Source of the DNA: an uncultured Methanosarcinaceae archaeon
Lineage (GTDB): Archaea > Halobacteriota > Methanosarcinia > Methanosarcinales > Methanosarcinaceae
Reading direction: 5' to 3'
Assembly: GCA_963847185.1 (NCBI GenBank)
Contig: CAWJYV010000010.1
Location: forward strand, 224,001-288,000
DNA length: 64,000 nt
The translations under genes were made by a program, and so were the position numbers. Shown here piece after piece: positions 1 to 64,000 of this stretch; the first letter of the stretch is position 1; every line of letters starts with the position of its first letter. The notes beneath the pieces were generated by a model. That model worked only from the letters and a program-made list of their open reading frames with translations. It did not search any database and was not told where the DNA came from.

Positions 1-1789
1 TCTGAGTGTCAGGGGTAGAGGTGTATGCTTTTATACAGAAATTTGAGGCTGGGTAATAGCCTGTCAAATCTGCCCAGGCTGTACCATCGGGACTGAGATA
101 ACTTTCTCCTGGATTAGCTCTTGCTTTGCTCGAATAACCAGTGATATTGTACTCAGCAGGGAACTTTATATAGGACTCAGAGCTGGAACTAATATTCATG
201 ACAATCGAGAAATTTTGGCCTGCTTTTAGAGGAACTTTCTGTTCAAGCTCAATTGTATGATAACCTGGCAATCCAAAGCTACCTGAGGTATTGAATATCG
301 GAGTACCCTCAACTGAAGGGAGGGAGGGATCGCTGTATACATAAACTTTATAGTTGACATCCGGCATTGGTGTGTAAAAACCTATAGCTTTAAGTTCCTC
401 ATTTGATTTAGCCTTAAAGACATTAGCAGCCCATGAATATGTTAAATTCTTATATCCCACACTGCTCGTCCATCCCAGTGGGTCATATTGATAACTATTC
501 TCGTAATTTTTTGGGTTTTTGGCTGTGTACACGGCTAAGATAGGAAATTTACTGTCTTTCGTACCAAGGTTCGCATCATAATAAGAAATATAAAAGTATC
601 CGGACCCGTTAATTCCATTACCTGTACCCCAGCTATTTTTACAGATAAAAGCTCCATCTCCTGGAGGGGTAGAATTGAACTCGTTCCTGCTAAAGTTATC
701 ATTCCAGCCGACGATACATATCGAATGACCGTTAGCATCACTCGAAGAAAGTACCGGGTTATAATAAGTTACCCACTTGTAGCCGTCTTTTGAGCCAAAA
801 CAATTCCAGTCCACAACGGTAGATCCATAGACTCCTCCTTTTTCCTTAACCATCTTTTTGATCAAATCGTTATCAGTGAAGTTATTCCGTGGCGGTAAGA
901 TAACTACTTCCTGAACGTGTTTTTGCACTGATTTGTTGGTGGGGGACACTCCAGAGGAAGGATTATAAGGATCGTCAGATTCGATTACAGGTCCGTTCCA
1001 TCTTGTCAGGTATGCAGCTGATTGCCATGTGTTTCCTCCAGCATCGTGAGCTCTGTCAAATCCTTCCGGATAATCTTCGGAAAGGAGATTTTTCATATTA
1101 TTTTCCGAGAAGTCCCATTGGAGCGAATCAACCGGGGTTAAATATGATTCAAGTGAAGCAAGTGTGGCAAATGCCCAGCAAGCACCTGCAGAGCCCTGAT
1201 CTTTCACAGGAGTTACCTGTCCTTCATCAACAAGGCTAAAGTATGATTCTGATGGATACTGTCCGGTTGACTCAGCACCCGAAGATTTTGCTGGATACTG
1301 TCCGGTTGACTCGGTACCCGAAGATTCTGCTGAATATTGTCCGGCTGACCCAATACTTGGAGTTGAAAAAGAATTTGGACCGGACTCCGGTTCTGGATTA
1401 TAACTATAATAACTATAGTTTTCAGGCCAGTAAACAGAATTGGGGGAAGGAATTATTCCTAAAGTCCTTAGATTTCCATCGGCATCGTAATGATGAGACT
1501 CCCAATTTTCCGGATGTTTCAGGTAATCCAGAAACTCAGGATCTAATGGAGCCATTTGGAGACTCAGATTTATAGTTATCAAATTTCCATCTGTATCATA
1601 ATAGTAGGGGGTCAAGTTTCCTAAATTATCAGGAAACTCTGGAAATTCAGAATTTAATCTGGATTGTGGGTTTAATTCTGAACTACCTGCACATGCAGGG
1701 TATAACAGCATAATTAAGAGCGTAAACAAAATACAGCTTCTGGAAATGATGTTAGATAATTTTTTATTTTTGAGTTTTTGAATGTACAT
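1..1789 (-). CDS. Secreted papain-family (C1A) cysteine peptidase with C-terminal lectin-like domain; 3' end outside window
   Basis: Manual translation from ATG at 1789 is open to the window edge. It has a signal peptide (MYIQKLKNKKLSNIISRSCILFTLLIMLLYPACA), catalytic motifs QGSAGACWAFA (Cys), GHSICIVGW (His) and KNSWG (Asn), then a YQYDPLGW lectin-like region. It is absent from the ORF track because no stop lies in the window. Confidence 0.93.
   Translation of the reverse strand, partial: MYIQKLKNKKLSNIISRSCILFTLLIMLLYPACAGSSELNPQSRLNSEFPEFPDNLGNLTPYYYDTDGNLITINLSLQMAPLDPEFLDYLKHPENWESHHYDADGNLRTLGIIPSPNSVYWPENYSYYSYNPEPESGPNSFSTPSIGSAGQYSAESSGTESTGQYPAKSSGAESTGQYPSESYFSLVDEGQVTPVKDQGSAGACWAFATLASLESYLTPVDSLQWDFSENNMKNLLSEDYPEGFDRAHDAGGNTWQSAAYLTRWNGPVIESDDPYNPSSGVSPTNKSVQKHVQEVVILPPRNNFTDNDLIKKMVKEKGGVYGSTVVDWNCFGSKDGYKWVTYYNPVLSSSDANGHSICIVGWNDNFSRNEFNSTPPGDGAFICKNSWGTGNGINGSGYFYISYYDANLGTKDSKFPILAVYTAKNPKNYENSYQYDPLGWTSSVGYKNLTYSWAANVFKAKSNEELKAIGFYTPMPDVNYKVYVYSDPSLPSVEGTPIFNTSGSFGLPGYHTIELEQKVPLKAGQNFSIVMNISSSSESYIKFPAEYNITGYSSKARANPGESYLSPDGTAWADLTGYYPASNFCIKAYTSTPDTQ
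1254..1351. repeat. 39-bp (13-aa) tandem repeat, about 2.5 copies, within the protease pro-region
   Basis: GGATACTGTCCGGTTGACTC(A/G)G(C/T)ACCCGAAGATT(T/C)TGCT is repeated and encodes STGQYPAKSSGAE-like units on the minus strand. Confidence 0.85.
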
Positions 1790-2298
1790 ATCATTATAGC
1801 CTCCAGATGGGTAGGAATTAAAAGTCGGGAAGTTTACTTCATAACATACTTTAATTTTACAATACAAAACTTCGTTTATTGATCCTGATTGTCGAGTTAC
1901 TGCTTCCGAACCGGATTTTAGGGGTATCTTTCTATTTTTTAAAATTTGAGCAGGTAAAAGATTCATAAAATCGTCTTCTCTAAAGCTTTCTCTAAAGCTT
2001 TTAGTACTCGACTTAATGGATGACAGTCTCTGAATGAGGAAAAGTTTTTAAAACTGTCAATATCAACATTAAGAATTTTTTAATAATGTAAAAGAGGCGA
2101 ACTTATATTTATTCTTTAGCAGAGATTTATAAAGGAAAATTATACATTGGAAAAAAGAACAAACTTTTCTTTTTTAACCAGAAGAATTATTTATAAAATA
2201 TTTCCTAAATTTTTTAATTTGTTATCTTGAGGTCTATAAAGCTCAGAATCTATCCTAAATTGACCCTTATGGCTTTTACCACTTTTTTAGGTAGATTT

Positions 2299-2402
2299 CT
2301 AGTGTCATGGCAAATTAATTACGGAACATATCCTTGATAGCTTCTCACCAGAGAAAATGTAATTAGAGCTTATGATTCAAAACTAATTTGGCTTGACACC
2401 AG
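2299..2402. mobile_element. MITE-like element (about 104 bp) with imperfect 22-bp terminal inverted repeats
   Basis: Left end CTAGTGTCATGGCAAATTAATT matches the reverse complement of the right end, CTGGTGTCAAGCCAAATTAGTT. Non-coding. Confidence 0.6.
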
Positions 2403-2586
2403 GTTACGAAATATCTATCTTTAATTTGTCAGAGAAATCTTTTAAAAAAGTAATGAAAGGACCTGTATTCATAGAAGCCCTTCTTTTAGAACTCTTGACT
2501 TATCGGCAGAATTAATTGTTCTATTCCGTTTTTCAAATATAATCTCAAGCTTTTTTTAAATAAATCGAAGTACTCCTGCCTGATTC

Positions 2587-3255
2587 TTATTCTATCAATC
2601 CTTTCCGGACGTACCAATCATAATCATGGGCAAAGCGTTCTTTATTATATTTTGCCAGCTGGCAAAAATATTCTGTGCACTGTTGATGTAGCTCATCCTG
2701 ATCTGGATATTTGATTTCTCCACGGATTGACTTTACCAGCTTTTTTCCAAGATTCCTTGCAGGGTCCAGAGACCTCTCAAGTGCAGAAGGATCTCTGCCG
2801 AGCACAACTCCAATATCGCCGACAACGGTAACCCCAAGGTTCATGAGAACGCTGTTCATATATTTCAAAACCTCATCCTCGCCGCTTCCTCCTGTTGTGC
2901 ACACTGAACACCCGAATTTTCCGGTCAGCATCTGGCAGTGAATAGCATCTGAAAGTCGATCAAAAAGAGCTTTCATAGGAGCAGGGACAGAATTAACGTA
3001 ATTCGGAGCACCAAGAACAATTCCATCGGCATCCAAAATCTGTTGAAATAACTCTTCGAAATCATCGATTAAAGGACATTCCCCTTTAGCATAACAGGTT
3101 CCACATGCAGTACAGTACTCGATATTCAGTTTGTAGAGATCTACAAGTTCGGTTTCTGCTCCTTCAGATTCAGCACCATTAAGGACAGATTTTACCAGTT
3201 GTAAGGTATTACTTGAATTGCCTTTTGGACTTGCATTAATTCCAATTATTTTCAT
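2587..3255 (-). CDS. Iron-sulfur flavoprotein (Isf-like) / NADPH-dependent FMN reductase family
   Basis: Starts MKIIGINASP; compact CTACGTCYAKGEC [4Fe-4S] motif; ADGIVLGAPNY flavodoxin-like motif. Start moved to the ATG at 3255. Confidence 0.9.
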   Translation of the reverse strand: MKIIGINASPKGNSSNTLQLVKSVLNGAESEGAETELVDLYKLNIEYCTACGTCYAKGECPLIDDFEELFQQILDADGIVLGAPNYVNSVPAPMKALFDRLSDAIHCQMLTGKFGCSVCTTGGSGEDEVLKYMNSVLMNLGVTVVGDIGVVLGRDPSALERSLDPARNLGKKLVKSIRGEIKYPDQDELHQQCTEYFCQLAKYNKERFAHDYDWYVRKGLIE

Positions 3256-3330
3256 AGTTATTTCCTTCGTAAAATACTTCAAAATACAGATTATTGTGCC
3301 GTCTTTTTACCTTCCGAAGGCACTCCGGTA

Positions 3331-4803
3331 TTAACTATCGAACTTTTTTCCCCTCACAAGAGAGGCGAAAATCCCGATTATGCAGAGGATAGTAAACAGG
3401 CTGAAAGCATAATGAAGACTTGAAATGAACTGTGAGTAATAAGCAGGCGTAATTTCCACAGGGCCGATAACGATAGCAAAGATCATCATTGCTATACCCA
3501 TAGAAAGCATCTGGCCAAGAAGTCTCATGGTTCCGTTCATCCCGGATGCAACACCATAGAATCTCTTCTCAACCGAGCTCATGATTGCATTCGTATTAGG
3601 GGAGGAAAAGAGCCCGAATCCTGCACCGAGTACGAGAAGGATGAGAACAAGCTGCCAGAGAGGAGTCGTCTCTGTGAGGAAAATGAGGAAAAAGAGCCCT
3701 ATTGCAGTAAGAGCCATTCCTGTAGATGCAACAATCCGCGGTTCAATCCTATCAGAGAGCTTCCCTGAAATAGGCGAAATAATCGCCTGGACAACCGGCT
3801 GTGCTATCAGGATAAGTCCGGCATGTTCAGGAGTGAAGCCTTTTGTGTACTGTAGATCCAGACTTAAGAGAAAGGTCACTGCAAAAGTTGCACTGTAATT
3901 AATGAGGGCGGCAAGGTTAGAAAGGGCAAAAATCCTGTTATTTGTCAGGAGCCTGATATCAAGAACTGGAGAAGGTATTCTCATCTCATACAGGGCAAAA
4001 ATGCCAACTCCAAGAATTCCCACCCCTAATAGGGCTGCTCCTTTAAAATCAGGAAGAGTTGAGAACCCATACATAACTGCAACAATTGCTGCCCCGTATA
4101 TAACGGATCCTGTAAGGTCAAACTTCTCCCCCCTGCACTCAGCCCACTCTCTTTTTAATTTCCAGAGAATCAGAAGAACTGCTGCAATACCTATAGGGAC
4201 GTTTACAAAGAAAATGCTTCTCCAGCCAAGGTACTGGGTCATTATACCGCCAAGGAAGGGGCCGACAGAAAGCCCTAGATAAACTGCAGTGATATAAGTC
4301 CCGAGAGCTTTTCCGCGTTCTCCGGGAGGAAAGACGGAAGTAACAATAGCAACGCCTGTCCCGAAGATCATAGCACTTCCTAAACCCTGGACTACTCTGA
4401 TTCCTATAAACATTTCAGTTGAAGGGACTATGGTCATTATAAGAGACGCAAGGCTGAAAATCGCAATTCCGTAGAGGAAAACTTTTTTTCTTCCGTATAT
4501 ATCCGCAATTTTTCCAAAAGGAACTAGAAACACTGCCGAAGATAGGAGATAAGCGGTTGCAACCCACGAGAGGGCAATCGCGTTCATATGAAATTCTGCC
4601 CCTATTGTAGGCAGGGCAATATTTACTGCCGATCCATCGAAAGGGGTGATAAATCCTGCAAGTATTGCAATAAGCAATACTACACGTTTTTCTGCGGCAT
4701 GAACAGGAGTACTGGGAGTCTGACAGATCTCGGAAACTTCAGAAATTATTTCTCTATTTTTAGCAGGAGGCCCGGAAGTACTTGTTTCTACCATGTTTAT
4801 CAC
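3331..4803 (-). CDS. MFS drug:H+ antiporter (EmrB/QacA-like, 14 TM)
   Basis: FDGSAVNIALPTI, GKIADIYGRKK and GPFLGG...LGWRSIFFVNVPIG motifs. Confidence 0.92.
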   Translation of the reverse strand: MINMVETSTSGPPAKNREIISEVSEICQTPSTPVHAAEKRVVLLIAILAGFITPFDGSAVNIALPTIGAEFHMNAIALSWVATAYLLSSAVFLVPFGKIADIYGRKKVFLYGIAIFSLASLIMTIVPSTEMFIGIRVVQGLGSAMIFGTGVAIVTSVFPPGERGKALGTYITAVYLGLSVGPFLGGIMTQYLGWRSIFFVNVPIGIAAVLLILWKLKREWAECRGEKFDLTGSVIYGAAIVAVMYGFSTLPDFKGAALLGVGILGVGIFALYEMRIPSPVLDIRLLTNNRIFALSNLAALINYSATFAVTFLLSLDLQYTKGFTPEHAGLILIAQPVVQAIISPISGKLSDRIEPRIVASTGMALTAIGLFFLIFLTETTPLWQLVLILLVLGAGFGLFSSPNTNAIMSSVEKRFYGVASGMNGTMRLLGQMLSMGIAMMIFAIVIGPVEITPAYYSQFISSLHYAFSLFTILCIIGIFASLVRGKKFDS

Positions 4804-4908
4804 TTATCAGGAAGGGCATCAGCTGCTATCTCTTTAGGGAAAATGGTAACAGGTTTCTGTGAAAGAATAGAGGTTCGGCGATAATGCTCTTCATAGTTTT
4901 TTTAATTA

Positions 4909-4970
4909 TAGTTGACCTATCAACAATTGTGATATAAACTATTTGTTATAAATAGTATACCGTTCAACTA
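4909..4970. promoter_or_regulatory. Two putative MarR operator palindromes, consensus TAGTTGA-N4-TCAACTA
   Basis: TAGTTGACCTATCAACAA (4909-4926) and TAGTATACCGTTCAACTA (4953-4970) lie between the divergent MFS and MarR genes and flank TATA-like sequence. Confidence 0.6.
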
Positions 4971-5016
4971 GTTTTTTAATAGTTCAAAAGATACTGATTT
5001 TTCATGAGTGTGAACA

Positions 5017-5469
5017 ATGAGTGAAGAAACACCTGTCCAGTGGATTGAGGACATAGATATAGTTACTGCGTTGATATCGTTTACATATCGTTCGGTCCAG
5101 AAATATTTTGCAAAAGAATTGAATTCTTACAACATTGGGTGGGGACACTTCGCTATCCTTATGGCTCTGTATGGTAAGGAGGGATGCAGCCAGGATAGTC
5201 TTGCACAGTCAAGAGGATTTGATAAAACGATGATCGCCAAATCCATACTTCGCCTGGAAAAAGAAGACATTGTTTACCGGGAAATCGATGAGGCAGACAA
5301 ACGGATCAAAAGGCTTTACCTCACAGAAAAAGGGAAAAAACTAAAGCCTGAGATGCAGAAGATAGGATTCGAGTTGAATGCTCTTCTCCTTAAGGATTTT
5401 GGAATCGATGAAACTTCAGATGCTATTGAAATTGTCAGAAAGATTGCATTGAACGCTGCCAGACTTTAG
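5017..5469 (+). CDS. MarR family transcriptional regulator
   Basis: SQDSLA...DKTMIAKSILRLEKEDIVYR...DKRIKRLYLTEKG winged-helix signature; divergent from the MFS gene. Confidence 0.92.
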   Translation: MSEETPVQWIEDIDIVTALISFTYRSVQKYFAKELNSYNIGWGHFAILMALYGKEGCSQDSLAQSRGFDKTMIAKSILRLEKEDIVYREIDEADKRIKRLYLTEKGKKLKPEMQKIGFELNALLLKDFGIDETSDAIEIVRKIALNAARL

Positions 5470-5829
5470 TGCCGCAAATTTATACTGTAGTGCCATAAAT
5501 TCGGACTTTTTCCATAAATTCATAAACGTAGACAAAATAATATTTTATTCTCGAGAAGCTTATTCATCTGAAAGAAGAGTTTACTGTATCCTTCAAGCAT
5601 TTCCGGGATTGGAGTATTGAGATTATAGCCCAAACTAAGAGGAGGTTGAAAAACCTTCTTTTCATCAGGTTTAAGTTTATAAAACTTGCATAAATTAGTG
5701 GTTTAAGCAAATTAAACCCATAAAACTGAGTTTACTAAAAATTACGTAATGAGATTAAATTTATAAGAAATTAGTGAATTTAAGCATTCGATTAAGCTTA
5801 TATGAATTTATAGAGGTTATGGACTCACA

Positions 5830-6909
5830 ATGAATGAAATAATTACCTGGATATTGATTGTACTTTGTCTTTTACAGTCAGCTATCTTTTCCGGGATGAC
5901 TATAGGGGTTTTTGGCCTCGGGAGACTCAGGCTTGAAATCGAAGCCGAGGCAGATAACAAAGAGGCTATGAAAATCCTGCAGATCCGGCGGGATTCCAAT
6001 TTCCTTCTTACTACGATGCTCTGGGGAAACGTAGGGATAAATGTTCTTATTGCCCTGCTTACGGATTCTGTGTTTACAGGAGCCTCAGCTTTCCTCTTCT
6101 CTACTTTCGTAATCACCTGTTTTGGAGAGATTGTTCCTCAGGCATATTTTTCCCGGAATGCCCTGAAACTTGGAGCAAAGTTAACTCCTGTAGTCCGCTT
6201 CTACCAGATGCTGCTTTATCCTGTGGCCAAGCCTACAGCCCTTATTCTTGACTGGTGGCTCGGCAGGGAAAAACTTGAACTTTTCAAAGAGCAGTCCATG
6301 AGGATAATGCTCGAAAAGCACATAGAATCGGGAAAAACCGATATTGGGGCTTTTGAAGGGATAGGAGCGCTTAACTTTCTTTCAATAGACGACGTAAGTA
6401 TTTCCGATGAAGGTTCGATAATAGATTCCAGAAGCATAATCTCTCTTCCTGTTGAGAATAATCGTCCGCTTTTTCCTTCATTTAACAGGGATCCATTGGA
6501 TCCTTTTCTACAAAAGATAGAGGCATCAGGAAAAAAATGGGTGGTACTGACCAGCCCTGTCAACGAGCCTGTCATGGTTCTTGATGCGGATCATTTCCTC
6601 AGGGACGCCGTTTATAAGAAAGGCCCAATAATCCCTCTTTCTTATTGTCATTTCCCTGTTGTTGTCAAATCTCCGAAAACCAGGCTTGAAAGAGTAATCC
6701 GGCAGTTTAAAGTATACCCACAGTATCCGGAAGATGACGTGATTGACCAGGACCTCATTCTCTACTGGGGCCATGAAAAAAGAATTATAACAGGTTCGGA
6801 CATTTTGGGCCGCCTGCTCCGCGGAATTGTAGTGGAATGCGAACTGGAATCCGGATGCGAAGCCCCTGTTTCACCCTCAAAACCTGGAATTGTCAAAAGG
6901 AAATTGTAA
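5830..6909 (+). CDS. DUF21/CNNM domain membrane protein (Mg2+/Co2+ transport related)
   Basis: SAIFSGMTIG, LLTTMLWGNVGIN and FGEIVPQAY DUF21 motifs. Confidence 0.85.
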   Translation: MNEIITWILIVLCLLQSAIFSGMTIGVFGLGRLRLEIEAEADNKEAMKILQIRRDSNFLLTTMLWGNVGINVLIALLTDSVFTGASAFLFSTFVITCFGEIVPQAYFSRNALKLGAKLTPVVRFYQMLLYPVAKPTALILDWWLGREKLELFKEQSMRIMLEKHIESGKTDIGAFEGIGALNFLSIDDVSISDEGSIIDSRSIISLPVENNRPLFPSFNRDPLDPFLQKIEASGKKWVVLTSPVNEPVMVLDADHFLRDAVYKKGPIIPLSYCHFPVVVKSPKTRLERVIRQFKVYPQYPEDDVIDQDLILYWGHEKRIITGSDILGRLLRGIVVECELESGCEAPVSPSKPGIVKRKL

Positions 6910-7353
6910 GGAGAAAAGAAAACAAAGAACCTAAAGGATAAAAGAAAAATCGCTTTGCAATTTGAGACCGAAATTTGAAATTTTAAAGCAATGCGACAAC
7001 TCCCGTTTCTTACGAAATTTTTTGTTAAAATCTTGGTTGATATTAGAAAGATATTACAGGAAGTATTAGAGGTACATGGGAAGTGTTGAGTAACTATTAT
7101 AGGAATTAAAGACCTTTTTATAGAGTCTTTTATCATTTTGAAAAACGAGTTGATTTTTATTAATCATAATATTATAAGTATGTATGATAGCTGAATAGTG
7201 AAAAATATGATCATTAGCCCTAATTAAATAAAGTTAGCTCATTTATATTTGCCAATTGAGCCTTAAAAAGGCAGCTAATGGTGATGTTTTGTATGGGCCA
7301 AATATTTACAAACGTAGATAGATTTAAATTGTAATTCGCCCAATAACTGAAAA

Positions 7354-8664
7354 ATGTCTTATACCTTTGAGATTGTTACCGTCCTTGTTCTTATCGCACT
7401 TAATGGCATCTTTGCCATGTCGGAATTTGCTCTCGTGTCAGCCAAAAAAATCCGTCTCAAACAACAGGCTGAAGAAGGAGATACAAGGGCATCTGTTGCA
7501 CTTAAACTTGCAAATGAGCCTACTTCTTTTCTTTCAACCGTTCAGATAGGAATCACGCTGGTAGGTATCTTTGCCGGTGCATTCGGGGGAGCCACAATAG
7601 CTGAAGGGCTTGCAATCTACTTTAATGAATTTCCTTCTCTTGCCCCATATAGTGATGCTATCAGCATCACTCTTGTGGTACTTGTGATCACGTATATGAC
7701 GTTAATTTTTGGAGAACTGGTTCCAAAGAGGCTGGCTCTCAATAACGCGGAACCAATTGCTTCTTACGTCGCAAAACCTATGTTCTACCTTTCAGTCATA
7801 GCAAAGCCACTGGTAATCATTCTAAGTCATTCAACTGAAGGCGTGCTCAGGCTTATGAGGGTCCGAAAAATCACCGGAGCACCAGTAACCGAAGAGGAAA
7901 TTAAGTTTATGCTTGAAGAGGGAACCGAAGCCGGTGTTTTTGAGAAAGCAGAGCTGAGTATGATAGAAGGTGTGTTCGATATCGGGGACCGTCGAGTAGA
8001 TTCTATGATGACGCATCGTAGTGACATCATTGCTCTTGATCTGGATGACCCAGCAGACGAGAACCTGCGGAAAATGATTGGAAGCGGCCGATCCAATTTT
8101 CCGGCTTATGACAGTGATCTGGATAATATTGTCGGTATGGTATCCGTAAAGGATGTCCTGGCAAGGCTCGTGGAAAACGGCGCAACCGATATGAGAGGTT
8201 CAATCACTAAACCGCTCATTGCACCTGAAGCTATAACAGTCCTGAAACTCCTTGAGCTATTCAAAGAAACTGGAGTGCATATTGCCCTTATAACTGATGA
8301 ATACGGAAGTATTCAGGGCATAGTTACTCTACATGACATCATGGAAGCAATAGTAGGGGACGTTTATTCTCTTGGCGAGCCTGTGGAAATGCAGGTGGTG
8401 ATTCGGGAAGACGGCTCCTGGCTGGTTGATGGAGATACGTCTGTTGAAAAGCTTAAGGATGTCTTATCTGTGGATTCCTTTCCAGAAGAAGAAAAAGGAT
8501 ATTACCGGACCGTTGCCGGAATGATTATGTTTATCTTGCAGAGAATACCTACAACGGGGGACCACGTTGAATTAAGGGGACTGCGTTATGAGGTGGTTGA
8601 TATGGATGGACATAGAATAGACAAAGTGCTGATTACTCGAGTTCCTGTAACCCCTCTGGATTGA
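7354..8664 (+). CDS. HlyC/CorC-family (DUF21-CBS-CorC) transporter
   Basis: FAMSEFALVS, FLSTVQIGITL and FGELVPK; CBS pair with DEYGSIQGIVTLHDIME; C-terminal CorC domain. Confidence 0.93.
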   Translation: MSYTFEIVTVLVLIALNGIFAMSEFALVSAKKIRLKQQAEEGDTRASVALKLANEPTSFLSTVQIGITLVGIFAGAFGGATIAEGLAIYFNEFPSLAPYSDAISITLVVLVITYMTLIFGELVPKRLALNNAEPIASYVAKPMFYLSVIAKPLVIILSHSTEGVLRLMRVRKITGAPVTEEEIKFMLEEGTEAGVFEKAELSMIEGVFDIGDRRVDSMMTHRSDIIALDLDDPADENLRKMIGSGRSNFPAYDSDLDNIVGMVSVKDVLARLVENGATDMRGSITKPLIAPEAITVLKLLELFKETGVHIALITDEYGSIQGIVTLHDIMEAIVGDVYSLGEPVEMQVVIREDGSWLVDGDTSVEKLKDVLSVDSFPEEEKGYYRTVAGMIMFILQRIPTTGDHVELRGLRYEVVDMDGHRIDKVLITRVPVTPLD

Positions 8665-8724
8665 ATGCCGCTTTTAAGGGGGCTGAGAAGGAAACTTAAT
8701 TGATCAGAACCCTATTTTCCGAAA

Positions 8725-8850
8725 TCAGATTGTGAGGCGCCTGTTCTGACCTCTCAGTCCAAAATTGTCAGAAAGAGAGTTTTTAGGGGAGAAAGGCGCA
8801 GGGAAGATAAAGAACAGAATAATGGATGGGAAATAGTAAAGAGAAGATAA
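8725..8850 (+). pseudogene. Orphan duplicate of the 3' end of the upstream DUF21 gene
   Basis: Reads SDCEAPVLTSQSKIVRKR..., versus SGCEAPVSPSKPGIVKRK at the end of 5830..6909. Confidence 0.65.
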
Positions 8851-8852
8851 AG

Positions 8853-10529
8853 TTACTCTTTGTATGCAGGAAGGGTAATTACGCCTATTTCCTGAAGAGG
8901 ATAACCCACGGCAAAGTGGTAGAGATCCTGGTATTCGAGCCCTTTGAGTCCAATGGCTTCGTGCAGAGGGTCATCGAAAAAGCATCCTATCCCACAGCCC
9001 TTCATGCCTTTTGTTTCAGCTTCAAGGTAAAGAAGCTGTCCCAGGAATCCGCATTCCCATAAAAGATAGGGGTACATCCAGGAGCCGAATTTATTCAAAG
9101 GCTCTTCGAATTCAGAGAGCATGCAGGCAGTAAAACAGGCATCTGCAGCTTTTCGCTGAGAACAGGAAAGCTGGGCTATGAAATCATGTAATTCCTCTTC
9201 CATAAGCAGGTAAAATTCAAGGTTAAATGGGCAATTTTCCGGCTTTTCCCACAGAAAGTCCGGCCTGATAGCGGCTTTAAACTTCTCCTTTTCCCCGGGT
9301 TTTCGAAGAAGTATGTAAAGACCAGGGAGAAGCTCCTTTACTCTATTTACAAAGAGAAGCAGGTGTGTAAAGGGACCAAAACCAAGTGAATTGAAGATTG
9401 GGTTTCTTTCAGGGAGGGTTTTTTGCAGCATCTCATAGAAAACTTCTTTTTCCATATATGCACTGTTATCCATTTCAATGGCACTCCTCCTTTTATGAAT
9501 TATGTTCCTGAGAGAAGCCGGAATTTCCATGTCTGACAGGGAATCGGAATCGCTAACTTTCAGGGGTGGAGCATTCTGTATACCAGGCACAGGTTCCTGT
9601 TTTTTCCCCGGATAGTAACCGGTTTCTCTTTTTCTGACTGCTGATGCAGCTTTTTCGATATCCATCCATTCAACATGCTTCGGACTTAATCTGTCAGGGG
9701 TGCCTTCCCAGGAAAGCTTCCTGAACGCAGGAACTGCACTTGAAGGAATTTTACCCGGAATATCTTTTTCTCCTGCCGGGCAGACCGCAAGCAGACAGGC
9801 AGGTTCTTCCTTTTCGGGCCCTCGTCTTTCGGAAATGCCAAGAAGCTCTGCAATGTTCTCAGTGTTCATGTCTTCAAGAAGGCTTGTCTTCCAGCCAATT
9901 CCGGCAGCAGCAAAAGTCAGAGCGGCAATTGCATGTCCTATATCGTGATTGGCATACCGGAAAGCTCTAAGCCCGTATTTCCAGGAAACTCTCCAGTAAA
10001 TTGAGCTCAAGCCTACAAAGAAAGTGCCTTTCGGAAAGCCGGAACTTAACAGTTCCCAGGTTTCCTGGGGAAATTCGGCTCTTAGCTCAAGGGCGTGAGG
10101 TAAAGGAACGTAATGGCATACAGCCGGATTTTTCAGGAGTCCCTGGACAGGACCTGAAAGAAGATAAACTTCTGTAGGGTGCAGATTTCCGCTTGAAGGA
10201 TTGACGCGAAGAGGCCATTTTGTACCTCCCGCTTTCTTCCAGGCTGAGATTGCAAAACTGTCAAAAAAAAGCCTGGAAATATTTTTCTCACTAAGTTCTA
10301 AAGGCTTGAGTTTTTCAGGAGAAAAAGCCTGCTCATAGGCAGGAAAAACCTCAGCTTCTATTTGCTCTTCACTCCATTTTTCCAGGCTCAGAAGCCGAGC
10401 CCCCTGATAGTTTAGAAATGGATCTGGTTTGATTGGCATATCCAGATGGTGGGGACCTGGCGCATAAGCTTTGAAGTTGTGCTTACTTGCCTGATGATAA
10501 GCCAGTATCTCTTCAAGTTCTTCTTTCAT
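8853..10529 (-). CDS. SagB/ThcOx-like nitroreductase-family protein (two nitroreductase domains)
   Basis: LRVNPSSGNLHPTEVY, WKYGLRAFRY..HDIGHA, second domain RRSA and GIGCFFDD. Confidence 0.88.
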   Translation of the reverse strand: MKEELEEILAYHQASKHNFKAYAPGPHHLDMPIKPDPFLNYQGARLLSLEKWSEEQIEAEVFPAYEQAFSPEKLKPLELSEKNISRLFFDSFAISAWKKAGGTKWPLRVNPSSGNLHPTEVYLLSGPVQGLLKNPAVCHYVPLPHALELRAEFPQETWELLSSGFPKGTFFVGLSSIYWRVSWKYGLRAFRYANHDIGHAIAALTFAAAGIGWKTSLLEDMNTENIAELLGISERRGPEKEEPACLLAVCPAGEKDIPGKIPSSAVPAFRKLSWEGTPDRLSPKHVEWMDIEKAASAVRKRETGYYPGKKQEPVPGIQNAPPLKVSDSDSLSDMEIPASLRNIIHKRRSAIEMDNSAYMEKEVFYEMLQKTLPERNPIFNSLGFGPFTHLLLFVNRVKELLPGLYILLRKPGEKEKFKAAIRPDFLWEKPENCPFNLEFYLLMEEELHDFIAQLSCSQRKAADACFTACMLSEFEEPLNKFGSWMYPYLLWECGFLGQLLYLEAETKGMKGCGIGCFFDDPLHEAIGLKGLEYQDLYHFAVGYPLQEIGVITLPAYKE

Positions 10530-10555
10530 AACAAGGCACCTGCCAACAACAGATT

Positions 10556-10691
10556 ACTGAGATAAATAACTGAGATAAATAACTGAGATAAATAACTGAG
10601 ATAAATAACCAAGATAAATAACTGAAGATAAATAACTGAGATAAATAACCAAGATAAATAACTGAGGTAAATAACTGAGATAAATAACTGA
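10556..10691. repeat. 13-bp tandem repeat (ACTGAGATAAATA), about 10 copies
   Basis: Directly visible, with variants ACCAAGATAAATA and ACTGAGGTAAATA. Lies 26 bp upstream of the nitroreductase start. Confidence 0.95.
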
Positions 10692-11103
10692 CTGATATCT
10701 CTTTTCAGCTCAGGGAGTCATATTATGTCTTATATTCTCTTTCATTCTCCAAGAAAGGCTTTCCCGAAAATCTGCTATATTTTTAGAATCTCTACGTGGC
10801 TATAAGACATTCTTCATGCCTTAACTGCCCCTGGGCAATATGAGCAGAATTTTTGTTCCCCTAGCCGATTTCTGTCATCCTGTTCTCCCTCATTTAAGCC
10901 CAAAAAGGAGATAAATACTGGAGTAAACCACTTCTCTATGAAGATATAGCCCTGAAAATATAAATTGATTCTTCTTTTAGAAAGTATTGAATCTGAAAAT
11001 CAAAGAATCAGTTTTATGAAAAAATGGTCTGTAAATCTTATCCATTATATGATTCAAACTATAAATTTCCTCTATACTCAAATTCAAACTATAAGGAAGT
11101 AGA

Positions 11104-12462
11104 TCAAGCTATAAGGAGATAGAGAAATGCTGAAACCCCTGCCCCTGCAAAAGTTGCCACAAAATTGACTCCGCTGTTTGAAAGTATTCCTCTCTTCTGT
11201 AGCGTAGCTCCTAGATAACTGTCTATGTTTGTCCCCATGAAGCCACCTGCTGTTGTAATAAGAACTGTGAGCCAGAAATTGTCAGATACACCCAGTACGT
11301 AGGCAAGGATACCTATTATGGCTGAACCGAAAATTGCAGCAAGCTCCCCAAGTGAGGAAACTGCCCCATCGGCTCCGGGTTCTGAAAGCTTGAGGGTTGT
11401 AATCATCCTTGGCCTTCCTTTTGCCGTTGTCCCTATTTCACTTGCCAGGGTATCTCCTGTTGCTGTTGCAACCGTACCAAGGTATGCATAAATAATCGGA
11501 AGACTGTGTTCCGGAAAAACTCCATATGCAACTGCCAGGACAAGGGCTGCTGTGCTGTTTGAAAACACATTTTCGTAGCTCCGGATTCCGTCTTTAGCCT
11601 GTGCAATCCCTATGGATTCTTTATATGCAAACTTGTATCTGGTAAACCCACCTCCGAGAATAAAAAACGTAAGCAAAAGCAAGAACCAGGACAGCCCGCT
11701 GAAAACAATTATAAGAACTCCAAGAAGGGCGGCACTTAGGAGAGCTGAGACATCAGCAATTTTCGCCTTGTAGGCCAGAAGACCAAGAAAAAATGAAAAG
11801 GCAAGAGCGATAAGCATCTTTTCCGGAGGGACCCAATATCTGAATTCTTCAAAAATCCACATTGTCATTCCTGCGCCCAGAGGCACTGAAATGTTCTTGT
11901 CTATTCTTGAGGGGATTGACTCAAAAAGGGAGCCTGTGACTGCCCCGATTACAGCGATGAAAAATATGAGATTGTATGAGACTGAGAGATTCTGCCAGTA
12001 GACGATCCAGCCTGCCGCAAGGAAAGCTGCAAGAATTCTTATTCCAAGGAAAGCCGAACTCCAGATCATTGAAAAACTTTTCTTTTTAAGCCTGCTCCTT
12101 CTTGATTGAAAATCCTGACCAGAGTCTATTTCCGAAAAAGAAGTTTTATGATTCCCTACTGCCGCAACTGCAAAAGCAGCAAGTACTATGTAAAAAGGAT
12201 ATGTATACGAAAAACTCCCTGAAATTATAGAAACAAATAACATCAGACATAAAGAAAAATAAATACTGATGACTTCCCTGTAGTTTGGAAGAGAACTTCC
12301 CGAAAATCTTAATCCCAGAAAAAGTATGATGGAGAGGAGAAAGAGTAAATTAACTCCTGCAAAAGGGGCTATAAGAATGAGCAGGAAATAGAGAGTGTGC
12401 ATTGCTGGGATCCTATGATCGGTATTCCAGCTTTTTAAATGTCGAGTGGCTCTGTTCATCAT
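11104..12462 (-). CDS. DUF92 / TIGR00297 family membrane protein
   Basis: RSYENVFSN, ATATGDTLASEIG, PGADGAVS and IDSYLGATLQ motifs, plus an N-terminal DKNISVPL cytidylyltransferase/kinase-like TM region. Confidence 0.88.
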   Translation of the reverse strand: MMNRATRHLKSWNTDHRIPAMHTLYFLLILIAPFAGVNLLFLLSIILFLGLRFSGSSLPNYREVISIYFSLCLMLFVSIISGSFSYTYPFYIVLAAFAVAAVGNHKTSFSEIDSGQDFQSRRSRLKKKSFSMIWSSAFLGIRILAAFLAAGWIVYWQNLSVSYNLIFFIAVIGAVTGSLFESIPSRIDKNISVPLGAGMTMWIFEEFRYWVPPEKMLIALAFSFFLGLLAYKAKIADVSALLSAALLGVLIIVFSGLSWFLLLLTFFILGGGFTRYKFAYKESIGIAQAKDGIRSYENVFSNSTAALVLAVAYGVFPEHSLPIIYAYLGTVATATGDTLASEIGTTAKGRPRMITTLKLSEPGADGAVSSLGELAAIFGSAIIGILAYVLGVSDNFWLTVLITTAGGFMGTNIDSYLGATLQKRGILSNSGVNFVATFAGAGVSAFLYLLIA

Positions 12463-13009
12463 AAGACATCTTTTGTTTTTATACTCCTTCAGGGAAGCTA
12501 GATAAAATATACTTTTCTTTATAAATAGATGGTTGTTTCTTTCTGAGAATTATTACACAATACAAATCAAAATTACACAATGTAGATAAAAAATCTACAT
12601 AGTATTGACAAAAATTTACACGATATAGATCAAAATCAAAATTATCTATTTTACCTTTTTTGGTCTAAAGCTTAATTTAGGCCCTTATAGACCGCTTTTC
12701 ATAGAATATTAAAAAGTTAAATCATTTTTTCTCTATTGTTTTTTCAATTTTTCCCGGCTACTTGAGGTTATGATGAGAATATATTCTCTTTTAATTAGCT
12801 GGAAGCATAGTGATTCTGATCCATAAGTATAACCCAAAATAAGTTCATATTTCATAATCGACAAATCAACCATAAGGGTTACAAGACTGAAACTAATTTG
12901 CTAAACCCATTCAGGTTTTTGATATCTGTTAAGGATTTACATATTATTCAGAGATTCAGGGAAGCATGCAATAGATATAACCAATTTATATTTACTGTGA
13001 GGGGAAAGA

Positions 13010-14440
13010 ATGGAAAATTACGATCTTATTGTAATAGGAACGGGTTCCTCAATGAACTACATAAACCGTATAATCGACTCGAACCCGGAAATGAGAATTG
13101 CTGTTATCGACAAAGACGAACCCGGCGGGATCTGTCTTACAAGAGGATGTATTCCTTCTAAACTTCTGCTCTATCCTGCTGAACTTATACGAGATATAGA
13201 AACTGCATCTCTTTTCGGGATCAAGCTTGAGATCAAAGCCATTGACTTCAGTGTGATCATGGAAAGGATGCGAAAGAAAATAGGAGAAGATATAGAGATG
13301 ATAAGAAAGGGATTGACTGAAAATCCCTATCTTGATTACTATCATGGAACTGCGGAGTTTATCTCTCCATATACTTTGAAAGTAGGCGAAAAAACGCTTT
13401 ACTCAAAGATGATTTTCCTGTGTACAGGCTCAAGACCTGCCATACCTCCTGTTAAAGGACTCGAAGAAGCCGGATATCTTACAAGCGATACCGTGCTTGG
13501 ACTCAAAGAGTGCCCTTCCAATCTTGCTATTCTTGGGGGAGGATACATTGCAGCCGAATACGGGCACTTTTTCTCAGCAATGGGAACGGAAGTCACTGTT
13601 ATCGGAAGAAATTCCCGATTCCTTCCCCAGGAAGAGCCCGAAATCTCCGAACTTGCCAGGATAAAAATGTCGGAATACATGAAGATCCTTACAGACTATG
13701 AAGTCCTGGAGGTCAGAAAAGAAGCTAACGGACAGAAAACTATAATCGGGAAGAATAAAAGTTCGGGAGAAGAAATGAAAATCACTGTAGATGAGATCCT
13801 CGTAGCTACAGGAAGAGTTCCAAATACGGACATCCTCCATCCCGAAAGAGCCGGAATCAAAACGGACATTCAGGGCTGGATTCTGGTAAATGAATATCTC
13901 GAAACTTCACAGCCAAATATCTGGGCTATGGGAGATGCAAACGGGAAATACATGTTTAAGCATGTAGGGAATTACGAGTCCGGAATAGTTTATCTGAACG
14001 CTATCCTGAAAGAAAGAATGAAAGTAGACTACCACGCTGTACCGCACGCAGTCTTTTCCTATCCTGAGATCGCCGGGGCAGGCATGGGGGAGCAGGAAGC
14101 CGTAGAAAAGTATGGAGAAGAAAGAATAGTCATAGGCCTCAAATTCTTTGAAGATACGGCAAAAGGGGCTGCAATGGAGCTCAGAGATTATTTCGTAAAG
14201 GTAATTCTGGATGGCGAGGAAGAGAAAATTCTGGGTGCCCATATTATAGGGCCTCATGCGTCAATTTTGATACACCAGATAATTCCTCTAATGTATACGG
14301 AATCAAGAGGTACGGAACCGATTATGCATGGTATGGTTATCCATCCGTCCCTTAATGAAGTTGTGACCAGCGCGTTTTATTCACGGCTGCCCCTGGAGCA
14401 CTACCATCATTTCTTGAAACATGTGGGCCTTGAGGATTGA
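13010..14440 (+). CDS. Dihydrolipoamide dehydrogenase-like pyridine nucleotide-disulfide oxidoreductase
   Basis: GGICLTRGCIPSK redox disulfide, GGGYIAAE NAD-binding motif and C-terminal HPSLNE. Confidence 0.9.
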   Translation: MENYDLIVIGTGSSMNYINRIIDSNPEMRIAVIDKDEPGGICLTRGCIPSKLLLYPAELIRDIETASLFGIKLEIKAIDFSVIMERMRKKIGEDIEMIRKGLTENPYLDYYHGTAEFISPYTLKVGEKTLYSKMIFLCTGSRPAIPPVKGLEEAGYLTSDTVLGLKECPSNLAILGGGYIAAEYGHFFSAMGTEVTVIGRNSRFLPQEEPEISELARIKMSEYMKILTDYEVLEVRKEANGQKTIIGKNKSSGEEMKITVDEILVATGRVPNTDILHPERAGIKTDIQGWILVNEYLETSQPNIWAMGDANGKYMFKHVGNYESGIVYLNAILKERMKVDYHAVPHAVFSYPEIAGAGMGEQEAVEKYGEERIVIGLKFFEDTAKGAAMELRDYFVKVILDGEEEKILGAHIIGPHASILIHQIIPLMYTESRGTEPIMHGMVIHPSLNEVVTSAFYSRLPLEHYHHFLKHVGLED

Positions 14441-14567
14441 GTAAAAATTTTCCTTTTCTTCCTTTTCTTAATCTTTTTTTCTTATCTTTTTATTAACTCT
14501 TTTCTTCTTAATCCATTTTTTAACCCTGCCATTCGATCTTTTTTTCTTAATCCTCTCCATTTAATAT

Positions 14568-15398
14568 TTACTTTTTGATCAGGTCAAAAACCCACCTGCT
14601 AATGCCTGGAGCGACGTTTCCGCTGCGTCTGTAAAGTTCCACATCAAGCCCCATTTTTTTGTACTCAGTAATCAGCCCTGGAATCTGGGATTCAGCCTTG
14701 AAGGTGTAGAAATGAACGTATCCATCTTTTCTGACAAGTTTTGAGATTTCATAAAGGAAATGATCCATGCCATAAGGTGTAGGCACAATGGCTCTGTCAA
14801 ACCCATTTTCAGGAACCTGGAGGTTATTAATCTGGGAGATCTCCTCAAAATCTCCCTGAATAACCTTTACTTGCCTTTCAAGCCTGTTGATTCGAAGATT
14901 TTCCTGCAAGTAGGTGCAGGCGTCGGGATTTATTTCGACAGCATACACTTTTGCACCTTTTCCTGCAGCAGGAAGCACAAAAGGGCCTACTCCAGCAAAA
15001 GGAATTATGATGCATTCCCCAGGTGTAATTTTTGAGATAACTCTTTTTCTTTCTGTATACAGACGAGGATTAAAAAAGACTTTTTTTACATCAAGTTTGT
15101 AGGCATAGCCGTTTTCCCTGTGAATGGTTTCTGCAGATTCTCCGAGCAGAAGTTCAAAATCAGCAACTCTATGCTCTCCTTCAAGCTTACTCACCTTATT
15201 AAGTACAGCCCGCGTGTTTCCTCTCATTGAAAACAGTTTTGAGGCAATAACCTCTTTATAAGCCGAAAGTTCTGCAGGAATGGAGATTACTGCCACATCT
15301 CCCACATAATCAAAACGTTTTGGCACCATATGAAGCAGAGGTTCCTCAATTATTCCTCTCATCTCGTCTCGTAAACTCACCCTGTTTCGAAAACTCAT
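14568..15398 (-). CDS. Met-10+/Trm5-Tyw2 family SAM-dependent methyltransferase
   Basis: FDYVGDVAVI, HRENG..YKLDVKKVFFNPRL, PFAGVGPF and EINPDA. Confidence 0.85.
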   Translation of the reverse strand: MSFRNRVSLRDEMRGIIEEPLLHMVPKRFDYVGDVAVISIPAELSAYKEVIASKLFSMRGNTRAVLNKVSKLEGEHRVADFELLLGESAETIHRENGYAYKLDVKKVFFNPRLYTERKRVISKITPGECIIIPFAGVGPFVLPAAGKGAKVYAVEINPDACTYLQENLRINRLERQVKVIQGDFEEISQINNLQVPENGFDRAIVPTPYGMDHFLYEISKLVRKDGYVHFYTFKAESQIPGLITEYKKMGLDVELYRRSGNVAPGISRWVFDLIKK

Positions 15399-15554
15399 TC
15401 AGAATACCTCTGCCTGTCGAACCATAGGCTTTTCAGGATAAATTTTTCAGGATTCTTTTCAGAATATGTTTCGGATAAATTTTCCAGCTTTGCTTTTCAG
15501 GAGTTATTCTAATATATCTTTTTTGTTATAGAAATATAAAATACGGGAAAGAAG

Positions 15555-15618
15555 TAAAGTACAGGGAAATAGGAAATAAAGTACAGGGAAATAAAGTACA
15601 GGGAAATAAAGTACAGGA
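15555..15618. repeat. 15-bp tandem repeat (TAAAGTACAGGGAAA), about 4 copies
   Basis: Directly visible in the intergenic region. Confidence 0.85.
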
Positions 15619-15683
15619 ACAGCGGGAAAAATAAAACCAGAAAATTCTCAAAAACATTTCTGGATTATACAGGATTAATTTCA

Positions 15684-16091
15684 ATGAAAATTATTATAGA
15701 GACTCCAAAATACAGTTTTTGGAAGTATTGCAGAACAGAAAAGGGCTATGAAAGATCTTTCTTTTCCCCTCTGCCTGCAATTTTCAATTACGGCTTCATA
15801 GAAGGGACAGAAAGCCCTGACGGAATGGAGGAAGATGTGGTCGTACTCGGACCTCGCCTGCCTAGAGGAAGTACGCTTGAAAGGGAAGATTTTGATGGAA
15901 TAGTAAAGTTCCTGGACGATTCTGTTCGGGACGATAAGAAAGTGGTGTATATCAGCGGGTTTTCTTCTCCTTTTTTGCTTGCTTATTATTTCAGAATTTA
16001 TGCTCTTTTTAAAATCTTCCTCTATGCATGTCGCAAAAGAAAAATCACAGCATGTAAGTTTGAAGGAATTGTGCTAAGAAAATCGCGCTAA
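15684..16091 (+). CDS. Short family I inorganic pyrophosphatase-like protein
   Basis: IIETPK...FNYGFIEGT..PDGMEEDVVVLG...DDK motifs; only 135 aa. Confidence 0.7.
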   Translation: MKIIIETPKYSFWKYCRTEKGYERSFFSPLPAIFNYGFIEGTESPDGMEEDVVVLGPRLPRGSTLEREDFDGIVKFLDDSVRDDKKVVYISGFSSPFLLAYYFRIYALFKIFLYACRKRKITACKFEGIVLRKSR

Positions 16092-16208
16092 CAGGTTTCT
16101 AAAAACGCTGAAAAATTATCAGATTCTCTAACCTTTTATTTCTTCTGATAAAACAAGTTAGAAAACTACTAATAATTTAAAGAAGCTTAAAAAAAAGGTG
16201 CTTTTAAC

Positions 16209-17351
16209 ATGCCTTTTCATGTAATGCTGATCCCGACCCTTGGCTGCCCTGCTAATTGCAGTTATTGCTGGAGTTCCGAAGAGAAATCCCCGATAATGAG
16301 TATGGAAACCATAAAAGAAGTGGTTGAATGGCTTAAAGGTTTCAGGGGAGATTCGGTTACTTTTACTTTTCATGGTGGGGAACCTCTTCTGGCAGGTGCG
16401 GATTTTTACAGGGAAGCATTACCTCTACTGGCTGAAAGCTTAAACTCCAGGAGAATAGCCTTTGCGATACAGACCAACCTCTGGAAACTTACTCCCGAAA
16501 TAGCCGAGATTTTTGCCGAATACAATATTCCTATAGGTTCCAGTCTGGACGGCCCGCAGGAACTCAATGACCTGCAGCGGGGAAAAGGTTACTATGAAAA
16601 AACCATGAGAGGACATGAAATTGCCAGGGCTCACGGGCTTGATGTGAGATTCATTACCACTTTTACTTCCTATTCTGTAAAGTTCAGGGAGGAGATTTTC
16701 AATTTTTATCTTGAAAAAGGCTTTACTCTTAAGTTGCACCCCTGCCTGCCTTCTATAAAAGGGGAAAACCCCGAAAAATGGACCCTTTCTCCGGAAGAAT
16801 ACGGAGAACTTTTAATTTATCTTCTGGATAAGTATCTGGAGAACATTGGCAGAATTGAAGTTATGAATATTGATCACCTCTGCAAATGCGTTTTCACAGG
16901 CAGGGGTACTGTCTGTACCTATGTTGACTGCATGGGAGACACATTTGCAGTCGGCCCTGATGGAAGCATATACCCTTGCTATCGCTTTGTGGGCATGCCA
17001 GAATACGTTATGGGAAATGTTTATGACCACCCTACCATGGCAGACCTTGCCCAGTCAGATGCCTGGAAGCTCATGCACAGGTTTAAAGAATATGTGGACA
17101 CAGCATGCGGCAAATGCGCCCATATCAAATACTGCAGAGGCGGCTGTCCTTACAATGCAATAGTTCCTACAAACGGTGAAATAAAAGGTGTAGATCCGCA
17201 CTGCATTGCTTATAAGATAATTTTTGATGAGATAAACAACAGGGTCAACGAGGAAATGTTTGGTTCCTCTGGTATGATGAATATGTTCCAGCCTCAGTCT
17301 ATGGAGCCTTCAAGATCGGGCATAATGTCTCTAATGCTTAAAAAGATCTAA
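16209..17351 (+). CDS. Radical SAM/SPASM enzyme, methanogen putative peptide-modifying family (TIGR04083-like)
   Basis: CPANCSYC radical SAM motif and FHGGEPLL; SPASM motifs GSIYPCYRF and CGKCAHIKYCRGGCPY...DPHC. Confidence 0.88.
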   Translation: MPFHVMLIPTLGCPANCSYCWSSEEKSPIMSMETIKEVVEWLKGFRGDSVTFTFHGGEPLLAGADFYREALPLLAESLNSRRIAFAIQTNLWKLTPEIAEIFAEYNIPIGSSLDGPQELNDLQRGKGYYEKTMRGHEIARAHGLDVRFITTFTSYSVKFREEIFNFYLEKGFTLKLHPCLPSIKGENPEKWTLSPEEYGELLIYLLDKYLENIGRIEVMNIDHLCKCVFTGRGTVCTYVDCMGDTFAVGPDGSIYPCYRFVGMPEYVMGNVYDHPTMADLAQSDAWKLMHRFKEYVDTACGKCAHIKYCRGGCPYNAIVPTNGEIKGVDPHCIAYKIIFDEINNRVNEEMFGSSGMMNMFQPQSMEPSRSGIMSLMLKKI

Positions 17352-17446
17352 AACAGGTTATGTAGCAAATATCTGAAAGCGGGTTAATACTGAAAATTCA
17401 TGAATTAATCAAGCTTTTAATTATCTGGTAATCATACTTTAGCCGT

Positions 17447-17546
17447 GGGTATGAGTTATTGATCAAGTCCGTAAAGCGAGTATATCTACTGCATATTGGG
17501 GAAATGTAGGGAGATTCCTGTGCTTTCAGTTTTCAATAACTCACCC
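17447..17546. mobile_element. MITE-like repeat family A, copy 1 (about 100 bp)
   Basis: Ends are GGGTATGAGTTATTGA ... TCAATAACTCACCC; homologous to 27362-27464 and 41627-41727. Confidence 0.7.
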
Positions 17547-17716
17547 TACTACCTCAAATTTCTTGTGCAATATATTGAGAATGCACTAAAAATGCCTTAT
17601 TTTGTATTTAATCGAAACCTCTTTATTCTTGAGTTGCATAAATAGGATAGTGGATTCCGGTTTGTTTGTAAATCAAATAAATAATTATCGGAGATCTTGT
17701 GATCTGGAAGGTTTGT

Positions 17717-17827
17717 ATGGACCATGATGACTTGATACAGCAAAACAGAATAATGAACAAAGTAATGATCTGTACTTTCGGTGTACTGCTTACTTTGTTG
17801 GCGCTAATCGGTTTGTATGGTGTCTGA
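17717..17827 (+). CDS. Small single-TM protein (36 aa), unannotated
   Basis: MDHDDLIQQNRIMNKVMICTFGVLLTLLALIGLYGV*; GGAAGGT Shine-Dalgarno-like sequence upstream; below the ORF track cutoff. Confidence 0.6.
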   Translation: MDHDDLIQQNRIMNKVMICTFGVLLTLLALIGLYGV

Positions 17828-18502
17828 ACTTTATCTTTTAAAGGTTAGAGTTCAGGAGAATGCGGCAATTTAATCGGAAGAATTGCAGGCTTCTCATAAC
17901 CCTGACTTTTCGTAAAGCGCAAATGAAATAAGAGTTTATTTTGGACAAGGAACCGGATTTTTCTTTATGGTTCCAGTTGTTACCTGAAGTTCCCTGGGAC
18001 CTCAGGAAGCCCGGAGTTTTCGGGTTTTCCGCAGGTCTTACAGGAAGGAACATTTCCAGCTTATTGGCCAGCCCGGCAGTGGACGTTGTGGAAAAAATGG
18101 CTGGCTAAAAGAGTGGAAAATAACAACTTCTTAAGTACAATCTCCAGTTTCTTGGCTGGCCCGGCAGAGGACGTTGTGGAAAAAATGGCTGGCTAAAGGA
18201 ACGGAACATAATAACTCATCAACTGCAATATTCAACTCATTAGCCAGCCCGGCAGAGGACGTTGTGGAAAAAAATGGCTGGTTAAAAGAGCGAATATAAT
18301 TTTCTACACTTTATACCAGGTTCTGAAAAAGGCTCCGGAAAGGAGCTTATAAAAGAGGGTTTTAAAATCCTGGAAAAAGGTGTTAAGGACAGGAAGAGAA
18401 CAGGGAGTGTGAACCCTAAAAGAGTAATCGTTGAGACGGCCCTGGGTGATGAGAACAGAGGAGATGAGATCTCCTTTTTTCAAGTTTCAGGGTCACTTTT
18501 TT
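17824..18502 (+). ncRNA. Candidate long structured RNA (or 3' UTR of the 36-aa ORF) containing a triple repeated hairpin
   Basis: A series of stems whose mismatches are G-U pairs on the + strand; three 88-nt units at 18064, 18152 and 18240; ends in a hairpin plus T-tracts at 18460-18502. Confidence 0.6.
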
Positions 18503-18562
18503 AAACCAATTTATTTAGGTTCAAGTTTGAGCTTAAAATCTGGTGGCAAAATTATTTTTTTT

Positions 18563-18683
18563 CAGAAAACCAATTTTATTCTCAAATCAGTAAATATTCA
18601 TAACTATTTTTGTGGTCAGAAACTATATTGATTATTCGGAATACGGGATTTAGAGAAGCGATTTTGAGTTTCGGGATCGACTC
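18563..18683. mobile_element. MITE-like repeat family B, degenerate copy
   Basis: Colinear similarity to 21896-22028; ends ATTTTGAGTTTCGGGATCGACTC. Confidence 0.5.
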
Positions 18684-18812
18684 TTAGAGTAAGATTATCT
18701 TACAATATAGGTAATACTATCTCATAATTCGCGTGAGATTATTTTACAATTCAAGTAAGATTATTTTATGATTTAGGTGAAGTATCTCACAATTGAGATT
18801 GGGTGAAATATT

Positions 18813-19442
18813 TTGAAACCTGGAGCAATGTTGGTCTGGAAGGAAACAAAAGGATACTGTAAATTGAGAAGGAGTAGTCTTTTATTTCTTTCTTTACTTG
18901 CAGGCCGGGTTGCAGCAAAAATTCTTGACCTCTGTGCTCTTCCTGAGATCATGGATTTACTATGGCAGATAATTAAATTCAATACCCGACACCTCACTCC
19001 AATAGAGGAACAGGAAGCTAGAAGCGTATTTGGAGAGAGTATCAATTATTCAAAAATACGTATCGATGAACATTCGCTCATTGCCTGGATAGGAGCAAAA
19101 ATAAACAAGTGTTCGAGTATGGGTGTTACCACTTTCCATACAATTAATTTTAATCAAAAAATCAGGACTGAAACCGGAAACCAAGATATGAAATGGCTTA
19201 TTCACGAGTTAACCCATATTGCTCAAATGGAGAGGTCAGGTTCGAAATACTTTGTTGAATCACTTTATGCACAGGCAACTGAAGGATATGCATACAAGCC
19301 TGGATCCAGACATCATTTGCGTGAGTATAACCGAGAGCAACAGGCATCCCTTATTGCAGATTATTATTTTACACTTATTTCAGGAAGCTCGACTGCAATT
19401 TATGATAGCTATATCGCAGAACTGAAAGCTGGAGAATTATGA
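18813..19442 (+). CDS. HExxH zinc metallopeptidase-like protein (DUF4157-like)
   Basis: LTPIE...VFGESINYSKIRI, WLIHELTHIAQ and NREQQA. Start codon uncertain. Confidence 0.7.
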   Translation: MKPGAMLVWKETKGYCKLRRSSLLFLSLLAGRVAAKILDLCALPEIMDLLWQIIKFNTRHLTPIEEQEARSVFGESINYSKIRIDEHSLIAWIGAKINKCSSMGVTTFHTINFNQKIRTETGNQDMKWLIHELTHIAQMERSGSKYFVESLYAQATEGYAYKPGSRHHLREYNREQQASLIADYYFTLISGSSTAIYDSYIAELKAGEL

Positions 19443-19532
19443 GATGTAGAGGATAAATATAAAATAAAGCCACAATTTACTGATAATCTCAAACAATTCA
19501 ATTCATTCATTTCATCCTTTTATTATTTTATT

Positions 19533-20156
19533 TTACCTTTTTATTATTTTCATTACCTCAGCAAGATCCTCAGCAATCATCTCTCGTTTTGATTTCTCGA
19601 TCAGGTAATTCTGCCCAGTCTGCACGTATGAAGGAAAAACTCGCTTGCCCTGATAATAAAATTCATTCTTCCTGATTTTGTATGTAGAGCCGGCTGGAAT
19701 AACGTTTTTGCCGCTCTGCCGCTTGCTGATATAGTTAAAAGCCTTTATCGCAACATCTCCCATTAACAGGTAAACCTCAAGATTCGGAAAGAGAGCAAGT
19801 TCTTTTTCCAGCATAAAAGAACAATTCTTGATTGTTACAGCCGAAACCCCGTATTGAATCTTTGCACATTTTACCGCAGTCGTCAGGTAGAATCCAAGGT
19901 CAAGAATTTCCTGCATGCTGCTCACTGAAACTCCTGCGTCATTGAAAGCCTGAAGAGTTGTTTTCAGGTAAAAAGATTCTTCAGCCCCATAGAAGTAATC
20001 TTTCCGATCCTCAGGCGGAGCTTCGGAAATCATGACTGTTTTGATCTTCTCAGGCTGTATGTCCACAGCAGGTACAAAATATCCTCTTTTGTTTATGTCG
20101 GAACAGGGAAAGTCCTTACATTCAATGTACTCAGAAGGTTTCATTTTGAGACTCAC
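19533..20156 (-). CDS. Uracil-DNA glycosylase superfamily protein
   Basis: MISEAPP, YLTTAVKC and LLMGDVA UDG-like motifs. Confidence 0.75.
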   Translation of the reverse strand: MSLKMKPSEYIECKDFPCSDINKRGYFVPAVDIQPEKIKTVMISEAPPEDRKDYFYGAEESFYLKTTLQAFNDAGVSVSSMQEILDLGFYLTTAVKCAKIQYGVSAVTIKNCSFMLEKELALFPNLEVYLLMGDVAIKAFNYISKRQSGKNVIPAGSTYKIRKNEFYYQGKRVFPSYVQTGQNYLIEKSKREMIAEDLAEVMKIIKR

Positions 20157-20482
20157 CTTAATTTGACTCCAGCTTACAGGGAATGATTTTTACAGATAAA
20201 TTTGTTATGTTATTTATCCTGAAAAAATTAAAAGATATGTACAAAAATATTCACAAAAGATACATACAAAAGATATGGGCAAATTCAATTCTAAAACTGG
20301 CGAGTAAAAAAGAATAGGCACAAAAGCAGACCAGCTCGAATAGCTCAAAAATTAGACTTGTTTTCTCTTTCTGAGCAATCTGTATCCTCTGTAACAAGGC
20401 AACAGGGAGAAAACAGCCATAACAAGACACAATCTGGCTGATAATATTGACCGCAGCTGTCCTGCAGACTGTTTGTTTAGCG

Positions 20483-20833
20483 TTAACACACTCCCAGGCC
20501 TTTGAGAAGCTGCTTTAAATCCGCCTTTGAGCTCTCAACAAAGACTCCCCTTGTTCCTGAAATTATTATGGTCCAATCGCCGCCGCTGTACATCCAGTTA
20601 TGCTGAGGTACCCAGTTCATTTTGTAGAGCTCAGTATAAGCGCTAGCCAGAGCATCGAACATCATGTTCACGGCTCCGCAGAATTTAGCGGTCATCCGTG
20701 CCATCTCTTCCGGCATCTCACCTTTTGATTTGTAATCCACAAGTTTTCCTTCGGAACTGAAAATTCCGGCTGCCATTACCCCATCAAATTTCAGAAGCTC
20801 ATCTAAAGATAAATTACATTCCTGTCTGTTCAA
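20483..20833 (-). CDS. DUF2173 family (roadblock/profilin-like) protein
   Basis: LDELLKFDGVMAAGIFSSEGKLVDY...W.P...WMYSGGD; TTG start with GGGGGG upstream. Confidence 0.75.
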   Translation of the reverse strand: MNRQECNLSLDELLKFDGVMAAGIFSSEGKLVDYKSKGEMPEEMARMTAKFCGAVNMMFDALASAYTELYKMNWVPQHNWMYSGGDWTIIISGTRGVFVESSKADLKQLLKGLGVC

Positions 20834-21287
20834 ACCCTAACCCCCCAAATAAGTTAATAATTTCTGGAAATATCCGGAACTGAAGCTTGCAAAGCTTGAG
20901 GGCTTCATGTAAAATTCCCAATATATCCACAGGTTCACAGGCTTTTTTCGTTGTCTGTGTATAAATTGTATTGAGATAATATTATATAAATATATCAAAT
21001 TAAAAGGGGGGAATCGAGTCATATATTAGAAGACCAGTTTTTAGTACCGTAAAAATTTGCAAAACCAGAGATAGAGTCAGTCCACCACTCTGGTATATCT
21101 ACCATTCACTTACTATTGTCCTCTCACCATGTTATTTTAATTGTATAATACTCCTCACCATCATTTGTTCACCAGTATTCGCTTACCAGTCTATTTCACC
21201 AGCACCCGCTCACTGCTATTACTGCATATACGAGAAAATTACAGTATGCACAAAGCTATTATAAAGTCTGACTTACACTAAAATCTC

Positions 21288-21893
21288 ATGAAAAGATGGC
21301 CCTTAAATTCGAAAACTTCGGAAAAAGCATATCCCGAAAAAACAATCCTTGAGAAGACAAATTCAAAAAAACCGCAGGCAAAAATCCCGCAGAAAGGAGA
21401 AGCCGGTTCTTTTTGGGAAGACAGGGGTGACAGATACCACTGCGGGGTTGACCTTTATATCCAAGAAAACACTGAAGTTCTTTCGATCGAAGAAGGGATT
21501 GTTGTGGAAACCGGGCTGATGACCTCTCCTGAGATTTTGCCTTACTGGAACACAACATATTATACAATTATCGAACATAGCCAGGGGTTCTGTAAATATG
21601 GAGAGCTTTCAGGTTTTGCTATCAGAAAAGGTGACAGCATAGAATCCGGACAGCTGATAGGATACGTGGGAACAGTCCTCAATTCCGAAAAAATAAACGA
21701 GTCCTGCCCTTATTATATTCAGAAACTGAAGCATAAAAATCCAAGCATGCTCCATTTTGAGCTATGGGAAAACAGACCCATTACTACTCACAAAAATTAT
21801 CTAGGGGGAAACTGGTTTTCAGAAGAGAAGCCTGAAAACTTAATGGATCCTACAAGGCTGCTGGAGTCCCTATATCTGAAATCCCTATTGTAA
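21288..21893 (+). CDS. M23 family metallopeptidase-like protein
   Basis: HCGVDL (HxxxD), IRKGDSIESGQLIGYVG and MLHFEL. Confidence 0.85.
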   Translation: MKRWPLNSKTSEKAYPEKTILEKTNSKKPQAKIPQKGEAGSFWEDRGDRYHCGVDLYIQENTEVLSIEEGIVVETGLMTSPEILPYWNTTYYTIIEHSQGFCKYGELSGFAIRKGDSIESGQLIGYVGTVLNSEKINESCPYYIQKLKHKNPSMLHFELWENRPITTHKNYLGGNWFSEEKPENLMDPTRLLESLYLKSLL

Positions 21894-21895
21894 TA

Positions 21896-22028
21896 GAGCT
21901 TCATCCCAAAAACAGTTTTGTCCTCGTTTCAATAAGGATTTCAGAACTTATTTTCAGGATCAGGAATTTTATTGATTGTACCTAAATTAGAACTTAAGAG
22001 GATCAATTTTGAGTTTTGGGATTAGCTC
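21896..22028. mobile_element. MITE-like repeat family B (about 133 bp)
   Basis: Terminal inverted repeats GAGCTTCATCCCAAAA ... TTTTGGGATTAGCTC; lies between convergent genes. Confidence 0.7.
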
Positions 22029-22069
22029 AATAATAGAGAATATAAGATCAGCAGCAGAGGTCTGGTTTT

Positions 22070-23611
22070 TCAATACACGTGCATAGAATATCTGTATACT
22101 TCAAAACCCTGCTGATCGAAATCTTCAGAAAGTAGAGGGTATCTACTGTAGTTTCCGGTAATGTCATTCTTTAAAGCAGCCCGGACAGAAAATACAATTT
22201 CCTCAGATTCGTTATTTGGTGTTATTGTTATATTCAGGGTCTCTTCCTGTTCCTTAAACCATTCGTATTTAACAAGCTCTACGGATGGATATTGTGCAGA
22301 CATTTCTCCGTCTTTTCCCTGGATTAAATTCCCTTCGGAATAAACTTTGATATTGCTACCTGTTCCTTCTACACTTTTTATATTCTTTCCTTCAGGGAAA
22401 GAAACCCATATATAGCCTTCACTTGTGTGTGCTCCCACATTTTTTACGCTTACCGAAATATTTGCAGCTCCCTCTCTAGAGATTTCACTGACAGAGTTAG
22501 CTTTAACGCTGGTAATTTTCGGGAGGGGAGAAATAGCAAATGCAGGTGTAAGTTTTATTATAGCAATATCTGAATTATTAATTGCAGAATTATCCGAATT
22601 ATTCTGGGCGTTATTTGCCGTAAAAACTATTTTTAGTCCATCCGGGCTCCATTTAGGGATAGAATCAGCTATTCCAATATCATCGGTAAGTCTGGTCCTG
22701 TATCTTCCTTCAATATCCATTATCCAGATTTCAGGTTTTCCTCCTTCATCCGATAAATACACTAGTTTCTTCCCATCAGGGCTAAATGAAGGATTCCATT
22801 CACCATATGCTGTGTCTGTTAGTTGAGTCTGATTTGTGCCATACCAGTCTATTACCCACAGATCATCTTTTTCTTGAGAATCTTTAGCACTGTACAGGAC
22901 TCTCAGCCCAAGAGGACACCAGTCCTTTCCCACTCCAATGTTTTCGGAGGTACCCAAGCGAATGCTATTTGTTCCTTCTCTATCAATTCTCCATAGCTCA
23001 GAAGGAGCATCTTTGGATTCCTGAGTGTACACTATTTTTCGTCCCAGACGACACCATGCACCCCAGCCTTCGGATTTATTGTTATCATCTTCAACACGGA
23101 CCACATTTCCATTTTCCAGATTTACAAGGTATAGACCAGATTGAGACTCAATTGATTTGGTTATAATTAACTCTGTTCCATTGGGGTTTATATCGTTAAA
23201 ACCAATAAGATTCCCTTCTCCGACACCTGTCCGCTCTATTTCGCTTCCATCTGTTTTCATTCTATATGAATCAAAACTGCCGGACTCATTTTTTACAGTG
23301 TACATAATATAATTTCCATCTGGAGTCCACACTGGAAACAATTCTGATTCGGTGCTGTTGGTCAAAAAAGTGATTCCTTCTACAAGGCCTTCTGCAGAAA
23401 CTTCCTCTCCAGAGTTTGCAACTTCTCCTGCTGCAACACAACCCAATCCTGTATTTGAGTTAAAATAATAAGAAGAATTCTGTGTTTCGTTCCATTCCGG
23501 TTCCACAGTATTATTGTCATATCCAGAGACTGGATCCGGGTCTGCTAACGCAGGTAAAACAAGAAGCATGAAAGATAGTAATAGAGATAAGCATCTGGAT
23601 TTTACTCTCAT
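22070..23611 (-). CDS. Secreted TolB-like (PD40) beta-propeller protein
   Basis: Signal peptide; repeated PVWTPDG / PSFSPDG / PKWSPDG units; Ig-like C-terminus. Confidence 0.85.
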   Translation of the reverse strand: MRVKSRCLSLLLSFMLLVLPALADPDPVSGYDNNTVEPEWNETQNSSYYFNSNTGLGCVAAGEVANSGEEVSAEGLVEGITFLTNSTESELFPVWTPDGNYIMYTVKNESGSFDSYRMKTDGSEIERTGVGEGNLIGFNDINPNGTELIITKSIESQSGLYLVNLENGNVVRVEDDNNKSEGWGAWCRLGRKIVYTQESKDAPSELWRIDREGTNSIRLGTSENIGVGKDWCPLGLRVLYSAKDSQEKDDLWVIDWYGTNQTQLTDTAYGEWNPSFSPDGKKLVYLSDEGGKPEIWIMDIEGRYRTRLTDDIGIADSIPKWSPDGLKIVFTANNAQNNSDNSAINNSDIAIIKLTPAFAISPLPKITSVKANSVSEISREGAANISVSVKNVGAHTSEGYIWVSFPEGKNIKSVEGTGSNIKVYSEGNLIQGKDGEMSAQYPSVELVKYEWFKEQEETLNITITPNNESEEIVFSVRAALKNDITGNYSRYPLLSEDFDQQGFEVYRYSMHVY

Positions 23612-23959
23612 TGGTTATCACCGTTAACTTAGAAAACTTAATTTTATAAATATATACGATGAATTATATAGTCTATAGAAACTTCAGTCCACATTATGTA
23701 TCTTTAACTAAACTCAGAAATTATGTTTATAGAATTGAATATCAAAACTACCTTGGCTGTAAACCTACTGAGTAGATATCTCAAGAAGAAATCCAAAAAT
23801 TAAAGATTGTTTTTACCCGGAAAAAAAACAAATTGGGGTAAAGATATACTTAAACAAATTTCTTTACTTTGTTTTTTTATTATTACAACCTGCTCTGAGC
23901 TCTTCAGCTGCCTTTTAAGCTACGCTCAAGCTGCTTTTAAGCTACTTTTTAGCCACTTC

Positions 23960-24709
23960 TTAAGCTGCGTTATATCCCTCAGCCAGGTTTGTGTTTACAT
24001 ACACTACAGCTTCATTAGTGTGTTTGTATGCATAGTCGTCAGTGATTTCAGGCAGTTTATCGGCCTCTTCCTGAGAAGTTATAGTTTTACCTGCAGGAAT
24101 ATACTTGCCGTCAGGAATTGTTACGCCAATTACTGCTGATGTCGGCTCAAGTACACAGTTATTTCCAACTTTTGCCTTGAAAACAAAAGCCTGCATACCG
24201 ATGAAAGTATTGTTTCCTACTAAAGCCGGGCCGTGAACCTGGGACTGGTGGGCAAGAGAAACATTTTCTCCGATATAAACGGCATATTTCTTCCCCTCAA
24301 CCTCAACAAGGTTCTTTTCTATGGGTTCGCCTTCCTCATCGATAGTCTCAAGGGCATGAAGAACAACTCCATCCTGGATATTGCTGTTATTACCAACGAA
24401 AATTGGCATTCCTTCATCACTCCGAACAGACGCCATAGGAGAAATCATCACATGGGCACCTATTGTCACTTTCCCTATAACCGATGCCTGTGGGTGAACA
24501 TAGGCTGTAGGGTCAATCACAGGTTCTGTAGATTCTGGATTCCAGGGCGTTATCGGGTTTGCCATGATATTTAAAAACCCGCTCTCATTGGTTGCTTCTG
24601 CATTTCCTGCTTCGGCCCCTTCGCCCTGGGAAACACACCCGCTCACGGCAAGGGACATTAAAAGGGACAAAATAAGGATTATAAAGACCTGCTTTTTGAG
24701 TTTCATCAA
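23960..24709 (-). CDS. cam: Gamma-class carbonic anhydrase Cam (secreted, lipoprotein-like leader)
   Basis: NPITPWNP..PVIDPTAY, ASVRSDEGMPIFVG; metal ligands in VLHALE and LAHQSQVHG; hexapeptide repeats; AVSGC leader. Confidence 0.93.
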   Translation of the reverse strand: MMKLKKQVFIILILSLLMSLAVSGCVSQGEGAEAGNAEATNESGFLNIMANPITPWNPESTEPVIDPTAYVHPQASVIGKVTIGAHVMISPMASVRSDEGMPIFVGNNSNIQDGVVLHALETIDEEGEPIEKNLVEVEGKKYAVYIGENVSLAHQSQVHGPALVGNNTFIGMQAFVFKAKVGNNCVLEPTSAVIGVTIPDGKYIPAGKTITSQEEADKLPEITDDYAYKHTNEAVVYVNTNLAEGYNAA

Positions 24710-24924
24710 CGTCCTCCTTTGACAGTGTAAAGATTATAAATTATATAGACGTTTCTATTTTTATTTGAAAAAAGTGAAAAAAATAAAAATCAAAAAATAC
24801 TGGACATAAAATATATATAAAAAATCGGGCTTCTCCCGCAAAATATCAATTCTAATGTTTTTTACTATATAACATATAATCTGTAATATATAATAAATTC
24901 AAAAAAATCTTATATTTAAAAGAT

Positions 24925-25635
24925 ATGGATTATGTCATGGCATCTATATTTCTAATCACCTGGGAATCCATAGTTACAGACCTGCCTGTTTTTGCAGTTA
25001 TTATAGTCTGGAACTTATTTGTCCTCCTATTTCTATCAAAAAAAATATATCAATACGCTTTAAAAAAGGGAAGGTCGATTAACTCTTCAATATATTTTTC
25101 AAGAAAAGCAATCCATTTCTTCGCGGGTGGATTGACTGCAATGCTACTTCCTTTTGTTGCCCATGAACCTATTCTACCAGCTGCAACTGCTTTTGGGCTT
25201 GCTTTCATGACATATCTGCCTCACAAACTTAACAGGAGAATGTACTGGTTTCAAGATCCTGAAAATATCTATGATGTTGATTTTACCTTAAGCTGGGGAT
25301 TGATAATTCTTTTTACATGGTATATTGACAGTAGTTTCTGGCTTGGAGTGGTTCCAGTGCTCTTCATGGCATATGGGGACGGAATTACGGGAGTAATAAG
25401 GAATCTTAAATATAACAAAAGAACAAAAGCATGGGAAGGCACTGCAGGCATGCTCGCGTTCTGCATAATTATCGGTGCAAAAATGGGGTTTGCCGGGATT
25501 TTTGCAGGAATATTGTGTTCACTTGTGGAACGAATAGAGAATATAGATGACAATATCACAGTGCCAATAACTGGTCTGTTAATCCTGCTCGCTGCTCACT
25601 ATTATTTCCCTTCTTTAACTGTTTCTCTTTATTAA
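24925..25635 (+). CDS. Dolichol kinase / phosphatidate cytidylyltransferase-like membrane protein
   Basis: SRKAIH, MAYGDGITG, TKAWEGT and DDNITVP. Confidence 0.8.
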   Translation: MDYVMASIFLITWESIVTDLPVFAVIIVWNLFVLLFLSKKIYQYALKKGRSINSSIYFSRKAIHFFAGGLTAMLLPFVAHEPILPAATAFGLAFMTYLPHKLNRRMYWFQDPENIYDVDFTLSWGLIILFTWYIDSSFWLGVVPVLFMAYGDGITGVIRNLKYNKRTKAWEGTAGMLAFCIIIGAKMGFAGIFAGILCSLVERIENIDDNITVPITGLLILLAAHYYFPSLTVSLY

Positions 25636-25917
25636 TATTTGATCAAATAGAAATTTTCAGGCTATCCCTATTTCTCAATTATTTTCCTCTTTCTAATTTT
25701 TCTCTTTAAATTTACCCTTTTTAAATTTTCTCTTTCCAATTTTCTATTTTGATATTATTTCATCTTTGCACATTTTATATGTACGGCAACAACATAGTAA
25801 AAGTTTTTATACTCTCTGAGGATATACATTTAAACTAAACACATTATGTATGGGGATTTTACTAGATGAATTAAAATTTTCTGAAAGATTTTTTGACCTG
25901 AGGGGGGTTGAAGGTAA

Positions 25918-27300
25918 TTGGATGAAAATACAAAAAATCTTGTAAAGAAATTGGAGCGTTCTGTTTTTGCAGGAAGCAGAATAACTGCTGCAGAAGAACT
26001 TGGAAAAACAGGGGGCTTAGATGCTTTACCTGCCCTTATTGAGGCCCTGGAAGACTCAAATCCCAGGGTAAGGGTTGCAGTTGCAGAAGCTCTGGGTAAC
26101 ATCAATTCAAAGGAAGCTGTTCCAGGCCTAATAATAGTTCTTGAGGATCCTGAAAGTTTCGTTAAAAAGACTGCAATTAGTTCCCTTGAAAAAATAGGTA
26201 CATCTGAGGCAATCTCAGGTATTGTAAAAGGACTTAGTGACCCTGATAAGTTTGTCCAGAAGGAGGCAGTAAAATCTCTAATGCGAATCGGATCAAGAGG
26301 TTCCACAGAAGCTGTCTACTGTCTTGAGAAAGTCCTTAATTCTTCGAATACCTCTTTGAAAAAGAGTTCAATAATAGCTCTTGGAAAAATCGATACTTAT
26401 GAAGCTGCTCTAAGTCTGACAAAAGCTATTAAAGATTCGGATAACAAGGTAAGGCAGTTAGCAGTCGAAACTCTCGGAAAGAGAGGTAAATCTGATGTGT
26501 TTGAAGAATTGTTTAGAATTCTTGGGGATTCCAGAGGGCCTGCACAGGAAGCTGCATCAGAAGCTCTCTGTAGAATCATAAGTGTGTCAACTTCATTATC
26601 TGTTCTCATAAGGGCACTGGAAGTGCCCGACAAGGATGTAAGAAAAGCTTCGATTGAAACTCTCTGGAAGATAGGTACGCCTGAAGCAGTTTCAGGACTT
26701 TTGCAAGCTCTCAATGATGAAGACTGGTATTTAAGAAGCCGTTCAGCAGATGCCCTTGTGAATATTGGTTCACCTGAGGCAGCTCTGGGACTGGTTAGAA
26801 TTTTCAGTACCAGTGAGAGCTCCTTTAAGAAATCAATAATTTGTGCTCTTGGGAAATTTGGGATACCCGAAGCTGTTGACGGCCTGATAAAATCCCTTGA
26901 GGATCCTGACAGTTTAGTCAGGGAAACTGCAGTGGTGAACCTTGGAAAAGCAGGAACTTCTGAGGCTGTCTCAGGCATTTTGCTGGCTCTTCATGATGCC
27001 AAAAGCACAGTAAGAGAAACCGCAGTTATAGTTCTTGGAGATATTAAAGCACAGGAAGCTGTCCCGGAGCTTATTTCTATCCTTGAGGGTGCCGACTGTT
27101 CAATACAAAAAGCTGCGATTTCTTCACTTGAGAAGATAGGTACACCAGAAGCAATCTCAGGACTCTTCAGAGCTACTGAAAATCCAGACCTTCCTGTACG
27201 AAAAGCTGCATTAAAAGCCCTCGAAAAAATTAGTAAATCAAGTCCGTCACCAGTAAAAATTCTCGGGAAAATTGAACTCCATGATCAATACCTATCTTGA
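25918..27300 (+). CDS. HEAT/PBS-lyase repeat protein
   Basis: About 31-aa repeats of the form L..ALED.D..VR..A...LG.IG..EAV. Confidence 0.92.
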   Translation: MDENTKNLVKKLERSVFAGSRITAAEELGKTGGLDALPALIEALEDSNPRVRVAVAEALGNINSKEAVPGLIIVLEDPESFVKKTAISSLEKIGTSEAISGIVKGLSDPDKFVQKEAVKSLMRIGSRGSTEAVYCLEKVLNSSNTSLKKSSIIALGKIDTYEAALSLTKAIKDSDNKVRQLAVETLGKRGKSDVFEELFRILGDSRGPAQEAASEALCRIISVSTSLSVLIRALEVPDKDVRKASIETLWKIGTPEAVSGLLQALNDEDWYLRSRSADALVNIGSPEAALGLVRIFSTSESSFKKSIICALGKFGIPEAVDGLIKSLEDPDSLVRETAVVNLGKAGTSEAVSGILLALHDAKSTVRETAVIVLGDIKAQEAVPELISILEGADCSIQKAAISSLEKIGTPEAISGLFRATENPDLPVRKAALKALEKISKSSPSPVKILGKIELHDQYLS

Positions 27301-27361
27301 AGACCTATCTTAAATCCAATATTCCACAGTATTTTTTTCGAAAATCAATAATTTTTGGCAA

Positions 27362-27464
27362 GGGATATGAGTTATTGATCAAGTCTGAAAAAACAAGTAT
27401 GCTTTCCGACATATTGGGAAAATATGGAGATTCTTATGCTTGCAGTTTTCAAAGACTCACTCCC
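27362..27464. mobile_element. MITE-like repeat family A, copy 2
   Basis: GGGATATGAGTTATTGATCAAGTC...GGAGATTCTTATGCTTGCAGTTTTCAAAGACTCAC. Confidence 0.7.
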
Positions 27465-27893
27465 ATTACCCATTTACGAGATTCAGCAAAATCAACAAAA
27501 AATATTATCTGGCCGTCCATCTGAAGTTTCAACTAAAGAGCAAAAATTTCCTGTCCCGAGGTAGCTGGCAAATATACTGAATCTCTTCATGAAAAGCTTC
27601 ACAGCGCTCAGGCTGATACTGAGAAAATGAGTCCTGTTTAGAAGATAAGTCCTCTTGCTTTGCTAGCCTTTAGAATAGGTTAATTTAGAGATATTATTAT
27701 TCCCAGGAGACTTACTGTAAGAGCAAGAATTGTTATAAAAACAATTAAAGCCGAACTTTCATTTTCAAACTCTGTGTTGTTCTTATAGTCCATGATACTA
27801 TTATACGCAACTACAGATTAAAACTTTTGTGAGTTTTAATGTATGAAAGTGAGGTTAAGTATCTTTTCTGAACTTTTCCAAACCTGAATTTTT

Positions 27894-29243
27894 TTAGTTT
27901 CCTGCCCTTTTCAAGGCTTTTTCAAACTTCTCAAGTCCGAGGTCAACTTCTTCATCTGTTATTACCAGCGGTGGGGAAAAACGGACTACAGAATCCCCGC
28001 AGGGGAGGAGTAGAATTCCTTCTTTAAAGGCTTCCCTGAGAATTTCATCCCTTCTTAAGGGATCTGTCGATTTGTCGGGTTTTACGATTTCAACGCCTAT
28101 CATGAGACCGAGCCCGCGTACATCTCCAATGAAGGGGAAGCTTTCCTGAAGTTCTCTGAGGTGCTGCCTGATCTGGGATCCCAGCTCTTTCACTCTGTTT
28201 TTCATGTTCTCCTTTTCGAGAAGTTCCAGGGAGGCAAGAGATGCAGCTGAGGCCAGGAGATTTCCCCCAAAAGTGTTAGAATGGACTCCAGGCGGCCAGT
28301 TCATAAGTTCGCTGTCTGAAAGCATTGCGCCCAATGGAAGACCTGCTCCTAGGGCTTTTGCAAGGCAGGAGATTTCGGCCCTGATCCCAAAATTCTCCAT
28401 GGCAAGGAAAGGGCCAGTTCGGAAACAGCCTGTCTGAACTTCATCGGCTACAAGAAGAACATCGTTATCTGTACAGATCCTTCTTACTTCTTCATGAAAC
28501 TCTACAGGAGGGACAATATAACCACCTTCCCCCTGGACCGGTTCGATAAAAACTGCGGCAGTATCCTCAGGGCTCAGTTCCCGCTTGAAGATCAGATTTT
28601 CAATCTCTTTTGCACACTCCACCCCACAGGAAGGATGTTCGAGTTTTAGAGGGCAGCGGTAGCAGTAGGCATAAGGGGAATGAACTGTGCGGATTGCAGG
28701 GAAATGTTCTTTTTGCCTGATTTTTGAACAGGTAAGGGATAAGGAGCCAAGAGTACGGCCGTGAAAGGCATTATAAAATGAAATAAAGTTCTGCCTCTTG
28801 GTTTTCCAGGAAGCAAGCTTGATTGCCGCTTCCACGGCTTCGGTTCCGCTATTGCAGTAAAAGACCTTCGAATAACCTGAAAGTTCTTTCAGTTTATTTG
28901 CAAGTTTTACCGGCGGCTCAGCAAAAAAATCTCCATACCCGCAGTGGGTTATTTTTTCTAGCTGGGCCGAAACAGCAGTTATTACCTCAGGATTGGAATA
29001 ACCTGCATTCATAACGGCAATGCCTGCAATAAAATCGATATATTCTCTGCCGTCAACATCCTTGATTATGGAGCCCTTTGCCCTGTCTACGACAAGCGGA
29101 TAGGGGCGGGCAACGCAGGCAGATACGGTATTACAGTCCTGCTCTATAATTTTCCTGGCTTTAGGGCCGATGATATCAAGCAGTCCGATATTCTGTGCGA
29201 AGAAATCAAGATCATTTGCCTGATTATCCTCTTGATTTTCCAT
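27894..29243 (-). CDS. Class III PLP aminotransferase (4-aminobutyrate/ornithine-type)
   Basis: NSGTEAVEAAIK, FHGRT, EPVQGEGG, DEVQTG and TFGGN. Confidence 0.93.
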   Translation of the reverse strand: MENQEDNQANDLDFFAQNIGLLDIIGPKARKIIEQDCNTVSACVARPYPLVVDRAKGSIIKDVDGREYIDFIAGIAVMNAGYSNPEVITAVSAQLEKITHCGYGDFFAEPPVKLANKLKELSGYSKVFYCNSGTEAVEAAIKLASWKTKRQNFISFYNAFHGRTLGSLSLTCSKIRQKEHFPAIRTVHSPYAYCYRCPLKLEHPSCGVECAKEIENLIFKRELSPEDTAAVFIEPVQGEGGYIVPPVEFHEEVRRICTDNDVLLVADEVQTGCFRTGPFLAMENFGIRAEISCLAKALGAGLPLGAMLSDSELMNWPPGVHSNTFGGNLLASAASLASLELLEKENMKNRVKELGSQIRQHLRELQESFPFIGDVRGLGLMIGVEIVKPDKSTDPLRRDEILREAFKEGILLLPCGDSVVRFSPPLVITDEEVDLGLEKFEKALKRAGN

Positions 29244-29334
29244 CCTTCTTACCTTTCCTATACTTTTAATTTTCCTGACCAGACTACATTCTCAATTTTC
29301 TTTATCCATAATATGCTTTTCCCAAACTTCTAAT

Positions 29335-30813
29335 TCATTCCGCATCTATCTGGGCTTTCTGCAGCTTGCCGCTGTAGTCTATATATACGGCTTTTACCTC
29401 CGAAAACTCCTTAACAGCATCTGTCCCGGCTTCTCTGAAACCGTTTCCTGTTCCTTTTACGCCTCCGAAGGGGAGATGAACTTCCGCACCTATAGTAGGA
29501 GCGTTAACGTACGTGATTCCAGCCTCAATTTTTTCAATTGCCTTGAAAGCATTTCCGACATTTCCGGTGTAGATTGCGGAAGAAAGCCCATATTGAGTAT
29601 TGTTGGCAACTTCTATTGCTTCATTAAGGTCTGAAACCGCGATGACACTCAGTACTGGCCCGAAAATTTCTTCCTGAGCAATCCTCATATCCGGCCTGAC
29701 ATCCGTAAATATAGTGGGTTCGAAGAAATAGCCCGGAAGGCCAGGATCTATGGCATTTCCTCCCAAAAGAAGAGTTGCCCCTTCATCTTTTCCTATCTTC
29801 ACATACCGTTCGATTTTTTCAAGCTGAGCTTTATTAATTACAGGGCCTATATCTGTCTCAGGCAAAAGTCCGTTTCCTATCTTGAGAGACTTTGTTTTTG
29901 CAAGCAGCCTTTTTATGAATTCTTCTTTTATTTTTTCATGCAAAATCAACCTGCTTGTGGCCGTACAGCGCTGTCCTGTGGTTCCAAAAGCTCCCCATAG
30001 CACACCTTCAAGAGCCAGTTCAAGGTTGGCATCGTCCATAATAATTACCGGGTTTTTGCCTCCAAGTTCCAGAGAAACACGTTTCATATTCTTTGCGCAT
30101 TCTTCCATTATCCATTTACCTGTTTCAAGGCTGCCTGTAAAGGAAATAGCTTTGATGCGCGGGTGCTGAACTATTGCTTTTCCGGTAACTCCTCCTGGCC
30201 CGGGTAAAACGTTTACGACACCTGGAGGGAGCCCTGCTTCCATAAGGATCTCGACTAGTTTTATGGCAAGAAGGGGTGTGTCGCTTGCAGGTTTAAGAAT
30301 AACTGAATTTCCTGCCACAAGAGCTGGCATAATCTTCCAGCTTGGAATTGCCATAGGAAAATTCCATGGGGTTATCAGGCCCACTACTCCTATAGGCCTT
30401 AACACGGTCATGCAGAATTTTTCCTTAAGTTCGGACGTCGTTGTCTCCCCAAACATTCGCCTCCCTTCCCCTGCGGCGTAATTTGTAATATCTATTGCTT
30501 CCTGCACGTCTCCCCTTGTCTCGAGCAGAACCTTCCCCATCTCTTTTGTCATAAGGATGGCAAGTTCTTCCTTTCTTTCCTGCAAAATCCTGGCAGCCTT
30601 TAGAAGCACTTGAGCCCGTCGAGGAGCAGGAATTTCGCTCCAGACCCTGTACCCTGCCTCTGCAGCTTCAACTGCTCTGTCCACATCTTCGAATCCGGCT
30701 GCCTGTATCGTGGCCAGGTTTTCCAGAGTAGCCGGATTGATGTCATCAAAAACCTTGTCAGTTGACGAGTCTATCAATTCTCCGCCTATAAGCAATTTAT
30801 ACTCAGTAACCAT
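29335..30813 (-). CDS. NAD(P)-dependent aldehyde dehydrogenase
   Basis: ITPWNFP, FTGS, LELGGKNP, GQRCTA and EEIFGP; probable operon with the aminotransferase. Confidence 0.95.
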   Translation of the reverse strand: MVTEYKLLIGGELIDSSTDKVFDDINPATLENLATIQAAGFEDVDRAVEAAEAGYRVWSEIPAPRRAQVLLKAARILQERKEELAILMTKEMGKVLLETRGDVQEAIDITNYAAGEGRRMFGETTTSELKEKFCMTVLRPIGVVGLITPWNFPMAIPSWKIMPALVAGNSVILKPASDTPLLAIKLVEILMEAGLPPGVVNVLPGPGGVTGKAIVQHPRIKAISFTGSLETGKWIMEECAKNMKRVSLELGGKNPVIIMDDANLELALEGVLWGAFGTTGQRCTATSRLILHEKIKEEFIKRLLAKTKSLKIGNGLLPETDIGPVINKAQLEKIERYVKIGKDEGATLLLGGNAIDPGLPGYFFEPTIFTDVRPDMRIAQEEIFGPVLSVIAVSDLNEAIEVANNTQYGLSSAIYTGNVGNAFKAIEKIEAGITYVNAPTIGAEVHLPFGGVKGTGNGFREAGTDAVKEFSEVKAVYIDYSGKLQKAQIDAE

Positions 30814-31110
30814 AAAATCCCCCTAAAAGCATAGCTGCATAAGAAGATAAATATATTCCGTAATTTTTTTTCAGGCAGAATATAGAATACTTTCAGTTTA
30901 GTCATTAAACTCTGTTAATAAACACCAAAAGGAAAGATATAAAATAGAAAAAGCTCGACTTTATTATAAATAAGAGAAATAATAATTACTGAATTTAATA
31001 ATCAATAAGAAAGGCGAGGAGGGGAAGAAGGATAACGCGGAAGCAATCGGAACAAGATAATGGAAAGAAGGCTGGTGCAGGTACAATTGAAATGAGAGGA
31101 GGGAAAAAGG

Positions 31111-31353
31111 ATGATGCGAGTGCAATTAAAAAGAGGGAGTGACGAAAAAGAAGAGGAACCTGAGAGGGGAAGTGACGAAATAAGTGAAAAAATAATAGAT
31201 CAGGCTGAAAGAGAAAGCAATGAAAAGTCTGGAAAGCCAACACAAACTTGTGAGGGAGAGGAACTTCCAGCAAGGGGAAGTGACAGAAAAAAGGATTATA
31301 TCGAAAGGGGAAGTGATAGTAAAGAAGATTTTCCTGGAAGAGGGAGCGGTTGA
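31111..31353 (+). CDS. Small hydrophilic protein with RGSD repeats
   Basis: GAGGAGG SD 8 nt upstream; RGSD-like motif appears six times in frame. Confidence 0.45.
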   Translation: MMRVQLKRGSDEKEEEPERGSDEISEKIIDQAERESNEKSGKPTQTCEGEELPARGSDRKKDYIERGSDSKEDFPGRGSG

Positions 31354-31394
31354 TAAATAGAAAAATCAGGGGTAACAAATAAAAGAATTAAGAA

Positions 31395-31515
31395 GGAGTT
31401 ACGGGGAGAAGAGAGTGGCTAAAAGATAAAGGAGTTGAGAGGAGTCACTGGGAGAAGAGAGTGGCTAAAAGATAAAGGAGTTGAGAGAAGTCACTGGGAG
31501 AAGAGGGAGTGACTC
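31395..31515 (+). repeat. 46-bp tandem repeat, about 2.6 copies, each with an AGTCACT/AGTG(G/A)CT hairpin
   Basis: GGGAGAAGAGAGTGGCTAAAAGATAAAGGAGTTGAGAG(G/A)AGTCACT is repeated. Confidence 0.85.
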
Positions 31516-31655
31516 ATAGACAGAAAAATTACGGAAAAAACTGTAAATAAGGTCAAAAACAGCATCATGGAAAAAGACAATTTTAGATTTAAAATGAGAC
31601 CGGCTCAAATATTATATTGATTCTAAATTCAAACCTTATCTTATAAACAGCTTAG

Positions 31656-31945
31656 AGAAGAAGTGAGAGGTAAAACAGTTTTAGAGAGGGATTTGCCTCT
31701 CACTTCTTTTTGCTTCTGGTTTCAGAACCGAGAAAGAGGAATGGCGAACCTCCTTTCCCGGATCCTTTAAGAAACCTCTCTCGGGCCGAAGACTGAGGAA
31801 TGGCAAAAAACCTCAATCACCTATTCTTCCGTGAGGGGTTCCCTTTCATAGAGGGCTGGGTTGAGGAAATGGCGAACCTCCTTTTCCTTCCTCTATCGTT
31901 TTCGCTAAATGCTACTCATGAACCCCATTCAATATTAGCATTTAG
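31656..31945. ncRNA. Candidate structured sRNA with five hairpins, three capped by GAGG-AAUGGC(G/A)AA-CCUC
   Basis: Motifs at 31736-31752, 31795-31814 and 31863-31880; flanking long stems at 31656-31710 and 31905-31945. Strand unresolved. Confidence 0.6.
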
Positions 31946-32377
31946 AACTACATGTTATAGAACATCTGTCATATATAAAACATAAATGGAAATGATTTTT
32001 CTATTTCTTTGATGTAATAAAAGGCACTCAAAATTTTTAAGTGATTTATCGCCTAGTATACTAAAATTTCCCGCGGACAAAGCCCCAATTATTTTCTTCG
32101 CCCTTGAAATGCCAGCTTCAATTAAAATTAGCCAGCTTTAAAGAAAAGATATTTATATAAGGAAGTTCAAACGAGTGAGGCTATATTTTCTTATCGCTTC
32201 ATCCGTTTAGCTTACATTTCTATATCTTTTATTATCTTTCTAATTCTTTATCCTTTCTATATTCCTCAACAATATAAAAATTTTGCTATTATCCCTTCTC
32301 CTAATGGATACTTATATCTTTATGTGTACTTATGTCTTCATAGCATATTACACTTTCTTTATCCATTTGTGAGCAAT

Positions 32378-32607
32378 GCTGGTGATGGGGACCCTCCAAT
32401 TGAAAACCTCAAGGTATCCTTATCTGTGAATCCTTTTCATGAAGAAGAGAAAGGATATTCTAGAACAGTTGCCGGTATGACAAGTCATGTTCTGCAGAGA
32501 ATTCCTAATACTGGGGATCATTATATTCAGGATACTTCTATGAAGTAGTTGACATAAACGATAATAGAATAGATAAATTTCTAGTCACGAAACTTCCTGA
32601 TAATTGA
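32378..32607 (+). pseudogene. Fragment of the CorC C-terminal domain of a HlyC/CorC transporter
   Basis: LSVNPFHEEEKGYSRTVAGM...LQRIPNTGDH versus LSVDSFPEEEKGYYRTVAGM...LQRIPTTGDH in 7354..8664; frameshift before YEVVD. Confidence 0.85.
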
Positions 32608-32858
32608 ACCCCTTTGAACTCCTGATAACAGAATCCCAGAAGCAGGACAGTAAATTGAAAAAAGGACTGCGTATTTTAACCGAAGGTTAAAGATTTGAAG
32701 ATTTAGACAGAAATGATAAAAATGCCGGTGTATCTAGCCTGTACCCGGCTGGAGTAATCTGGTTTCGGGGCTTATGAGTTAAAAGTTTAAGGGATTTAAG
32801 GGATTTAATCCCCGGAAGACTATTCTTCCTTTTCCCTTGAATATGCGCTTATTTGCGC

Positions 32859-33314
32859 TTATCTGCTGCAGCTTGAGCTTGAACAGCTTGAACACTTATA
32901 ATTAATTATAACCTTTGCTGTAGCGGTTTTTCCGTATTTGTTTGTTACTTTGTAGGTAAAGCTGTCTGTAATGGTACCAGTCTTACAGGAAACCGGATAA
33001 TAACAGAAGTAACCGTTGCTCTTCATAGCTACTTTTGCACCTTTTGCAGTTTTGATGGATCCGGTAGTAGTGACTTTGAGGCCGCATCCTTTGTCATTGG
33101 ATAATACATTACCGCACTTTTTAGAAGGAGTGAATTTGAATGTATCTGCTTTTGCAACAGTCTTGCATGCGCTGCAAGAACTTGAACAGCCACTTGAACA
33201 GCTACTGCACGAACCTGTACTACATGAACTTTTACTGCATGCAGCTGCTCCTGTCATGGACATGACAAAGAAGATTAACGTGAAAATACATAATGTTTTC
33301 ATTATAGTTTTCAT
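32859..33314 (-). CDS. Secreted Cys/Ser-rich protein with a Big_9/cadherin-like Ig domain
   Basis: Signal peptide, CSKSSCSTGSCSSCSSGCSSSCSAC, NVLSND...G.F.Y...TDSFTYKV Ig-like motif, and a CSSCSSSSCSR tail. Confidence 0.8.
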   Translation of the reverse strand: MKTIMKTLCIFTLIFFVMSMTGAAACSKSSCSTGSCSSCSSGCSSSCSACKTVAKADTFKFTPSKKCGNVLSNDKGCGLKVTTTGSIKTAKGAKVAMKSNGYFCYYPVSCKTGTITDSFTYKVTNKYGKTATAKVIINYKCSSCSSSSCSR

Positions 33315-34321
33315 TGTTTACGTCCTCCGTAATATTTCTTAAATCAATTAGATATAAATTTCAATTTTCAATCTTGCTTTTTCTCAAAGTTAATCAGTTT
33401 GATCACAGGCCTATTCGCAATCTTGAAGTCAGTCTGACTTACAAAATTGACGTTTTATAAATCACTTTTTTCTCTCTTGCTTATGTTTATTTGAGAACGC
33501 CTGTAAGCGAGAACAACTGGGAAAATTTAACATATAAACATACTTATTTTTATGACGGTGAATAAAAATCAAAAAGTCCATTTAAAGCTTTATAATACTT
33601 TATTTTTCAACCTGAAAGATGATGCCATTTTAAATAACCTTTAATTGTATCTTTTATCAGTTAAAAAGTGAATGTAAGTCTTTTAAACATGTTTAATCAT
33701 TTAAGATCTTCAGATAGTCTTTTATATTACAGCCTGTCCCCTGGTTGGGGTTATTTCCCCAGACATGGACTTTTAAGCTTCCATATTTTTCTATGGGTAC
33801 ATATTTACATGATTTTAAGGCAAAAAAAGTCTCTTACTGCTTCAAAATCTGTATATTTTGAACCTCAAGTTTTTTTGAGTTCCCGAGTTCAGCACTTATA
33901 CCCCCCTGCCTATCAGCAGGATACCCGCTTTGGAAGATTTTACCTGTATTTTCTATTAAATCATCATCAAGTGCCTTTTCAAGTCGAGTAATACTATTTT
34001 CAATGATGATGAAGGTAAAGATGCCAATCATGTTCCGGTAGTCAAAACTCTTTTCGTTATCTGATAAAGGATCTTGTAAATGGCTCGGATACCAGATAAT
34101 TTTTAAGATTCAGACAATTCTTCAGCGTATATGAAGCTTTTATACACCTCCTGGTTCAGAAAAAATTAAAGGTTCAGAAAATGTTTCCAGGTAAAGATTC
34201 AAACTTCAGAAGCTTCAGTTAGCTCCAAGATATGAAATATTTCCAGGCAGCCTAAATGGATATTACGAAAATGAATCTGGCTGAGGCAGTGTAATAGAAG
34301 AAAAACCAGCCGAATGGACTG

Positions 34322-34378
34322 GAAGAAAAAATAGAAGAAAAAATAGAAGAAAAAATAGAAGAAAAAATAGAAGAAAAA
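34322..34378. repeat. 12-bp tandem repeat (GAAGAAAAAATA), about 4.7 copies
   Basis: Directly visible downstream of the hydrolase gene. Confidence 0.9.
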
Positions 34379-34456
34379 GTGATAATGAGAAAATAAGCCT
34401 GGTCTATGCGGTGACTTCATTTTCTCTTCACCACCTGCCCATTTTCTTTTATCTTT

Positions 34457-35944
34457 TCACTTCTCCTCTCTGGTATGCTCGGAAATCCAGTTTCCTATCA
34501 GCTCCAGAGCATCTGGTGAAATGGTTTCTTCAATCTTTGCATACTCGGAGGGCGATCCTGTCTGAGCAGTCTGGAATAAATGATTGAGCCCTGGCATCTC
34601 TTTTACTGTATAATCTGTGTTTCCTCCTGCTTTCAGAGTTTCCTCAATAGCATTCAGGTTCTCTTCAGGGGAGACCTGGAGATCTTTTTCTCCGTTTATT
34701 GCCAGGACAGGGCATTTCACATTCTTAAGTGTCGGGACCGGATCGTATGTCAGGAAAAAGCGCATCCAAGGCGACAGGAGTGACTGGATTTGAGGATCAA
34801 GGTCAGCTTCTGAGAAATCTGAATATTGTTTTTCATTTTCACTCATATTTGCCAGTTCAGCATTTAGAAACGTTCGAAGTTTTTCCCTGGCAATAGTATC
34901 ATTTTTCTCTTCTTTTACTACGGAGAACAGGTTTTTCATAAGAGCATCATTTCTGACTATTGTCTTGTTATCTGCCCCCTCTGCTCTGAGAATCAACTCA
35001 CTCTGTGACAGAATTATTTCTTCTCCGGTTACACCAGGACCTGCCATCAATACAATAAATGCAATATCTGGAGATTTCACTGCTACAAGCGGGGCGATCA
35101 GACCTCCTTCACTATGTCCGATAAGGCCAATCCGTGAGGAATCTATTTCCTTACGGCTTTGCAGATAATCAACGCCTGCAAGCACATCTCCTGCAAAATC
35201 CTCGGTTGTGGCCTGAGAGAAGTTTGACAAATTCCCTGTTGATCCTCCCGTACCCCGATCGTCGACTCTAAGCACAGCTATACCCTGGCGTGTCAGATAA
35301 TCCGAAAGTACGAGGAACGGACGGTGGCCAAGGATCTCTTCATCTCGATTTTGAGGGCCGGAACCTGTTATGAGTATTACAGCCGGAAAAGGTCCTTCCG
35401 ATTCAGGGAGGGTTAAAGTCCCTGCGAGCTTTATTCCTGCCTCTTTATTTTCATAAACAATTTCTTCTTCAGTATATGGATAAGGTTTTACAGGGTCCTG
35501 CTTTCTGCTCAGATCAGGTGTCTTATCAATACGGGTAAGCACAAGTGGAAAAACTGAACCTAACTGTGTCCATTCCCCTTCAATGTTTTTATCGTCTTCC
35601 TTAAGTTTCCCTTCAAAGACACCTTTTATGGATTTCACGCCAAGGATCAGATTCTCATCTTTATAAGTAACCGTGTCCACGGGTATACCGCTGACTCCCT
35701 GATCAAGGCTGTCCATGGTGGCGTTGACCGAGCCATCGGGTTTGGCGGAAATATTGAACATAAGTCTCAATTCTCCACCTGGTATCTGAAGGCTCCCAAG
35801 CCAGAGACCTTCGATTTCTTCTATATTTTCAATATTTTGATCATTTACAACGTCAATCTGTGAACTGCCCGATTGAGAGATACATCCAGGGCTAGCTACA
35901 GCCACAATCAGTAAGACTACATATATTAAGTTTTTATTATTCAT
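34457..35944 (-). CDS. Alpha/beta-hydrolase lipoprotein (S9/S15-like)
   Basis: ASPGC lipobox-like leader, ITGSGPQNRDE, GHSEGG nucleophile elbow, GEKDLQV and NHLFQ. Confidence 0.9.
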   Translation of the reverse strand: MNNKNLIYVVLLIVAVASPGCISQSGSSQIDVVNDQNIENIEEIEGLWLGSLQIPGGELRLMFNISAKPDGSVNATMDSLDQGVSGIPVDTVTYKDENLILGVKSIKGVFEGKLKEDDKNIEGEWTQLGSVFPLVLTRIDKTPDLSRKQDPVKPYPYTEEEIVYENKEAGIKLAGTLTLPESEGPFPAVILITGSGPQNRDEEILGHRPFLVLSDYLTRQGIAVLRVDDRGTGGSTGNLSNFSQATTEDFAGDVLAGVDYLQSRKEIDSSRIGLIGHSEGGLIAPLVAVKSPDIAFIVLMAGPGVTGEEIILSQSELILRAEGADNKTIVRNDALMKNLFSVVKEEKNDTIAREKLRTFLNAELANMSENEKQYSDFSEADLDPQIQSLLSPWMRFFLTYDPVPTLKNVKCPVLAINGEKDLQVSPEENLNAIEETLKAGGNTDYTVKEMPGLNHLFQTAQTGSPSEYAKIEETISPDALELIGNWISEHTREEK

Positions 35945-36093
35945 ATTAGATCCTTGCCAGTTTGTTATTTTTCATGCCTTCACTTATTTTCATTATTTCC
36001 TTCTAATTATTTTCTTTATCATTATAAATCTCTCGAATTAATTTGATAGGTGTTCCGCCAAATTCTTTAATCTGAAAGCCTTCTACTCGTCCT

Positions 36094-37029
36094 ATGTTTC
36101 AGGTGTTTCAGCTGAAAAAAGATGCCCGTCTGGCAGTGCTGGTTGGCTGTGTACTCTATGGGATGACAGGTATGTTCCTGTCCCTTATCCATGACATGCC
36201 CATCACCTCAATCATTTTTTATAGGTTACTTTTTGGACTTTGCCTGATTTTCTCCTTTCTTCTGGGAATGGACAGGGTGGAAGAGCTAAAACCCGGAAAA
36301 GGGAAAGTTCGCCTTTTCGTACAGGGCATTTTTGTCCTTGTGAATATGTTCTTTTATTTTCTGTGCGTAAAAAAAACATGCTTTTCCATAGCTATCCTGC
36401 TTGAATACACTGCTCCGATCTATGTAATGCTGGCTTCTCCTTTCATTTTGAAAGAAAAGGTAGGAAAAGAGAATATTTCAGCGCTTTTTCTGGCAATTGC
36501 AGGTGTTTATCTGGTTATCCGTCCGGATGGTGGTTTTGAGACTCTGGATTTTTCGGGCGGTCATCTTATAGGGATTGCATCCGGGCTCTTTGCAGGCTTG
36601 ATTCTTGCGATTATTATTATGAACGTGAGGGCCCTGAAGGAAGACCATTCCGAATTTGCCATTGCTTTCTGGAGCACTGCAATCAGTTGCCTTCTTATGA
36701 CGCCTTTTGCTTTTGAGACATCTTTTTCGATCTTAGCAACCAATATGTTTCCTCTTATGGCCTTCGGGGTTGTTTCTGTGGGAATCGGCGGGATTCTGAC
36801 TACAATAGGTTTTGCAAACCTTCAATCTCAATCAGGAAGCCTGCTTGCTCTTATAGAACCTGTTGCAGGTGTTTTCTTTGATCTTGTGTTCCTGGGAGTA
36901 ACCCTCTCAACAGGAACCCTTGCAGGTTGTTTTCTTGTTCTGGTTTCGTCTTTGATTGTTAGCTATGGCAATTCTTCAAAACCTGCATCAAAAAGTAAGG
37001 ATTGTATTGAGAACTTTGAAAACTGTTAA
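36094..37029 (+). CDS. EamA/DMT family transporter
   Basis: 10 TM; LEYTAPIYV and LIEPVAG repeats. Confidence 0.88.
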   Translation: MFQVFQLKKDARLAVLVGCVLYGMTGMFLSLIHDMPITSIIFYRLLFGLCLIFSFLLGMDRVEELKPGKGKVRLFVQGIFVLVNMFFYFLCVKKTCFSIAILLEYTAPIYVMLASPFILKEKVGKENISALFLAIAGVYLVIRPDGGFETLDFSGGHLIGIASGLFAGLILAIIIMNVRALKEDHSEFAIAFWSTAISCLLMTPFAFETSFSILATNMFPLMAFGVVSVGIGGILTTIGFANLQSQSGSLLALIEPVAGVFFDLVFLGVTLSTGTLAGCFLVLVSSLIVSYGNSSKPASKSKDCIENFENC

Positions 37030-37192
37030 AGAAACTCCGCCTAGAATAAGAAAGACCCCTATCCTTTTGGGCTTAGGATAAAGAAAACAAGAGAGAATAT
37101 AAGAAAAATGAAGAAAAATGAAGAAAATTAAAGAAAATTAAAGAGGTTAAAAATATATAAAAAATGACTAAGAGGCCGTAATAGATAAAGCC

Positions 37193-37882
37193 TTATCTCC
37201 TGAGAATCATACTTCTCAGCCTGTCAGCAGAACTTGCTGACTTATCCGCAATGCCTCCTACTCTTTCTACCAGTCCCATAAGGTGGCAGACACCTGCACC
37301 TCCTATAACGTCTTCATATTTGAAGATCTTTTTTAAAAGGGCAGTTTCAATGACATCCACATCATGTTCCAGTTTTTCAACCTGAGGAATGATATCCATG
37401 GTCTCTTTTATCTCTTCCTTGCTGAAAGAGGTTGCAAGGAGCTTGTAAATCTCACCTGCAAGCTCATCATACTTCCTTGTGGCCTTCAGGGAAGTTCCCA
37501 TCAGTTCCAGAAAACCAGTTTTTACTTCTTCAGGTACGTTTTTACAGGGCCGAAGGGTCATCCAGTAAGCTGAAGCCTGGGCAAAATCGGCAATCGAATC
37601 CTGCTGTTTAAGAAAAGAAAGCAGGTCCTTCTTATCTACTGGCAGTTTTACTGAGGAGGGTATGCCTGCCCTTATCTTCTGTTTGAGTTTGTCAGCGTCA
37701 TGTTCCAGTTCGTCAATCTCATTTGTTCTTTCTTCAAGAAGAGCCTGATTTCCTGAGCAGTAGGCGTCCATTGCTTCAGCCAGTTTTTCAACTGCAAGGA
37801 CTCCCTTTTTAGCATGTGCCTCCAGTGGGACAAAGGGAGATTCGGTAACTACGTCAAGGACGGAACGAATGTAGTCTTTCAT
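37193..37882 (-). CDS. DUF47/TIGR00153 phosphate transport regulator
   Basis: LEHDADKLK...LPVDK.D...QDSIAD; overlaps the pit stop. Confidence 0.9.
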   Translation of the reverse strand: MKDYIRSVLDVVTESPFVPLEAHAKKGVLAVEKLAEAMDAYCSGNQALLEERTNEIDELEHDADKLKQKIRAGIPSSVKLPVDKKDLLSFLKQQDSIADFAQASAYWMTLRPCKNVPEEVKTGFLELMGTSLKATRKYDELAGEIYKLLATSFSKEEIKETMDIIPQVEKLEHDVDVIETALLKKIFKYEDVIGGAGVCHLMGLVERVGGIADKSASSADRLRSMILRR

Positions 37883-38907
37883 AAAAAGATCACCTCAAGC
37901 CCCACAAAGATCAGTGCCGATGTAAGGGCAGCTATAGGAACTGTTGCTATCCAGGAAGATATAATCCTCCAGATCACACGCAGGTCGACAGCTGCAATCC
38001 CACCTGCAAGTCCGACACCTATAACCGAACCAACAAGTGTATGGGTAGTCGAAATAGGAAGGGAACTGTAGCTGTGGAGCAGAACAACTGAGGCTGTTGC
38101 AAACTCAGCAGAAAAACCACGTGTCGGTGTAAGTTCTGTGATTTTTGAACCAATAGTTTCAACCACTTTATAACCCCAGGTTGCCATCCCTATTACCATG
38201 CCAAGACCTCCCAATACAAGTATCGATATGGGTACCTGGTCTCCCAGTACACCCATAACTTTAAGTGCGGCAGCGAGAGGACCAACGGCGTTTGCCACAT
38301 CGTTTGACCCGTGTGCAAATGCCATGTAACAGGCAGTTATGAGCTGTAGAGATATGAATTTTTTCTCAACCAATGGCATGTCACTAGCCCTATGAAGGAA
38401 TATTTTTCTTATTATAGAGAAAGTAACATAAGCAAAAACAGCCCCAAGAGCCGGAGATATAAACCAGCTGGCAACAATTCTTGAAAGTTCTCCCCAGTGG
38501 ATGTCAGAATAAGAGATAGTTCCGTTATAAGCCACAATCAGCCCAAAGCCGAGTACTGAACCAACGATAGAATGGCTGGTTGAGACGGGAAGATTATAAA
38601 AAGTCGTAAGGGTTACCCAGAATCCTGCTGCAAGAATTGCAGCCAGCATCCCAAGCGCTACAATATCCGGATGGATATTTCCTATTTTATCAATGGGAAC
38701 GATTCCTTTTGCAATTGTAGAGGTAACTCGTCCTCCAAAGAACACGGCACCTAGAAATTCAAAGACGGCAGCAATGACAATTACCTTTTTTATTGACAAA
38801 GCTCCTGTTCCTACTGAAGTTCCCATAGCATTTGCGAGGTCATTTGCCCCTATGTTCCAGGCCATATAAAGGCCCGCTAAAATTAGCGCTATGACAAGTA
38901 AGTCCAT
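37879..38907 (-). CDS. pit: PiT family inorganic phosphate transporter
   Basis: GANDLANAMGT, PVSTSHSIVG, HGSNDVAN and PISTTH. Confidence 0.93.
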   Translation of the reverse strand: MDLLVIALILAGLYMAWNIGANDLANAMGTSVGTGALSIKKVIVIAAVFEFLGAVFFGGRVTSTIAKGIVPIDKIGNIHPDIVALGMLAAILAAGFWVTLTTFYNLPVSTSHSIVGSVLGFGLIVAYNGTISYSDIHWGELSRIVASWFISPALGAVFAYVTFSIIRKIFLHRASDMPLVEKKFISLQLITACYMAFAHGSNDVANAVGPLAAALKVMGVLGDQVPISILVLGGLGMVIGMATWGYKVVETIGSKITELTPTRGFSAEFATASVVLLHSYSSLPISTTHTLVGSVIGVGLAGGIAAVDLRVIWRIISSWIATVPIAALTSALIFVGLEVIFL

Positions 38908-39749
38908 TTTTTCCTACTCCAGGTTCTAAACAGCAAAATTATTATAATTATATGAAAGTCAAATAAGTATTATAAAGATTAAATAATTATTAGAAAGTCA
39001 ACTTTATTCAAAGAAGCTAAATCTTTGTATAATTTCTGAAGACTTCATTTAATACTTCTTTAAATTTGAAGATTTAATGATATTCCAGACCATTTCATTA
39101 TATTTCATATTTTCCATATATTTTATAGTACTCTATATAACCTATAGGCCTATATATGACTCTTTATAGTATATACTATGTTTCAGATTTATGTTTTGAT
39201 ATGAAAAATCTGGTTCATGATCAACTTTATTTCCATACTTTGCTTAATCATCTGAGTTTTCAAGATATAACAGCCATATTTTAAGCAGGGTTCAGAAGCT
39301 GCAAGTTTTCTGACTGAAAATGAAGTAAATAAGTTTTGGATTAAAAACGCGTAGATGGTAATTAAAAAACGCAAAATTTTTATTTTAGTATGCCTTCACC
39401 TCAACCTAATATGAAAAATTATAAAGATGCGACAGTAAAAAAATAGAGTATGTCAGGTGAAAATACATTAGGTAACAAATTAAAAAGTAAAATCATTATC
39501 TTCGGTTTAACTATTGAGTTTATAAGTGCTAATAGCTGGTTAATAACTGGTTGGTTATAAAGTAGTTTTTAGAGAATATATTGAAGTTTTTGTGGAAAGA
39601 GCAGAATAAGGCACAAGACTATACAGAAGGGTAAAAAGTAGGCAAAACATTTCCCTTCATATAAATTCTGGTTTATTGTAAATTCTGGTTTTTGGAACAT
39701 AACTTTTAGCCTCGGCTTTAGCCGTTTACTCAAAAAGTTTCCCTTAAAT

Positions 39750-40418
39750 TCAGGTTCCAGGTTCACTAAATCTATGGTTTTTCAGATCCTCTTTCCTTAT
39801 ATTTTCCCTGAGAAGGTCAAGCACCTCTTCGTCCGAGACATCATACCAATTTTCATAAGCCTGAGCAACAGCCCTGAAATATGAAGGAATTTCAAGCACA
39901 ATGAGTTCATCGATTTTTTTCTTAATCTCTTCTGCGACCTCTCTTCCAGCTACAGGTACTGCAACCACAATTTTTTCAGCTCCCTTTTTTTTGCAAAGTT
40001 CAATTGCTGCCCGCATTGTAGAACCCATTGCGATGCCGTCATCTATAAGGATCACGGTTTTTCCTCTGATCTCAGGCAGAGGGTTTCCTCCCCTGAGAGT
40101 TTTTACACGCCTCTCGATCTCGTCAATCTGCTCGTGTTTGATTCTCTCAATAGTTTCCTCCGGAAGCCAGGAATGCACATTTTCAATAATGAAAGTGCTG
40201 CCGTTCTCAGCTACTGCTCCGAAACCGGCTTCTGGATTATCCGGAAAAGGCATCTTCCTTGCGATAACGAGAAAAATGTCTGCATCCAGCTTCTTTGCAA
40301 CCTGCAGTCCAACTTCCACTCCTCCGCGTGGAATAGCAAGAATAAGAGGATTTTCTGCCCTGTACTTCTCAAGAGCGCTCGCAAGCTTTTCTCCTGCATC
40401 TTTACGGTTTTTGAACAT
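39750..40418 (-). CDS. Phosphoribosyltransferase-domain protein
   Basis: FKNRKDAG, AIPRGGV and VILIDDGIAMGST. ATG at 40418 preferred (GGTGG SD). Confidence 0.9.
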   Translation of the reverse strand: MFKNRKDAGEKLASALEKYRAENPLILAIPRGGVEVGLQVAKKLDADIFLVIARKMPFPDNPEAGFGAVAENGSTFIIENVHSWLPEETIERIKHEQIDEIERRVKTLRGGNPLPEIRGKTVILIDDGIAMGSTMRAAIELCKKKGAEKIVVAVPVAGREVAEEIKKKIDELIVLEIPSYFRAVAQAYENWYDVSDEEVLDLLRENIRKEDLKNHRFSEPGT

Positions 40419-40475
40419 ACTTCCCACCTTTACATTCAAAAATAATTCTACTTCTCAGTAGCAAAAACACCAATA

Positions 40476-41186
40476 TTACACAATCCTAATCGAACGCCTG
40501 TAAACCTCGACTGAAGAACCTGAAGGAAGAGTCGTTTCGGGCAAACAGAGTTCCAGAACTTTTCTTGCAACATCTTCGGGCTTGAGGACAGGTTCATCCG
40601 AATGCAATGATCGATACATACGTGTATCCACACTTGCAGGGCAGACTGCATACACCTGAAGCCCGCCTCCTACTTCATAAGCAAGAGCTTCTGTGAAACC
40701 AATCACTGCAAATTTTGAAGCACAATATATTGAAAGCTTCGGTATACCATGCTTTCCTGCCCCTGAAGAAATATTTACTATCCTGCCTTCTCCCCTTTTA
40801 AGCAGATAGGGTAAAGCGTACTTTGTACAGAAGAACATACCTTTTACATTTGTATCCATAATTCTATCGTATTCTTCTGTTGAAGTATCTACAAGGTGCT
40901 TCCTGTATGCCACTCCGGCATCGTTCACAAGGATGTCAATTCTTCCAAAGGCGTTTACTGTCTGTGATATCATATTTACGACTTCCTCTTCTTTTCGGAT
41001 GTCAGTGCTTACTGCAAGAGACTTTCGCCCTTCGTTTTCCACCAACCTGGCAGTTTCTCGAATTTCTTTTTCGGTTCTTGCGGCGATTACAATGTCTGCT
41101 CCCTCTTTCGCGAGCATCAGACATATTGCCCTCCCAATCCCTCTTCCTCCACCTGTTACAATGGCTGTCTGACCTTTTAGTTTCAT
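40476..41186 (-). CDS. SDR family oxidoreductase
   Basis: TGGGRGIG and YCASK; start at MKLKGQ (41186). Confidence 0.92.
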   Translation of the reverse strand: MKLKGQTAIVTGGGRGIGRAICLMLAKEGADIVIAARTEKEIRETARLVENEGRKSLAVSTDIRKEEEVVNMISQTVNAFGRIDILVNDAGVAYRKHLVDTSTEEYDRIMDTNVKGMFFCTKYALPYLLKRGEGRIVNISSGAGKHGIPKLSIYCASKFAVIGFTEALAYEVGGGLQVYAVCPASVDTRMYRSLHSDEPVLKPEDVARKVLELCLPETTLPSGSSVEVYRRSIRIV

Positions 41187-41465
41187 AGCAGTCACTTTGC
41201 TATAGCCCCCACTGTGAGAATCAAAACATAGCAAACTAAAAAGAATCCATTACTTTATCTTAAAAAGCGTAACTCATGAGTTTAATATAAATATCGAGCA
41301 ATATAGGGATATATTTTTGGAAACAAAGCTTCTGAAACTGGATTTTTAGCCATGCCTCTAAAAAATAGTCTTTCTTCTCAATAGAATGGGATTAAAGCGG
41401 TTAGAATTGCAAAAGTGGATAAATATATTTTCCCTGGGCAAATATATTTACCCTAATATTATTTT

Positions 41466-41612
41466 AGAGCTGAGAGACTGGAGGAGCCTGTATCTCTATT
41501 ATTTTGCCGGATGCCGATGTTGAATCCGGAAAGGCAAGTTTCAGAAACTTTTGTTCAACGTATTCAGGTTTGAGTGCGTGCCCTTCAGGATAAATATCCG
41601 CACCGGGCATAT
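41466..41612 (+). ncRNA. Candidate sRNA made of contiguous hairpins
   Basis: GC-richer intergenic block with CCGGAT..ATCCGG, AAGTTT..AAACTT, ACGTATTCA..TGAGTGCGT (G-U on +) and TGCCC..GGGCA; TATA-like palindrome upstream. Confidence 0.35.
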
Positions 41613-41626
41613 AATTACATTCGTCT

Positions 41627-41727
41627 GTACGCGAGTCATTATCAATTCCGGAAAAGAGAGTAAATCCTCATATTTGAGAAAAATATTGAGAGATTCTTAT
41701 GCTTTCGGTTTTCAATGACTCATATCC
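41627..41727. mobile_element. MITE-like repeat family A, copy 3
   Basis: GAGTCATT-ATCAATTCC...GAGATTCTTATGCTTTCGGTTTTCAATGACTCATATCC. Confidence 0.6.
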
Positions 41728-41792
41728 ATCACCATTTCTCCTTCCATTTATTTTTTAATCTTTCAATTCTTAGTCCTTTTATGATCTCTTTA

Positions 41793-42050
41793 TTACAAAT
41801 ATTCTTCATCAATATAGCAGTACTTCCAATCTTCCCCAGGCTGATAAGATTGAATTACAGGATGTCCCGCTTCCACAAAATGCTTTGTGGCATGCTTGTT
41901 TTTTGACTGATCACAGCATCCAATGTGCCCACAGGTCAGGCAGATTCTCAGGTGTACCCAGGTGTCCCCTATTCTCAAGCATTCTTCGCATCCTTTTGAA
42001 CCAGGCTCAACGTCTGTTATTTCTATCATATTTTTGTGTGTACATACCAT
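41793..42050 (-). CDS. Stand-alone UBP-type zinc finger protein
   Basis: CEEC...WVHLRICLTCGHIGCCD...HATKHF...HP...W.YCY.D. Confidence 0.9.
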   Translation of the reverse strand: MVCTHKNMIEITDVEPGSKGCEECLRIGDTWVHLRICLTCGHIGCCDQSKNKHATKHFVEAGHPVIQSYQPGEDWKYCYIDEEYL

Positions 42051-42093
42051 AGAATTCCCTCGTTTGTTACTCATAAATAAAAGAACAGATTAA

Positions 42094-42930
42094 TCATGTA
42101 ACTGTAACTTTTTTAAATCTCCATTTTGCAATAAAAAACATTATTCCTGCAAAAGCTAGCAAAGCCAGAAATGAGACGAGAACTTCACCCTGGGTATAGG
42201 TGTAACGGATCCCTATTGCCGAAAAATCATCTCCTATTGCGAAATATCTTATTCCGCTGACAAGATGCGTTAGCGGGTTAATTAAGGAGAGGGCTTGGAG
42301 CACAGGAGGAAACGAGTTCACAGGATAAAGTGCATTACTCGTAAAAAAGAAAGGCATGGTTAGCAGGGTTATTACTGCCTGCATCCCTTCAGGGCTTTCC
42401 ATGGTTATTGCGATTGCAGCCGAAAGGAAAAGAAACCCCAGAGAAAACGCGCCTATGAAAAGAATTATTCCTATTAATGAACCAAAAACCTGCACAAGGG
42501 TGTAACCCTCAAAAAACTGGACTCCTAAAAGAAGTCCGAATCCCATGATAACTGCTGCCTGAATAAAAGATTTTGTCATTCCCGAAAGCCCTATTCCTAT
42601 AATGATATGGATTCTGGGGAGGGGGCTTGAAAGGGTTTCTCGCATAAGCCCCCAGTTTTTATCAAAAAGCAGCACTGTACCTCCGAAAAGACTCGTAAAA
42701 AGCGTGGTCATGGCAATAACGCCTGCACCTATGAAAGTAAGATAACCTACAGTCTTGATGCCTGGGACTACTGGCAGGGTTGCAGTCAGTCTTTCAAAGT
42801 TGTTTGACATTGCAATTCCGAAAAAGGCCAGCCAGAGAGCAGGCTGTACAAGAGAAGCAAAGAGGAGGGTTCGGAACCGGACAAACCTCAGCATGTCCCG
42901 CCAGTATATAGTAAGAAACCCTGTATGCAT
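42094..42930 (-). CDS. ABC-2 type transporter permease
   Basis: LVQPALWL, FTSNALYP and NPLTHLVSGIR. Confidence 0.9.
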   Translation of the reverse strand: MHTGFLTIYWRDMLRFVRFRTLLFASLVQPALWLAFFGIAMSNNFERLTATLPVVPGIKTVGYLTFIGAGVIAMTTLFTSLFGGTVLLFDKNWGLMRETLSSPLPRIHIIIGIGLSGMTKSFIQAAVIMGFGLLLGVQFFEGYTLVQVFGSLIGIILFIGAFSLGFLFLSAAIAITMESPEGMQAVITLLTMPFFFTSNALYPVNSFPPVLQALSLINPLTHLVSGIRYFAIGDDFSAIGIRYTYTQGEVLVSFLALLAFAGIMFFIAKWRFKKVTVT

Positions 42931-42933
42931 CTC

Positions 42934-43911
42934 TTAACGTCCCCCTGGTCTCAAGAGAACCTTTTCTGTCCCAGTGTCCCTCAGCTCTCTTCCGGTATAG
43001 TGGACAAAAACATCATCCATTGACGGTTTTTTGAGGTTTACGGCCTTAATCCTGATGCCCCCATTTCGAAGTTTATCCATAATCTCAGGCAGCAGATAGG
43101 TACCATCCACGTTGACCATGACAACTATCCCTTTTGTTTTTTCCCTTACCCCTTTCACGCTTTCGAGTTTATTCAGCAAATCGGTAGCTGCCAGGTTGTC
43201 ACTGGTTTCCAGATATATAAGATCCTCGCCGAGTGCGTTTTTTAGCTCCCACGGTTTTCCTGTAACAATAATTTTCCCGTGATCTATTATGCTTATCCTG
43301 TCGCTGAGCTGGTCGGCTTCGTCCATATAATGTGTTGTCAGGAAAATAGTTGTTCCCTGCCGGTTAATGTCCCTCACATAATCCCAGATCCTTATTCGTG
43401 TCTGGGGGTCAAGCCCTATTGTAGGCTCGTCCATGAAAAGCACTTTAGGGCGGGTCATAAGCCCTCGTGCGATCTCAAGCCTGCGCTTCATCCCTCCACT
43501 CAGGTGCCTTGTCAGGGTATCACGCTTTCCTTCAAGCTCAACCAGGCCAAGAAGCTCCTCAATCCGTTCCTTCCTTTCAGCTTTTGGCATGGAATAGAGC
43601 CTTCCATGATATTCCAGAATTTCCTGCGCAGTCATATCCCTATCAAGAGTCAGCTCCTGAAAGACAATCCCTATGGATTCCCTGACCTTTTCTGGCTCGG
43701 TTTTCAAATCAAACCCCGCAATTTTTGCGCTTCCTCTCTGAACAGGCAGGAGAGTGATAAGAACATTGATTACAGTACTCTTTCCTGCTCCATTTGGCCC
43801 GAGAAATGAGAATATCTCTCCTTCAGTAACTGCAAAGCTGATATTATCGACTGCTTTTACCTCGCCGAAAAAGTACTCAAGGCTGTTTACTTCAATGATA
43901 TTGTTTTCCAG
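42934..43911 (-). CDS. ABC transporter ATP-binding protein (DrrA-like), probable CTG start
   Basis: The frame stays open upstream of the track start and includes Walker A GPNGAGKS; also LSGGM and FMDEPT. No ATG/GTG/TTG lies upstream of Walker A before the in-frame stop. Confidence 0.88.
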   Translation of the reverse strand: MENNIIEVNSLEYFFGEVKAVDNISFAVTEGEIFSFLGPNGAGKSTVINVLITLLPVQRGSAKIAGFDLKTEPEKVRESIGIVFQELTLDRDMTAQEILEYHGRLYSMPKAERKERIEELLGLVELEGKRDTLTRHLSGGMKRRLEIARGLMTRPKVLFMDEPTIGLDPQTRIRIWDYVRDINRQGTTIFLTTHYMDEADQLSDRISIIDHGKIIVTGKPWELKNALGEDLIYLETSDNLAATDLLNKLESVKGVREKTKGIVVMVNVDGTYLLPEIMDKLRNGGIRIKAVNLKKPSMDDVFVHYTGRELRDTGTEKVLLRPGGR

Positions 43912-44205
43912 AATCAGTACCCCATCTGCCTTTTCCCATTAGGAAATTGAACCTTCAATGATAAATCGTTTTTTATAGACGTTTTTACAGAAAGGATATG
44001 GCTGATGAATCTGGATAAATATGGATAAATCTAAGAAGCCTTTGTGCAGGGCCTTTCAGGTGGATCCTTGAATCAAAGCAGGTGAATCTTTGAATCAAAG
44101 GCTATAGAACTAGAAATTGAAGAATAAAAATTAAAGAGAGAATAAAGCAGTGAAAAAGCACTGTAGCTTCTTTGCTATTCCCGGATCTTTTCTATGTCTG
44201 GCTCT

Positions 44206-44813
44206 TTACTGAGGCGGCATTAAAACCTTATCTATCTGGTGAATCACACCATTGCTGGCCTTAATATCTGCTTCTGTTATATTTGCGCCTCCAACCTGAA
44301 CGCCGTTAGCTGTCACATTGATAGTGAGTTCCGCTCCTTCAAGTGTCTTTACACTTGTCATATTTTCAAGATCGTTTTTCATCAGTATTTTATCCCCGAC
44401 AACGTGGTAAGTCAGGACTTTTGTGAGCTCCTTGGTATTATTTTCAAGTGCAGGAACTGCATTTTCAGGAAGTTCGGCAAAGGCTTCATCAGTCGGAGCA
44501 AAAACAGTATAAAATCCGTTCTCCGGCCAGAGACCTTTTCAAGTCCTGCAGAATTGATAAGTTCAACTAAGGTTACGAAATTTCTGTCAGCTAATACTTG
44601 CATAACGTTTCTATCGCTTTTCTCTACAACATTTGTAACTTCTTGAGGAACCCCTTCAGCTTCCTTAGTCAAATTCTCGCTTTTATTTTCCACTTTTTTG
44701 GTTTCATTATATGCTCTTTCAGTTTCATTTTTCTCTGTTTTTTGAGCACAACCGGAAGCAAATACTAGTGAAATGACCAGCAATACGATAAGCACAGCTC
44801 CGAAAAGTTTCAT
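44206..44813 (-). pseudogene. Fasciclin (FAS1) domain lipoprotein, frameshifted near 44530
   Basis: ASGC lipobox; the +2 frame continues FYTVFAPTDEAF...LTYHVV...ASNGVIHQIDKVLMPPQ*. Confidence 0.88.
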
Positions 44814-45205
44814 TTTCCTGATAATTTCTACCCCCTTTCATTTCATACAATATGCAAAATAGAAATGCACATAATAGAAATGTACATCTATAGATTAATA
44901 TATATCAAGCTTTATATAATTTGTCTCTGACACGCTGCACATTTCCCGCAGAGATTTCTTAAAAAACAGCTTCGTTGGATAAATGGAATCTCTGAAATGA
45001 AGCATCAAATGCCCAAGATTAGCAAAAGCCGGTAACGTAACATAGGCACTGGAAGAAAATAATGAGCTATCATCCTAATGAGCTATCATCCTGAAACTCA
45101 GAAGGAAAAAAGCGGTGATTCTCATAGTAAAGAGTGGTGATTCTCACATTGGAGTTTTCAAATCACCCTTTTTGTCAAATAATTCGATTATATGCTTACA
45201 TTAAT

Positions 45206-45604
45206 TTATTGAGAAAACAAACTGGCTACAAGATAAGAGCCCAGCATGAAGTTCATAATCCATAAAATTGCAAGAGTTTGCATATTCCTTTTATTTTTCC
45301 ATGCTCTTTTGATTTTCAAGCTTCCTTTGTTTATCACAAAGATAAATCCAATAAACAAGACAATAATTCCTGTTAAACTATGGATTAAAACCAAAGGAGA
45401 AACATTACCAGAAACTACAGAATAATATACAAACGATAACATCCGAGGAAGAGATAAAATCACAAGCAGATATGAAAATGTAAGTATTGTATCATGGATT
45501 TTTAATTTATACTTCTTAAATTTACCTAGTCTCATTTTCATCGCAATGGATCCTGCTATTACAAGAATTAAGGCTATCACTTGAAAAGAACCTGGGATCA
45601 ACAC
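45206..45604 (-). CDS. Hypothetical 4-TM membrane protein
   Basis: Four hydrophobic segments, two His residues in TM helices, GGAGGG SD. Confidence 0.7.
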   Translation of the reverse strand: MLIPGSFQVIALILVIAGSIAMKMRLGKFKKYKLKIHDTILTFSYLLVILSLPRMLSFVYYSVVSGNVSPLVLIHSLTGIIVLFIGFIFVINKGSLKIKRAWKNKRNMQTLAILWIMNFMLGSYLVASLFSQ

Positions 45605-45749
45605 CCCTCCATAGATAATTATTTTTATCGAAGTTTCAGGGCTACTAACATATTAGGTTTTTGTGTAATATTATTTTTATAATTCGGTTTTTACTTCGGT
45701 TTCTAAAAAAACGGATTAAAATATATTTAGGGTCCTTCAAAATCAATGT

Positions 45750-45933
45750 GTAACTTAAGATCCCAGAATGCTTATTTCAAGCTATATACATATAATTAAA
45801 GTTCCCAAACTAAAAATACGCTCCAAAAATCAAAATTTTAAGTAACTTAAGATCCCAGAATGCTTATTTCAAGCTATATACATATAATTAAAGTTCCCAA
45901 ACTAAAAATACGCTCCAAAAATCAAAATTTTAA
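45750..45933. repeat. Perfect 92-bp tandem duplication
   Basis: 45750-45841 is identical to 45842-45933. Confidence 0.92.
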
Positions 45934-46385
45934 GATAATAAATGAAATTAAGCTCTGAAATCGATAACTGAATATAATAGGAGCTTCATTTTTTACAAAC
46001 TATATTTATTTGGAACTACGACATCCAACTACATTTTTCTATATGCTAAGTTTAACATTAAAAAAGATTAATAAGCTTTTAAAAATTAAATTGAGTGTAT
46101 TACTCTTTTTAAATACAAAATAGACTATTTTACGTCTGTATTTTACTCTGGGGAACAATGAAAAAACATCTAATCTAGAAAATAAGGTCTATTAATCCTT
46201 AAAAAGTGAACTAATTTTTAAGAACCCTAACATATATGTAAAGAAAAAAAGCTTATTTTTAGCTAAGGCAACTTTAGGAAGAGAGAATAATTAGTTTTTG
46301 ACTTGATAACTTCTGAAAATTGGTTGTGCATTATTTATAAAAACGTGCGTTGCATTTTTTCACGTTACCTATACCCCGCGCTAAA

Positions 46386-46428
46386 CAGGCTGTCCGACAA
46401 CTACCAAAGGTAATTGTCGGACAGCCTG
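46386..46428. mobile_element. 43-bp palindrome resembling two fused IS terminal inverted repeats
   Basis: CAGGCTGTCCGACAACTACC-AAA-GGTAATTGTCGGACAGCCTG; 20-bp arms with 1 mismatch. Confidence 0.55.
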
Positions 46429-46875
46429 ACATATAGGGGTTTACTGTATAGATGCTTGAAATCGAAAGTGGTACTCAGCCGGTTTGGTATAAAAACAAAT
46501 TATTCATTAGAGTTGGGGCAGGTCAAAAGGAAGTTACAGGGGAAGAAACAAATTCGGTATACAATCTGTTTAAATAAACTCCTTAAATAACCCTTTCCAG
46601 TATTGAAATATATCACGAATTTTACTAAGAGGTGGAAAATAATTAGTATTTTACACATATTTTACACCTCCTATTGATGCTGTTTTATTATTTACTGTAA
46701 AATTTGCAATTTCTTTTGATACCGTTTTACTATTTTACTTGTAAAATTTACATTTTACAGTAAAAGTGTGCGCATTTTTACTTTTGGCCTGCTTGACCGT
46801 TAAAAAGGGGATTATCTTAAAATCAGAGTATGTTTAAACTTTATTGACATACTACCTAAAGATAATATAAGGAGT

Positions 46876-47280
46876 ATGATACTATTGAACGAAGCTCTAC
46901 TCATCGCTCCCTGCGGAATGAATTGTTGCATTTGCGTGGCTTACTTAAGGAAGAAAAATAAATGTCCAGGATGTAGAATTGATGCTAACAAACCTATTAC
47001 TCGAGTCATATGCAAAATAAAAACATGTGAAACTTTAACAAAAAACGAATTAACATTTTGTTTTGAATGTGAAAGCTTTCCTTGCAAAAATTTAAAGCAT
47101 CTGGACAAAAGGTATCGTACCAGATACAGTATGAGTATGATTGAAAATTTTGAAAACATTAAAAAACTTGGCATAGAGGAATTTCTAAGAAATGAAAAAA
47201 TAAGATGGACATGCACCGAATGCGGCGGCACAATCTGTGTTCATAAAGGCTATTGTTATAACTGCGGGAGAAAAATTTGA
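46876..47280 (+). CDS. DUF3795 Cys-rich protein
   Basis: APCGMNC..C, CPGC, CKIKTC, FCFECESFPC and CTECGGTICVH...CYNCG. Confidence 0.85.
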   Translation: MILLNEALLIAPCGMNCCICVAYLRKKNKCPGCRIDANKPITRVICKIKTCETLTKNELTFCFECESFPCKNLKHLDKRYRTRYSMSMIENFENIKKLGIEEFLRNEKIRWTCTECGGTICVHKGYCYNCGRKI

Positions 47281-47336
47281 ATTAAAAATTTTGCCTCTGG
47301 AGGTTTGACGAACTCTAATTTACCGTATATTATGTG

Positions 47337-47408
47337 CATAATAATTGCTCACTTCAATTATTGCTCACATAATAATTGCTCACATCAATTATTGCTCACA
47401 TCAATTGC
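47337..47408. repeat. Short tandem repeat with ATTGCTCAC core, about 4 copies
   Basis: Directly visible. Confidence 0.8.
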
Positions 47409-47494
47409 CTTCACTTCTAATATTTTTAAGGCATAAGGAAACTTTTCATACTGGTGCGGAGATATTAGCTATTTAAATAAAATAAAGGGGACTA

Positions 47495-48097
47495 TTGGAA
47501 TTGGTTTCTTCCAAAATTACTACTGTTTTTTCTCTGATCGCATTTGCAGCTATTCATAGCCTGACTGCGAGCCTGCCCTTCAAACGCTTAATCATGAGGG
47601 TTACTGGTCCCGGAGCAGAAAAGCTCTATCTGCCGGCATACAGCCTCCTTACAGTGCTGACGATATTCCCGCTTGTTTATCAGCTATTTAAAAATCCGGG
47701 GCGGGTTCTCTACAAAATACCTTCGCCCTGGCGCTGGCTCATGGTAGGAGGGCAATTAATTGCCGGAATTCTTGCCCCCATGGCTTTTCGGGATGCTCCG
47801 CATCGGTTCGAAATTCGCTCGCAGCTATCCGGCCCACAGGCTTCCGAAAAAGGTTCCCTGAAAATTAGAGGTATTTACCGCTGGGTAAGGGACCCCTTTT
47901 TACTATCGGGACTGGTCATGATCTGGTTCACTCCCATTATGACCGTCAATCTGCTTATCGTATACCTTTTGACCACTATCTATCTGTTTCTTGGGTCCCT
48001 GCACTGGGAGACAAGGCTGGTGGCGCAATTCGGTGACGAATACCGGGAGTACCAGAAAAGAGTTCACAGAATAATTCCCATTAAGGGGAAGCGTTAA
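47495..48097 (+). CDS. NnrU/ICMT-family membrane methyltransferase-like protein
   Basis: IHSLTA, GIYRWVRDP and WETRLVAQFGDEYREYQKRV. Confidence 0.82.
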   Translation: MELVSSKITTVFSLIAFAAIHSLTASLPFKRLIMRVTGPGAEKLYLPAYSLLTVLTIFPLVYQLFKNPGRVLYKIPSPWRWLMVGGQLIAGILAPMAFRDAPHRFEIRSQLSGPQASEKGSLKIRGIYRWVRDPFLLSGLVMIWFTPIMTVNLLIVYLLTTIYLFLGSLHWETRLVAQFGDEYREYQKRVHRIIPIKGKR

Positions 48098-48216
48098 AGA
48101 ATCGATTAATCCCTAGTATAATATATAACGCTAAATATAATTAAAGCACAATTTAACGTAAATCTCGGAAATACCATAAACCATACCCGGGCGAAACCGG
48201 CAGGCTGGCAAAGCTT

Positions 48217-48699
48217 ATGATAAAAGCAGGCAGTTCCTTTTTTCATAATGGAAAACGCGGTACTATTGGCGCTGTAATCTCGCTCAAAGGAGTGCTTTAC
48301 ATGGTCACGGTTTCTCATGTTTTTCGGAAGGAAGGAGATCGCCTGACAGTTGACGGAGATAAATTTGTCGTTACGCGAATCTTGAAAGACCACGATTTAG
48401 CCCTTATAGCTCTCCCTCCTGATACTTCGGTTGAAATCACGGAATTTGGCAGCCCGATCGAACTGGAACTGGCTGAGCTTATTAATGATACCCGTGTTAT
48501 CCATTACTGCAGGGTGGTTAATTCCGGGGCCTTATTGCTTTTTCTGGGCTTCCAGTGTCATGATATGCCGGGACCGGAAGATAGCGGCTCTCCTATCGTG
48601 CAGGCAGGGAAGGTAATAGGAATAATGTCCTCGACAACGCTGGACACCTGCATGGGAATGGCGTTTTCATCTAAATTTCTCCGCAGTCTGGAATTATAA
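48217..48699 (+). CDS. Small trypsin-like (S1) serine protease
   Basis: VTVSHV (His), DHDLALI (Asp) and EDSGSPIV (Ser). Confidence 0.7.
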   Translation: MIKAGSSFFHNGKRGTIGAVISLKGVLYMVTVSHVFRKEGDRLTVDGDKFVVTRILKDHDLALIALPPDTSVEITEFGSPIELELAELINDTRVIHYCRVVNSGALLLFLGFQCHDMPGPEDSGSPIVQAGKVIGIMSSTTLDTCMGMAFSSKFLRSLEL

Positions 48700-48773
48700 G
48701 AATGCTAAGACAAGATGCTAAGATGCTGAAAATTAATTTCACATGCGATTTTACTTCATATTTTATCCTAAAT

Positions 48774-49841
48774 TCACTCTTTCTGCAGGTAAAAAGCAAT
48801 TGGAAAGCCAACTAAAGTAGGAATCCAGAATGAAAAAACCCTGTAACTGAGTATGGCAACAACCGCAATCGAACCAGGAACTCCAAGGCCCGTGTAAAGG
48901 GCAGCCATTGTACTCTCCACTATGCCTATTCCTCCCGGAAGGAGAAAAGCCATTTTTCCAAAGAGAAGGGGAAGGCCATATCCCACCAGCAGTATTTCGG
49001 GTCCAATTGGATATCCTGCAGCTATGAAAAAGAAGTAAAGAGTGAGCATATCAAAACCCGTGGAAATACCAGTTCCCAGTGCAGGCCTCTGCCAGCCTCC
49101 ATTACCCAGCATCTCGAGAGCTGCAAACATCCTGCCTGCTAAGATTTCGGCTGGAGCAGGGTCATAGGGTTTATGCAGGATCCGGGAAAAGTACGCTCCT
49201 ATCCTTACAATCATGCGTGTGAAACCTGCCCTGTTTCCTTTTCCCCAGCTGACAGCCAGGAGGCAAAGGCTAAGTAAAGCCAGGATCAGAAGAAAGATAA
49301 AGAACTGAACTGAAGAAAGCTTGTGGACTAATAAGAGATGCAGCATTCCGGCTATAGACAGTAACATTAAAGTTGCATTATTGAAAATTGTGGGCAGGGT
49401 GCCTGCAAGCCCAGAACCTTCTGCGCTGACGCCATGTTTCCTTACCCAGCGATAAGTGGCAGCCGCATTCCCAAAGGTGCCTCCTGCAAGCATTCCTATA
49501 CTTGAAGCTGCGAGTGTTATCAAAACTCCTTTTAACACTGAGAGGCGCTGGTCTACAATTGATACAACCGAATGCATGAGATAGCCAGTCCCCAGGTAAC
49601 TGATGATCTGGGCAAGAGCTGCAAGCAGCACAGCCCATAAAGTCATTGTCTTGATGACGTTAAGGGATGCTTCGACTGAGGCAAGTTGAGGGAGAATCAG
49701 GTGAACGGCCAATCCCGTCAGGATAAGGGTTGGAAGGTAACGGCCTGCCTTTAAAACCAGAGGTGGAGGAGATGTCAAGATTCTATAATTACGTTTTTCG
49801 TTTTTTTGTTCAACTCCATTTTCATTCCTGAAGCTATCCAT
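48774..49841 (-). CDS. UPF0104/lysylphosphatidylglycerol synthase TM-domain (flippase-like) protein
   Basis: LPGGIGIVE...YRVFSFWIP. Confidence 0.85.
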   Translation of the reverse strand: MDSFRNENGVEQKNEKRNYRILTSPPPLVLKAGRYLPTLILTGLAVHLILPQLASVEASLNVIKTMTLWAVLLAALAQIISYLGTGYLMHSVVSIVDQRLSVLKGVLITLAASSIGMLAGGTFGNAAATYRWVRKHGVSAEGSGLAGTLPTIFNNATLMLLSIAGMLHLLLVHKLSSVQFFIFLLILALLSLCLLAVSWGKGNRAGFTRMIVRIGAYFSRILHKPYDPAPAEILAGRMFAALEMLGNGGWQRPALGTGISTGFDMLTLYFFFIAAGYPIGPEILLVGYGLPLLFGKMAFLLPGGIGIVESTMAALYTGLGVPGSIAVVAILSYRVFSFWIPTLVGFPIAFYLQKE

Positions 49842-50037
49842 TTTTCATTCCTCTTATCCTGAACACGTTTATTTTATTCATCTCTCAAAGTCATTTTTTA
49901 ATATTATGGGTATCATTATAGGCTCAAAGTTTATACGTGAAAGACAAGATACTCTTGAAAAATTATAATTAATTTCTTAAAATATTTTATAGTAAAATAT
50001 CACAGCTTTTAATAATTATTAAGGATAATTCATTCCC

Positions 50038-50310
50038 ATGGCAGAGAGAGTATATATTCTTATTCCTATTATTTATGCTGTTCTCAACGCAGTTTCTTTT
50101 GCTCTATATGGTATGGATAAATTCAAGGCAAAAAGGGATAAATGGAGAGTTTCAGAACAGACTTTACTTGTTGTCTCTCTTTTCGGGCCAATCGGTGCCT
50201 GGCTTGGTATGCAATATTTCAGGCATAAGACTCAGAAACCCATGTTCAGATATCTGATTCCTTTATTTATAGGAGTTCACATTATCTTTGTGTTCTGGAA
50301 TAGTCTGTAA
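50038..50310 (+). CDS. DUF1294 family small membrane protein
   Basis: LYGMDKFKA...WRVSE..L...GAWLGM..FRHKTQK. Confidence 0.9.
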   Translation: MAERVYILIPIIYAVLNAVSFALYGMDKFKAKRDKWRVSEQTLLVVSLFGPIGAWLGMQYFRHKTQKPMFRYLIPLFIGVHIIFVFWNSL

Positions 50311-50733
50311 GCCAAAGAAAATTGGTTCCAGGCTTTTTGGTTGCTGAGTTTTCGGAGATTTCTTCAAAATATAACATTTCTCTTGTTATCGTTTTTGGAG
50401 AGTTATTCGAAAATTTGCATTTATTATCTCAACTGAAGCTTAGAAAAATAGCTGATGAAGTTTTCAATGAAGGCAAAATGCAGAAAATTTTAGGAAATTT
50501 CAAAAATATTTGTTTGAGTAAACAAGATTGTTTTCAGAAAAAACGATAGCAAGAAAAATTGTGAAAATTGAAGACCTGCGGAAAGTCGGATTATGATAAG
50601 TTTTAGGAAAAAGAGTTGTAATAAAAGAACTATTACCGAAAGGAGTAAAAAAAGTATTTTAAGATAAAAAGTTAAATTTCAGATAGATTATAAAAAATTC
50701 AAAATTTCGGAAATTTCGGAGATTTGAATGGAA

Positions 50734-51018
50734 TCACTTGGATAATTCCTCTTCTACCTCTTCAGCTCCTTCTTCAAGTTCCTTCTTTTGCTGGGGGTCA
50801 AACCGAAGTAAGAGAGCCTGAAACTCGCCTATGTGTGTTTTTTCTTCCTTTGCGATATCCAGAAGGATGGTTCTGATATCTGGATTCTTGGTCAGATTTG
50901 CCATCTGTTCATAAAGGTTTATGGCATCGAGCTCTGCTATCATCCCTGCTCTGAGAATTTCTTTATCAAGGTCTTCTGCAGATATGCTTTTAAGGTCGAT
51001 CGGTATTTGAGACAACAT
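50734..51018 (-). CDS. Small ferritin-like protein (encapsulated-ferritin/half-rubrerythrin type)
   Basis: AELDAINLYEQ...EEKTHIGEF ferroxidase motifs; 94 aa. Confidence 0.85.
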   Translation of the reverse strand: MLSQIPIDLKSISAEDLDKEILRAGMIAELDAINLYEQMANLTKNPDIRTILLDIAKEEKTHIGEFQALLLRFDPQQKKELEEGAEEVEEELSK

Positions 51019-51161
51019 ATATTACTTACTCCTTCTTTTTTATATGCATATCAAGTAATAAATATTTTACCAAACTGAATAATTTTTTAAGTTTTTGAAG
51101 CTTTCATTCTTAAAACTTTTACATTCATTGACCTTTCCGGGACCAGGATAATATCTATGGC

Positions 51162-52310
51162 TTATCCTGGGTAGTTGATCCTGTAAATCGCATTGTTTTT
51201 ATCATCCGATACAAGCAGAGCTCCGTCAGGCATTACAAGAACATCAACAGGCCTTCCCCAGGCTGCAAGCCCCTGCAGCCATCCCTCGGCAAAGGGCTCG
51301 TAACTCACAGCTTTTCCGTTTTCCATTTTTACAAGGGTAACTCTGTATCCGATTGGGATTTTCCTGTTCCAGGAACCGTGCTCGGCAATAAAGATCTGGT
51401 TTCTGTACTCTTCAGGAAACATTGTGCCTGTGTAAAAGGTCATCCCAAGAGCAGCCACATGAGGACCCAGTTTAATCTCAGGAGCTGTGAATTCCGAACA
51501 GTTCCTAAGTCCTCCGAATTCAGGGTCAGGAATATCACCTGCATGGCAGTAGGGGAATCCAAAATGCATTCCCTGTACGGGTGCCCTGTTCAGTTCATCA
51601 GGAGGTAAATCATCTCCCAGCCAGTCTCGCCCATTATCCGTAAACCATAACTCCCCCGTTTCAGGGTTCCAGTCAAAACCTACTGTGTTCCTGATCCCCT
51701 TTGCAAAAATCTCAGGCTGGCTTCCGTCAGGCTCCATCCTCATAATCGTCCCGTAGCGTTCATCTTCCCCTTCTTTATTACAGACATTGCAGGGCATTCC
51801 CACAGGAACGTACAGCTTTCCGTCAGGTCCGAACTTGATATATTTCCAGCCGTGTGCCTGGTCTGATGGGAAATTATCATTAACGACAACGGGATCAGGC
51901 GGGTTTTCAAGCCTTGATTCTATATTATCGTAGCGAAGTACCCTGGAAATTTCGGCAACATATAGCGAACCGTTCCTGAAAGCAACGCCATTTGGCATAT
52001 TCAGGTCTTCAGCAAGCACAAGCACGTTATCAGCTTTACTGTCGTTGTTCCTGTCAAGAACTGCATAAACCTTTCCTGCATCCCTGCTTCCGACAAAAAG
52101 AGTGCCGTCAGGACTCAGGGCCATTGACCTTGCACCTTCAATATTTTCTGCATAATAATCGATGGAAAAACCTGGCGGAAGCCTGATACAGGCAGGACCT
52201 GTTCCGTTTTCTCCGCAATCGTTTAATGGAATGGTTCTCAGGACGGCATAAGTTGCGAAAATAAGGAAAATTAAGACAAAAAGCCCAAGTATTATATTTC
52301 TCCCTTTCAT
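51162..52310 (-). CDS. PQQ-dependent sugar/sorbosone dehydrogenase family beta-propeller
   Basis: GIRNTVGFDW, TDNGRD and AEHGSWNR; N-terminal anchor. Confidence 0.88.
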   Translation of the reverse strand: MKGRNIILGLFVLIFLIFATYAVLRTIPLNDCGENGTGPACIRLPPGFSIDYYAENIEGARSMALSPDGTLFVGSRDAGKVYAVLDRNNDSKADNVLVLAEDLNMPNGVAFRNGSLYVAEISRVLRYDNIESRLENPPDPVVVNDNFPSDQAHGWKYIKFGPDGKLYVPVGMPCNVCNKEGEDERYGTIMRMEPDGSQPEIFAKGIRNTVGFDWNPETGELWFTDNGRDWLGDDLPPDELNRAPVQGMHFGFPYCHAGDIPDPEFGGLRNCSEFTAPEIKLGPHVAALGMTFYTGTMFPEEYRNQIFIAEHGSWNRKIPIGYRVTLVKMENGKAVSYEPFAEGWLQGLAAWGRPVDVLVMPDGALLVSDDKNNAIYRINYPG

Positions 52311-52394
52311 TTTCCCCTCCAGTTAGCTCTAGATTGATTGTTACCATCTAGCTCTAAATTGATTTTTTAAAACTAATTGTCATTAAATTAGTTG

Positions 52395-52946
52395 TCATAC
52401 GAGAACTTTTGCAGCTTCAAAAAGTTCTCTTTCAACCTCAGGTTTCGAATACCCATCCCCTCTCCAGCGTATGATTCCCTTCCCGTCCAGCAAAAATACA
52501 TAGGCGGAATTCGTATTCTCCATCACGAGGGTTTTCTGATAGCCTGAGTAGTTCCCATAAAATGTAACCACATTATCGTGCTTCTCTATGGGAATTCCAC
52601 CTCTCATTCCTGAGTCAATTATCCAGGAGAAAACCTTCCATGCCGCGTTTATCATCGGGATTTCGTAGACAATAAACCTGCTGTCTTTTCCGAATTCCTT
52701 TTCAAATGGCTGAACCCATGAATCAATCATGCTCTGGGCACTTCGTATAAAAGCAATGCATATGAGTGTCACCTTTCCTTCCACGTCCTTTGGAAGGGTT
52801 ACAACCCTGCCTGCAAGGGATTTTGATCTAATCTCAGGAAAAGGTTGCCCTATAATATTTCGTTCGACTCTCTCAGGAACCGTACCTCCTTTTAAAGTAG
52901 CCTGCTTTAAAGTACCCCACTTTAAAGTGCCCTGCTCTTCTTTTAT
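52395..52946 (-). CDS. ATP10-like thioredoxin-fold protein, probable non-ATG start
   Basis: The frame is open upstream of the track start through GQPFP...SLAGRVVTLP. GGAGGG lies 6 nt before ATA-AAA-GAA at 52946. Confidence 0.7.
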   Translation of the reverse strand: MKEEQGTLKWGTLKQATLKGGTVPERVERNIIGQPFPEIRSKSLAGRVVTLPKDVEGKVTLICIAFIRSAQSMIDSWVQPFEKEFGKDSRFIVYEIPMINAAWKVFSWIIDSGMRGGIPIEKHDNVVTFYGNYSGYQKTLVMENTNSAYVFLLDGKGIIRWRGDGYSKPEVERELFEAAKVLV

Positions 52947-53515
52947 GAAATTCCCTCCATCACGAATTCAGAATAAAAAGCCTTGAACAAAAAATGAGCT
53001 CATTGTTATTATAATATTTCTCAACTATATGGAAATGCTTTTTTAAGCCAAATACAGGATCAGGCAATCACGGAAAAAAACGTGTTTTTATGAAATTGAA
53101 GATGATGAGAAGATAACTCATGGCTTGTAAATGAATATACAATATAACTTTTATAATTTCAAATAAGTAAAGGGTTTAATTTATACCCATTATTATTTAT
53201 AAAAAGCTTATTTTGTATAACTTTTAGCGAAATAATTCAAAAAAAAGAAAAGCTTATATTTTTTTATCTCAATACTGTTTAAAGTATTATGAATTAGCAT
53301 CTCCCTCAAAGAGATATGCTGAGATCTCGAATAAGATCATGGAATAATTAAAGCGTCTAAGAATTGCAGTTTTTCTGAAAATGTGAAGCCTTTTATTAAG
53401 AAAATCAGATTGCCTCTGGTTCTATCTTGATTTTATCTTTAAGGCTCCGTATTTAACTATTCTCAGAATTTGAATCTAGTAACCATAAATCAAAGATTGA
53501 AATCCTTTCTGGAGA

Positions 53516-54634
53516 ATGAGCAGTGTGATCACAATTAAAGTACTCAAATCCTTTCTCTTGTTGCTCTGCATAACTTTTGCTTTCTTTGTTTCAGGCTGTG
53601 CAGAAAAAGATCTCAGTGCAGATGAAATTGCAACTCAGGTGATGGAGAAAGAGAACAGTATTGAAGATTATTCGTATATAATGGACGTGACCTACTACTA
53701 CGGAGAAAAGACAACAACAACTGAATTTAAGACCATGTTCAAAAAGCCAAACCTGATTAAAAATATAGCGATAGAATCAGGAAAAGAGAACGGGACATTA
53801 CTTGTTTCGGATGGAGAGTTCACGTGGACCTATGCTCCGGATACAAATACAGTTATAAAAACAAAAATTCCTGAAGCTCAGAAATTAGGTAAAAGTGACT
53901 ACGCTCAGTTCATAAGTGGATTACTAAATGATACAAATGTAACGCTACTTGGTATTGAAGAAGTAGACAATAGATCTACCTTCTTACTGGAAACAACCCC
54001 TAAAAAAACAGCTGAGGATTATCAGCTTGTAAGCAGAACAAAAATCTGGGTAGACAAGGAAACATGGATGCCTTTAAAGTATGAAATATACGATAGCAAC
54101 AAAAATCTAACTATAAAGATTGAAATCCGAGATCTAAAAGTCAATATAGGAATTCCGGACTCTGAATTTATGTTCGACATACCTGAAGGAGCAAAAATAA
54201 AAACTGTGGACCTGGAGGAAGTTCTTGAACCGCCTGAAGAATTAACCCTTGAAGAAGCCAGAGAGCAAGCAAGCTTTGAAATTCTTACCCCAGAATACGT
54301 ACCTGAAGGCTACACATTTAATTATTCTACAGTCCACAATAACAGTGAAATTGTCCCTGATGGCCAGGCAGCCGAAACAGTCATCCTGACATACACAAAA
54401 GAGGAAGCCAGCATAATTCTTGCAGAAACTCTATATGAAGGCAAGCCAGAAGATTCTACAACTGTTGATTTTGGAGAAGATATTGAGATTAACGGGATAG
54501 AAGGAAAATACCTTGTCCTTGGGGATATGAAAATTTTAAGGTGGAAAATGGTAAATATTGATCTTAGCCTTAATGCTCCTCTGGAAAAAGCTGAGCTTTT
54601 GAAAATAGCAGAGTCAGTGTCGGTAAAAGAATAA
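53516..54634 (+). CDS. LolA-like lipoprotein (DUF2092/DUF4367 type)
   Basis: VSGC lipobox, FKKPN, VSDGEFTWTY.P and KIWVDKETWMPLK; P.YVPEGY C-terminal domain. Confidence 0.85.
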   Translation: MSSVITIKVLKSFLLLLCITFAFFVSGCAEKDLSADEIATQVMEKENSIEDYSYIMDVTYYYGEKTTTTEFKTMFKKPNLIKNIAIESGKENGTLLVSDGEFTWTYAPDTNTVIKTKIPEAQKLGKSDYAQFISGLLNDTNVTLLGIEEVDNRSTFLLETTPKKTAEDYQLVSRTKIWVDKETWMPLKYEIYDSNKNLTIKIEIRDLKVNIGIPDSEFMFDIPEGAKIKTVDLEEVLEPPEELTLEEAREQASFEILTPEYVPEGYTFNYSTVHNNSEIVPDGQAAETVILTYTKEEASIILAETLYEGKPEDSTTVDFGEDIEINGIEGKYLVLGDMKILRWKMVNIDLSLNAPLEKAELLKIAESVSVKE

Positions 54635-54864
54635 TATTCTAATTCAGATCAAAAACGGATAAGATCGATAAAAAAATCAAATATAAAATCGAAGCAAGAA
54701 TAAAGGAGTAAAGCCCTGAAGCCTTTACCATCCTTTAAGATTATTTTTTCCATTGGTATCCGTACATCTGTGTTTTACTGATTGGTCTTGGATCTAAAAA
54801 GCATATTAATACTTTCACCCTACATTCTCAAGCCTTTTTTACCTGTTTTATCCTATCTTAGGTA

Positions 54865-55983
54865 ATGCAAGCCTCCAATTCTAAAAAAAGCAACCCTGAA
54901 AGGCGCATTACCTTTCATGTGGATATGGACAGCTTTTTTGCATCCATAGAGGTCAGAGAGAAACCAGAACTGAAAGGAATGCCTGTTATTGTTGGTTCTG
55001 ACCCTAAAAGGGGGTCAGGAAGAGGAGTTGTGAGCACCTGCTCGTACGAGGCAAGAAGCTATGGTATCCATTCTGCAATGCCTATCTCACAGGCCTACAG
55101 GCTCTGTCCAGATGCAGTCTTTTTGCCTGTGAACATGAAACTATATGCTGGGGTTTCTGCGAGAGTAATGGAACTTTTGAAGGAGTTTGCAGAAAAATTT
55201 CAGCAGACCAGTGTTGACGAAGCCTATCTTGTACCAGGGCCGGAGATAAGGAATTTTGAAGAGGCTGCCCTTTATGCCCTGAGCATAAAAGACGAAGTCC
55301 ATAAACAGGAAAGAATTACCTGTTCCGTAGGGGTTGGACCAAATAAGCTAATTGCAAAGATCGCGTCAGGCTTTCAGAAGCCCGATGGGCTTACAGTTGT
55401 CAGGCCTGCAGATGTTAGAGATTTTCTTTTTCCTTTGCATGTTTCAAAAATTCCTGGAATAGGAGAAAAAACAACAGAAACCCTGGAAGAGATGGGAATT
55501 ACCAGGGTTGAAGAGCTTGCAAACTTCGACATCCAGTTGCTTTCGCAAAGGTTTGGAAAAATGGGGTTTCGGATGAAGCAGATGGCAAATGGACTTGATT
55601 TTGAGGACGTTAAGGAGAAGGAGGGAGTAAAGTCCATAAGCAGGCACGGGACCTTTGAGGAAGACACAAATGACCCTGTAAAGATTGGGAAGACTCTGGA
55701 TATGCTTGCTGAGAGTGTGCACGATTCTCTCCTTAAACACAGTTATCTTTTCAAAACCGTGACACTAATAGTGCGTTTTGAGGACTTTTCCACGTATACA
55801 CGCTCAAAAACAGTCCCTATCTGGACTTCGGATCTCTTTGTGATTAAGAGAACAGCCATACAGCTCCTTTTGGAATTTCTCGGGAGACAAAAATTCAGGC
55901 TTGTAGGTATAGGAGTTACAAAACTCAGAGAAAGAGATGAGAGGCAGAGCCTTATTACGGACTTTATTACTGATTTTGCATGA
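54865..55983 (+). CDS. dinB: DNA polymerase IV (Y family)
   Basis: HVDMDSFFASIE, CSYEAR, SVDEAYL and KPDG. Confidence 0.95.
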   Translation: MQASNSKKSNPERRITFHVDMDSFFASIEVREKPELKGMPVIVGSDPKRGSGRGVVSTCSYEARSYGIHSAMPISQAYRLCPDAVFLPVNMKLYAGVSARVMELLKEFAEKFQQTSVDEAYLVPGPEIRNFEEAALYALSIKDEVHKQERITCSVGVGPNKLIAKIASGFQKPDGLTVVRPADVRDFLFPLHVSKIPGIGEKTTETLEEMGITRVEELANFDIQLLSQRFGKMGFRMKQMANGLDFEDVKEKEGVKSISRHGTFEEDTNDPVKIGKTLDMLAESVHDSLLKHSYLFKTVTLIVRFEDFSTYTRSKTVPIWTSDLFVIKRTAIQLLLEFLGRQKFRLVGIGVTKLRERDERQSLITDFITDFA

Positions 55984-56157
55984 CATTCTTTATTGTTCAA
56001 TCCTGTACTCTTTAGTGGTCGATTCTATTCTTTAGTGGTCGATTCTGCGTCCGATCTTCAGTTTCAAATCCGAATTATGCAGATGAGACTCAAAATAAGT
56101 TTTCCAGGGTAGACAAAATGGAATGTTTATATATTTTAAAAAGACCTTATTAGATCA

Positions 56158-57189
56158 ATGGAAAGACTTGTAAAAATGGCTTTAGCCCTTCTCATTATCA
56201 TTATCCTGACTGCGGTTATTGTTTATGCCTCACTTCCATATCTAAATTATTTTTTTGGAGCTTTCATCCTTTATATTATATTCAGATCTCTTTATCAGTT
56301 TCTCGTAAAAAAAGTGCGGATTCGAAAGCAATTTGCAGCAGTTATGGTAATAATTGTTTCGATCTTTGTTGTAATGATTCCTTTTTATTACCTTATAAGT
56401 ACAATTGTCGGAGAAATCCAGCAGCTTTTAGTTAATAGAGAATCTATCATCGTGTCTATTCAGATAGGAGGCAAATTTCTAACTCATTATATCTCAAGCC
56501 TTGATATTCCTCTTGAGACCCTCCAGACTAAGATACAGGAAAAAATAATGGATATTGCTTCTGAGTCTGTCAATTATACAAGCAAGTTTGTTCTGGGTTC
56601 TATCCAGAGTCTGAGCAGGCAATCTATAGGCTTACTGATCATGTATTTTTTGCTTTATTATCTTTTGACAGGAGAAGACTCGGATTTTGCACATAAAGTA
56701 CATCTCGCAATTCCATTCAATGAAGAAAATACAGCCACTCTTCTGGATGAGTTTAAAAGAATTGTCCGGACAACTCTTACGGCCAGCGGGGCTGTAGCCT
56801 TTGTCCAAGGAGGGATTCTGACCATCACTTTTCTCTTTTTTGATGTCCAGGGAGCTTTTCTCTGGGGTTCTATTGCAGCAATCCTTTCTTTTTTGCCTGT
56901 TGTCGGAGCTCCTCTGGTCTGGGTTCCTGCAGCCATCATACAGTTCCTTCAGGCGGATTACATTGCAGGAATTGCTATCCTTGCAGCAGGAGTCTTTGTA
57001 AGTGTTATAGACAACTTCCTGAGGCCTGTTATCCAGAAAAAAGTCGGGGAAATCCATCCTCTTCTTTCCCTTCTCGGGATTGTAATAGGTGTGTCCCTTT
57101 TCGGCTTAATAGGAATTGTTATAGGCCCCCTTTTACTGTCTTACTTCATCCTGACCGTTGAAATGTTTTCAAGAGAGTATCTTTCTTAG
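56158..57189 (+). CDS. AI-2E family transporter
   Basis: FLPVVGAPLVWVP, IDNFLRP and GIVIGPLL. Confidence 0.9.
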   Translation: MERLVKMALALLIIIILTAVIVYASLPYLNYFFGAFILYIIFRSLYQFLVKKVRIRKQFAAVMVIIVSIFVVMIPFYYLISTIVGEIQQLLVNRESIIVSIQIGGKFLTHYISSLDIPLETLQTKIQEKIMDIASESVNYTSKFVLGSIQSLSRQSIGLLIMYFLLYYLLTGEDSDFAHKVHLAIPFNEENTATLLDEFKRIVRTTLTASGAVAFVQGGILTITFLFFDVQGAFLWGSIAAILSFLPVVGAPLVWVPAAIIQFLQADYIAGIAILAAGVFVSVIDNFLRPVIQKKVGEIHPLLSLLGIVIGVSLFGLIGIVIGPLLLSYFILTVEMFSREYLS

Positions 57190-57219
57190 ACGGAGCGAAT
57201 TTCTTAGAAGGAACGAAAT

Positions 57220-58129
57220 GTGCAGATAGAAATCCTGGGATGCGAATCTTTTGGGGCAAGATCTCTTGCCTGCGTTGTAAAGACTGATGAAAGAAAGGTT
57301 CTAATTGATCCGGGGGTCGCCCTTGCACGTTTACGTTCCGGGCTACTCCCTCACCCTTTGGAAGTTGCTGCTGCCTTAAGGATAAGAGAAAAAATCCTTT
57401 TTGCGTTTGAAGAAGCAACAGACCTTGTTATCAGCCATTACCACGGGGATCATATGCCAATGAAGTCTGAAGATCCATACCAGCTACCTGTGGAATCCCT
57501 TCCTTCCCTTGGAGGAATAAGTTTCTGGTGCAAAGGTTCTGAAAAAATTTCAGGCCTTTCTGCAAGGCGAAGAAACGAATTCGTCTGATTTTCTAGGTTT
57601 CTCTCTTCCTGCTTCTGAAGGCAGGAGTTCTGAAAATATTGATTTTTCATTTCCTGTCCCGCACGGGGTCCGAGGCAAGGGTTTTGGAACCGTAATGATG
57701 ACCCGTATCTATGAAGGAGATGAGGTTTTTGTTCACGCTTCGGACATCCAGCTGCTGGACAGGGAAGCAGTCCTTGAGGTGCTTGCCTGGAAACCTACAA
57801 TTGTTTTTGCCTCAGGCCCTCCTCTTTATCTTTCTCAGCGTGTTCCTGAGGTCAGAAAAGAAGCCTTTGAAAACGCCCTTCTTCTTGCAAGAAGTGTAGA
57901 CACATTGATTCTGGATCATCACCTGCTAAGGTCTTTTGAGGGCTACACGTGGTTAAAAGAGCTTGCTGAAAAGGTGGAGAACAGAGTTCTGTGTGCTGCG
58001 GAGTTTATGGGAAAAAAACCTGAGCTTCTTGAAGCTCAAAGAAAAATCCTTTATGAAAAATTGCACGTGCCTTCAGGATGGCATGAAGCCTATGCAAATG
58101 GTAAGGCGGGTTTTGAGAAATATGTCTGA
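57220..58129 (+). pseudogene. MBL-fold metallo-hydrolase (UPF0282-like) split by a +1 frameshift near 57583
   Basis: ESFGARS, DPG and ISHYHGDH in part 1. Removing one base gives EFSDFLG...PVPHG...HASDIQ...LDHHLLR. Confidence 0.85.
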
Positions 58130-58354
58130 CAGGGTTTTGGGGAATATATCCTCTCGTGTTGTGTCAGCGATAAAATATCGTATAATTCGATTATAACAAT
58201 TCAGAATTTTTCAACTCTTGATGATTGACGAGACACTAGGACTTTGAGGATATGTCTGATAGAAATTTGAGAAGATATCTTACAGGCTGTCATTATCTGC
58301 CAGTATACAGAATTCTCTTCAAACCTCGTGCTTTTTGGTCAGAAGGCAGCTGTT

Positions 58355-59164
58355 TCAGATAGATCGATCGCTGTAGTTATTTATATCTTGAATCCGTCTG
58401 GAGAATCGCTCGTAGTAATCATACAGTTCTTTTCCCCAGGCCAGAGCACCGGGCTCAAAGCTAATAAGATATTTCCGGTCAAAGACAGTATTTTTCGGGA
58501 AAAGAGCAATTGCCATAAAATTGTCTGCCGATAAGACAGCAGGAATTCTTTCGCAGTCAGAGCAGACGAAAAGTCTGGCATTTTCTAATTGTATAAATTT
58601 TTCAGTTTGTTCTCTGTAGTCTTCAACCCACCTTTTCAGGACAGCTTCAGGAAGAACGAGTGATATAGGCACTCCTTTTTCGGCAATTCCGAGATAGAAG
58701 GAAGGAAAGAGAGGATGAAAATAAGGAAGTGCAATTTCCAGCTTTTTTGCCATTTCCGCATTTTTAACGTACTCTGGAATCAGCTCAAATATCTGGTCTA
58801 TCTGTGGTTCGATTGTAGTGGAGTGCCCAATCTCATTGATGCGCCGCAAAAGAAAAAGAGGAATCTCGCTTATTTCTCTGTTAGCCCAGTAATCTGCGTT
58901 TTCTTCTAGAACAGAAAGAGTATCTACAAGAGGTTTCATTTTATCCGCAATAATTTTTCCTATCTCACTGAGCCTGTAGAGACCTTTATCCTGAACCACA
59001 AGGTGCTTTTCTTTGAGCATCTTTACCTGCGGCTGAAGTGAGGTTGCACTGGCATTGAGAGCTTTTTTAATTGTTTCTATATCCTTTGGCCCTTCAAGCA
59101 GGAGGAGAAGCACATTTTTCCTTTTTTCGGAGAGGAGAATGAGATCAAGTAAAGAGTTTTCCAT
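58355..59164 (-). CDS. Winged-helix transcriptional regulator (ArsR-like HTH plus DUF1724/FilR1-type domain)
   Basis: SEKRKNVLLLL.EGP, Y.LS.IG and ALAWGKELY. ATG at 59164 with AGGTG SD. Confidence 0.85.
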   Translation of the reverse strand: MENSLLDLILLSEKRKNVLLLLLEGPKDIETIKKALNASATSLQPQVKMLKEKHLVVQDKGLYRLSEIGKIIADKMKPLVDTLSVLEENADYWANREISEIPLFLLRRINEIGHSTTIEPQIDQIFELIPEYVKNAEMAKKLEIALPYFHPLFPSFYLGIAEKGVPISLVLPEAVLKRWVEDYREQTEKFIQLENARLFVCSDCERIPAVLSADNFMAIALFPKNTVFDRKYLISFEPGALAWGKELYDYYERFSRRIQDINNYSDRSI

Positions 59165-59306
59165 ATTATGCACCTAAACCAGACGCTTATAGTCTCATAG
59201 TAATTAAGATACTGAACTTGTGTAATTATAAAGGATACACGACAAATCCAAGATCTGCTAGTGTACCGAAATGTGCTCGTACATTGACTTATGCTTGTAC
59301 ATGAAG

Positions 59307-59348
59307 TATACTCGTGAACCTGTAGATTTATACTCGTGAACCTGTAGA
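59307..59348. repeat. 20-bp direct repeat (TATACTCGTGAACCTGTAGA), 2 copies, upstream of the regulator
   Basis: 22-bp period, about two helical turns. Confidence 0.75.
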
Positions 59349-59474
59349 CCTGAAGATTTGTTATTGATATATTATTCCTTCCAGTTATAAACCCATACAT
59401 TTTAATTTTTCATTTTTTATAAAATAATTTTTGTGAGTGTTATTTTACTCTTAGGAATTTTTTATTAAAAAATT

Positions 59475-60298
59475 GTATCCTCTTCAAATTGAGTGGAAAG
59501 CTCTCACTTTCAACTTAATGGCTTTTTTCTCCGAGCAGTTGAACCAGAGACGGCATTCCAAATGTGTTTCCGACTCTCTCACATATATACTCATATGCAC
59601 TTGCACCCAGTTTCTTTGCTGTCTGGACAATCGTCGTAAATGTATCATTTGCCTTTGTTCCTTTCTCTGTTATGGTTTGAAGGCTCACATCTCTTTTCCT
59701 GACCTTTGCCCTCGCCGCTAGTTCCGCTGCATAACAATGCAGCGGAACATCTGGCAAAACCACTACCTTCAATAAATGTTCCTTTTTCTCTTTCGTCTGC
59801 CGATTCTTTTATCCAGCTGTTCATATCCTGTCATAGTCGAAAATTCTCCCATCATGAATCCAGCAAAGAGCATGGTGATATGCAATTCACTTGAATTGAC
59901 GTGCATCATCACTCAGAAGCGTGGTAACCACAGGTATGTCTGTACTTTGATGATGTGCCGCAATTGCACAGGCTTCAAGAACTTTCTTCTTGGAGCCACG
60001 AATATTAGGTTTGGTTTGTTCACCTTTGAGTAGGTTGATTTCGTCTCGAAGTTTTTGGTTATCTGCCTTGATAAATTCAATCTCCTCATTCTGTTTTTCA
60101 ATGATATAAAACAGAATGCGAAAAGCTGTGGCATATATTTCATCCTTAATTTCATCAGGATTGATGTCCAGTAAAGCCAGTAATTGTTTTAAAGCTTCGA
60201 ATTTTCCATTTTTTACTCCAAAATAGGATAAGGGGAAATGGAACAACTATTATATTTTTCATGTAATTGAAAAAAAATATCTAATTTGAAGAGGATAC
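59475..60298 (-). mobile_element. Internally deleted IS element (IS66-like) with intact terminal inverted repeats
   Basis: GTATCCTCTTCAAATT ... AATTTGAAGAGGATAC. Transposase fragments are the N-terminal coiled coil (LRDEINLLKGEQTKP), LLSDDARQF and AELAARAKVRKRDVS. Confidence 0.8.
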
Positions 60299-60339
60299 AG
60301 TGAAATCCTTTAATACCTTGTCAAGGGTTTAACACGAGC

Positions 60340-60873
60340 ATGAAGAAAATTGTTTTGTTGCGTCTGGGGCACCGCCCTGAAAGGGATAAAAGGATCACCA
60401 CACATGTGGGCTTAACAGCCCGGCTCCTTGGCGCAGACGGTATGCTCCTTGCCTCTGATGACTCAGGTATAGTGCAGACTATTGAGGATGTTGTCAGGCG
60501 CTGGGGCGGGAATTTTTATGTAAAAAATAATGTCAATTTTAAGCAGGAAATCAGGGAATGGAAAGCTGAAGGGGGAAAAGTCTGCCACCTTTCCATGTAC
60601 GGAGTCAATCTTCCAGATGTTACTGCTGAACTTAAAAAGTGCGAAAAACTTATGATTGTCGTAGGTGCGGAGAAAGTTCCTCCGGAAATTTACCAGCTTG
60701 CAGACTGGAACGTTGCTGTTGGCAGTCAGCCCCATTCCGAAGTTGCGGCTGTCGCGATTACTATGGACAGAATTGCAGATGCTGAACCGCTCGAAAAGGA
60801 ATTCACTAATGCTGAACTGACAATTGTTCCTACCGAAAGAGGCAAACAGGTTATAGAAAATATGAAGGATTAA
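60340..60873 (+). CDS. trm56: tRNA (cytidine(56)-2'-O)-methyltransferase aTrm56
   Basis: LRLGHRPERDKRITTHVGLTAR, HLSMYG, VGAEKVP and QPHSEVAA. Confidence 0.95.
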   Translation: MKKIVLLRLGHRPERDKRITTHVGLTARLLGADGMLLASDDSGIVQTIEDVVRRWGGNFYVKNNVNFKQEIREWKAEGGKVCHLSMYGVNLPDVTAELKKCEKLMIVVGAEKVPPEIYQLADWNVAVGSQPHSEVAAVAITMDRIADAEPLEKEFTNAELTIVPTERGKQVIENMKD

Positions 60874-61159
60874 GCCTGCTCCTTTTTACTCCTCTTCACA
60901 GCCCGTATTCTTTAATTTTTCAGGGTTTCTTATGTTGACACAATTCCATAATTTAGTGATTTCTCATTTTTTCCTTCCTTAAAACTTCTCTTTTCTCTGC
61001 GAAGTGCTTAAATAAACTTTAATAATCTTTGAGAAGCAATTTATTTGGCATTCCTGCCAAAGAATTCTTTCATTGATGTTTTCATGATTAATTTTCCAAT
61101 AGTACGCTTACACTTTTCATCAATAGCACTGTTAGCGATCTTCAACCTACACTGAATAC

Positions 61160-61463
61160 CTTACTGATATTGCAAGAACCTGAAACAGTATGGAATGCCT
61201 TTAATTCCGGAACAGATTTCATTGCTTAATAACACAAATGAAAATCTTCTTCTGAGGAAAGGAGTGAAATCAGAAAATATCAGGGACGAGAATTCAATGT
61301 TCAAGAACAATAAAGCTTTTTGTGGAGAATAATGGCAAAATCTTTGCATGTGGAACTTGTCTGAAAACAAGGAAATGGAAGGAAGAGAGTTTGTCCGATC
61401 TCAACCATGCGTGATATGCTCCATATAGTTGAAGAATCTGACAAAATTTTGACATTTGGTTAA
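61160..61463 (+). pseudogene. Degraded DsrE family gene
   Basis: Fragments across frames: EPETVWNAF, LLRKGV, ENNGKIFACGTCLK and CPISTMRDMLHIVEESDKILTFG*. Confidence 0.8.
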
Positions 61464-61549
61464 GCCAATTCCCAAATTTATTTTTTAAAAACAAAAGCAT
61501 CCAATTACGGGAAAACAGCGATAAGGCATTCGTCAACATCGAGTAAGTA

Positions 61550-62542
61550 TTATTTCTTCAATCCTTTTATCAGCTCTGCGACGTTACCCATAAATTCTAG
61601 GCCAGCGTTTCTCCCTGTCCCTGAATAGATAGGCTCCACTCTAGGACCATTTTTCCGTAATAAAGTTACATTGATACTGGAATGTAGCGACTCGTTGACC
61701 TTTGCCGTCATATCTCCCAGTCTTGGTGCTGGTAGCTCGACACCTTCCGACCTATCCGCATCGATGTCGAGCCGGTATACCTTATTTTCCAGCCGGACCC
61801 GAATGTTATCGTCAGTTACATCGAGACAGGTGACCCTTGTTCCGGAATAAGTAGTAAATTTGTACAATTTTTTGTCATATAAGAAGCCAAAGATATAACC
61901 TGTGAAATAATTGCCTAGCCAAGGAATCTTCGCGATCGAGCCCGAAAGTGATACCCCCTCTCGATCAAAATGGTTTGTCTGCATCCAAATCCAAGAGGAA
62001 GGCATTGAAGATCCCCAATCCTTTTCTATGTAGCCCCTACCACAGCTGAGGTCCGTCCTTATGCTATCAGCTTCAATGAACCCCTCTATGGTATGGTCCA
62101 TACTCAGTATGCCGTGATAGCATTCCATACCTGGAACGAATGCATACCAGCCCATCACTCCAGGAGACAGCAATTTCACGGGCCAGGGATGCGTGTCCTT
62201 GAAACTGATTTGGGCAGATATTCGGTCTCCACCCTGCTCAATATTGAGACTCATCTCGTGAATACTGAACGAAGATCTGCCAATCGTAAGCTCGAAATTC
62301 TTATCACTCGTCTTAAGCTCATCAAGAGGATACCTAAAATAATGCATTCGCTTCTCTCTGGCATCCAGGAACATAACAAATGCATGGGACTTCAACGGAT
62401 CTCTGGTTATAGAGACACCTGGGATAACAGCATAGGCATTCTTTTCGCTGCGATCCACCATCTTAAAATACCAACCCTCAAAAAAATCCTTCTTCTTTTT
62501 CCTGCCGTGGAATATTTCTGGCTTCCAGATATCGAACATCAT
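61550..62542 (-). CDS. Tocopherol cyclase family protein
   Basis: FFEGWYFK, MECYHGILSM and GYIEKDWGSSMPSSWIWMQ. Confidence 0.88.
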   Translation of the reverse strand: MMFDIWKPEIFHGRKKKKDFFEGWYFKMVDRSEKNAYAVIPGVSITRDPLKSHAFVMFLDAREKRMHYFRYPLDELKTSDKNFELTIGRSSFSIHEMSLNIEQGGDRISAQISFKDTHPWPVKLLSPGVMGWYAFVPGMECYHGILSMDHTIEGFIEADSIRTDLSCGRGYIEKDWGSSMPSSWIWMQTNHFDREGVSLSGSIAKIPWLGNYFTGYIFGFLYDKKLYKFTTYSGTRVTCLDVTDDNIRVRLENKVYRLDIDADRSEGVELPAPRLGDMTAKVNESLHSSINVTLLRKNGPRVEPIYSGTGRNAGLEFMGNVAELIKGLKK

Positions 62543-63405
62543 ATATGGCAGGAAGGGTATCGTTAAAAACCTTATTGATAATCTCTGCTCTCGTACGCCT
62601 AAATAAGTACGGAAACCTAATGTACGCAAGAAAAGGAGATAGGGATATATCCAGGTTTACATCCCTCCGCTCCTAGTAATAGCTTCAATTACTTCAAATC
62701 GGTAGCAAATTAATTCCTCTTCCCTCTCCATCAACTCTTCAATCAATCGCAAATTGTCCGTTTTAGGATTCCACTTTGCAATTTTCGATTCTTGAAGTTT
62801 GACCACGGTTTTCGTCAATTACTTTAATTGTTTATGGGTTTAGTGTCAAGCCCGTACACACTTTCTTGTTTGAAACTATTTTTCCTCCCATAATAATATC
62901 CATCTTAGATGTAGGGTTGAATGTAAAAGTGCATACAGTTGAAGTCTGCGTCTAATACAGGGTTTCCACCCAGACCAAAGGCGGTAGGTTCAGAGAGCTC
63001 ATTCTCATAGGTATTCGTGCGTTCAAATTGCATACTCGTACCGATATAAGTAATTACTATTCTTTACTCAGATCATTTGTTTTCAAATAAACATTAGAAT
63101 AATGACGAAAATATGAAATCCATTTATATTTGAAAATATATATAAATATAAACTAAACTTATTAAATCTTAAATATGATTATAGATAACTAATAACCACT
63201 ATTGTCTATAATAAACTCTAGAATATGCAAAATAGCATCAGGAACTGCCCCTTATTTTAATATTATGTATGGAGAAAGTGTAAATCACAATTACTTCTTT
63301 TACTTGCTGATAAATAATGAGAGTATTCAATTTACGAAGATTGGAGAGAATGTTCAAAAGTTCATAAAAAATAGGGCTAGTTGCTGAATTAAAGAGGACA
63401 ATTGA

Positions 63406-64000
63406 ATGATTGGAGAAACGAGCACAGGATTAAAAGAAAAATCTCTGGAGAAAGCTCCAACTGGCATAAATGGTCTGGATGATATCACTTACGGAGGGCT
63501 ACCGAAAGGCCGTCCGACTTTGGTAACAGGAAGTGCGGGCTCAGGAAAGACCCTTATGTCTATGGAGTTCCTCGTCAAGGGAGCCCAAAAGTACTACGAG
63601 CCAGGGGTCTTCATGGCTTTTGAGGAAACAGCTGAGGATCTGACAAAGAATTTTGCCTCTCTAGGATTCGATCTGGATGAACTGGAAACCAGGAACAAGC
63701 TTGTAGTCGATTATGTCTATATTGATAAAAGCGAAATTGAGGAAACTGGGGAGTATGATCTGGAAGGCCTTTTTATAAGGCTTGGGTTAGCTATAGATTC
63801 CATAGGTGCCAAACGCGTGGTTTTGGATACATTAGAAGTCCTGTTCTCAGGATTTCAGAACGAGGCTATACTGCGCTCTGAGCTACGCAGGCTCTTCCGC
63901 TGGCTGAAAGAAAAGGGTGTGACAGCTATAGTTACCGGTGAACGGGGAGAAGCTTCTCTTACAAGATACGGATTAGAGGAGTATGTCGCAGACTGTGTTA
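63406..64000 (+). CDS. kaiC: Circadian clock protein KaiC (N-terminal part; runs off window)
   Basis: Manual translation: PTGINGLDDITYGGLPKGRPTLVTGSAGSGKT, EPGVFMAFEE, GEYDLEGLFIRL, RVVLDTLE, LEEYVADCV. Confidence 0.93.
   Translation, partial: MIGETSTGLKEKSLEKAPTGINGLDDITYGGLPKGRPTLVTGSAGSGKTLMSMEFLVKGAQKYYEPGVFMAFEETAEDLTKNFASLGFDLDELETRNKLVVDYVYIDKSEIEETGEYDLEGLFIRLGLAIDSIGAKRVVLDTLEVLFSGFQNEAILRSELRRLFRWLKEKGVTAIVTGERGEASLTRYGLEEYVADCV

Follow-up and report, generated by a model that had tools for sequence, protein, structure and literature searches.

A conserved peptide-coding Methanosarcina RNA with a structured 3' domain predicted to pair with sRNA154

A structured region at positions 17824-18502 of the window (the whole 64,000-nt stretch of DNA from an uncultured Methanosarcinaceae archaeon that was analysed) is predicted to be the 3' part of one transcript of ~850 nt, running from 17650 to 18502. 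This structured RNA is a genuine, conserved Methanosarcina transcript, which has been partly catalogued. Three conserved unpaired motifs in its 3' domain are complementary to sRNA154, the master sRNA of nitrogen metabolism and the best-studied regulatory RNA of methanogens, which is needed for full nitrogen fixation, and the domain probably pairs with that RNA. The explanation that we prefer, with a probability of about 0.4, is a nitrogen-regulated dual-function transcript, the 3' domain of which is a decoy, or sponge, for sRNA154. The listing of the M. mazei orthologue, its translation, its detection by mass spectrometry (MS) and its induction under nitrogen limitation were known already. The three motifs, and the specific partner that they predict, are new here.

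The transcription unit and its orthologues

The conserved unit begins upstream of the structured region. Its order is BRE/TATA, a GGAW-N6-TTCC palindrome, a 67-nt leader, an ORF of 36-38 aa, the structured region and, last, a U-tract. In the orthologues the promoter, the ORF and the structured domain occur together. An inferred BRE and TATA box is located at 17613-17627 on the + strand, and TTTAT(T/C) is found 17-18 nt upstream of the operator in the orthologues. Counted from the start that corresponds to that of the M. mazei entry, the TATA-like box spans positions -28 to -23. The palindrome (17645-17658) is a predicted NrpR-type operator that overlaps the transcription start, which is placed at 17650 by homology. 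The consensus operator of NrpR is GGAA-N6-TTCC (PMC2723118), and a similar motif between the TATA box and the start, with both half-sites kept, is found in 34 of the 35 long-peptide units, the spacer being changed in 5 of those 34. The motif alone is common, having 397 matches in the genome, 96 of them outside long ORFs. Control of the transcript by NrpR is predicted from these sequence features.

A Shine-Dalgarno-like GGAAGG (17706-17711, + strand) precedes the peptide ORF (17717-17827, + strand; alignment A1), and a similar purine run stands before the start codon in the orthologues. The 36-aa product, the orthologue of the M. mazei sORF_305 peptide, has a Gln/Asn-rich N-terminus and one hydrophobic helix. 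It is present in 32 of the 59 genomes of the window's genus and belongs to no Pfam or NCBIfam family. A search of a 1.84-billion library with the peptide returned 9 clusters, every one from the sORF_305 family, and a search in the Atlas gave only unnamed or weak matches. The N-terminus (17717-17760 and the orthologues) is built of repeated MxQ(Q/H)NK units, with extra copies at locus L012. It is conceivable that the Gln/Asn-rich codons could tie translation of the peptide to the supply of glutamine. In many genomes a tandem paralogue lies downstream (L010:2253-2330 on the + strand, and L011, L012, L013, L014, L015, L016, L019 and L023). Its promoter and leader resemble those of the main unit, the peptide that it encodes is a 26-aa version, and its 3' region is different; its operator is degenerate in some cases. 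Locus L028 carries two full-length copies of the peptide.

The M. mazei orthologue is MM_3414/sORF_305, a 398-nt entry on the + strand with no function assigned, the peptide of which is identical to that of our locus L030 (PMC11456600, supplements). The peptide has one predicted membrane helix (TM 20-37), was called translated by Ribo-seq and was detected by bottom-up MS; MM_3414 appears only in the tables of that study and not by name in its main text (PMC11456600). Under nitrogen limitation the log2 fold change is 2.19 for ribosome footprints (padj 1.8e-4) and 1.35 for RNA (padj 0.029), with no significant change in translation efficiency (padj 0.70) (PMC11456600). The direction of these changes was checked against sRNA154 and spRNA36. 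The start of the entry corresponds to position 17650 of the window, and the entry runs through the ORF into the structure. It ends on a TAG inside the loop of hairpin H1, before the sequences complementary to sRNA154. This end is taken to be an ORF boundary, because all seven MM_33xx/34xx entries seen end on a stop codon. The source-data entries listed for that study contain no feature that matches fragments of the 3' half (PMC11456600).

RNA contigs from four libraries of four studies, the runs being chosen for containing the stretch, were mapped over 15600-19600. One contig of 522 nt covers 17667-18188 with 9 differences and a second covers 17675-18109, so that the ORF and the structured region are bridged. 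The pieces, which are strand-less and end-less and may come from more than one transcript, reach 18399; 18400-18502 is uncovered and no contig lies over 18414-18547, the uncovered flanks being given no weight as evidence. Because the contigs stop at 18399 and carry no strand, sites B and C, described below, lie beyond the transcription evidence. The sequence-only reading had offered two options for the region, a free-standing long ncRNA or a long structured 3' region on the transcript of the 36-aa ORF; the second is the one that the data support. Neither the operator nor the complementarity to sRNA154 figured in that reading.

A BLAST search over 151 genomes of the family gave 29 positive genomes, or 26 after three spurious ones had been dropped, and all 26 belong to the window's genus and one sister genus (Methanosarcina and relatives). 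Loci L033 and L034 were dropped as orthologues because their sequence reads as coding DNA, and L035 because it matches only 36 nt of promoter; weak model matches in G110 and G134 fall in coding DNA and were dropped as well. The synteny with the TIGR04083 gene that had been anticipated did not hold, this gene being upstream only in the window's lineage (L001, L056). Elsewhere a 4Fe-4S/aldehyde ferredoxin oxidoreductase operon, divergently oriented, is usually found upstream. The 3' flanks of the unit are not conserved among the orthologues, and several genomes keep the peptide and the 5' structured block without the 3' block.

Several other features were seen around the unit. In many orthologues a 45-aa ORF with a zinc-ribbon-like CxxC...CxxC pattern, which has weak family matches only, follows the unit on the same strand (L037:4857-4991, + strand, and equivalents). 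In the window, a 44-nt repeat in two copies (18684-18771) precedes a downstream 209-aa ORF (18813-19442, + strand), which has a weak match to the eCIS-core domain PF13699 (E 0.003, below the cut-off). The ends of the contig (G000:C10, ~1-60 kb and above 740 kb) are very GC-rich and contain Ala/Arg-rich frames unlike the rest of the genome; they are possibly foreign DNA in the assembly.

Fold of the structured region

The region 17824-18502 folds better than shuffled controls on both strands and most strongly on the + strand, with z -6.07 compared to -2.39 on the - strand (20 shuffles each), as the sequence-only reading had proposed. At one fixed setting its z is -5.4, which exceeds all of 39 ORF-free 520-nt control segments (39 of 747 such segments in the genome were scored with 8 shuffles, the better strand being taken; the best control had -4.6). 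The z value in the window is inflated by three 88-nt repeats. The repeat-free parts fold too, with z -3.74 for 17824-18044 and -2.43 for 18300-18502. The other 18 orthologues have + strand z values from -0.9 to -6.3, mostly -2 to -3. These usual values overlap the tail of the control segments, so that the case for a real RNA rests on conservation and not on z. Of all 19 sequences, the window's included, 7 score lower on the - strand, and z alone is thus insufficient to fix the strand. The non-Watson-Crick pairs do favour the + strand, because 134 G-U were counted compared to 44 A-C among 960 cells from 16 orthologues, in agreement with the G-U bias that had been noticed in the window.

No credible ORF had been expected in the region and none was found: only short ORFs of 31-71 aa overlap it, and many indels in the orthologue alignments are not multiples of three. 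The region is single-copy in the window's genome. No Rfam family reaches its gathering score in the window, the best match having an E-value of 0.78 and lying outside 17824-18502. Equivalent hairpins were found again in nine diverged orthologues, each folded singly.

The 5' structured block (17824-18044, + strand) consists of hairpins 17824-17855, 17856-17896, 17949-17974 and 17993-18044 in the minimum free energy (MFE) fold, recurs in diverged orthologues and is retained even where the 3' block has been lost. Of the six stems listed in the sequence-only reading, five are present in the MFE fold (17824-17855, 17949-17974, 17993-18044, 18330-18348 and 18438-18494). The sixth, 18356-18371, is absent, its bases pairing instead into a longer helix, P7 (18306-18381, + strand), which encloses hairpin H2 (18330-18348). 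The terminal helix P9 and the U-tract (18438-18502, + strand) form the predicted 3' end. The outer helix of P9 has 95% of cells paired among 16 orthologues, with C-G/U-A swaps. The claim of a U-rich terminator stands as far as the U-rich 3' end is concerned, which is conserved among the orthologues, the exact position of the end being a prediction.

A consensus of 61 pairs was derived for the 3' block from 16 aligned sequences. In this consensus 86% of cells are paired, compared to 33-53% when it is slid along the alignment, and 32 cells are changed on both sides, compared to 14.7 in shuffles. The pair-level covariation count is weaker, 16 of 500 shuffles being as high. The near-invariant runs are largely outside the helices and comprise the H1 loop, GAC-GGA, GUGUGAA and AGAGUAAUCGU.

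The triple array is real. It consists of three tandem 88-nt units with 64-81% identity (18045-18308, + strand), each a copy of hairpin H1 with the loop GAGGACGUUGUNG-AAAAA, and no near-invariant run in alignment A2 is longer than this loop. Most orthologues have one copy of H1 and the related H2 loop, whereas four genomes have two or three H1 copies. These four no longer have the H2 motif, which suggests that the two loops are interchangeable. The H2 loop is a short GGAAA in the window and GAAGAYGUUGNNG, a relative of the H1 loop, in most orthologues. The array is a lineage-specific amplification of a conserved loop and is not CRISPR-like. At locus L144 (G028:C1:1981547-1982786) a ~1.3-kb insertion, resembling an insertion sequence, interrupts the RNA at hairpin H2 and leaves the downstream sRNA154 sites intact.

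No partner RNA for the H1 and H2 loops was established among the candidates checked. An intergenic repeat of ~170 nt is present in seven copies in the genome (G000:C1:104399-104619 and six other places, L116-L122), three of which carry a stretch complementary to the loop motifs; it was rejected as a partner because it was not found in any of four other genomes. M. mazei sRNA023 and sRNA061 carry ACAACAUC, but the sRNA023 of the window's genome does not have it, and the sRNA061 orthologues mostly read ACCACAUC in its place. When 3873 start regions were scanned for duplexes with the H1 and H2 loops, the 22 best included no evident nitrogen gene, and the exact complement pattern is no commoner than a control in five genomes.

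Complementarity to sRNA154

The partner (C3:68576-68710) is a true sRNA154, scoring 133.9 bits with Rfam family RF02906, the cut-off of which is 88. Three near-invariant unpaired motifs, located within 46 nt, show exact complementarity to this RNA over 11, 7 and 11 nt. Site A, GGACAGGAAGA (18387-18397), is complementary to sRNA154 nt 86-96. Site B, GUGUGAA (18407-18413), is held in the loop of hairpin P8 (18402-18417) and is complementary to nt 33-39, and site C, GAGUAAUCGUU (18422-18432), to nt 53-63; all are on the + strand. Site B faces the unpaired CA-rich region of sRNA154; opposite sites A and C are the 3' arms of the two inner hairpins of that RNA. As computed, the open CA-rich region and both hairpins are covered by the complements.

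Alignment A2 was made before sRNA154 came into view, and sites A-C account for three of its four longest near-invariant unpaired motifs. The match was spotted after a few published sRNA sequences had been looked at and is therefore post hoc. In an energy-weighted scan of 8.08 Mb on both strands the site ranks first at all three penalties. The scan score itself is not extreme, because 56 of 193 shuffled sRNA154 sequences had an equally strong best match genome-wide, and an unweighted 7-mer score placed the site behind 22 loci and did not single it out. None of 5000 shuffled sRNA154 sequences held even two of the three complements, and all three complements together are present only in sRNA154 and the minus strand of the locus itself. 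That the top match should fall on the invariant motifs of the RNA is unlikely by chance. Neither a sense nor an antisense copy of sRNA154 would show the sites in this order, and a simple duplication therefore does not account for them. Pseudoknot-free cofolding gave energies from -0.3 to -19.7 kcal/mol, which beat all 30 shuffles in 4 of 16 pairs.

The seed of site B is common to the sRNA061 family. A tandem pair of sRNA061-like genes (G000:C8:355760-356763, L162), which occurs in 26 of the 59 genus genomes, has a near-invariant single-stranded CCACUUUCACACC. The seed UUUCACAC is present in this pair as it is in sRNA154, and loop B is a possible partner for it as well.

The predicted pairing is preserved across genomes. 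Among 18 genomes with both RNAs, 17 keep 8-12 bp at site A, 7-9 bp at site B and 10-13 bp at site C; related genomes in this count, as in the co-occurrence counts, are not independent. In the eighteenth, G067, the site and sRNA154 have both decayed. In G051, for which no nifD match was found, the syntenic place shows a clean deletion of ~425 nt that removes sRNA154, and each of the three sites has substitutions. Three genomes of the sister genus (G059, G041 and G028) shift site A and keep 10 bp. G173 has a compensatory A-U to U-A swap at the edge of site C, where the window's genome is mismatched; this is the only clear swap of its kind, because both partners are nearly invariant.

Within the genus, 14 of 15 genomes with an intact domain have an sRNA154 over the cut-off, the exception being 81% complete, compared to 21 of 44 genomes without an intact domain that have any sRNA154 match. 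The domain locus and sRNA154 lie within ~31 kb of each other in 10 of 18 genomes. The corresponding positions of sRNA154 stay largely pairable in 16 aligned genomes that have no domain, and in G156 the sites are lost and sRNA154 is intact. The domain does not neatly track nifD: G059 has the domain and sRNA154 and no nifD match, and many genomes carry nifD without the domain.

Function and relation to known systems

In the mechanism that we favour, the 5' part of the transcript would encode a small membrane peptide and the folded 3' scaffold would present three sequences to sRNA154. The GUGUGAA hairpin loop may first kiss the single-stranded CA-rich region of sRNA154, after which the two flanking segments would invade its internal hairpins, with pairs that are predicted to be better than those that sRNA154 makes with itself. 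With most of its functional surface occupied, sRNA154 could be inactivated or sent to decay. The outcome might be a threshold, or a faster shut-off of the nitrogen-starvation programme. We infer the direction of this effect from the layout of the sites: capture of the open loop and both hairpins by three sites on a dedicated scaffold, far from the start codon, points to a decoy. With more than 550 nt between them and the stop codon, the sites cannot act directly on the ribosome binding site of the peptide ORF.

A potential NrpR operator has been reported for sRNA154, which is expressed under nitrogen limitation and blocks translation of glnA2 (PMC3177094, 10.1101/2021.06.03.447018, PMC5867862, PMC11549558). 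By masking cleavage sites it is reported to stabilise the nifH, glnA1 and nrpA mRNAs (PMC5867862, PMC11549558). Under nitrogen limitation its rpkm values in M. mazei are 55,314 and 85,982; the 5' 398 nt of the orthologue reach 221 and 390 (PMC11456600). The excess of sRNA154, counted over these 5' 398 nt only, is ~220-250-fold under limitation and 7-11-fold under sufficiency. An excess of ~200-fold argues against simple titration. At such levels a stoichiometric sponge is impossible, except if the 3' part builds up on its own or conditions differ from these.

This excess fits a target of sRNA154, and a dedicated target is a plausible alternative on which we would not yet rely. Binding near the 3' end would stabilise or remodel the mRNA and raise the amount of peptide under nitrogen limitation; one way would be for sRNA154 to break the short helix between site C and the terminal U-tract, which pair with each other in the centroid folds of the window and of L011. 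All the pairing evidence for sites A-C applies equally to a target, the stabilising mode reported for nifH, glnA1 and nrpA provides a precedent (PMC5867862, PMC11549558), and both RNA and ribosome footprints of the M. mazei orthologue rise under limitation. However, the operator alone can account for that induction, and translation efficiency does not change significantly (padj 0.70). One seed would suffice for a target, so that three sites over both hairpins and the open loop are not needed, and the peptide persists in genomes that have no 3' block. It is unlikely, although less so than the two alternatives that follow, that the complementarity is incidental and that the GGA/A-rich loops of the repeated hairpins form a protein-binding or stabilising scaffold with no functional contact to sRNA154. 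The post hoc nature of the match and the modest cofold energies are compatible with this, and the H1 loop, the most conserved and amplified element, has no RNA partner in the searches run. On the other hand, such a scaffold would not be expected to rank first genome-wide, to carry three motifs that fall on one known sRNA of 135 nt, to decay jointly with it in G067 and G051, or to have nitrogen regulation and linkage in common with it.

A locus of the type I toxin-antitoxin kind, in which the mRNA of a hydrophobic peptide is silenced by folding and by a cis antisense RNA, is very improbable. The short hydrophobic peptide, the long structured mRNA and the tandem paralogues would suit it, and in the MFE fold of the window the ribosome binding site lies in a helix with the 3' U-tract. 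This 5'-3' pairing hides the ribosome binding site in only one of seven orthologues folded, so the folding test failed; moreover, the 3' flanks are not conserved, the source-data entries listed include no antisense match (PMC11456600), and the orthologous peptide is translated and detectable in growing cells. It is scarcely credible that the 3' block (from ~18045) is a separate ncRNA with a start of its own, unrelated to the peptide mRNA. The published MM_3414 entry does end inside the H1 loop, and several genomes have the peptide and 5' block while missing the 3' block, but the end of the entry looks like an ORF boundary (7 of 7 entries), the 522-nt contig runs across the junction from 17667 to 18188, and the alignments show no obvious internal TATA-like motif that is conserved. 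The 3' block may yet be set free by processing. The decoy is preferred to the target by a narrow margin only. A wider version of it can be put forward only tentatively: a peptide-coding, NrpR-controlled archaeal sponge of new build, which would dock on sRNA154 and unzip it at three sites, with a second module, H1/H2, that captures a further RNA or protein and a peptide whose fate is perhaps tied to glutamine supply.

Control of sRNA154 is described in the accessible literature only at the level of transcription, by NrpR. The conserved three-site RNA would be either a post-transcriptional off-switch for sRNA154 or its strongest predicted target. The titles and beginnings of abstracts returned by the literature searches mention no archaeal sponge and no such pairing of sRNA154, and the primary sRNA154 paper and the 2009 transcriptome paper may contain prior notice. 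The structured transcript is not named in the accessible part of a preprint on five spRNA/antisense pairs (10.1101/2025.10.28.685009), and that of PMC10714827 has nothing further on it. The sites complementary to sRNA154 fall in the region outside the published annotation. The pairing prediction is directly testable in M. mazei, for which sRNA154 deletion and inducible knockdown strains exist.

Dual-function RNAs of the SgrS, RNAIII and SR1 type have a small ORF and a base-pairing region on one transcript, as is predicted for the RNA described here. Its small ORF is conserved, and the M. mazei orthologue is translated according to Ribo-seq and MS. The predicted partner, however, is an sRNA and not an mRNA as for SgrS, RNAIII and SR1, and the activity of the RNA itself is a prediction. 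MM_3414/sORF_305 agrees with the window's RNA in its start motif, its peptide family and its 5' structured block, but there is one copy of H1 in M. mazei compared to three in the window (PMC11456600). Another structured intergenic RNA of Methanosarcina, sRNA162/sRNA171 of M. mazei, is 191 nt long, non-coding and different in sequence and locus (PMC3510493). Identity with sRNA162 had been suspected from an ArsR-like neighbour in two loci and was ruled out by sequence; the sRNA162 linker is not complementary to the H1 loop.

The nifH, nrpA, glnA1 and glnA2 mRNAs are also members of the nitrogen regulon that pair with sRNA154 (PMC5867862, PMC11549558), as is predicted here. In contrast to them, the window's RNA has three sites, which are in a long 3' non-coding domain far from the start codon. 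A decoy of this kind would work like RosA of Bacillus subtilis, an RNA that binds a central metabolic sRNA by base pairing and is controlled in turn by a metabolic repressor (PMC8216469). The proposed likeness is one of class, drawn from complementarity and conservation, and no sequence relation is expected. As in a sponge, the complementarity extends over the functional regions of the sRNA, and both the pairing and the co-presence of the two RNAs were found computationally to be conserved. Unlike the bacterial sponges RosA and QrrX, the RNA is archaeal, codes for a peptide, is 640-870 nt long and carries its three predicted sites on a folded scaffold.

Follow-up and report, generated by a model that had tools for sequence, protein, structure and literature searches.

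Tandem triplication of a stem-loop with a near-invariant loop in the conserved structured 3' region of a small membrane-protein mRNA from Methanosarcinaceae

We analyzed a 64,000-nucleotide stretch of DNA from an uncultured Methanosarcinaceae archaeon (contig CAWJYV010000010.1; hereafter the window), which carries on its plus strand a small open reading frame (ORF) for a membrane protein and, directly downstream, a conserved structured region of ~675 nt (17828-18502) that includes three similar hairpins (Table 1). The 5' end of the transcript was placed by homology to an sRNA of Methanosarcina mazei that begins GCGGATTCCGGTTTG, 67 nt before the ATG of its small ORF, sORF_305; in the window the homologous string, gtggattccggtttg, lies at 17650, at the same 67-nt distance from the ATG. 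Judged by their sequence, the CGAAA and CTTTATT elements, whose position is given relative to this homology-based start, would form an archaeal promoter.

Table 1. Features of the transcription unit in the window, in window positions
Feature	Position	Strand	Description
Putative archaeal promoter	17613-17627	+	CGAAA then CTTTATT, ~23-37 nt upstream of the predicted start
Predicted transcript start and 67-nt 5' UTR	17650-17716	+	gtggattccggtttg...ctggaaggtttgt; placed by M. mazei homology
Small ORF	17717-17827	+	36 aa, C-terminal transmembrane helix (MDHDDLIQQNRIMNKVMICTFGVLLTLLALIGLYGV); ortholog of M. mazei sORF_305
Structured 3' region, 5' domain	17828-18050	+	Conserved hairpin GGAACC...GGTTCC (17949-17974), U-rich loop
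Hairpin A, unit 1	18051-18122	+	Stem 18064-18073 / 18099-18108, loop 18074-18098
Hairpin A, unit 2	18139-18210	+	Stem 18152-18161 / 18187-18196, loop 18162-18186
Hairpin A, unit 3	18227-18299	+	Stem 18240-18249 / 18276-18285, loop 18250-18275
Hairpin B remnant	18316-18374	+	Outer stem CCAGG/CCTGG kept; placed by alignment with relatives
3' domain	18375-18502	+	Hairpin CAGGGAGTGTGAACCCT (18401-18417), invariant block AGAGTAATCGT, terminal helix, six T

A preliminary description of this DNA had proposed that three 88-nt units form plus-strand hairpins around an almost invariant 25-nt loop. The units are real (18051-18299; Tandem Repeats Finder reports period 88, 2.8 copies, 81% matches and a score of 308 at 18055-18300), and RNAfold, covariation and strand-specific G-U pairs agree that the array is an RNA structure of the plus strand. 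Predicted folding energies for units 1, 2 and 3 are -26.4, -23.9 and -22.8 kcal/mol on the plus strand (z -3.0, -2.2 and -4.3) and -18.6, -10.0 and -18.3 kcal/mol on the minus strand (z -2.5, +1.2 and -2.9). The three loops vary only at a single position, a T in the first unit and an A in the other two, and by an extra A in unit 3. Stem changes preserve pairing: in unit 2, C>T and A>G at stem positions 6 and 7 give U-G and G-U, and in unit 3 a G>A turns G-U into A-U while a 3'-side C>T produces G-U. As had been claimed, the differences between copies thus carry the G-U signature of the plus strand, all of them being mismatches on the minus strand, and the lower stems pair in every one of the three units. 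The loop occurs in the window's own genome at this site only, with three forward, no reverse and no backwards-control hits at up to 3 mismatches.

Comparison with relatives bore out the presentation of one loop three times on covarying stems, and showed that the array is no free ~88-nt repeat RNA but forms a single domain within a longer conserved small-protein mRNA. The three hairpins are a lineage-specific tandem triplication of a stem-loop domain, hairpin A, within the conserved structured 3' region. In a set of 28 hairpin-A units from 21 loci, 92.4% of cells are paired and both partners change in 12 of the 18 pairs, in a covariance-model (CM) alignment that leans towards the structure of the model; none of 500 shuffles matched any of five measures, and slid controls pair at 37-55%. 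Plain MAFFT alignments of the units with RNAalifold overlooked the upper stem because of indels on its 3' side. The window's units scored 99.1, 89.7 and 87.2 bits with the covariance model R1. G-U pairs are frequent in the stems (pair 16-64 is GU in 17 units, 21-56 GU in 10 and 18-60 UG in 7). Conservation is concentrated in the loop, where mean column identity is 0.91 and 15 of 26 columns are invariant; the corresponding values for paired columns are 0.83 and 3 of 36, and other unpaired columns average 0.39. An inner 4-bp loop helix predicted by RNAfold (CGGC/GUUG) was rejected, being absent by eye from hairpin B and from genus g13, and a long-range helix between the linker ACUCAUCA and GAUGAG of the 3' domain was dropped since, again by eye, it is not kept in genome G137 or in g13.

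The flanking domains are also structured. In the 5' domain, MAFFT and RNAalifold found six pairs unchanged in 14-17 of 17 sequences and one compensatory change. The 3' domain has 23 predicted pairs, 7 with compensatory changes (RNAalifold, 18 sequences; for example, CG>UA at 185/240 in 3 sequences), and closes with a terminal helix (GGCCCTGG / TTCAGGGTCAC) enclosing GAGG/CCTC, followed by the T run at 18497-18502. Over the entire 3' region the predicted energy is -216.9 kcal/mol (z -4.6) on the plus strand and -167.4 kcal/mol (z -1.8) on the minus strand.

The small ORF is full-length and directly upstream of the structured RNA in all 20 loci examined. The window's copy aligns over its full length with 19 relatives, including one (G136) identical to sORF_305, and the peptide has a length of 36-38 aa and one transmembrane helix. 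A small-ORF profile matched 44 of 177 genomes of the family; by tblastn, 16 of 25 loci gave sORF_305 in a single frame at full or almost full length, and 3 more gave weaker or partial matches. sORF_305 is curated "yes" from Ribo-seq, has bottom-up proteomics support and a TMhelix at residues 20-37 (PMC11456600). In the supplementary tables of the same source, the M. mazei Go1 sRNA MM_3414_4055563_4055960_2, annotated on the plus strand with RNA-seq values of 75-390 rpkm, corresponds to the first 398 nt of the orthologous transcript and carries sORF_305, its annotation terminating within the hairpin-A loop (...GGACGTTGTAG), and the remainder is treated as separate sORFs: sORF_306, 307 and 308 tile the 3' region with "manual curation yes" and no proteomic support listed (PMC11456600). 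In that source we found no description of the loop motif, of hairpin B and the 3' domain, or of a change in copy number, and no mention of the sRNA in its main text (PMC11456600), and the main texts of the literature yielded no published account of the motif or locus. The M. mazei transcript shares with the window's an orthologous 5' end, the 67-nt 5' UTR, the sORF, the 5' domain and hairpin A; it differs in having one hairpin A plus hairpin B, where the window has three A units and a decayed B.

In the window's organism, metatranscriptome contigs from four runs in three studies cover 17667-18399; these data are unstranded and DNA carry-over is possible. Contigs start at 17667, 17693, 17674 and 17699 in the four runs, and a single 522-nt contig includes the sORF, the 5' domain and the first two units. 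One study has contigs, in two of its runs, that stop at ~18396-18399, within the 3' domain, and the letters beyond, which we take to be sequencing adapter, mark a discrete fragment end. The intervals 17300-17666 and 18434-18900, which have no contig cover, were left out as evidence. The strand of transcription is shown for the M. mazei ortholog only.

Hairpin B is a second, different stem with the same loop. It was found by pattern search in 14 of 20 genomes, is weakly matched by the hairpin-A model, and has its own paired structure (84% of cells paired, 5 of 14 pairs changing on both sides) around the loop GRGAAGAAGAYGTTGTGGWAARA. The purine-rich core common to A and B reads AGARGAYGUUGUNGNAARA. 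Most motif-bearing genomes have one hairpin A and one hairpin B, and two or more motif copies per RNA are present in 18 of 20 aligned genomes; the other two, G150 and G067, keep one, B having been lost through larger deletions. The window retains the outer stem of B with its apical part replaced by GGCTCC-GGAAA-GGAGCT, and the loop motif is therefore gone. The B motif has decayed, with the B region and 3' domain otherwise present, in precisely the four genomes that carry 2-3 A units, and their loci (L013-L016) gave no B-type CM match. In the window's clade B lost its motif and A multiplied to 2-3 copies; the association between the two comes from one clade and does not amount to independent replication. 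With their linkers counted, units are 75-85% alike. Units 2 and 3 of genome G023 are 96% alike, yet only 64-73% like units 2 and 3 of genome G000, which points to more than one expansion of hairpin A.

The motif was found only in Methanosarcina and a sister genus, and each of the 16 positive genomes has it at a single locus. Among 58 Methanosarcina genomes the sORF was found in 31 and the hairpin in 15; about half of the sORF-bearing genomes thus do without the hairpins, and the element is therefore dispensable. A 37-nt blastn match in genus g16 was discarded when the covariance model did not find it. A pattern scan resting on 17 fixed bases, with an estimated ~70 chance matches, found 106 loci; of the 80 listed, ~70 belong to bacteria or to other organisms outside the Methanosarcinales and most likely matched by chance. 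Two pattern-scan loci checked with the model (L110 and L120) match in the loop only or weakly, and 4 of 10 metagenome pattern loci match in the loop only, without a hairpin.

The preliminary description had not recognized a known RNA family here, and this held: an Rfam 15 cmscan of 15000-21500 on both strands (E<=10) gave six matches, all away from the hairpins and at 14-22 bits where the gathering scores are 45-167. Mimicry of the 23S sarcin-ricin loop was rejected, the genome's own 23S (...AGTACGAGAGGAACC...) having ~6-7 bases in common with A loops only, and, with regard to a K-turn, no GA dinucleotide was seen by eye adjoining the stem.

We propose that a plus-strand mRNA running from ~17650 to ~18502 would encode first the 36-aa membrane protein and then ~675 nt of structured RNA, ending at the terminator-like helix and U-tract near 18502. 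Each hairpin displays a purine-rich loop that hardly varies, carried by a stem that is free to vary if pairing is kept. The loops would dock a trans-acting factor with sequence specificity, most probably an RNA-binding protein in dimeric or oligomeric form, and its binding would either set the fate of the mRNA (stability, processing, translation or membrane localization) or titrate the factor. Multivalent docking of a putative RNA-binding protein by the loops is the reading we favor, tentatively and somewhat short of calling it probable. The curated Ribo-seq footprints over the non-coding 3' region may then mark RNA shielded from nuclease by a bound partner or by its own folding. Against docking, open loops as large as ~25 nt also typify base-pairing or kissing loops, G150 and G067 keep a single loop, and the element is dispensable.

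The loops could instead be base-pairing seeds, with the 3' region, in the mRNA or released from it, acting as a trans-acting sRNA or sponge. M. mazei sRNAs that work via conserved loops exist, and the loops here are long, predicted to be unpaired and invariant over 19-25 nt. Our RNA-partner tests, crude in covering one genome and start regions only with no conservation filter, speak against seeds: the window's own genome has no site complementary to the 25-mer loop at up to 3 mismatches, and the loop forms 168 duplexes at or below -20 kcal/mol with 5,911 crude ORF starts, no excess over the 125-442 formed by 8 shuffles. Pairing with the start of the neighboring divergent ferredoxin (fdx)/AOR mRNA was within or worse than shuffles at 11 of 11 loci, and pairing with the RNA's own 5' UTR and start region averaged z 0.08 over 20 loci. 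We regard seeds as unlikely, and rather less likely still that the hairpins are processing or stability elements, cut at the loops by an endonuclease or stopping exonucleases with their stems to yield sub-fragments or set mRNA lifetime. The ending of the M. mazei annotation inside the hairpin-A loop and the discrete fragment end in two runs of one study would suit processing; however, the 398-nt end may reflect read length and not a true 3' end, Ribo-seq calls extend past it, the end at 18396-18399 lies outside the hairpin loops, and cleavage sites seldom require 19-25 invariant bases. Pairing of the loops with each other, A with B in one RNA or between RNAs to form multimers, is quite improbable. 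The GAYGUU core is quasi-self-complementary with G-U, so hairpins could kiss (read from the sequence, GACGUU self-pairs over 6 positions with two G-U and also pairs with GAUGUU), and the prevalence of RNAs with at least two motif copies fits, but six pairs with 2-4 wobbles make a weak duplex and do not account for the 13 or more further loop bases that are also invariant.

Ribosome engagement, in which sORF_306-308 or mini-ORFs in the loops are translated, or GAGG in the loops serves as a decoy ribosome-binding site, seems improbable, if less so than kissing. The curation of sORF_306-308 across the 3' region favors it, as does GAGG followed ~13 nt on by AUG in most A loops. However, among relatives we found no conserved reading frame over the hairpins: sORF_306 is split over 2-3 frames in four genomes including the closest relative (G134, G150, G135 and G155), sORF_307 is present in 2 other loci only, and none of the three has proteomic support. 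Likewise, the ATG-GCT-GGY-TAA (Met-Ala-Gly-stop) frame noted earlier does occur in all three window units, but it is not conserved among relatives (G023 reads AATAGCTGG) and was rejected as functional; the loop AUG is missing from G023 and others. Pairing of the loop with the genome's own 16S 3' end amounts by eye to only four bases, GAGG, and is weak, and B loops read GAAGA. Least credible, to the point of being very improbable, is that no plus-strand RNA element exists and the locus works at the DNA level as an operator array, or is a mini-CRISPR, a mobile repeat or part of a protein-coding gene on one strand or the other, for example RefSeq MM_RS17280, antisense to the M. mazei RNA. In favor, a DNA-binding protein could recognize the inverted repeats, a period of 88 nt is like that of repeats and spacers, and antisense ORFs are open over 141 codons in G136 and 105 aa in G147. 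Covarying arms around a fixed spacer are the opposite of an operator, however, and the G-U pairs are strand-specific; a CRISPR array was rejected on homologous linkers, repetition of the whole 88-nt period at 81% and orthologs with a single unit, and a dispersed or mobile repeat on the single locus per genome. Two of 11 loci keep an antisense ORF of >=90 aa intact, the nearest relative having it frameshifted, and the window's own ORFs break even in G170, where the one at 17838-18053(-) is frameshifted. Together these results suggest that sORF_306-308 and the one RefSeq antisense ORF at the locus are by-products of the structured RNA and not genes.

A bolder extension of docking by an RNA-binding protein, which we consider unlikely, is that the 3' region is an archaeal ribonucleoprotein platform: because the transcript encodes a membrane peptide, the RNA could reach the membrane during peptide synthesis, and there its two to three identical loops would capture or titrate a regulator, a function like that of Csr/Rsm or OLE RNAs built from unrelated parts, with valency tuned by tandem duplication whenever one loop is lost. 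The small-protein mRNA with its structured 3' region may also be a dual-function sRNA. To our knowledge, methanogens have few known large structured RNAs and hardly any known RNA-protein regulatory modules. The locus adds a conserved covarying RNA of ~500-700 nt on the mRNA of a validated small protein, with a loop motif under strong selection whose copy number changes between species. As the M. mazei ortholog lies in a genetically tractable host with published Ribo-seq and RNA-seq, the reader of the loop is directly testable.

Several known systems offer comparisons. CsrB, RsmY and RsmZ are bacterial protein-sponge RNAs in which several hairpins present one short purine-rich loop motif in lineage-variable copy number, and the window RNA likewise repeats a purine-rich loop motif whose copy number varies between lineages. 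Unlike these RNAs, with GGA in the short loops of many hairpins, it has two to three copies of a 25-nt loop with a 19-nt core, with GGA in the A loops, set in the 3' region of an mRNA, and it has no Rfam match; the CsrA gene is absent from the window's genome (PF02599 gave no match in an assembly 99.8% complete, the control being positive in 3 of 14 reference genomes). The M. mazei sRNA154 is a stand-alone sRNA with two conserved loops that pair with known mRNAs. Compared by description only, both are Methanosarcina RNAs with repeated conserved single-stranded loops, whereas the window's hairpins lie in an mRNA 3' region and our crude tests found no targets. The type I toxin mRNA hok is long and strongly folded and codes for a small hydrophobic peptide. 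The window's transcript also pairs a small hydrophobic peptide with one TM helix with a structured mRNA (z -4.6), and some genomes have tandem paralogous modules; unlike hok, it has no known antisense RNA at the locus, most genomes hold one or two copies, and detection of the peptide in normally growing M. mazei argues against strong toxicity. OLE RNA, whose membrane protein partner is OapA, is a large conserved structured RNA adjoining a membrane-protein gene in a narrow lineage. The window RNA is similarly large, conserved, highly structured and beside a membrane-protein gene; unlike OLE, which it does not match in sequence or structure (Rfam scan), it has its membrane protein of 36-38 aa encoded upstream on the same transcript.

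Three stem-loops in tandem, as claimed in the preliminary description, are present at window positions 18055-18300, both in the sequence itself and by Tandem Repeats Finder, which reports a period of 88, 2.8 copies and 81% matches. The loops of the three units are 25-26 nt long and differ by one base and one extra A. The G-U signature proposed for the stems held as well, with substitutions between units making or resolving G-U pairs on the + strand, and folding agreed with that strand: the units reach -26.4, -23.9 and -22.8 kcal/mol on + and -18.6, -10.0 and -18.3 on -. Across the window's own genome, the loop matched 3 times in the forward direction, all at the array locus, and not once in reverse or as the backwards control. 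One low-depth RNA contig from run X2 fuses 18066 to 18158, omitting 91 nt; this junction could be an array copy-number variant in a related strain or a repeat collapsed in assembly.

Features of the small-ORF locus and its hairpins (window coordinates)
Feature	Position	Strand	Basis or remark
Unit 1 upper stem, ten pairs	18064-73/18099-108	+	read from sequence
Unit 2 upper stem, ten pairs	18152-61/18187-96	+	read from sequence
Unit 3 upper stem, ten pairs	18240-49/18276-85	+	read from sequence
Small ORF, 36 aa, one C-terminal transmembrane helix	17717-17827	+	directly 5' of RNA in 20/20 loci
Hairpin B remnant	18316-18374	+	outer stem kept, tip now GGCTCC-GGAAA-GGAGCT

A blastn search with 17830-18510 found this stretch in 25 of 177 family genomes, the window's own counted: 19 of 58 in Methanosarcina (genus g1), 4 of 6 in genus g13, and one 37-nt match in genus g16. 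In a MAFFT alignment of 20 genomes, conservation starts directly after the stop codon of the small ORF and ends with TTCAGGGTYAC followed by a T run. The upstream radical-SAM gene of the window is common to one other genome only (G170), and at 11 other loci the upstream neighbour is a divergent pair of ferredoxin and aldehyde:ferredoxin oxidoreductase genes. Since the small ORF adjoins the RNA in all 20 loci whereas the larger neighbours vary, the conserved unit is the small ORF together with the ~500-700 nt of RNA that follow it. The homologous RNA of G130 has a DDE transposase gene immediately on its 3' side.

A covariance model for the repeated stem-loop (hairpin A), built from 11 units of the window's clade, matched in every homologous locus (28 units, 21 loci). 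Standard pairs fill 92.4% of cells in the 28-unit alignment, and 12 of 18 pairs show two-sided changes; slid controls are 37-55% paired, a margin that is large even though fitting the alignment to the model biases it towards structure. Not one of 500 column shuffles equalled the alignment on any of five measures. G-U pairs are common; at four of the pairs they occur in 17, 10, 7 and 6 units. Mean identity is 0.91 in loop columns (15 of 26 invariant), 0.83 in paired columns (3 of 36 invariant) and 0.39 in the remaining unpaired columns: the stems covary while the loop that they carry is invariant. For the 3' region as a whole, folding energies are -216.9 kcal/mol on the + strand (z -4.6) and -167.4 on the - strand (z -1.8; 20 shuffles each). 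RNAalifold supports a conserved hairpin in the 5' domain of this region and, through compensatory changes, a terminal helix ahead of the U-tract.

A second stem-loop, hairpin B, lies ~65 nt downstream of hairpin A in 14 of 20 genomes. Its stems are unlike those of A and its loop, GRGAAGAAGAYGUUGUGGWAARA, is related, with a common core of AGARGAYGUUGUNGNAARA. Cells of hairpin B are 84% paired in a plain MAFFT alignment, with two-sided changes in 5 of 14 pairs, and the hairpin A model matches it weakly. One loop is carried on two unrelated stems, and its copy number differs between species: there are three A units in the window's genome (G000), G170 and G023, and two in G172. Six genomes are without an intact B motif; G150 and G067 have deletions, and the other four carry 2-3 A units. 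The units of G000 and G170 correspond one-to-one (99, 99 and 93%), whereas units 2 and 3 of G023 are 96% alike but only 64-73% like units 2 and 3 of G000. These identities suggest more than one expansion event of hairpin A, although all expansions fall in one clade and therefore provide no independent replicate. In G028 (loci L009 and L033), a ~1.5 kb insertion splits the homologous RNA right after the hairpin-B loop, into halves at 1981373-1981475 and 1982959-1983041.

Among 59 Methanosarcina genomes, with the window's own counted, 16 gave matches to the hairpin model, at a single locus in each; for the 39 genomes of good quality the number was 13. A sample of the order gave matches in 7 of 151 genomes, all g1 or g13, and five other families gave 0 of 102 sampled genomes. 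The small ORF is more widespread, occurring in 44 of 177 family genomes (31 of 58 in g1, 6 of 6 in g13); weak matches outside these genera sit in long ORFs and look like noise. Where the ORF lacks hairpins, either a deletion has brought the terminal hairpin up against the 5' half of hairpin A (G159, G092) or a decayed hairpin remnant is left (G078, G173). The element is accessory, as about half of the species bearing the ORF are without hairpins. Several genomes have a second, paralogous small-ORF module 0.6-1 kb downstream with an identical promoter and 5' UTR string; the window's genome has one module only. In locus L201 (G159, ~2060-2230), and also in L190, L196 and L195, the shared promoter and 5' UTR string is AAATAGGATAGTGRATTCCGGTT, and the second module is followed by an RNA of its own. 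A few hundred bases 3' of the module, several genomes have a small gene rich in Cys (MGKCESC...LCTECA..., zinc-ribbon-like; L200 of G071, ~2042-2180, also L199, L195 and L007), which is absent there in the window.

M. mazei Go1 has an identical copy of the G136 small ORF, namely sORF_305 (NC_003901.1:4055630-4055746:+), for which supplementary tables of PMC11456600 give a Ribo-seq curated "yes", bottom-up proteomics support, a TMhelix at 20-37 and the label "on sRNA". The same supplement lists the + strand sRNA MM_3414_4055563_4055960_2 (398 nt; RNA-seq 75-390 rpkm), which begins 67 nt 5' of sORF_305 and has its annotated end inside the hairpin-A loop; the main text of the paper does not mention the locus. 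In M. mazei, the + strand transcript exists and the small protein is translated. The homologous 5' end in the window is 17650, likewise 67 nt ahead of the ATG. Three studies (soil, bioreactor, rice paddy), with four runs between them, gave metatranscriptome contigs on 17667-18399, and a single contig of 522 nt extends from the small ORF across the 5' domain and through units 1-2; we treat the contigs as supportive only, because they are strandless and DNA carry-over is possible. One study has two runs whose contigs stop at ~18396-18399 and continue into what looks like sequencing adapter, a sign that the fragment has a discrete end there, within the 3' domain.

Several other identities were ruled out: a known RNA family, as Rfam gave no match near any gathering score; a Csr/Rsm system, as the window's genome has no CsrA gene; a CRISPR array, as the whole period is repeated including linkers and orthologs carry one unit; and a dispersed repeat, with one locus per genome. 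A protein-coding region was likewise rejected, the window ORFs across it being broken even in G170. In M. mazei, the Ribo-seq calls sORF_306-308 tile the structured RNA (supplement, PMC11456600), and with the opposite-strand MM_RS17280 they overlap it at NC_003901.1 4055754-4056174. As conserved genes these failed: sORF_306 falls in 2-3 frames in near relatives, sORF_307 has only 2 other loci, and 2 of 11 loci keep the antisense ORF of RefSeq MM_RS17280 intact. By contrast, 16 of 25 database loci retain sORF_305 in a single frame at full or almost full length. Judged by this lack of frame conservation in relatives, sORF_306-308 and MM_RS17280 may be mis-annotations.

The window holds other repeats. 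Tandem Repeats Finder places 3.7 copies of the 22-nt unit AGTAAGATTATCTTACAATTCA at 18688-18768, just 5' of a 209-aa ORF (18813-19442), and these may be regulator binding sites. Perfect 15-nt repeats of GGAAATAAAGTACAG (3.1 copies, 15551-15617) lie just 5' of a pyrophosphatase-like ORF (15684-16091). There are also 10.4 copies of the 13-nt unit ACTGAGATAAATA (10556-10691; alternative period 66 nt), a perfect tandem duplication (100% matches) of a 92-nt AT-rich unit (45750-45934) and 2.7 copies at 91% of a 46-nt purine-rich unit (31379-31505).

We propose that a trans-acting factor would read the loop, and that more than one loop copy would be wanted. The loop may base-pair with an RNA partner, or with another loop; crude tests found no complementary RNA site in the window's own genome, the neighbouring fdx mRNA, the 5' UTR of the hairpin transcript itself or ORF starts. 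That result indirectly favours a protein reader, as do selection spanning at least 19 loop bases and the footprints seen on non-coding RNA in M. mazei, which fit nuclease protection. The region may instead engage ribosomes, or the hairpins may serve as processing elements.

For M. mazei, the 5' part of the transcript and the small protein are already on record. Neither Rfam nor literature searches yielded an account of the complete structured 3' region, or of the two-hairpin loop motif, its covariation or its triplication in the window's lineage. The array is real, moderately surprising and open to direct testing in a model methanogen, and we class it with regulatory RNAs that present a repeated loop.

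Follow-up and report, generated by a model that had tools for sequence, protein, structure and literature searches.

Introduction

Bacterial multi-loop small RNAs (sRNAs) such as NfeR1, the cuckoo/ar14 RNAs and LhrC carry redundant identical loops that pair with translation initiation regions, the loops being CU-rich and complementary to the Shine-Dalgarno (SD) sequence. In archaea, sRNAs with known targets are few, and three are named for Methanosarcina mazei (10.1101/2025.10.28.685009, PMC5867862). The nitrogen-induced sRNA154 is a trans-acting, genus-conserved RNA that presents conserved loops on several stem-loops to the mRNAs of one pathway, with one loop directed against the ribosome-binding site (RBS), and sRNA41 masks RBSs in the ACDS polycistrons (both PMC5867862). 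sRNA162 is tied to the switch from methanol to methylamines; it acts indirectly, via the regulator MM2441, and methyltransferases are not among the direct targets predicted in that account (PMC3510493). A further RNA, sRNA124, is catalogued merely as an abundant transcript with two Ribo-seq ORFs, and the main text of PMC11456600 does not name it. In the literature searched we found no function or target for sRNA124; subscription papers, theses and further supplements could hold one.

Here we analyse an RNA element in a 64,000-nt stretch of DNA from an uncultured Methanosarcinaceae archaeon (the window). Judged from its sequence, the element is the orthologue of M. mazei sRNA124, and we will argue that its loops very probably pair in trans with methylamine-methyltransferase mRNAs. 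The catalogue entry is already known; the modular, pathway-wide match to the genes of methylamine methanogenesis is new. sRNA124 would work like sRNA154 and sRNA41, yet it is neither of them. Unlike sRNA154, it is not nitrogen-responsive (log2FC ~0.1, PMC11456600), its predicted targets lie in carbon and energy metabolism, and it has three anti-start-codon loops instead of anti-SD ones. It resembles sRNA41 in the predicted masking of internal-cistron initiation sites of catabolic operons, but differs in sequence and targets, and its five modules divide the labour. With sRNA162 it shares the link to methylamines, its predicted targets being methylamine genes, but it matches the methyltransferase mRNAs directly. 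To the bacterial RNAs it is similar in the redundant-loop design, with no sequence relationship and in an archaeal host.

Results

The element is an sRNA gene of about 295 nt with five hairpins, H1-H5 (Table 1), and in an alignment of 47 loci the conserved stretch extends from about 31660, through the TATA box and the block upstream of it, to about 32050. A stand-alone transcript with the predicted ends given here is indicated by the conserved TATA box, the 3' hairpin with its pyrimidine tail, the variable flanks and the annotation in M. mazei. H5 and the tail are likely a terminator. The AT-rich block is likely to hold a BRE plus regulator sites, and no strong second copy of it was found in the same genome.

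Table 1. Positions of the RNA gene and its parts in the window
Feature	Position	Strand	Remarks
Small RNA gene, orthologue of M. mazei sRNA124 by sequence	31652..31948	-	limits from conservation; ends predicted
Putative TATA box (TTTTATATAT on minus)	31971..31980	-	23 nt above the predicted start; conserved in the alignment
Conserved AT-rich block	31981..32050	-	upstream; kept in genus and sister genus g6
H1	31905..31945	-	loop and 3' arm (31904-31931) complementary to the mtbC1-mttB1 leader and the mtbC2/mtbB2 junction
9-codon ORF in H1	31912..31941	-	counterpart of sORF_252; not conserved as a peptide
H2, tip 31863-31880	31848..31896	-	loop of the UUCGCCAUU type, anti-start codon
H3, tip 31795-31814	31769..31844	-	loop UUUUUUGCCAUU
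H4, tip 31736-31752	31728..31761	-	GGUUCGCCAUU, complements the mtmC start if codon 2 is GCG
H5, then pyrimidine tail	31658..31708	-	loop 31682-31694, anti-SD complementary to the mtbA ribosome-binding site

The assignment to the minus strand is based on the conserved promoter, the accessibility of the loops and the published annotation of the same strand in M. mazei. Folding energy by itself points the other way: the region folds better than 100 of 100 shuffles on both strands (z of -3.98 on plus and -3.08 on minus), and the minimum free energy is lower on minus in 7 of 44 homologues, with plus favoured in 37. The three tips stand on separate stems in the minus-strand fold, not in the plus-strand fold, and they are unpaired with p>=0.75 in 128 of 132 cases on minus compared with 93 of 132 on plus. 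The initial annotation had suggested that the plus-strand tips mimic an SD plus AUG, and this reading is rejected, since the TATA-like box on that side is not conserved and the tips are less accessible. Both TATA-like boxes that it listed do exist, but only that at 31971-31980 is conserved among the 47 loci. Its other suggestion, that the minus-strand tips are able to pair with translation starts, is borne out by the conservation of the loops and by transcription of the minus strand in M. mazei.

We also considered a cis-element of the aldehyde dehydrogenase operon, for which conservation upstream of that operon had been proposed as a check. We reject this on account of variable synteny: the genes flanking the RNA vary widely among loci, and the operon, which lies downstream of the RNA in at least five loci from at least four genomes, is not a fixed neighbour. 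Two other ORFs lie close by. A low-complexity ORF of 80 codons with RGSD-like repeats (window 31111-31353, plus strand) faces the 3' end of the RNA and has similar counterparts in several relatives, and upstream of the RNA there is a Cys/Ser-rich, secreted-looking ORF of 151 aa (window 32859-33314, minus strand), which has no NCBIfam match and a paralogue on contig C8.

In eight environmental RNA runs the contigs lie mainly inside 31671-31934, a weak hint of a discrete transcript. The contigs of run X12 likewise end at the RNA, so that this run does not serve as a DNA control. The contig-derived depth in run X3 is 18,730 across the RNA and about 10 on the flanks, which is not an expression level. 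Apparent 'skips' of 136-158 nt in the RNA contigs were rejected as artefacts in which the repeated tip is misplaced, from related strains: their short side is 21-24 nt, and the inserted letters are those of the relatives' H2 stem.

The orthology with sRNA124 runs from the window to the homologue in genome G010 (L043, 75% identity, E 9e-63) and from there to the printed sRNA124, which is identical by eye. The M. mazei RNA has the same strand, length and five hairpins as the window element; its annotation starts 9 nt further up and has the same end. It is given as 301 nt on the same strand, with RNA levels of 35,475-65,410 rpkm and a TE of 0.03-0.12 (PMC11456600, supplement file 3). The novelty seen initially is in this way reduced, not removed, as the RNA is catalogued but not characterised. 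The Rfam/Infernal search called for in the initial annotation gave no matching family: with release 15 (4,227 models), there were 0 matches in the window above the gathering threshold and 13 weak ones, all far below it. We take Rfam to include the sRNA154 family.

We now consider the hairpins themselves. The three tips reported to begin at 31736, 31795 and 31863 were found at exactly these positions, and the pattern GAGGA{2,3}TGGC-N1..9-CCTC has four occurrences in the 4.04-Mb genome, three of which are in this element. That conserved loops sit on divergent stems holds among the homologues as well, where the GCCAU core is present in 146 of 147 tips (tallied from 51 loci, two loci with four motif matches being excluded). 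Of the two outer stems, the 10-bp one is perfect as claimed (31905-31914/31936-31945). The 3' stem is located where it was said to be; its core consists of 11 Watson-Crick pairs (31660-31670/31696-31706), and on the minus strand it extends to 13+3 pairs. The consensus fold contains the tips and the outer hairpins only, because the middle stems are unalignable, and a two-sided change is found in 5 of 40 pairs. The wobble evidence, described initially as mixed, is so in the homologue alignment too. Two other points have to be revised. The tips were thought to be anti-AUG/anti-SD sequences, but their CCUC is paired inside their own stem; they are anti-start-codon loops, and the true anti-SD loop is in H5. 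Nor are the outer stems mere brackets, since H1 and H5 hold the longest target matches.

Full-length homologues are present in 44 of 59 Methanosarcina genomes, the genus being identified from named contigs that carry the motif, and in all six genomes of the sister genus g6. The DNA search of the 59 genomes gave 49 matches: the 44 full-length ones, an insertion form in G029, a degenerate form in G047 and three short chance matches. A fragment of the RNA lies at a contig end in g5. BLAST against 177 family genomes found no credible homologue outside Methanosarcina (g1), g6 and the g5 fragment, a search that remote homologues could escape. In the G029 homologue (L045) some 80 additional bases separate H2 from H3 and the 5' strand of H1 is missing, and in the G047 RNA (L046) the loops of H2 and H4 are lost and that of H5 is rewritten.

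Six genomes that are 73-92% complete (G020, G021, G044, G045, G048 and G049) have no match for mtmB, mtbB, mtbA and mtbC1, and all of them are without the RNA; three of the six keep mtaB matches. There are also seven genus genomes, including G041 (98% complete), in which some of these methylamine genes are present yet an RNA match is absent. All these co-occurrence counts are uncorrected for kinship, and the genomes are kin.

For the target search, we scanned the start regions of the 3,294 genes predicted in the window's own genome (G000) with an in-house gene caller, accessibility being obtained by local folding. The H5 loop has a perfect 13-nt complement over the SD of mtbA (NF041608), at -17 to -5. 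By duplex energy mtbA ranks first of 3,291 starts, with accessibility included it ranks third of 3,289, and none of 1,000 shuffles gives as good a match. The site AGAGAGGG is found upstream of mtbA at 47 of 49 genus loci, at all six in g6 and at both in g5, which makes 55 of 57 mtbA loci in RNA-bearing genera, and at none of the 13 outgroup loci, which come from five genera lacking the RNA.

Loop and site have also changed together. In g6 the H5 loop has A to C and the mtbA site U to G, and in G047 both are rewritten. When the loops are swapped, the best partner of those of G000, g6 and G047 is in each case the mtbA of the same origin (-21.2 vs -16.9/-9.3, -18.6 vs -14.7 and -13.5 vs -6.2 kcal/mol, respectively), the new G047 loop being a generic anti-SD whose match is equalled or beaten by 104 of 3,291 starts. 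The co-variation comes from a few events, in g6, G047 and G019/G016, and uncompensated H5 variants occur in G001, G011 and G013. The mtbA gene itself begins with AAUGGCA at both g5 loci and at 15 of the 49 in the genus (L119-L168, L187), which gives an extra H2-H4 site beside that of H5. The mtbA leader of G047 (L165) is rewritten and contains an ORF of five codons, the stop of which abuts the mtbA start.

The tips of H2-H4 match the AAUGGC starts of mttB, mttC, mtbB, mtbC2 and mtmC, genes whose family assignments were confirmed. Starts with AAUGGCA are found in 7 of 13 methylamine genes (a count that includes paralogues, which are not independent), compared with 54 of all 3,294 predicted genes and 14 of 200 strong-SD controls, and five of the ten AAUGGCAAA starts belong to methylamine genes. 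The H3 loop is the exact complement of the commonest mttB start and a near-complement of the leader uORF start discussed below. Across genomes, the mttB start is the exact 12-nt complement of H3 in 20 of 32 loci and begins with AAUGGCAAA in 31, and mtbB starts with AAUGGCAAC in 20 of 22. The mtmC start is AAUGGC(A/G)AA in 21 of 22 loci, but a perfect complement of H2/H4, with GCG as codon 2, in only two; the C in H2/H4 mismatches the usual second codon, GCA. In the scan with H4, the methylamine genes come at rank 196 or worse. The gene at G000:C7:181910-182689 (minus), which we take to be pylD, has two candidate sites at its start, which would pair with H2/H4 (rank 21 of 3,289) and with H3, respectively. 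In the assembly, the mtmB copy behind mtmC1 is split in two (G000:C7:172490-173841), and two other copies are whole.

The longest complements, those of H1 to methylamine mRNAs, measure 10-18 nt. Among 3,284 upstream regions, the mtbC2/mtbB2 junction ranks first and the mtbC1 leader fourth for the H1 arm, with 0 of 300 shuffles as good, and in 43 of 52 genomes H1 has a perfect complement of at least 10 nt in its own leader. Where H1 has an extra U, the leader base opposite is A in 25 of 26 genomes; without the extra U this is the case in 7 of 16.

The mtbC1-mttB1 leader is the trimethylamine (TMA)-responsive MM_1687 leader (PMC3407599, PMC11456600), in which Ribo-seq has revealed two translated uORFs (PMC11456600, PMC11549558). 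The uORFs are left unexplained in the account of PMC11549558, which describes no riboswitch. After correction of the start codon, the leader has about 276 nt (414 minus 138; PMC11549558), so that the sites at -253 to -200 lie within the transcript. These sites run antiparallel to the RNA: GGGAUU for H5, the AAUGGCA uORF start for H2-H4, and the H1 site. The region predicted to pair with H1 is in the leader uORFs, 200-250 nt above the mtbC1 start and off its RBS. This module is present in 47 of 50 genus leaders and all six g6 leaders, and in neither of the two outgroup leaders that we could place; of the 70 leader loci, 11 had no mtbC match and were dropped. It has decayed in G006, G057 and G047, the first two of which keep the RNA.

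Some further features of these regions can be mentioned. mtbC1 apparently starts at a conserved AUU in 57 of 57 g1/g5/g6 leaders (L116, G000:C7 ~373,308; L205-L262), and at AUG in two outgroup loci; the tables for M. mazei already give the MM_1687 start as ATT (PMC11456600, PMC11549558). Several TCATGA palindromes, which could be hairpins or protein sites, run through the mtbC1 leader (G000:C7 373,500-373,330). Between mtbC2 and mtbB2 there are three TGAACCC repeats complementary to the H1 loop (G000:C10:201,150-201,290, L118), and at least one such repeat lies upstream of mtbB in 12 of 22 loci.

Discussion

Repression is probably the main outcome of the pairing, because pairing over SD sequences and start codons usually blocks initiation, as with sRNA41 and sRNA162, and the RNA is likely to act as a brake on the whole methylamine pathway. 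H5 would cover the SD of mtbA, which encodes the amine-specific CoM methyltransferase common to all methylamine routes, and H2-H4 would cover the AAUGGC(A/G)A starts of mttB, mttC, mtbB, mtbC2 and mtmC. H5, H2-H4 and H1 would bind the three adjacent sites of the MM_1687 leader, over the upstream mini-ORFs. The predicted result is less translation initiation on methanol or acetate.

It is important to note that the TMA induction itself is transcriptional, which would place the RNA in a second layer of control, below the transcriptional repressor AmzR; its effect would be overcome once methylamines raise the levels of the target mRNAs. AmzR accounts for the TMA induction, and deletion of amzR falls short of full TMA-level activity (10.1101/2025.05.05.652248). 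The TMA induction of MM_1687 takes place at the transcript level, and reporter protein is already present before induction (PMC11549558).

The ratios of ribosome footprints to RNA in methanol-grown M. mazei, which we obtained by dividing the corresponding supplement rows of PMC11456600, are compatible with a dampening of translation but are no proof of it. They are 3.3 for mtbA, 2.4 for mtbC1, 3.6 for mttB1, 5.1 for mttC1, 6.6 for mtmC1 and 3.3 for mtbB, compared with 42.7 for mtaA1, 27.7 for mtaB1, 11.6 for mtaC1 and 38.7 for mcrA. The mRNA counts of mtbA and its methanol paralogue mtaA1 are similar (566 vs 501), but the ratio of mtbA is 13-fold lower. Ten arbitrary genes, however, give 1.3-10.4, a range that includes all the targets (2.4-6.6), and repression on methanol would therefore be at most partial. 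Furthermore, mcrA and mtaB1 also start with AUGGCAGC (AUGGCA), and their high ratios indicate that such a short seed is not sufficient for silencing.

Per base, the RNA exceeds the mtbA mRNA about 290-fold. In M. acetivorans, the mttB mRNA rises about 45-fold on TMA (log2FC 5.5, PMC13663744). It is speculative, and mixes species, to suppose that such a rise could bring the leader near the level of the RNA and so lead to titration. On these lines one can tentatively picture, as a possibility that we hold doubtful, a switchboard of five modules for the whole pyrrolysine-dependent methylamine pathway, with one loop devoted to the mtbA SD, three to the methyltransferase and corrinoid starts (pylD perhaps included) and the long arm to the MM_1687 leader. 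On its release by AmzR, this leader would pair with all three modules simultaneously and sequester the RNA, thereby freeing the rest of the regulon in the manner of a threshold switch. If true, this would be an sRNA-sponge circuit for which we found no archaeal report in the literature searched; it would account for what the widely used p1687 leader does and turn amine sensing into a threshold switch.

Apart from this circuit, one of the most abundant catalogued M. mazei RNAs gains a precise, pathway-wide set of predicted targets, and this bears on the post-transcriptional control of methylamine genes that 10.1101/2025.05.05.652248 and PMC11549558 leave open. The base-level predictions and the natural compensatory variants make the proposal testable in laboratory strains amenable to genetics, and they bear on the p1687 expression system.

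Among the alternatives, the one that survives best keeps the same pairing but ends differently: some targets would be stabilised or activated by the RNA, perhaps because it blocks the upstream ORFs of the leader or masks RNase sites, or the leader would mainly trap the RNA. There is a precedent in sRNA154, which works in both directions and stabilises or activates nifH, nrpA and glnA1 (PMC5867862). The position of the longest pairing, on the translated uORF region and not on the mtbC1 RBS, fits this option, as does the fact that the targets are still translated on methanol. We nevertheless consider it unlikely, since H5 has its site on the mtbA SD and H2-H4 theirs on start codons, where pairing normally blocks initiation.

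A protein-titrating RNA, whose repeated GCCAU loops would capture a single RNA-binding protein in the way of CsrB or RsmZ, is quite improbable. It would agree with three near-identical exposed loops on divergent stems and with the very high abundance of the RNA, but it leaves the 13-nt complement of H5, the 10-18-nt complements of H1, the matched changes and the co-absence unexplained. Moreover, sponges of the CsrB/RsmZ type have repeated GGA loops, and the loops on the transcribed strand here are GCCAU-based.

A small-protein mRNA or dual-function RNA is highly improbable. Two ORFs on sRNA124, sORF_252 and ORF_08 (91 codons, with three RFAIP repeats), are listed as translated after curation in the supplements of PMC11456600, but with the TE given above, and the empty proteomics columns of its tables lend them no support. 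Across 51 loci, the tips share a common frame in 6, with about 5.7 expected by chance, and the long frame is open in one. The H1 ORF is intact in most of these loci, but in at least six it has a frameshift or no start, and its stop shifts with a 1-nt indel (in six loci the scan chose a wrong upstream ATG). Ribo-seq footprints do exist; a conserved protein product was not found among the 51 loci, where the frames are random and the ORFs broken. As the ORFs are not conserved, the conserved function lies in the RNA.

We give just as little weight to the idea that the matches stem from a common DNA operator, or from an ancient inverted copy of the mtbC1 leader, without RNA-RNA pairing. The three leader sites are indeed collinear with the RNA in reverse, and the TCATGA palindromes in the leader could be counted in its favour. 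However, the mtbA SD site and those at start codons of five kinds sit in different operons, the variants retain G-U pairs and bulges, and loop and site co-change in g6 and G047. An origin of the leader sites as an inverted copy is, besides, compatible with pairing in trans. It is scarcely conceivable, finally, that the RNA mimics the A-loop helix of 23S rRNA as a decoy for a helicase or methyltransferase: a stretch of the genome's own 23S, presumably helix 92, resembles the tips (7-nt GUUCGCC with H2/H4, and 11 of 13 positions with H3 by eye), but the invariant GCCAU differs from the 23S sequence and is not the rRNA loop, and the U-run of H3 is variable in length.

We also looked for pairing of the RNA to the tRNAs and rRNAs of its own genome, and found only chance-length ATGGC matches. 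The contigs of G000 carry at least five divergent genes for tRNA-Cys(GCA) (ARAGORN records 1-1, 1-4, 2-1, 8-1 and 8-2).
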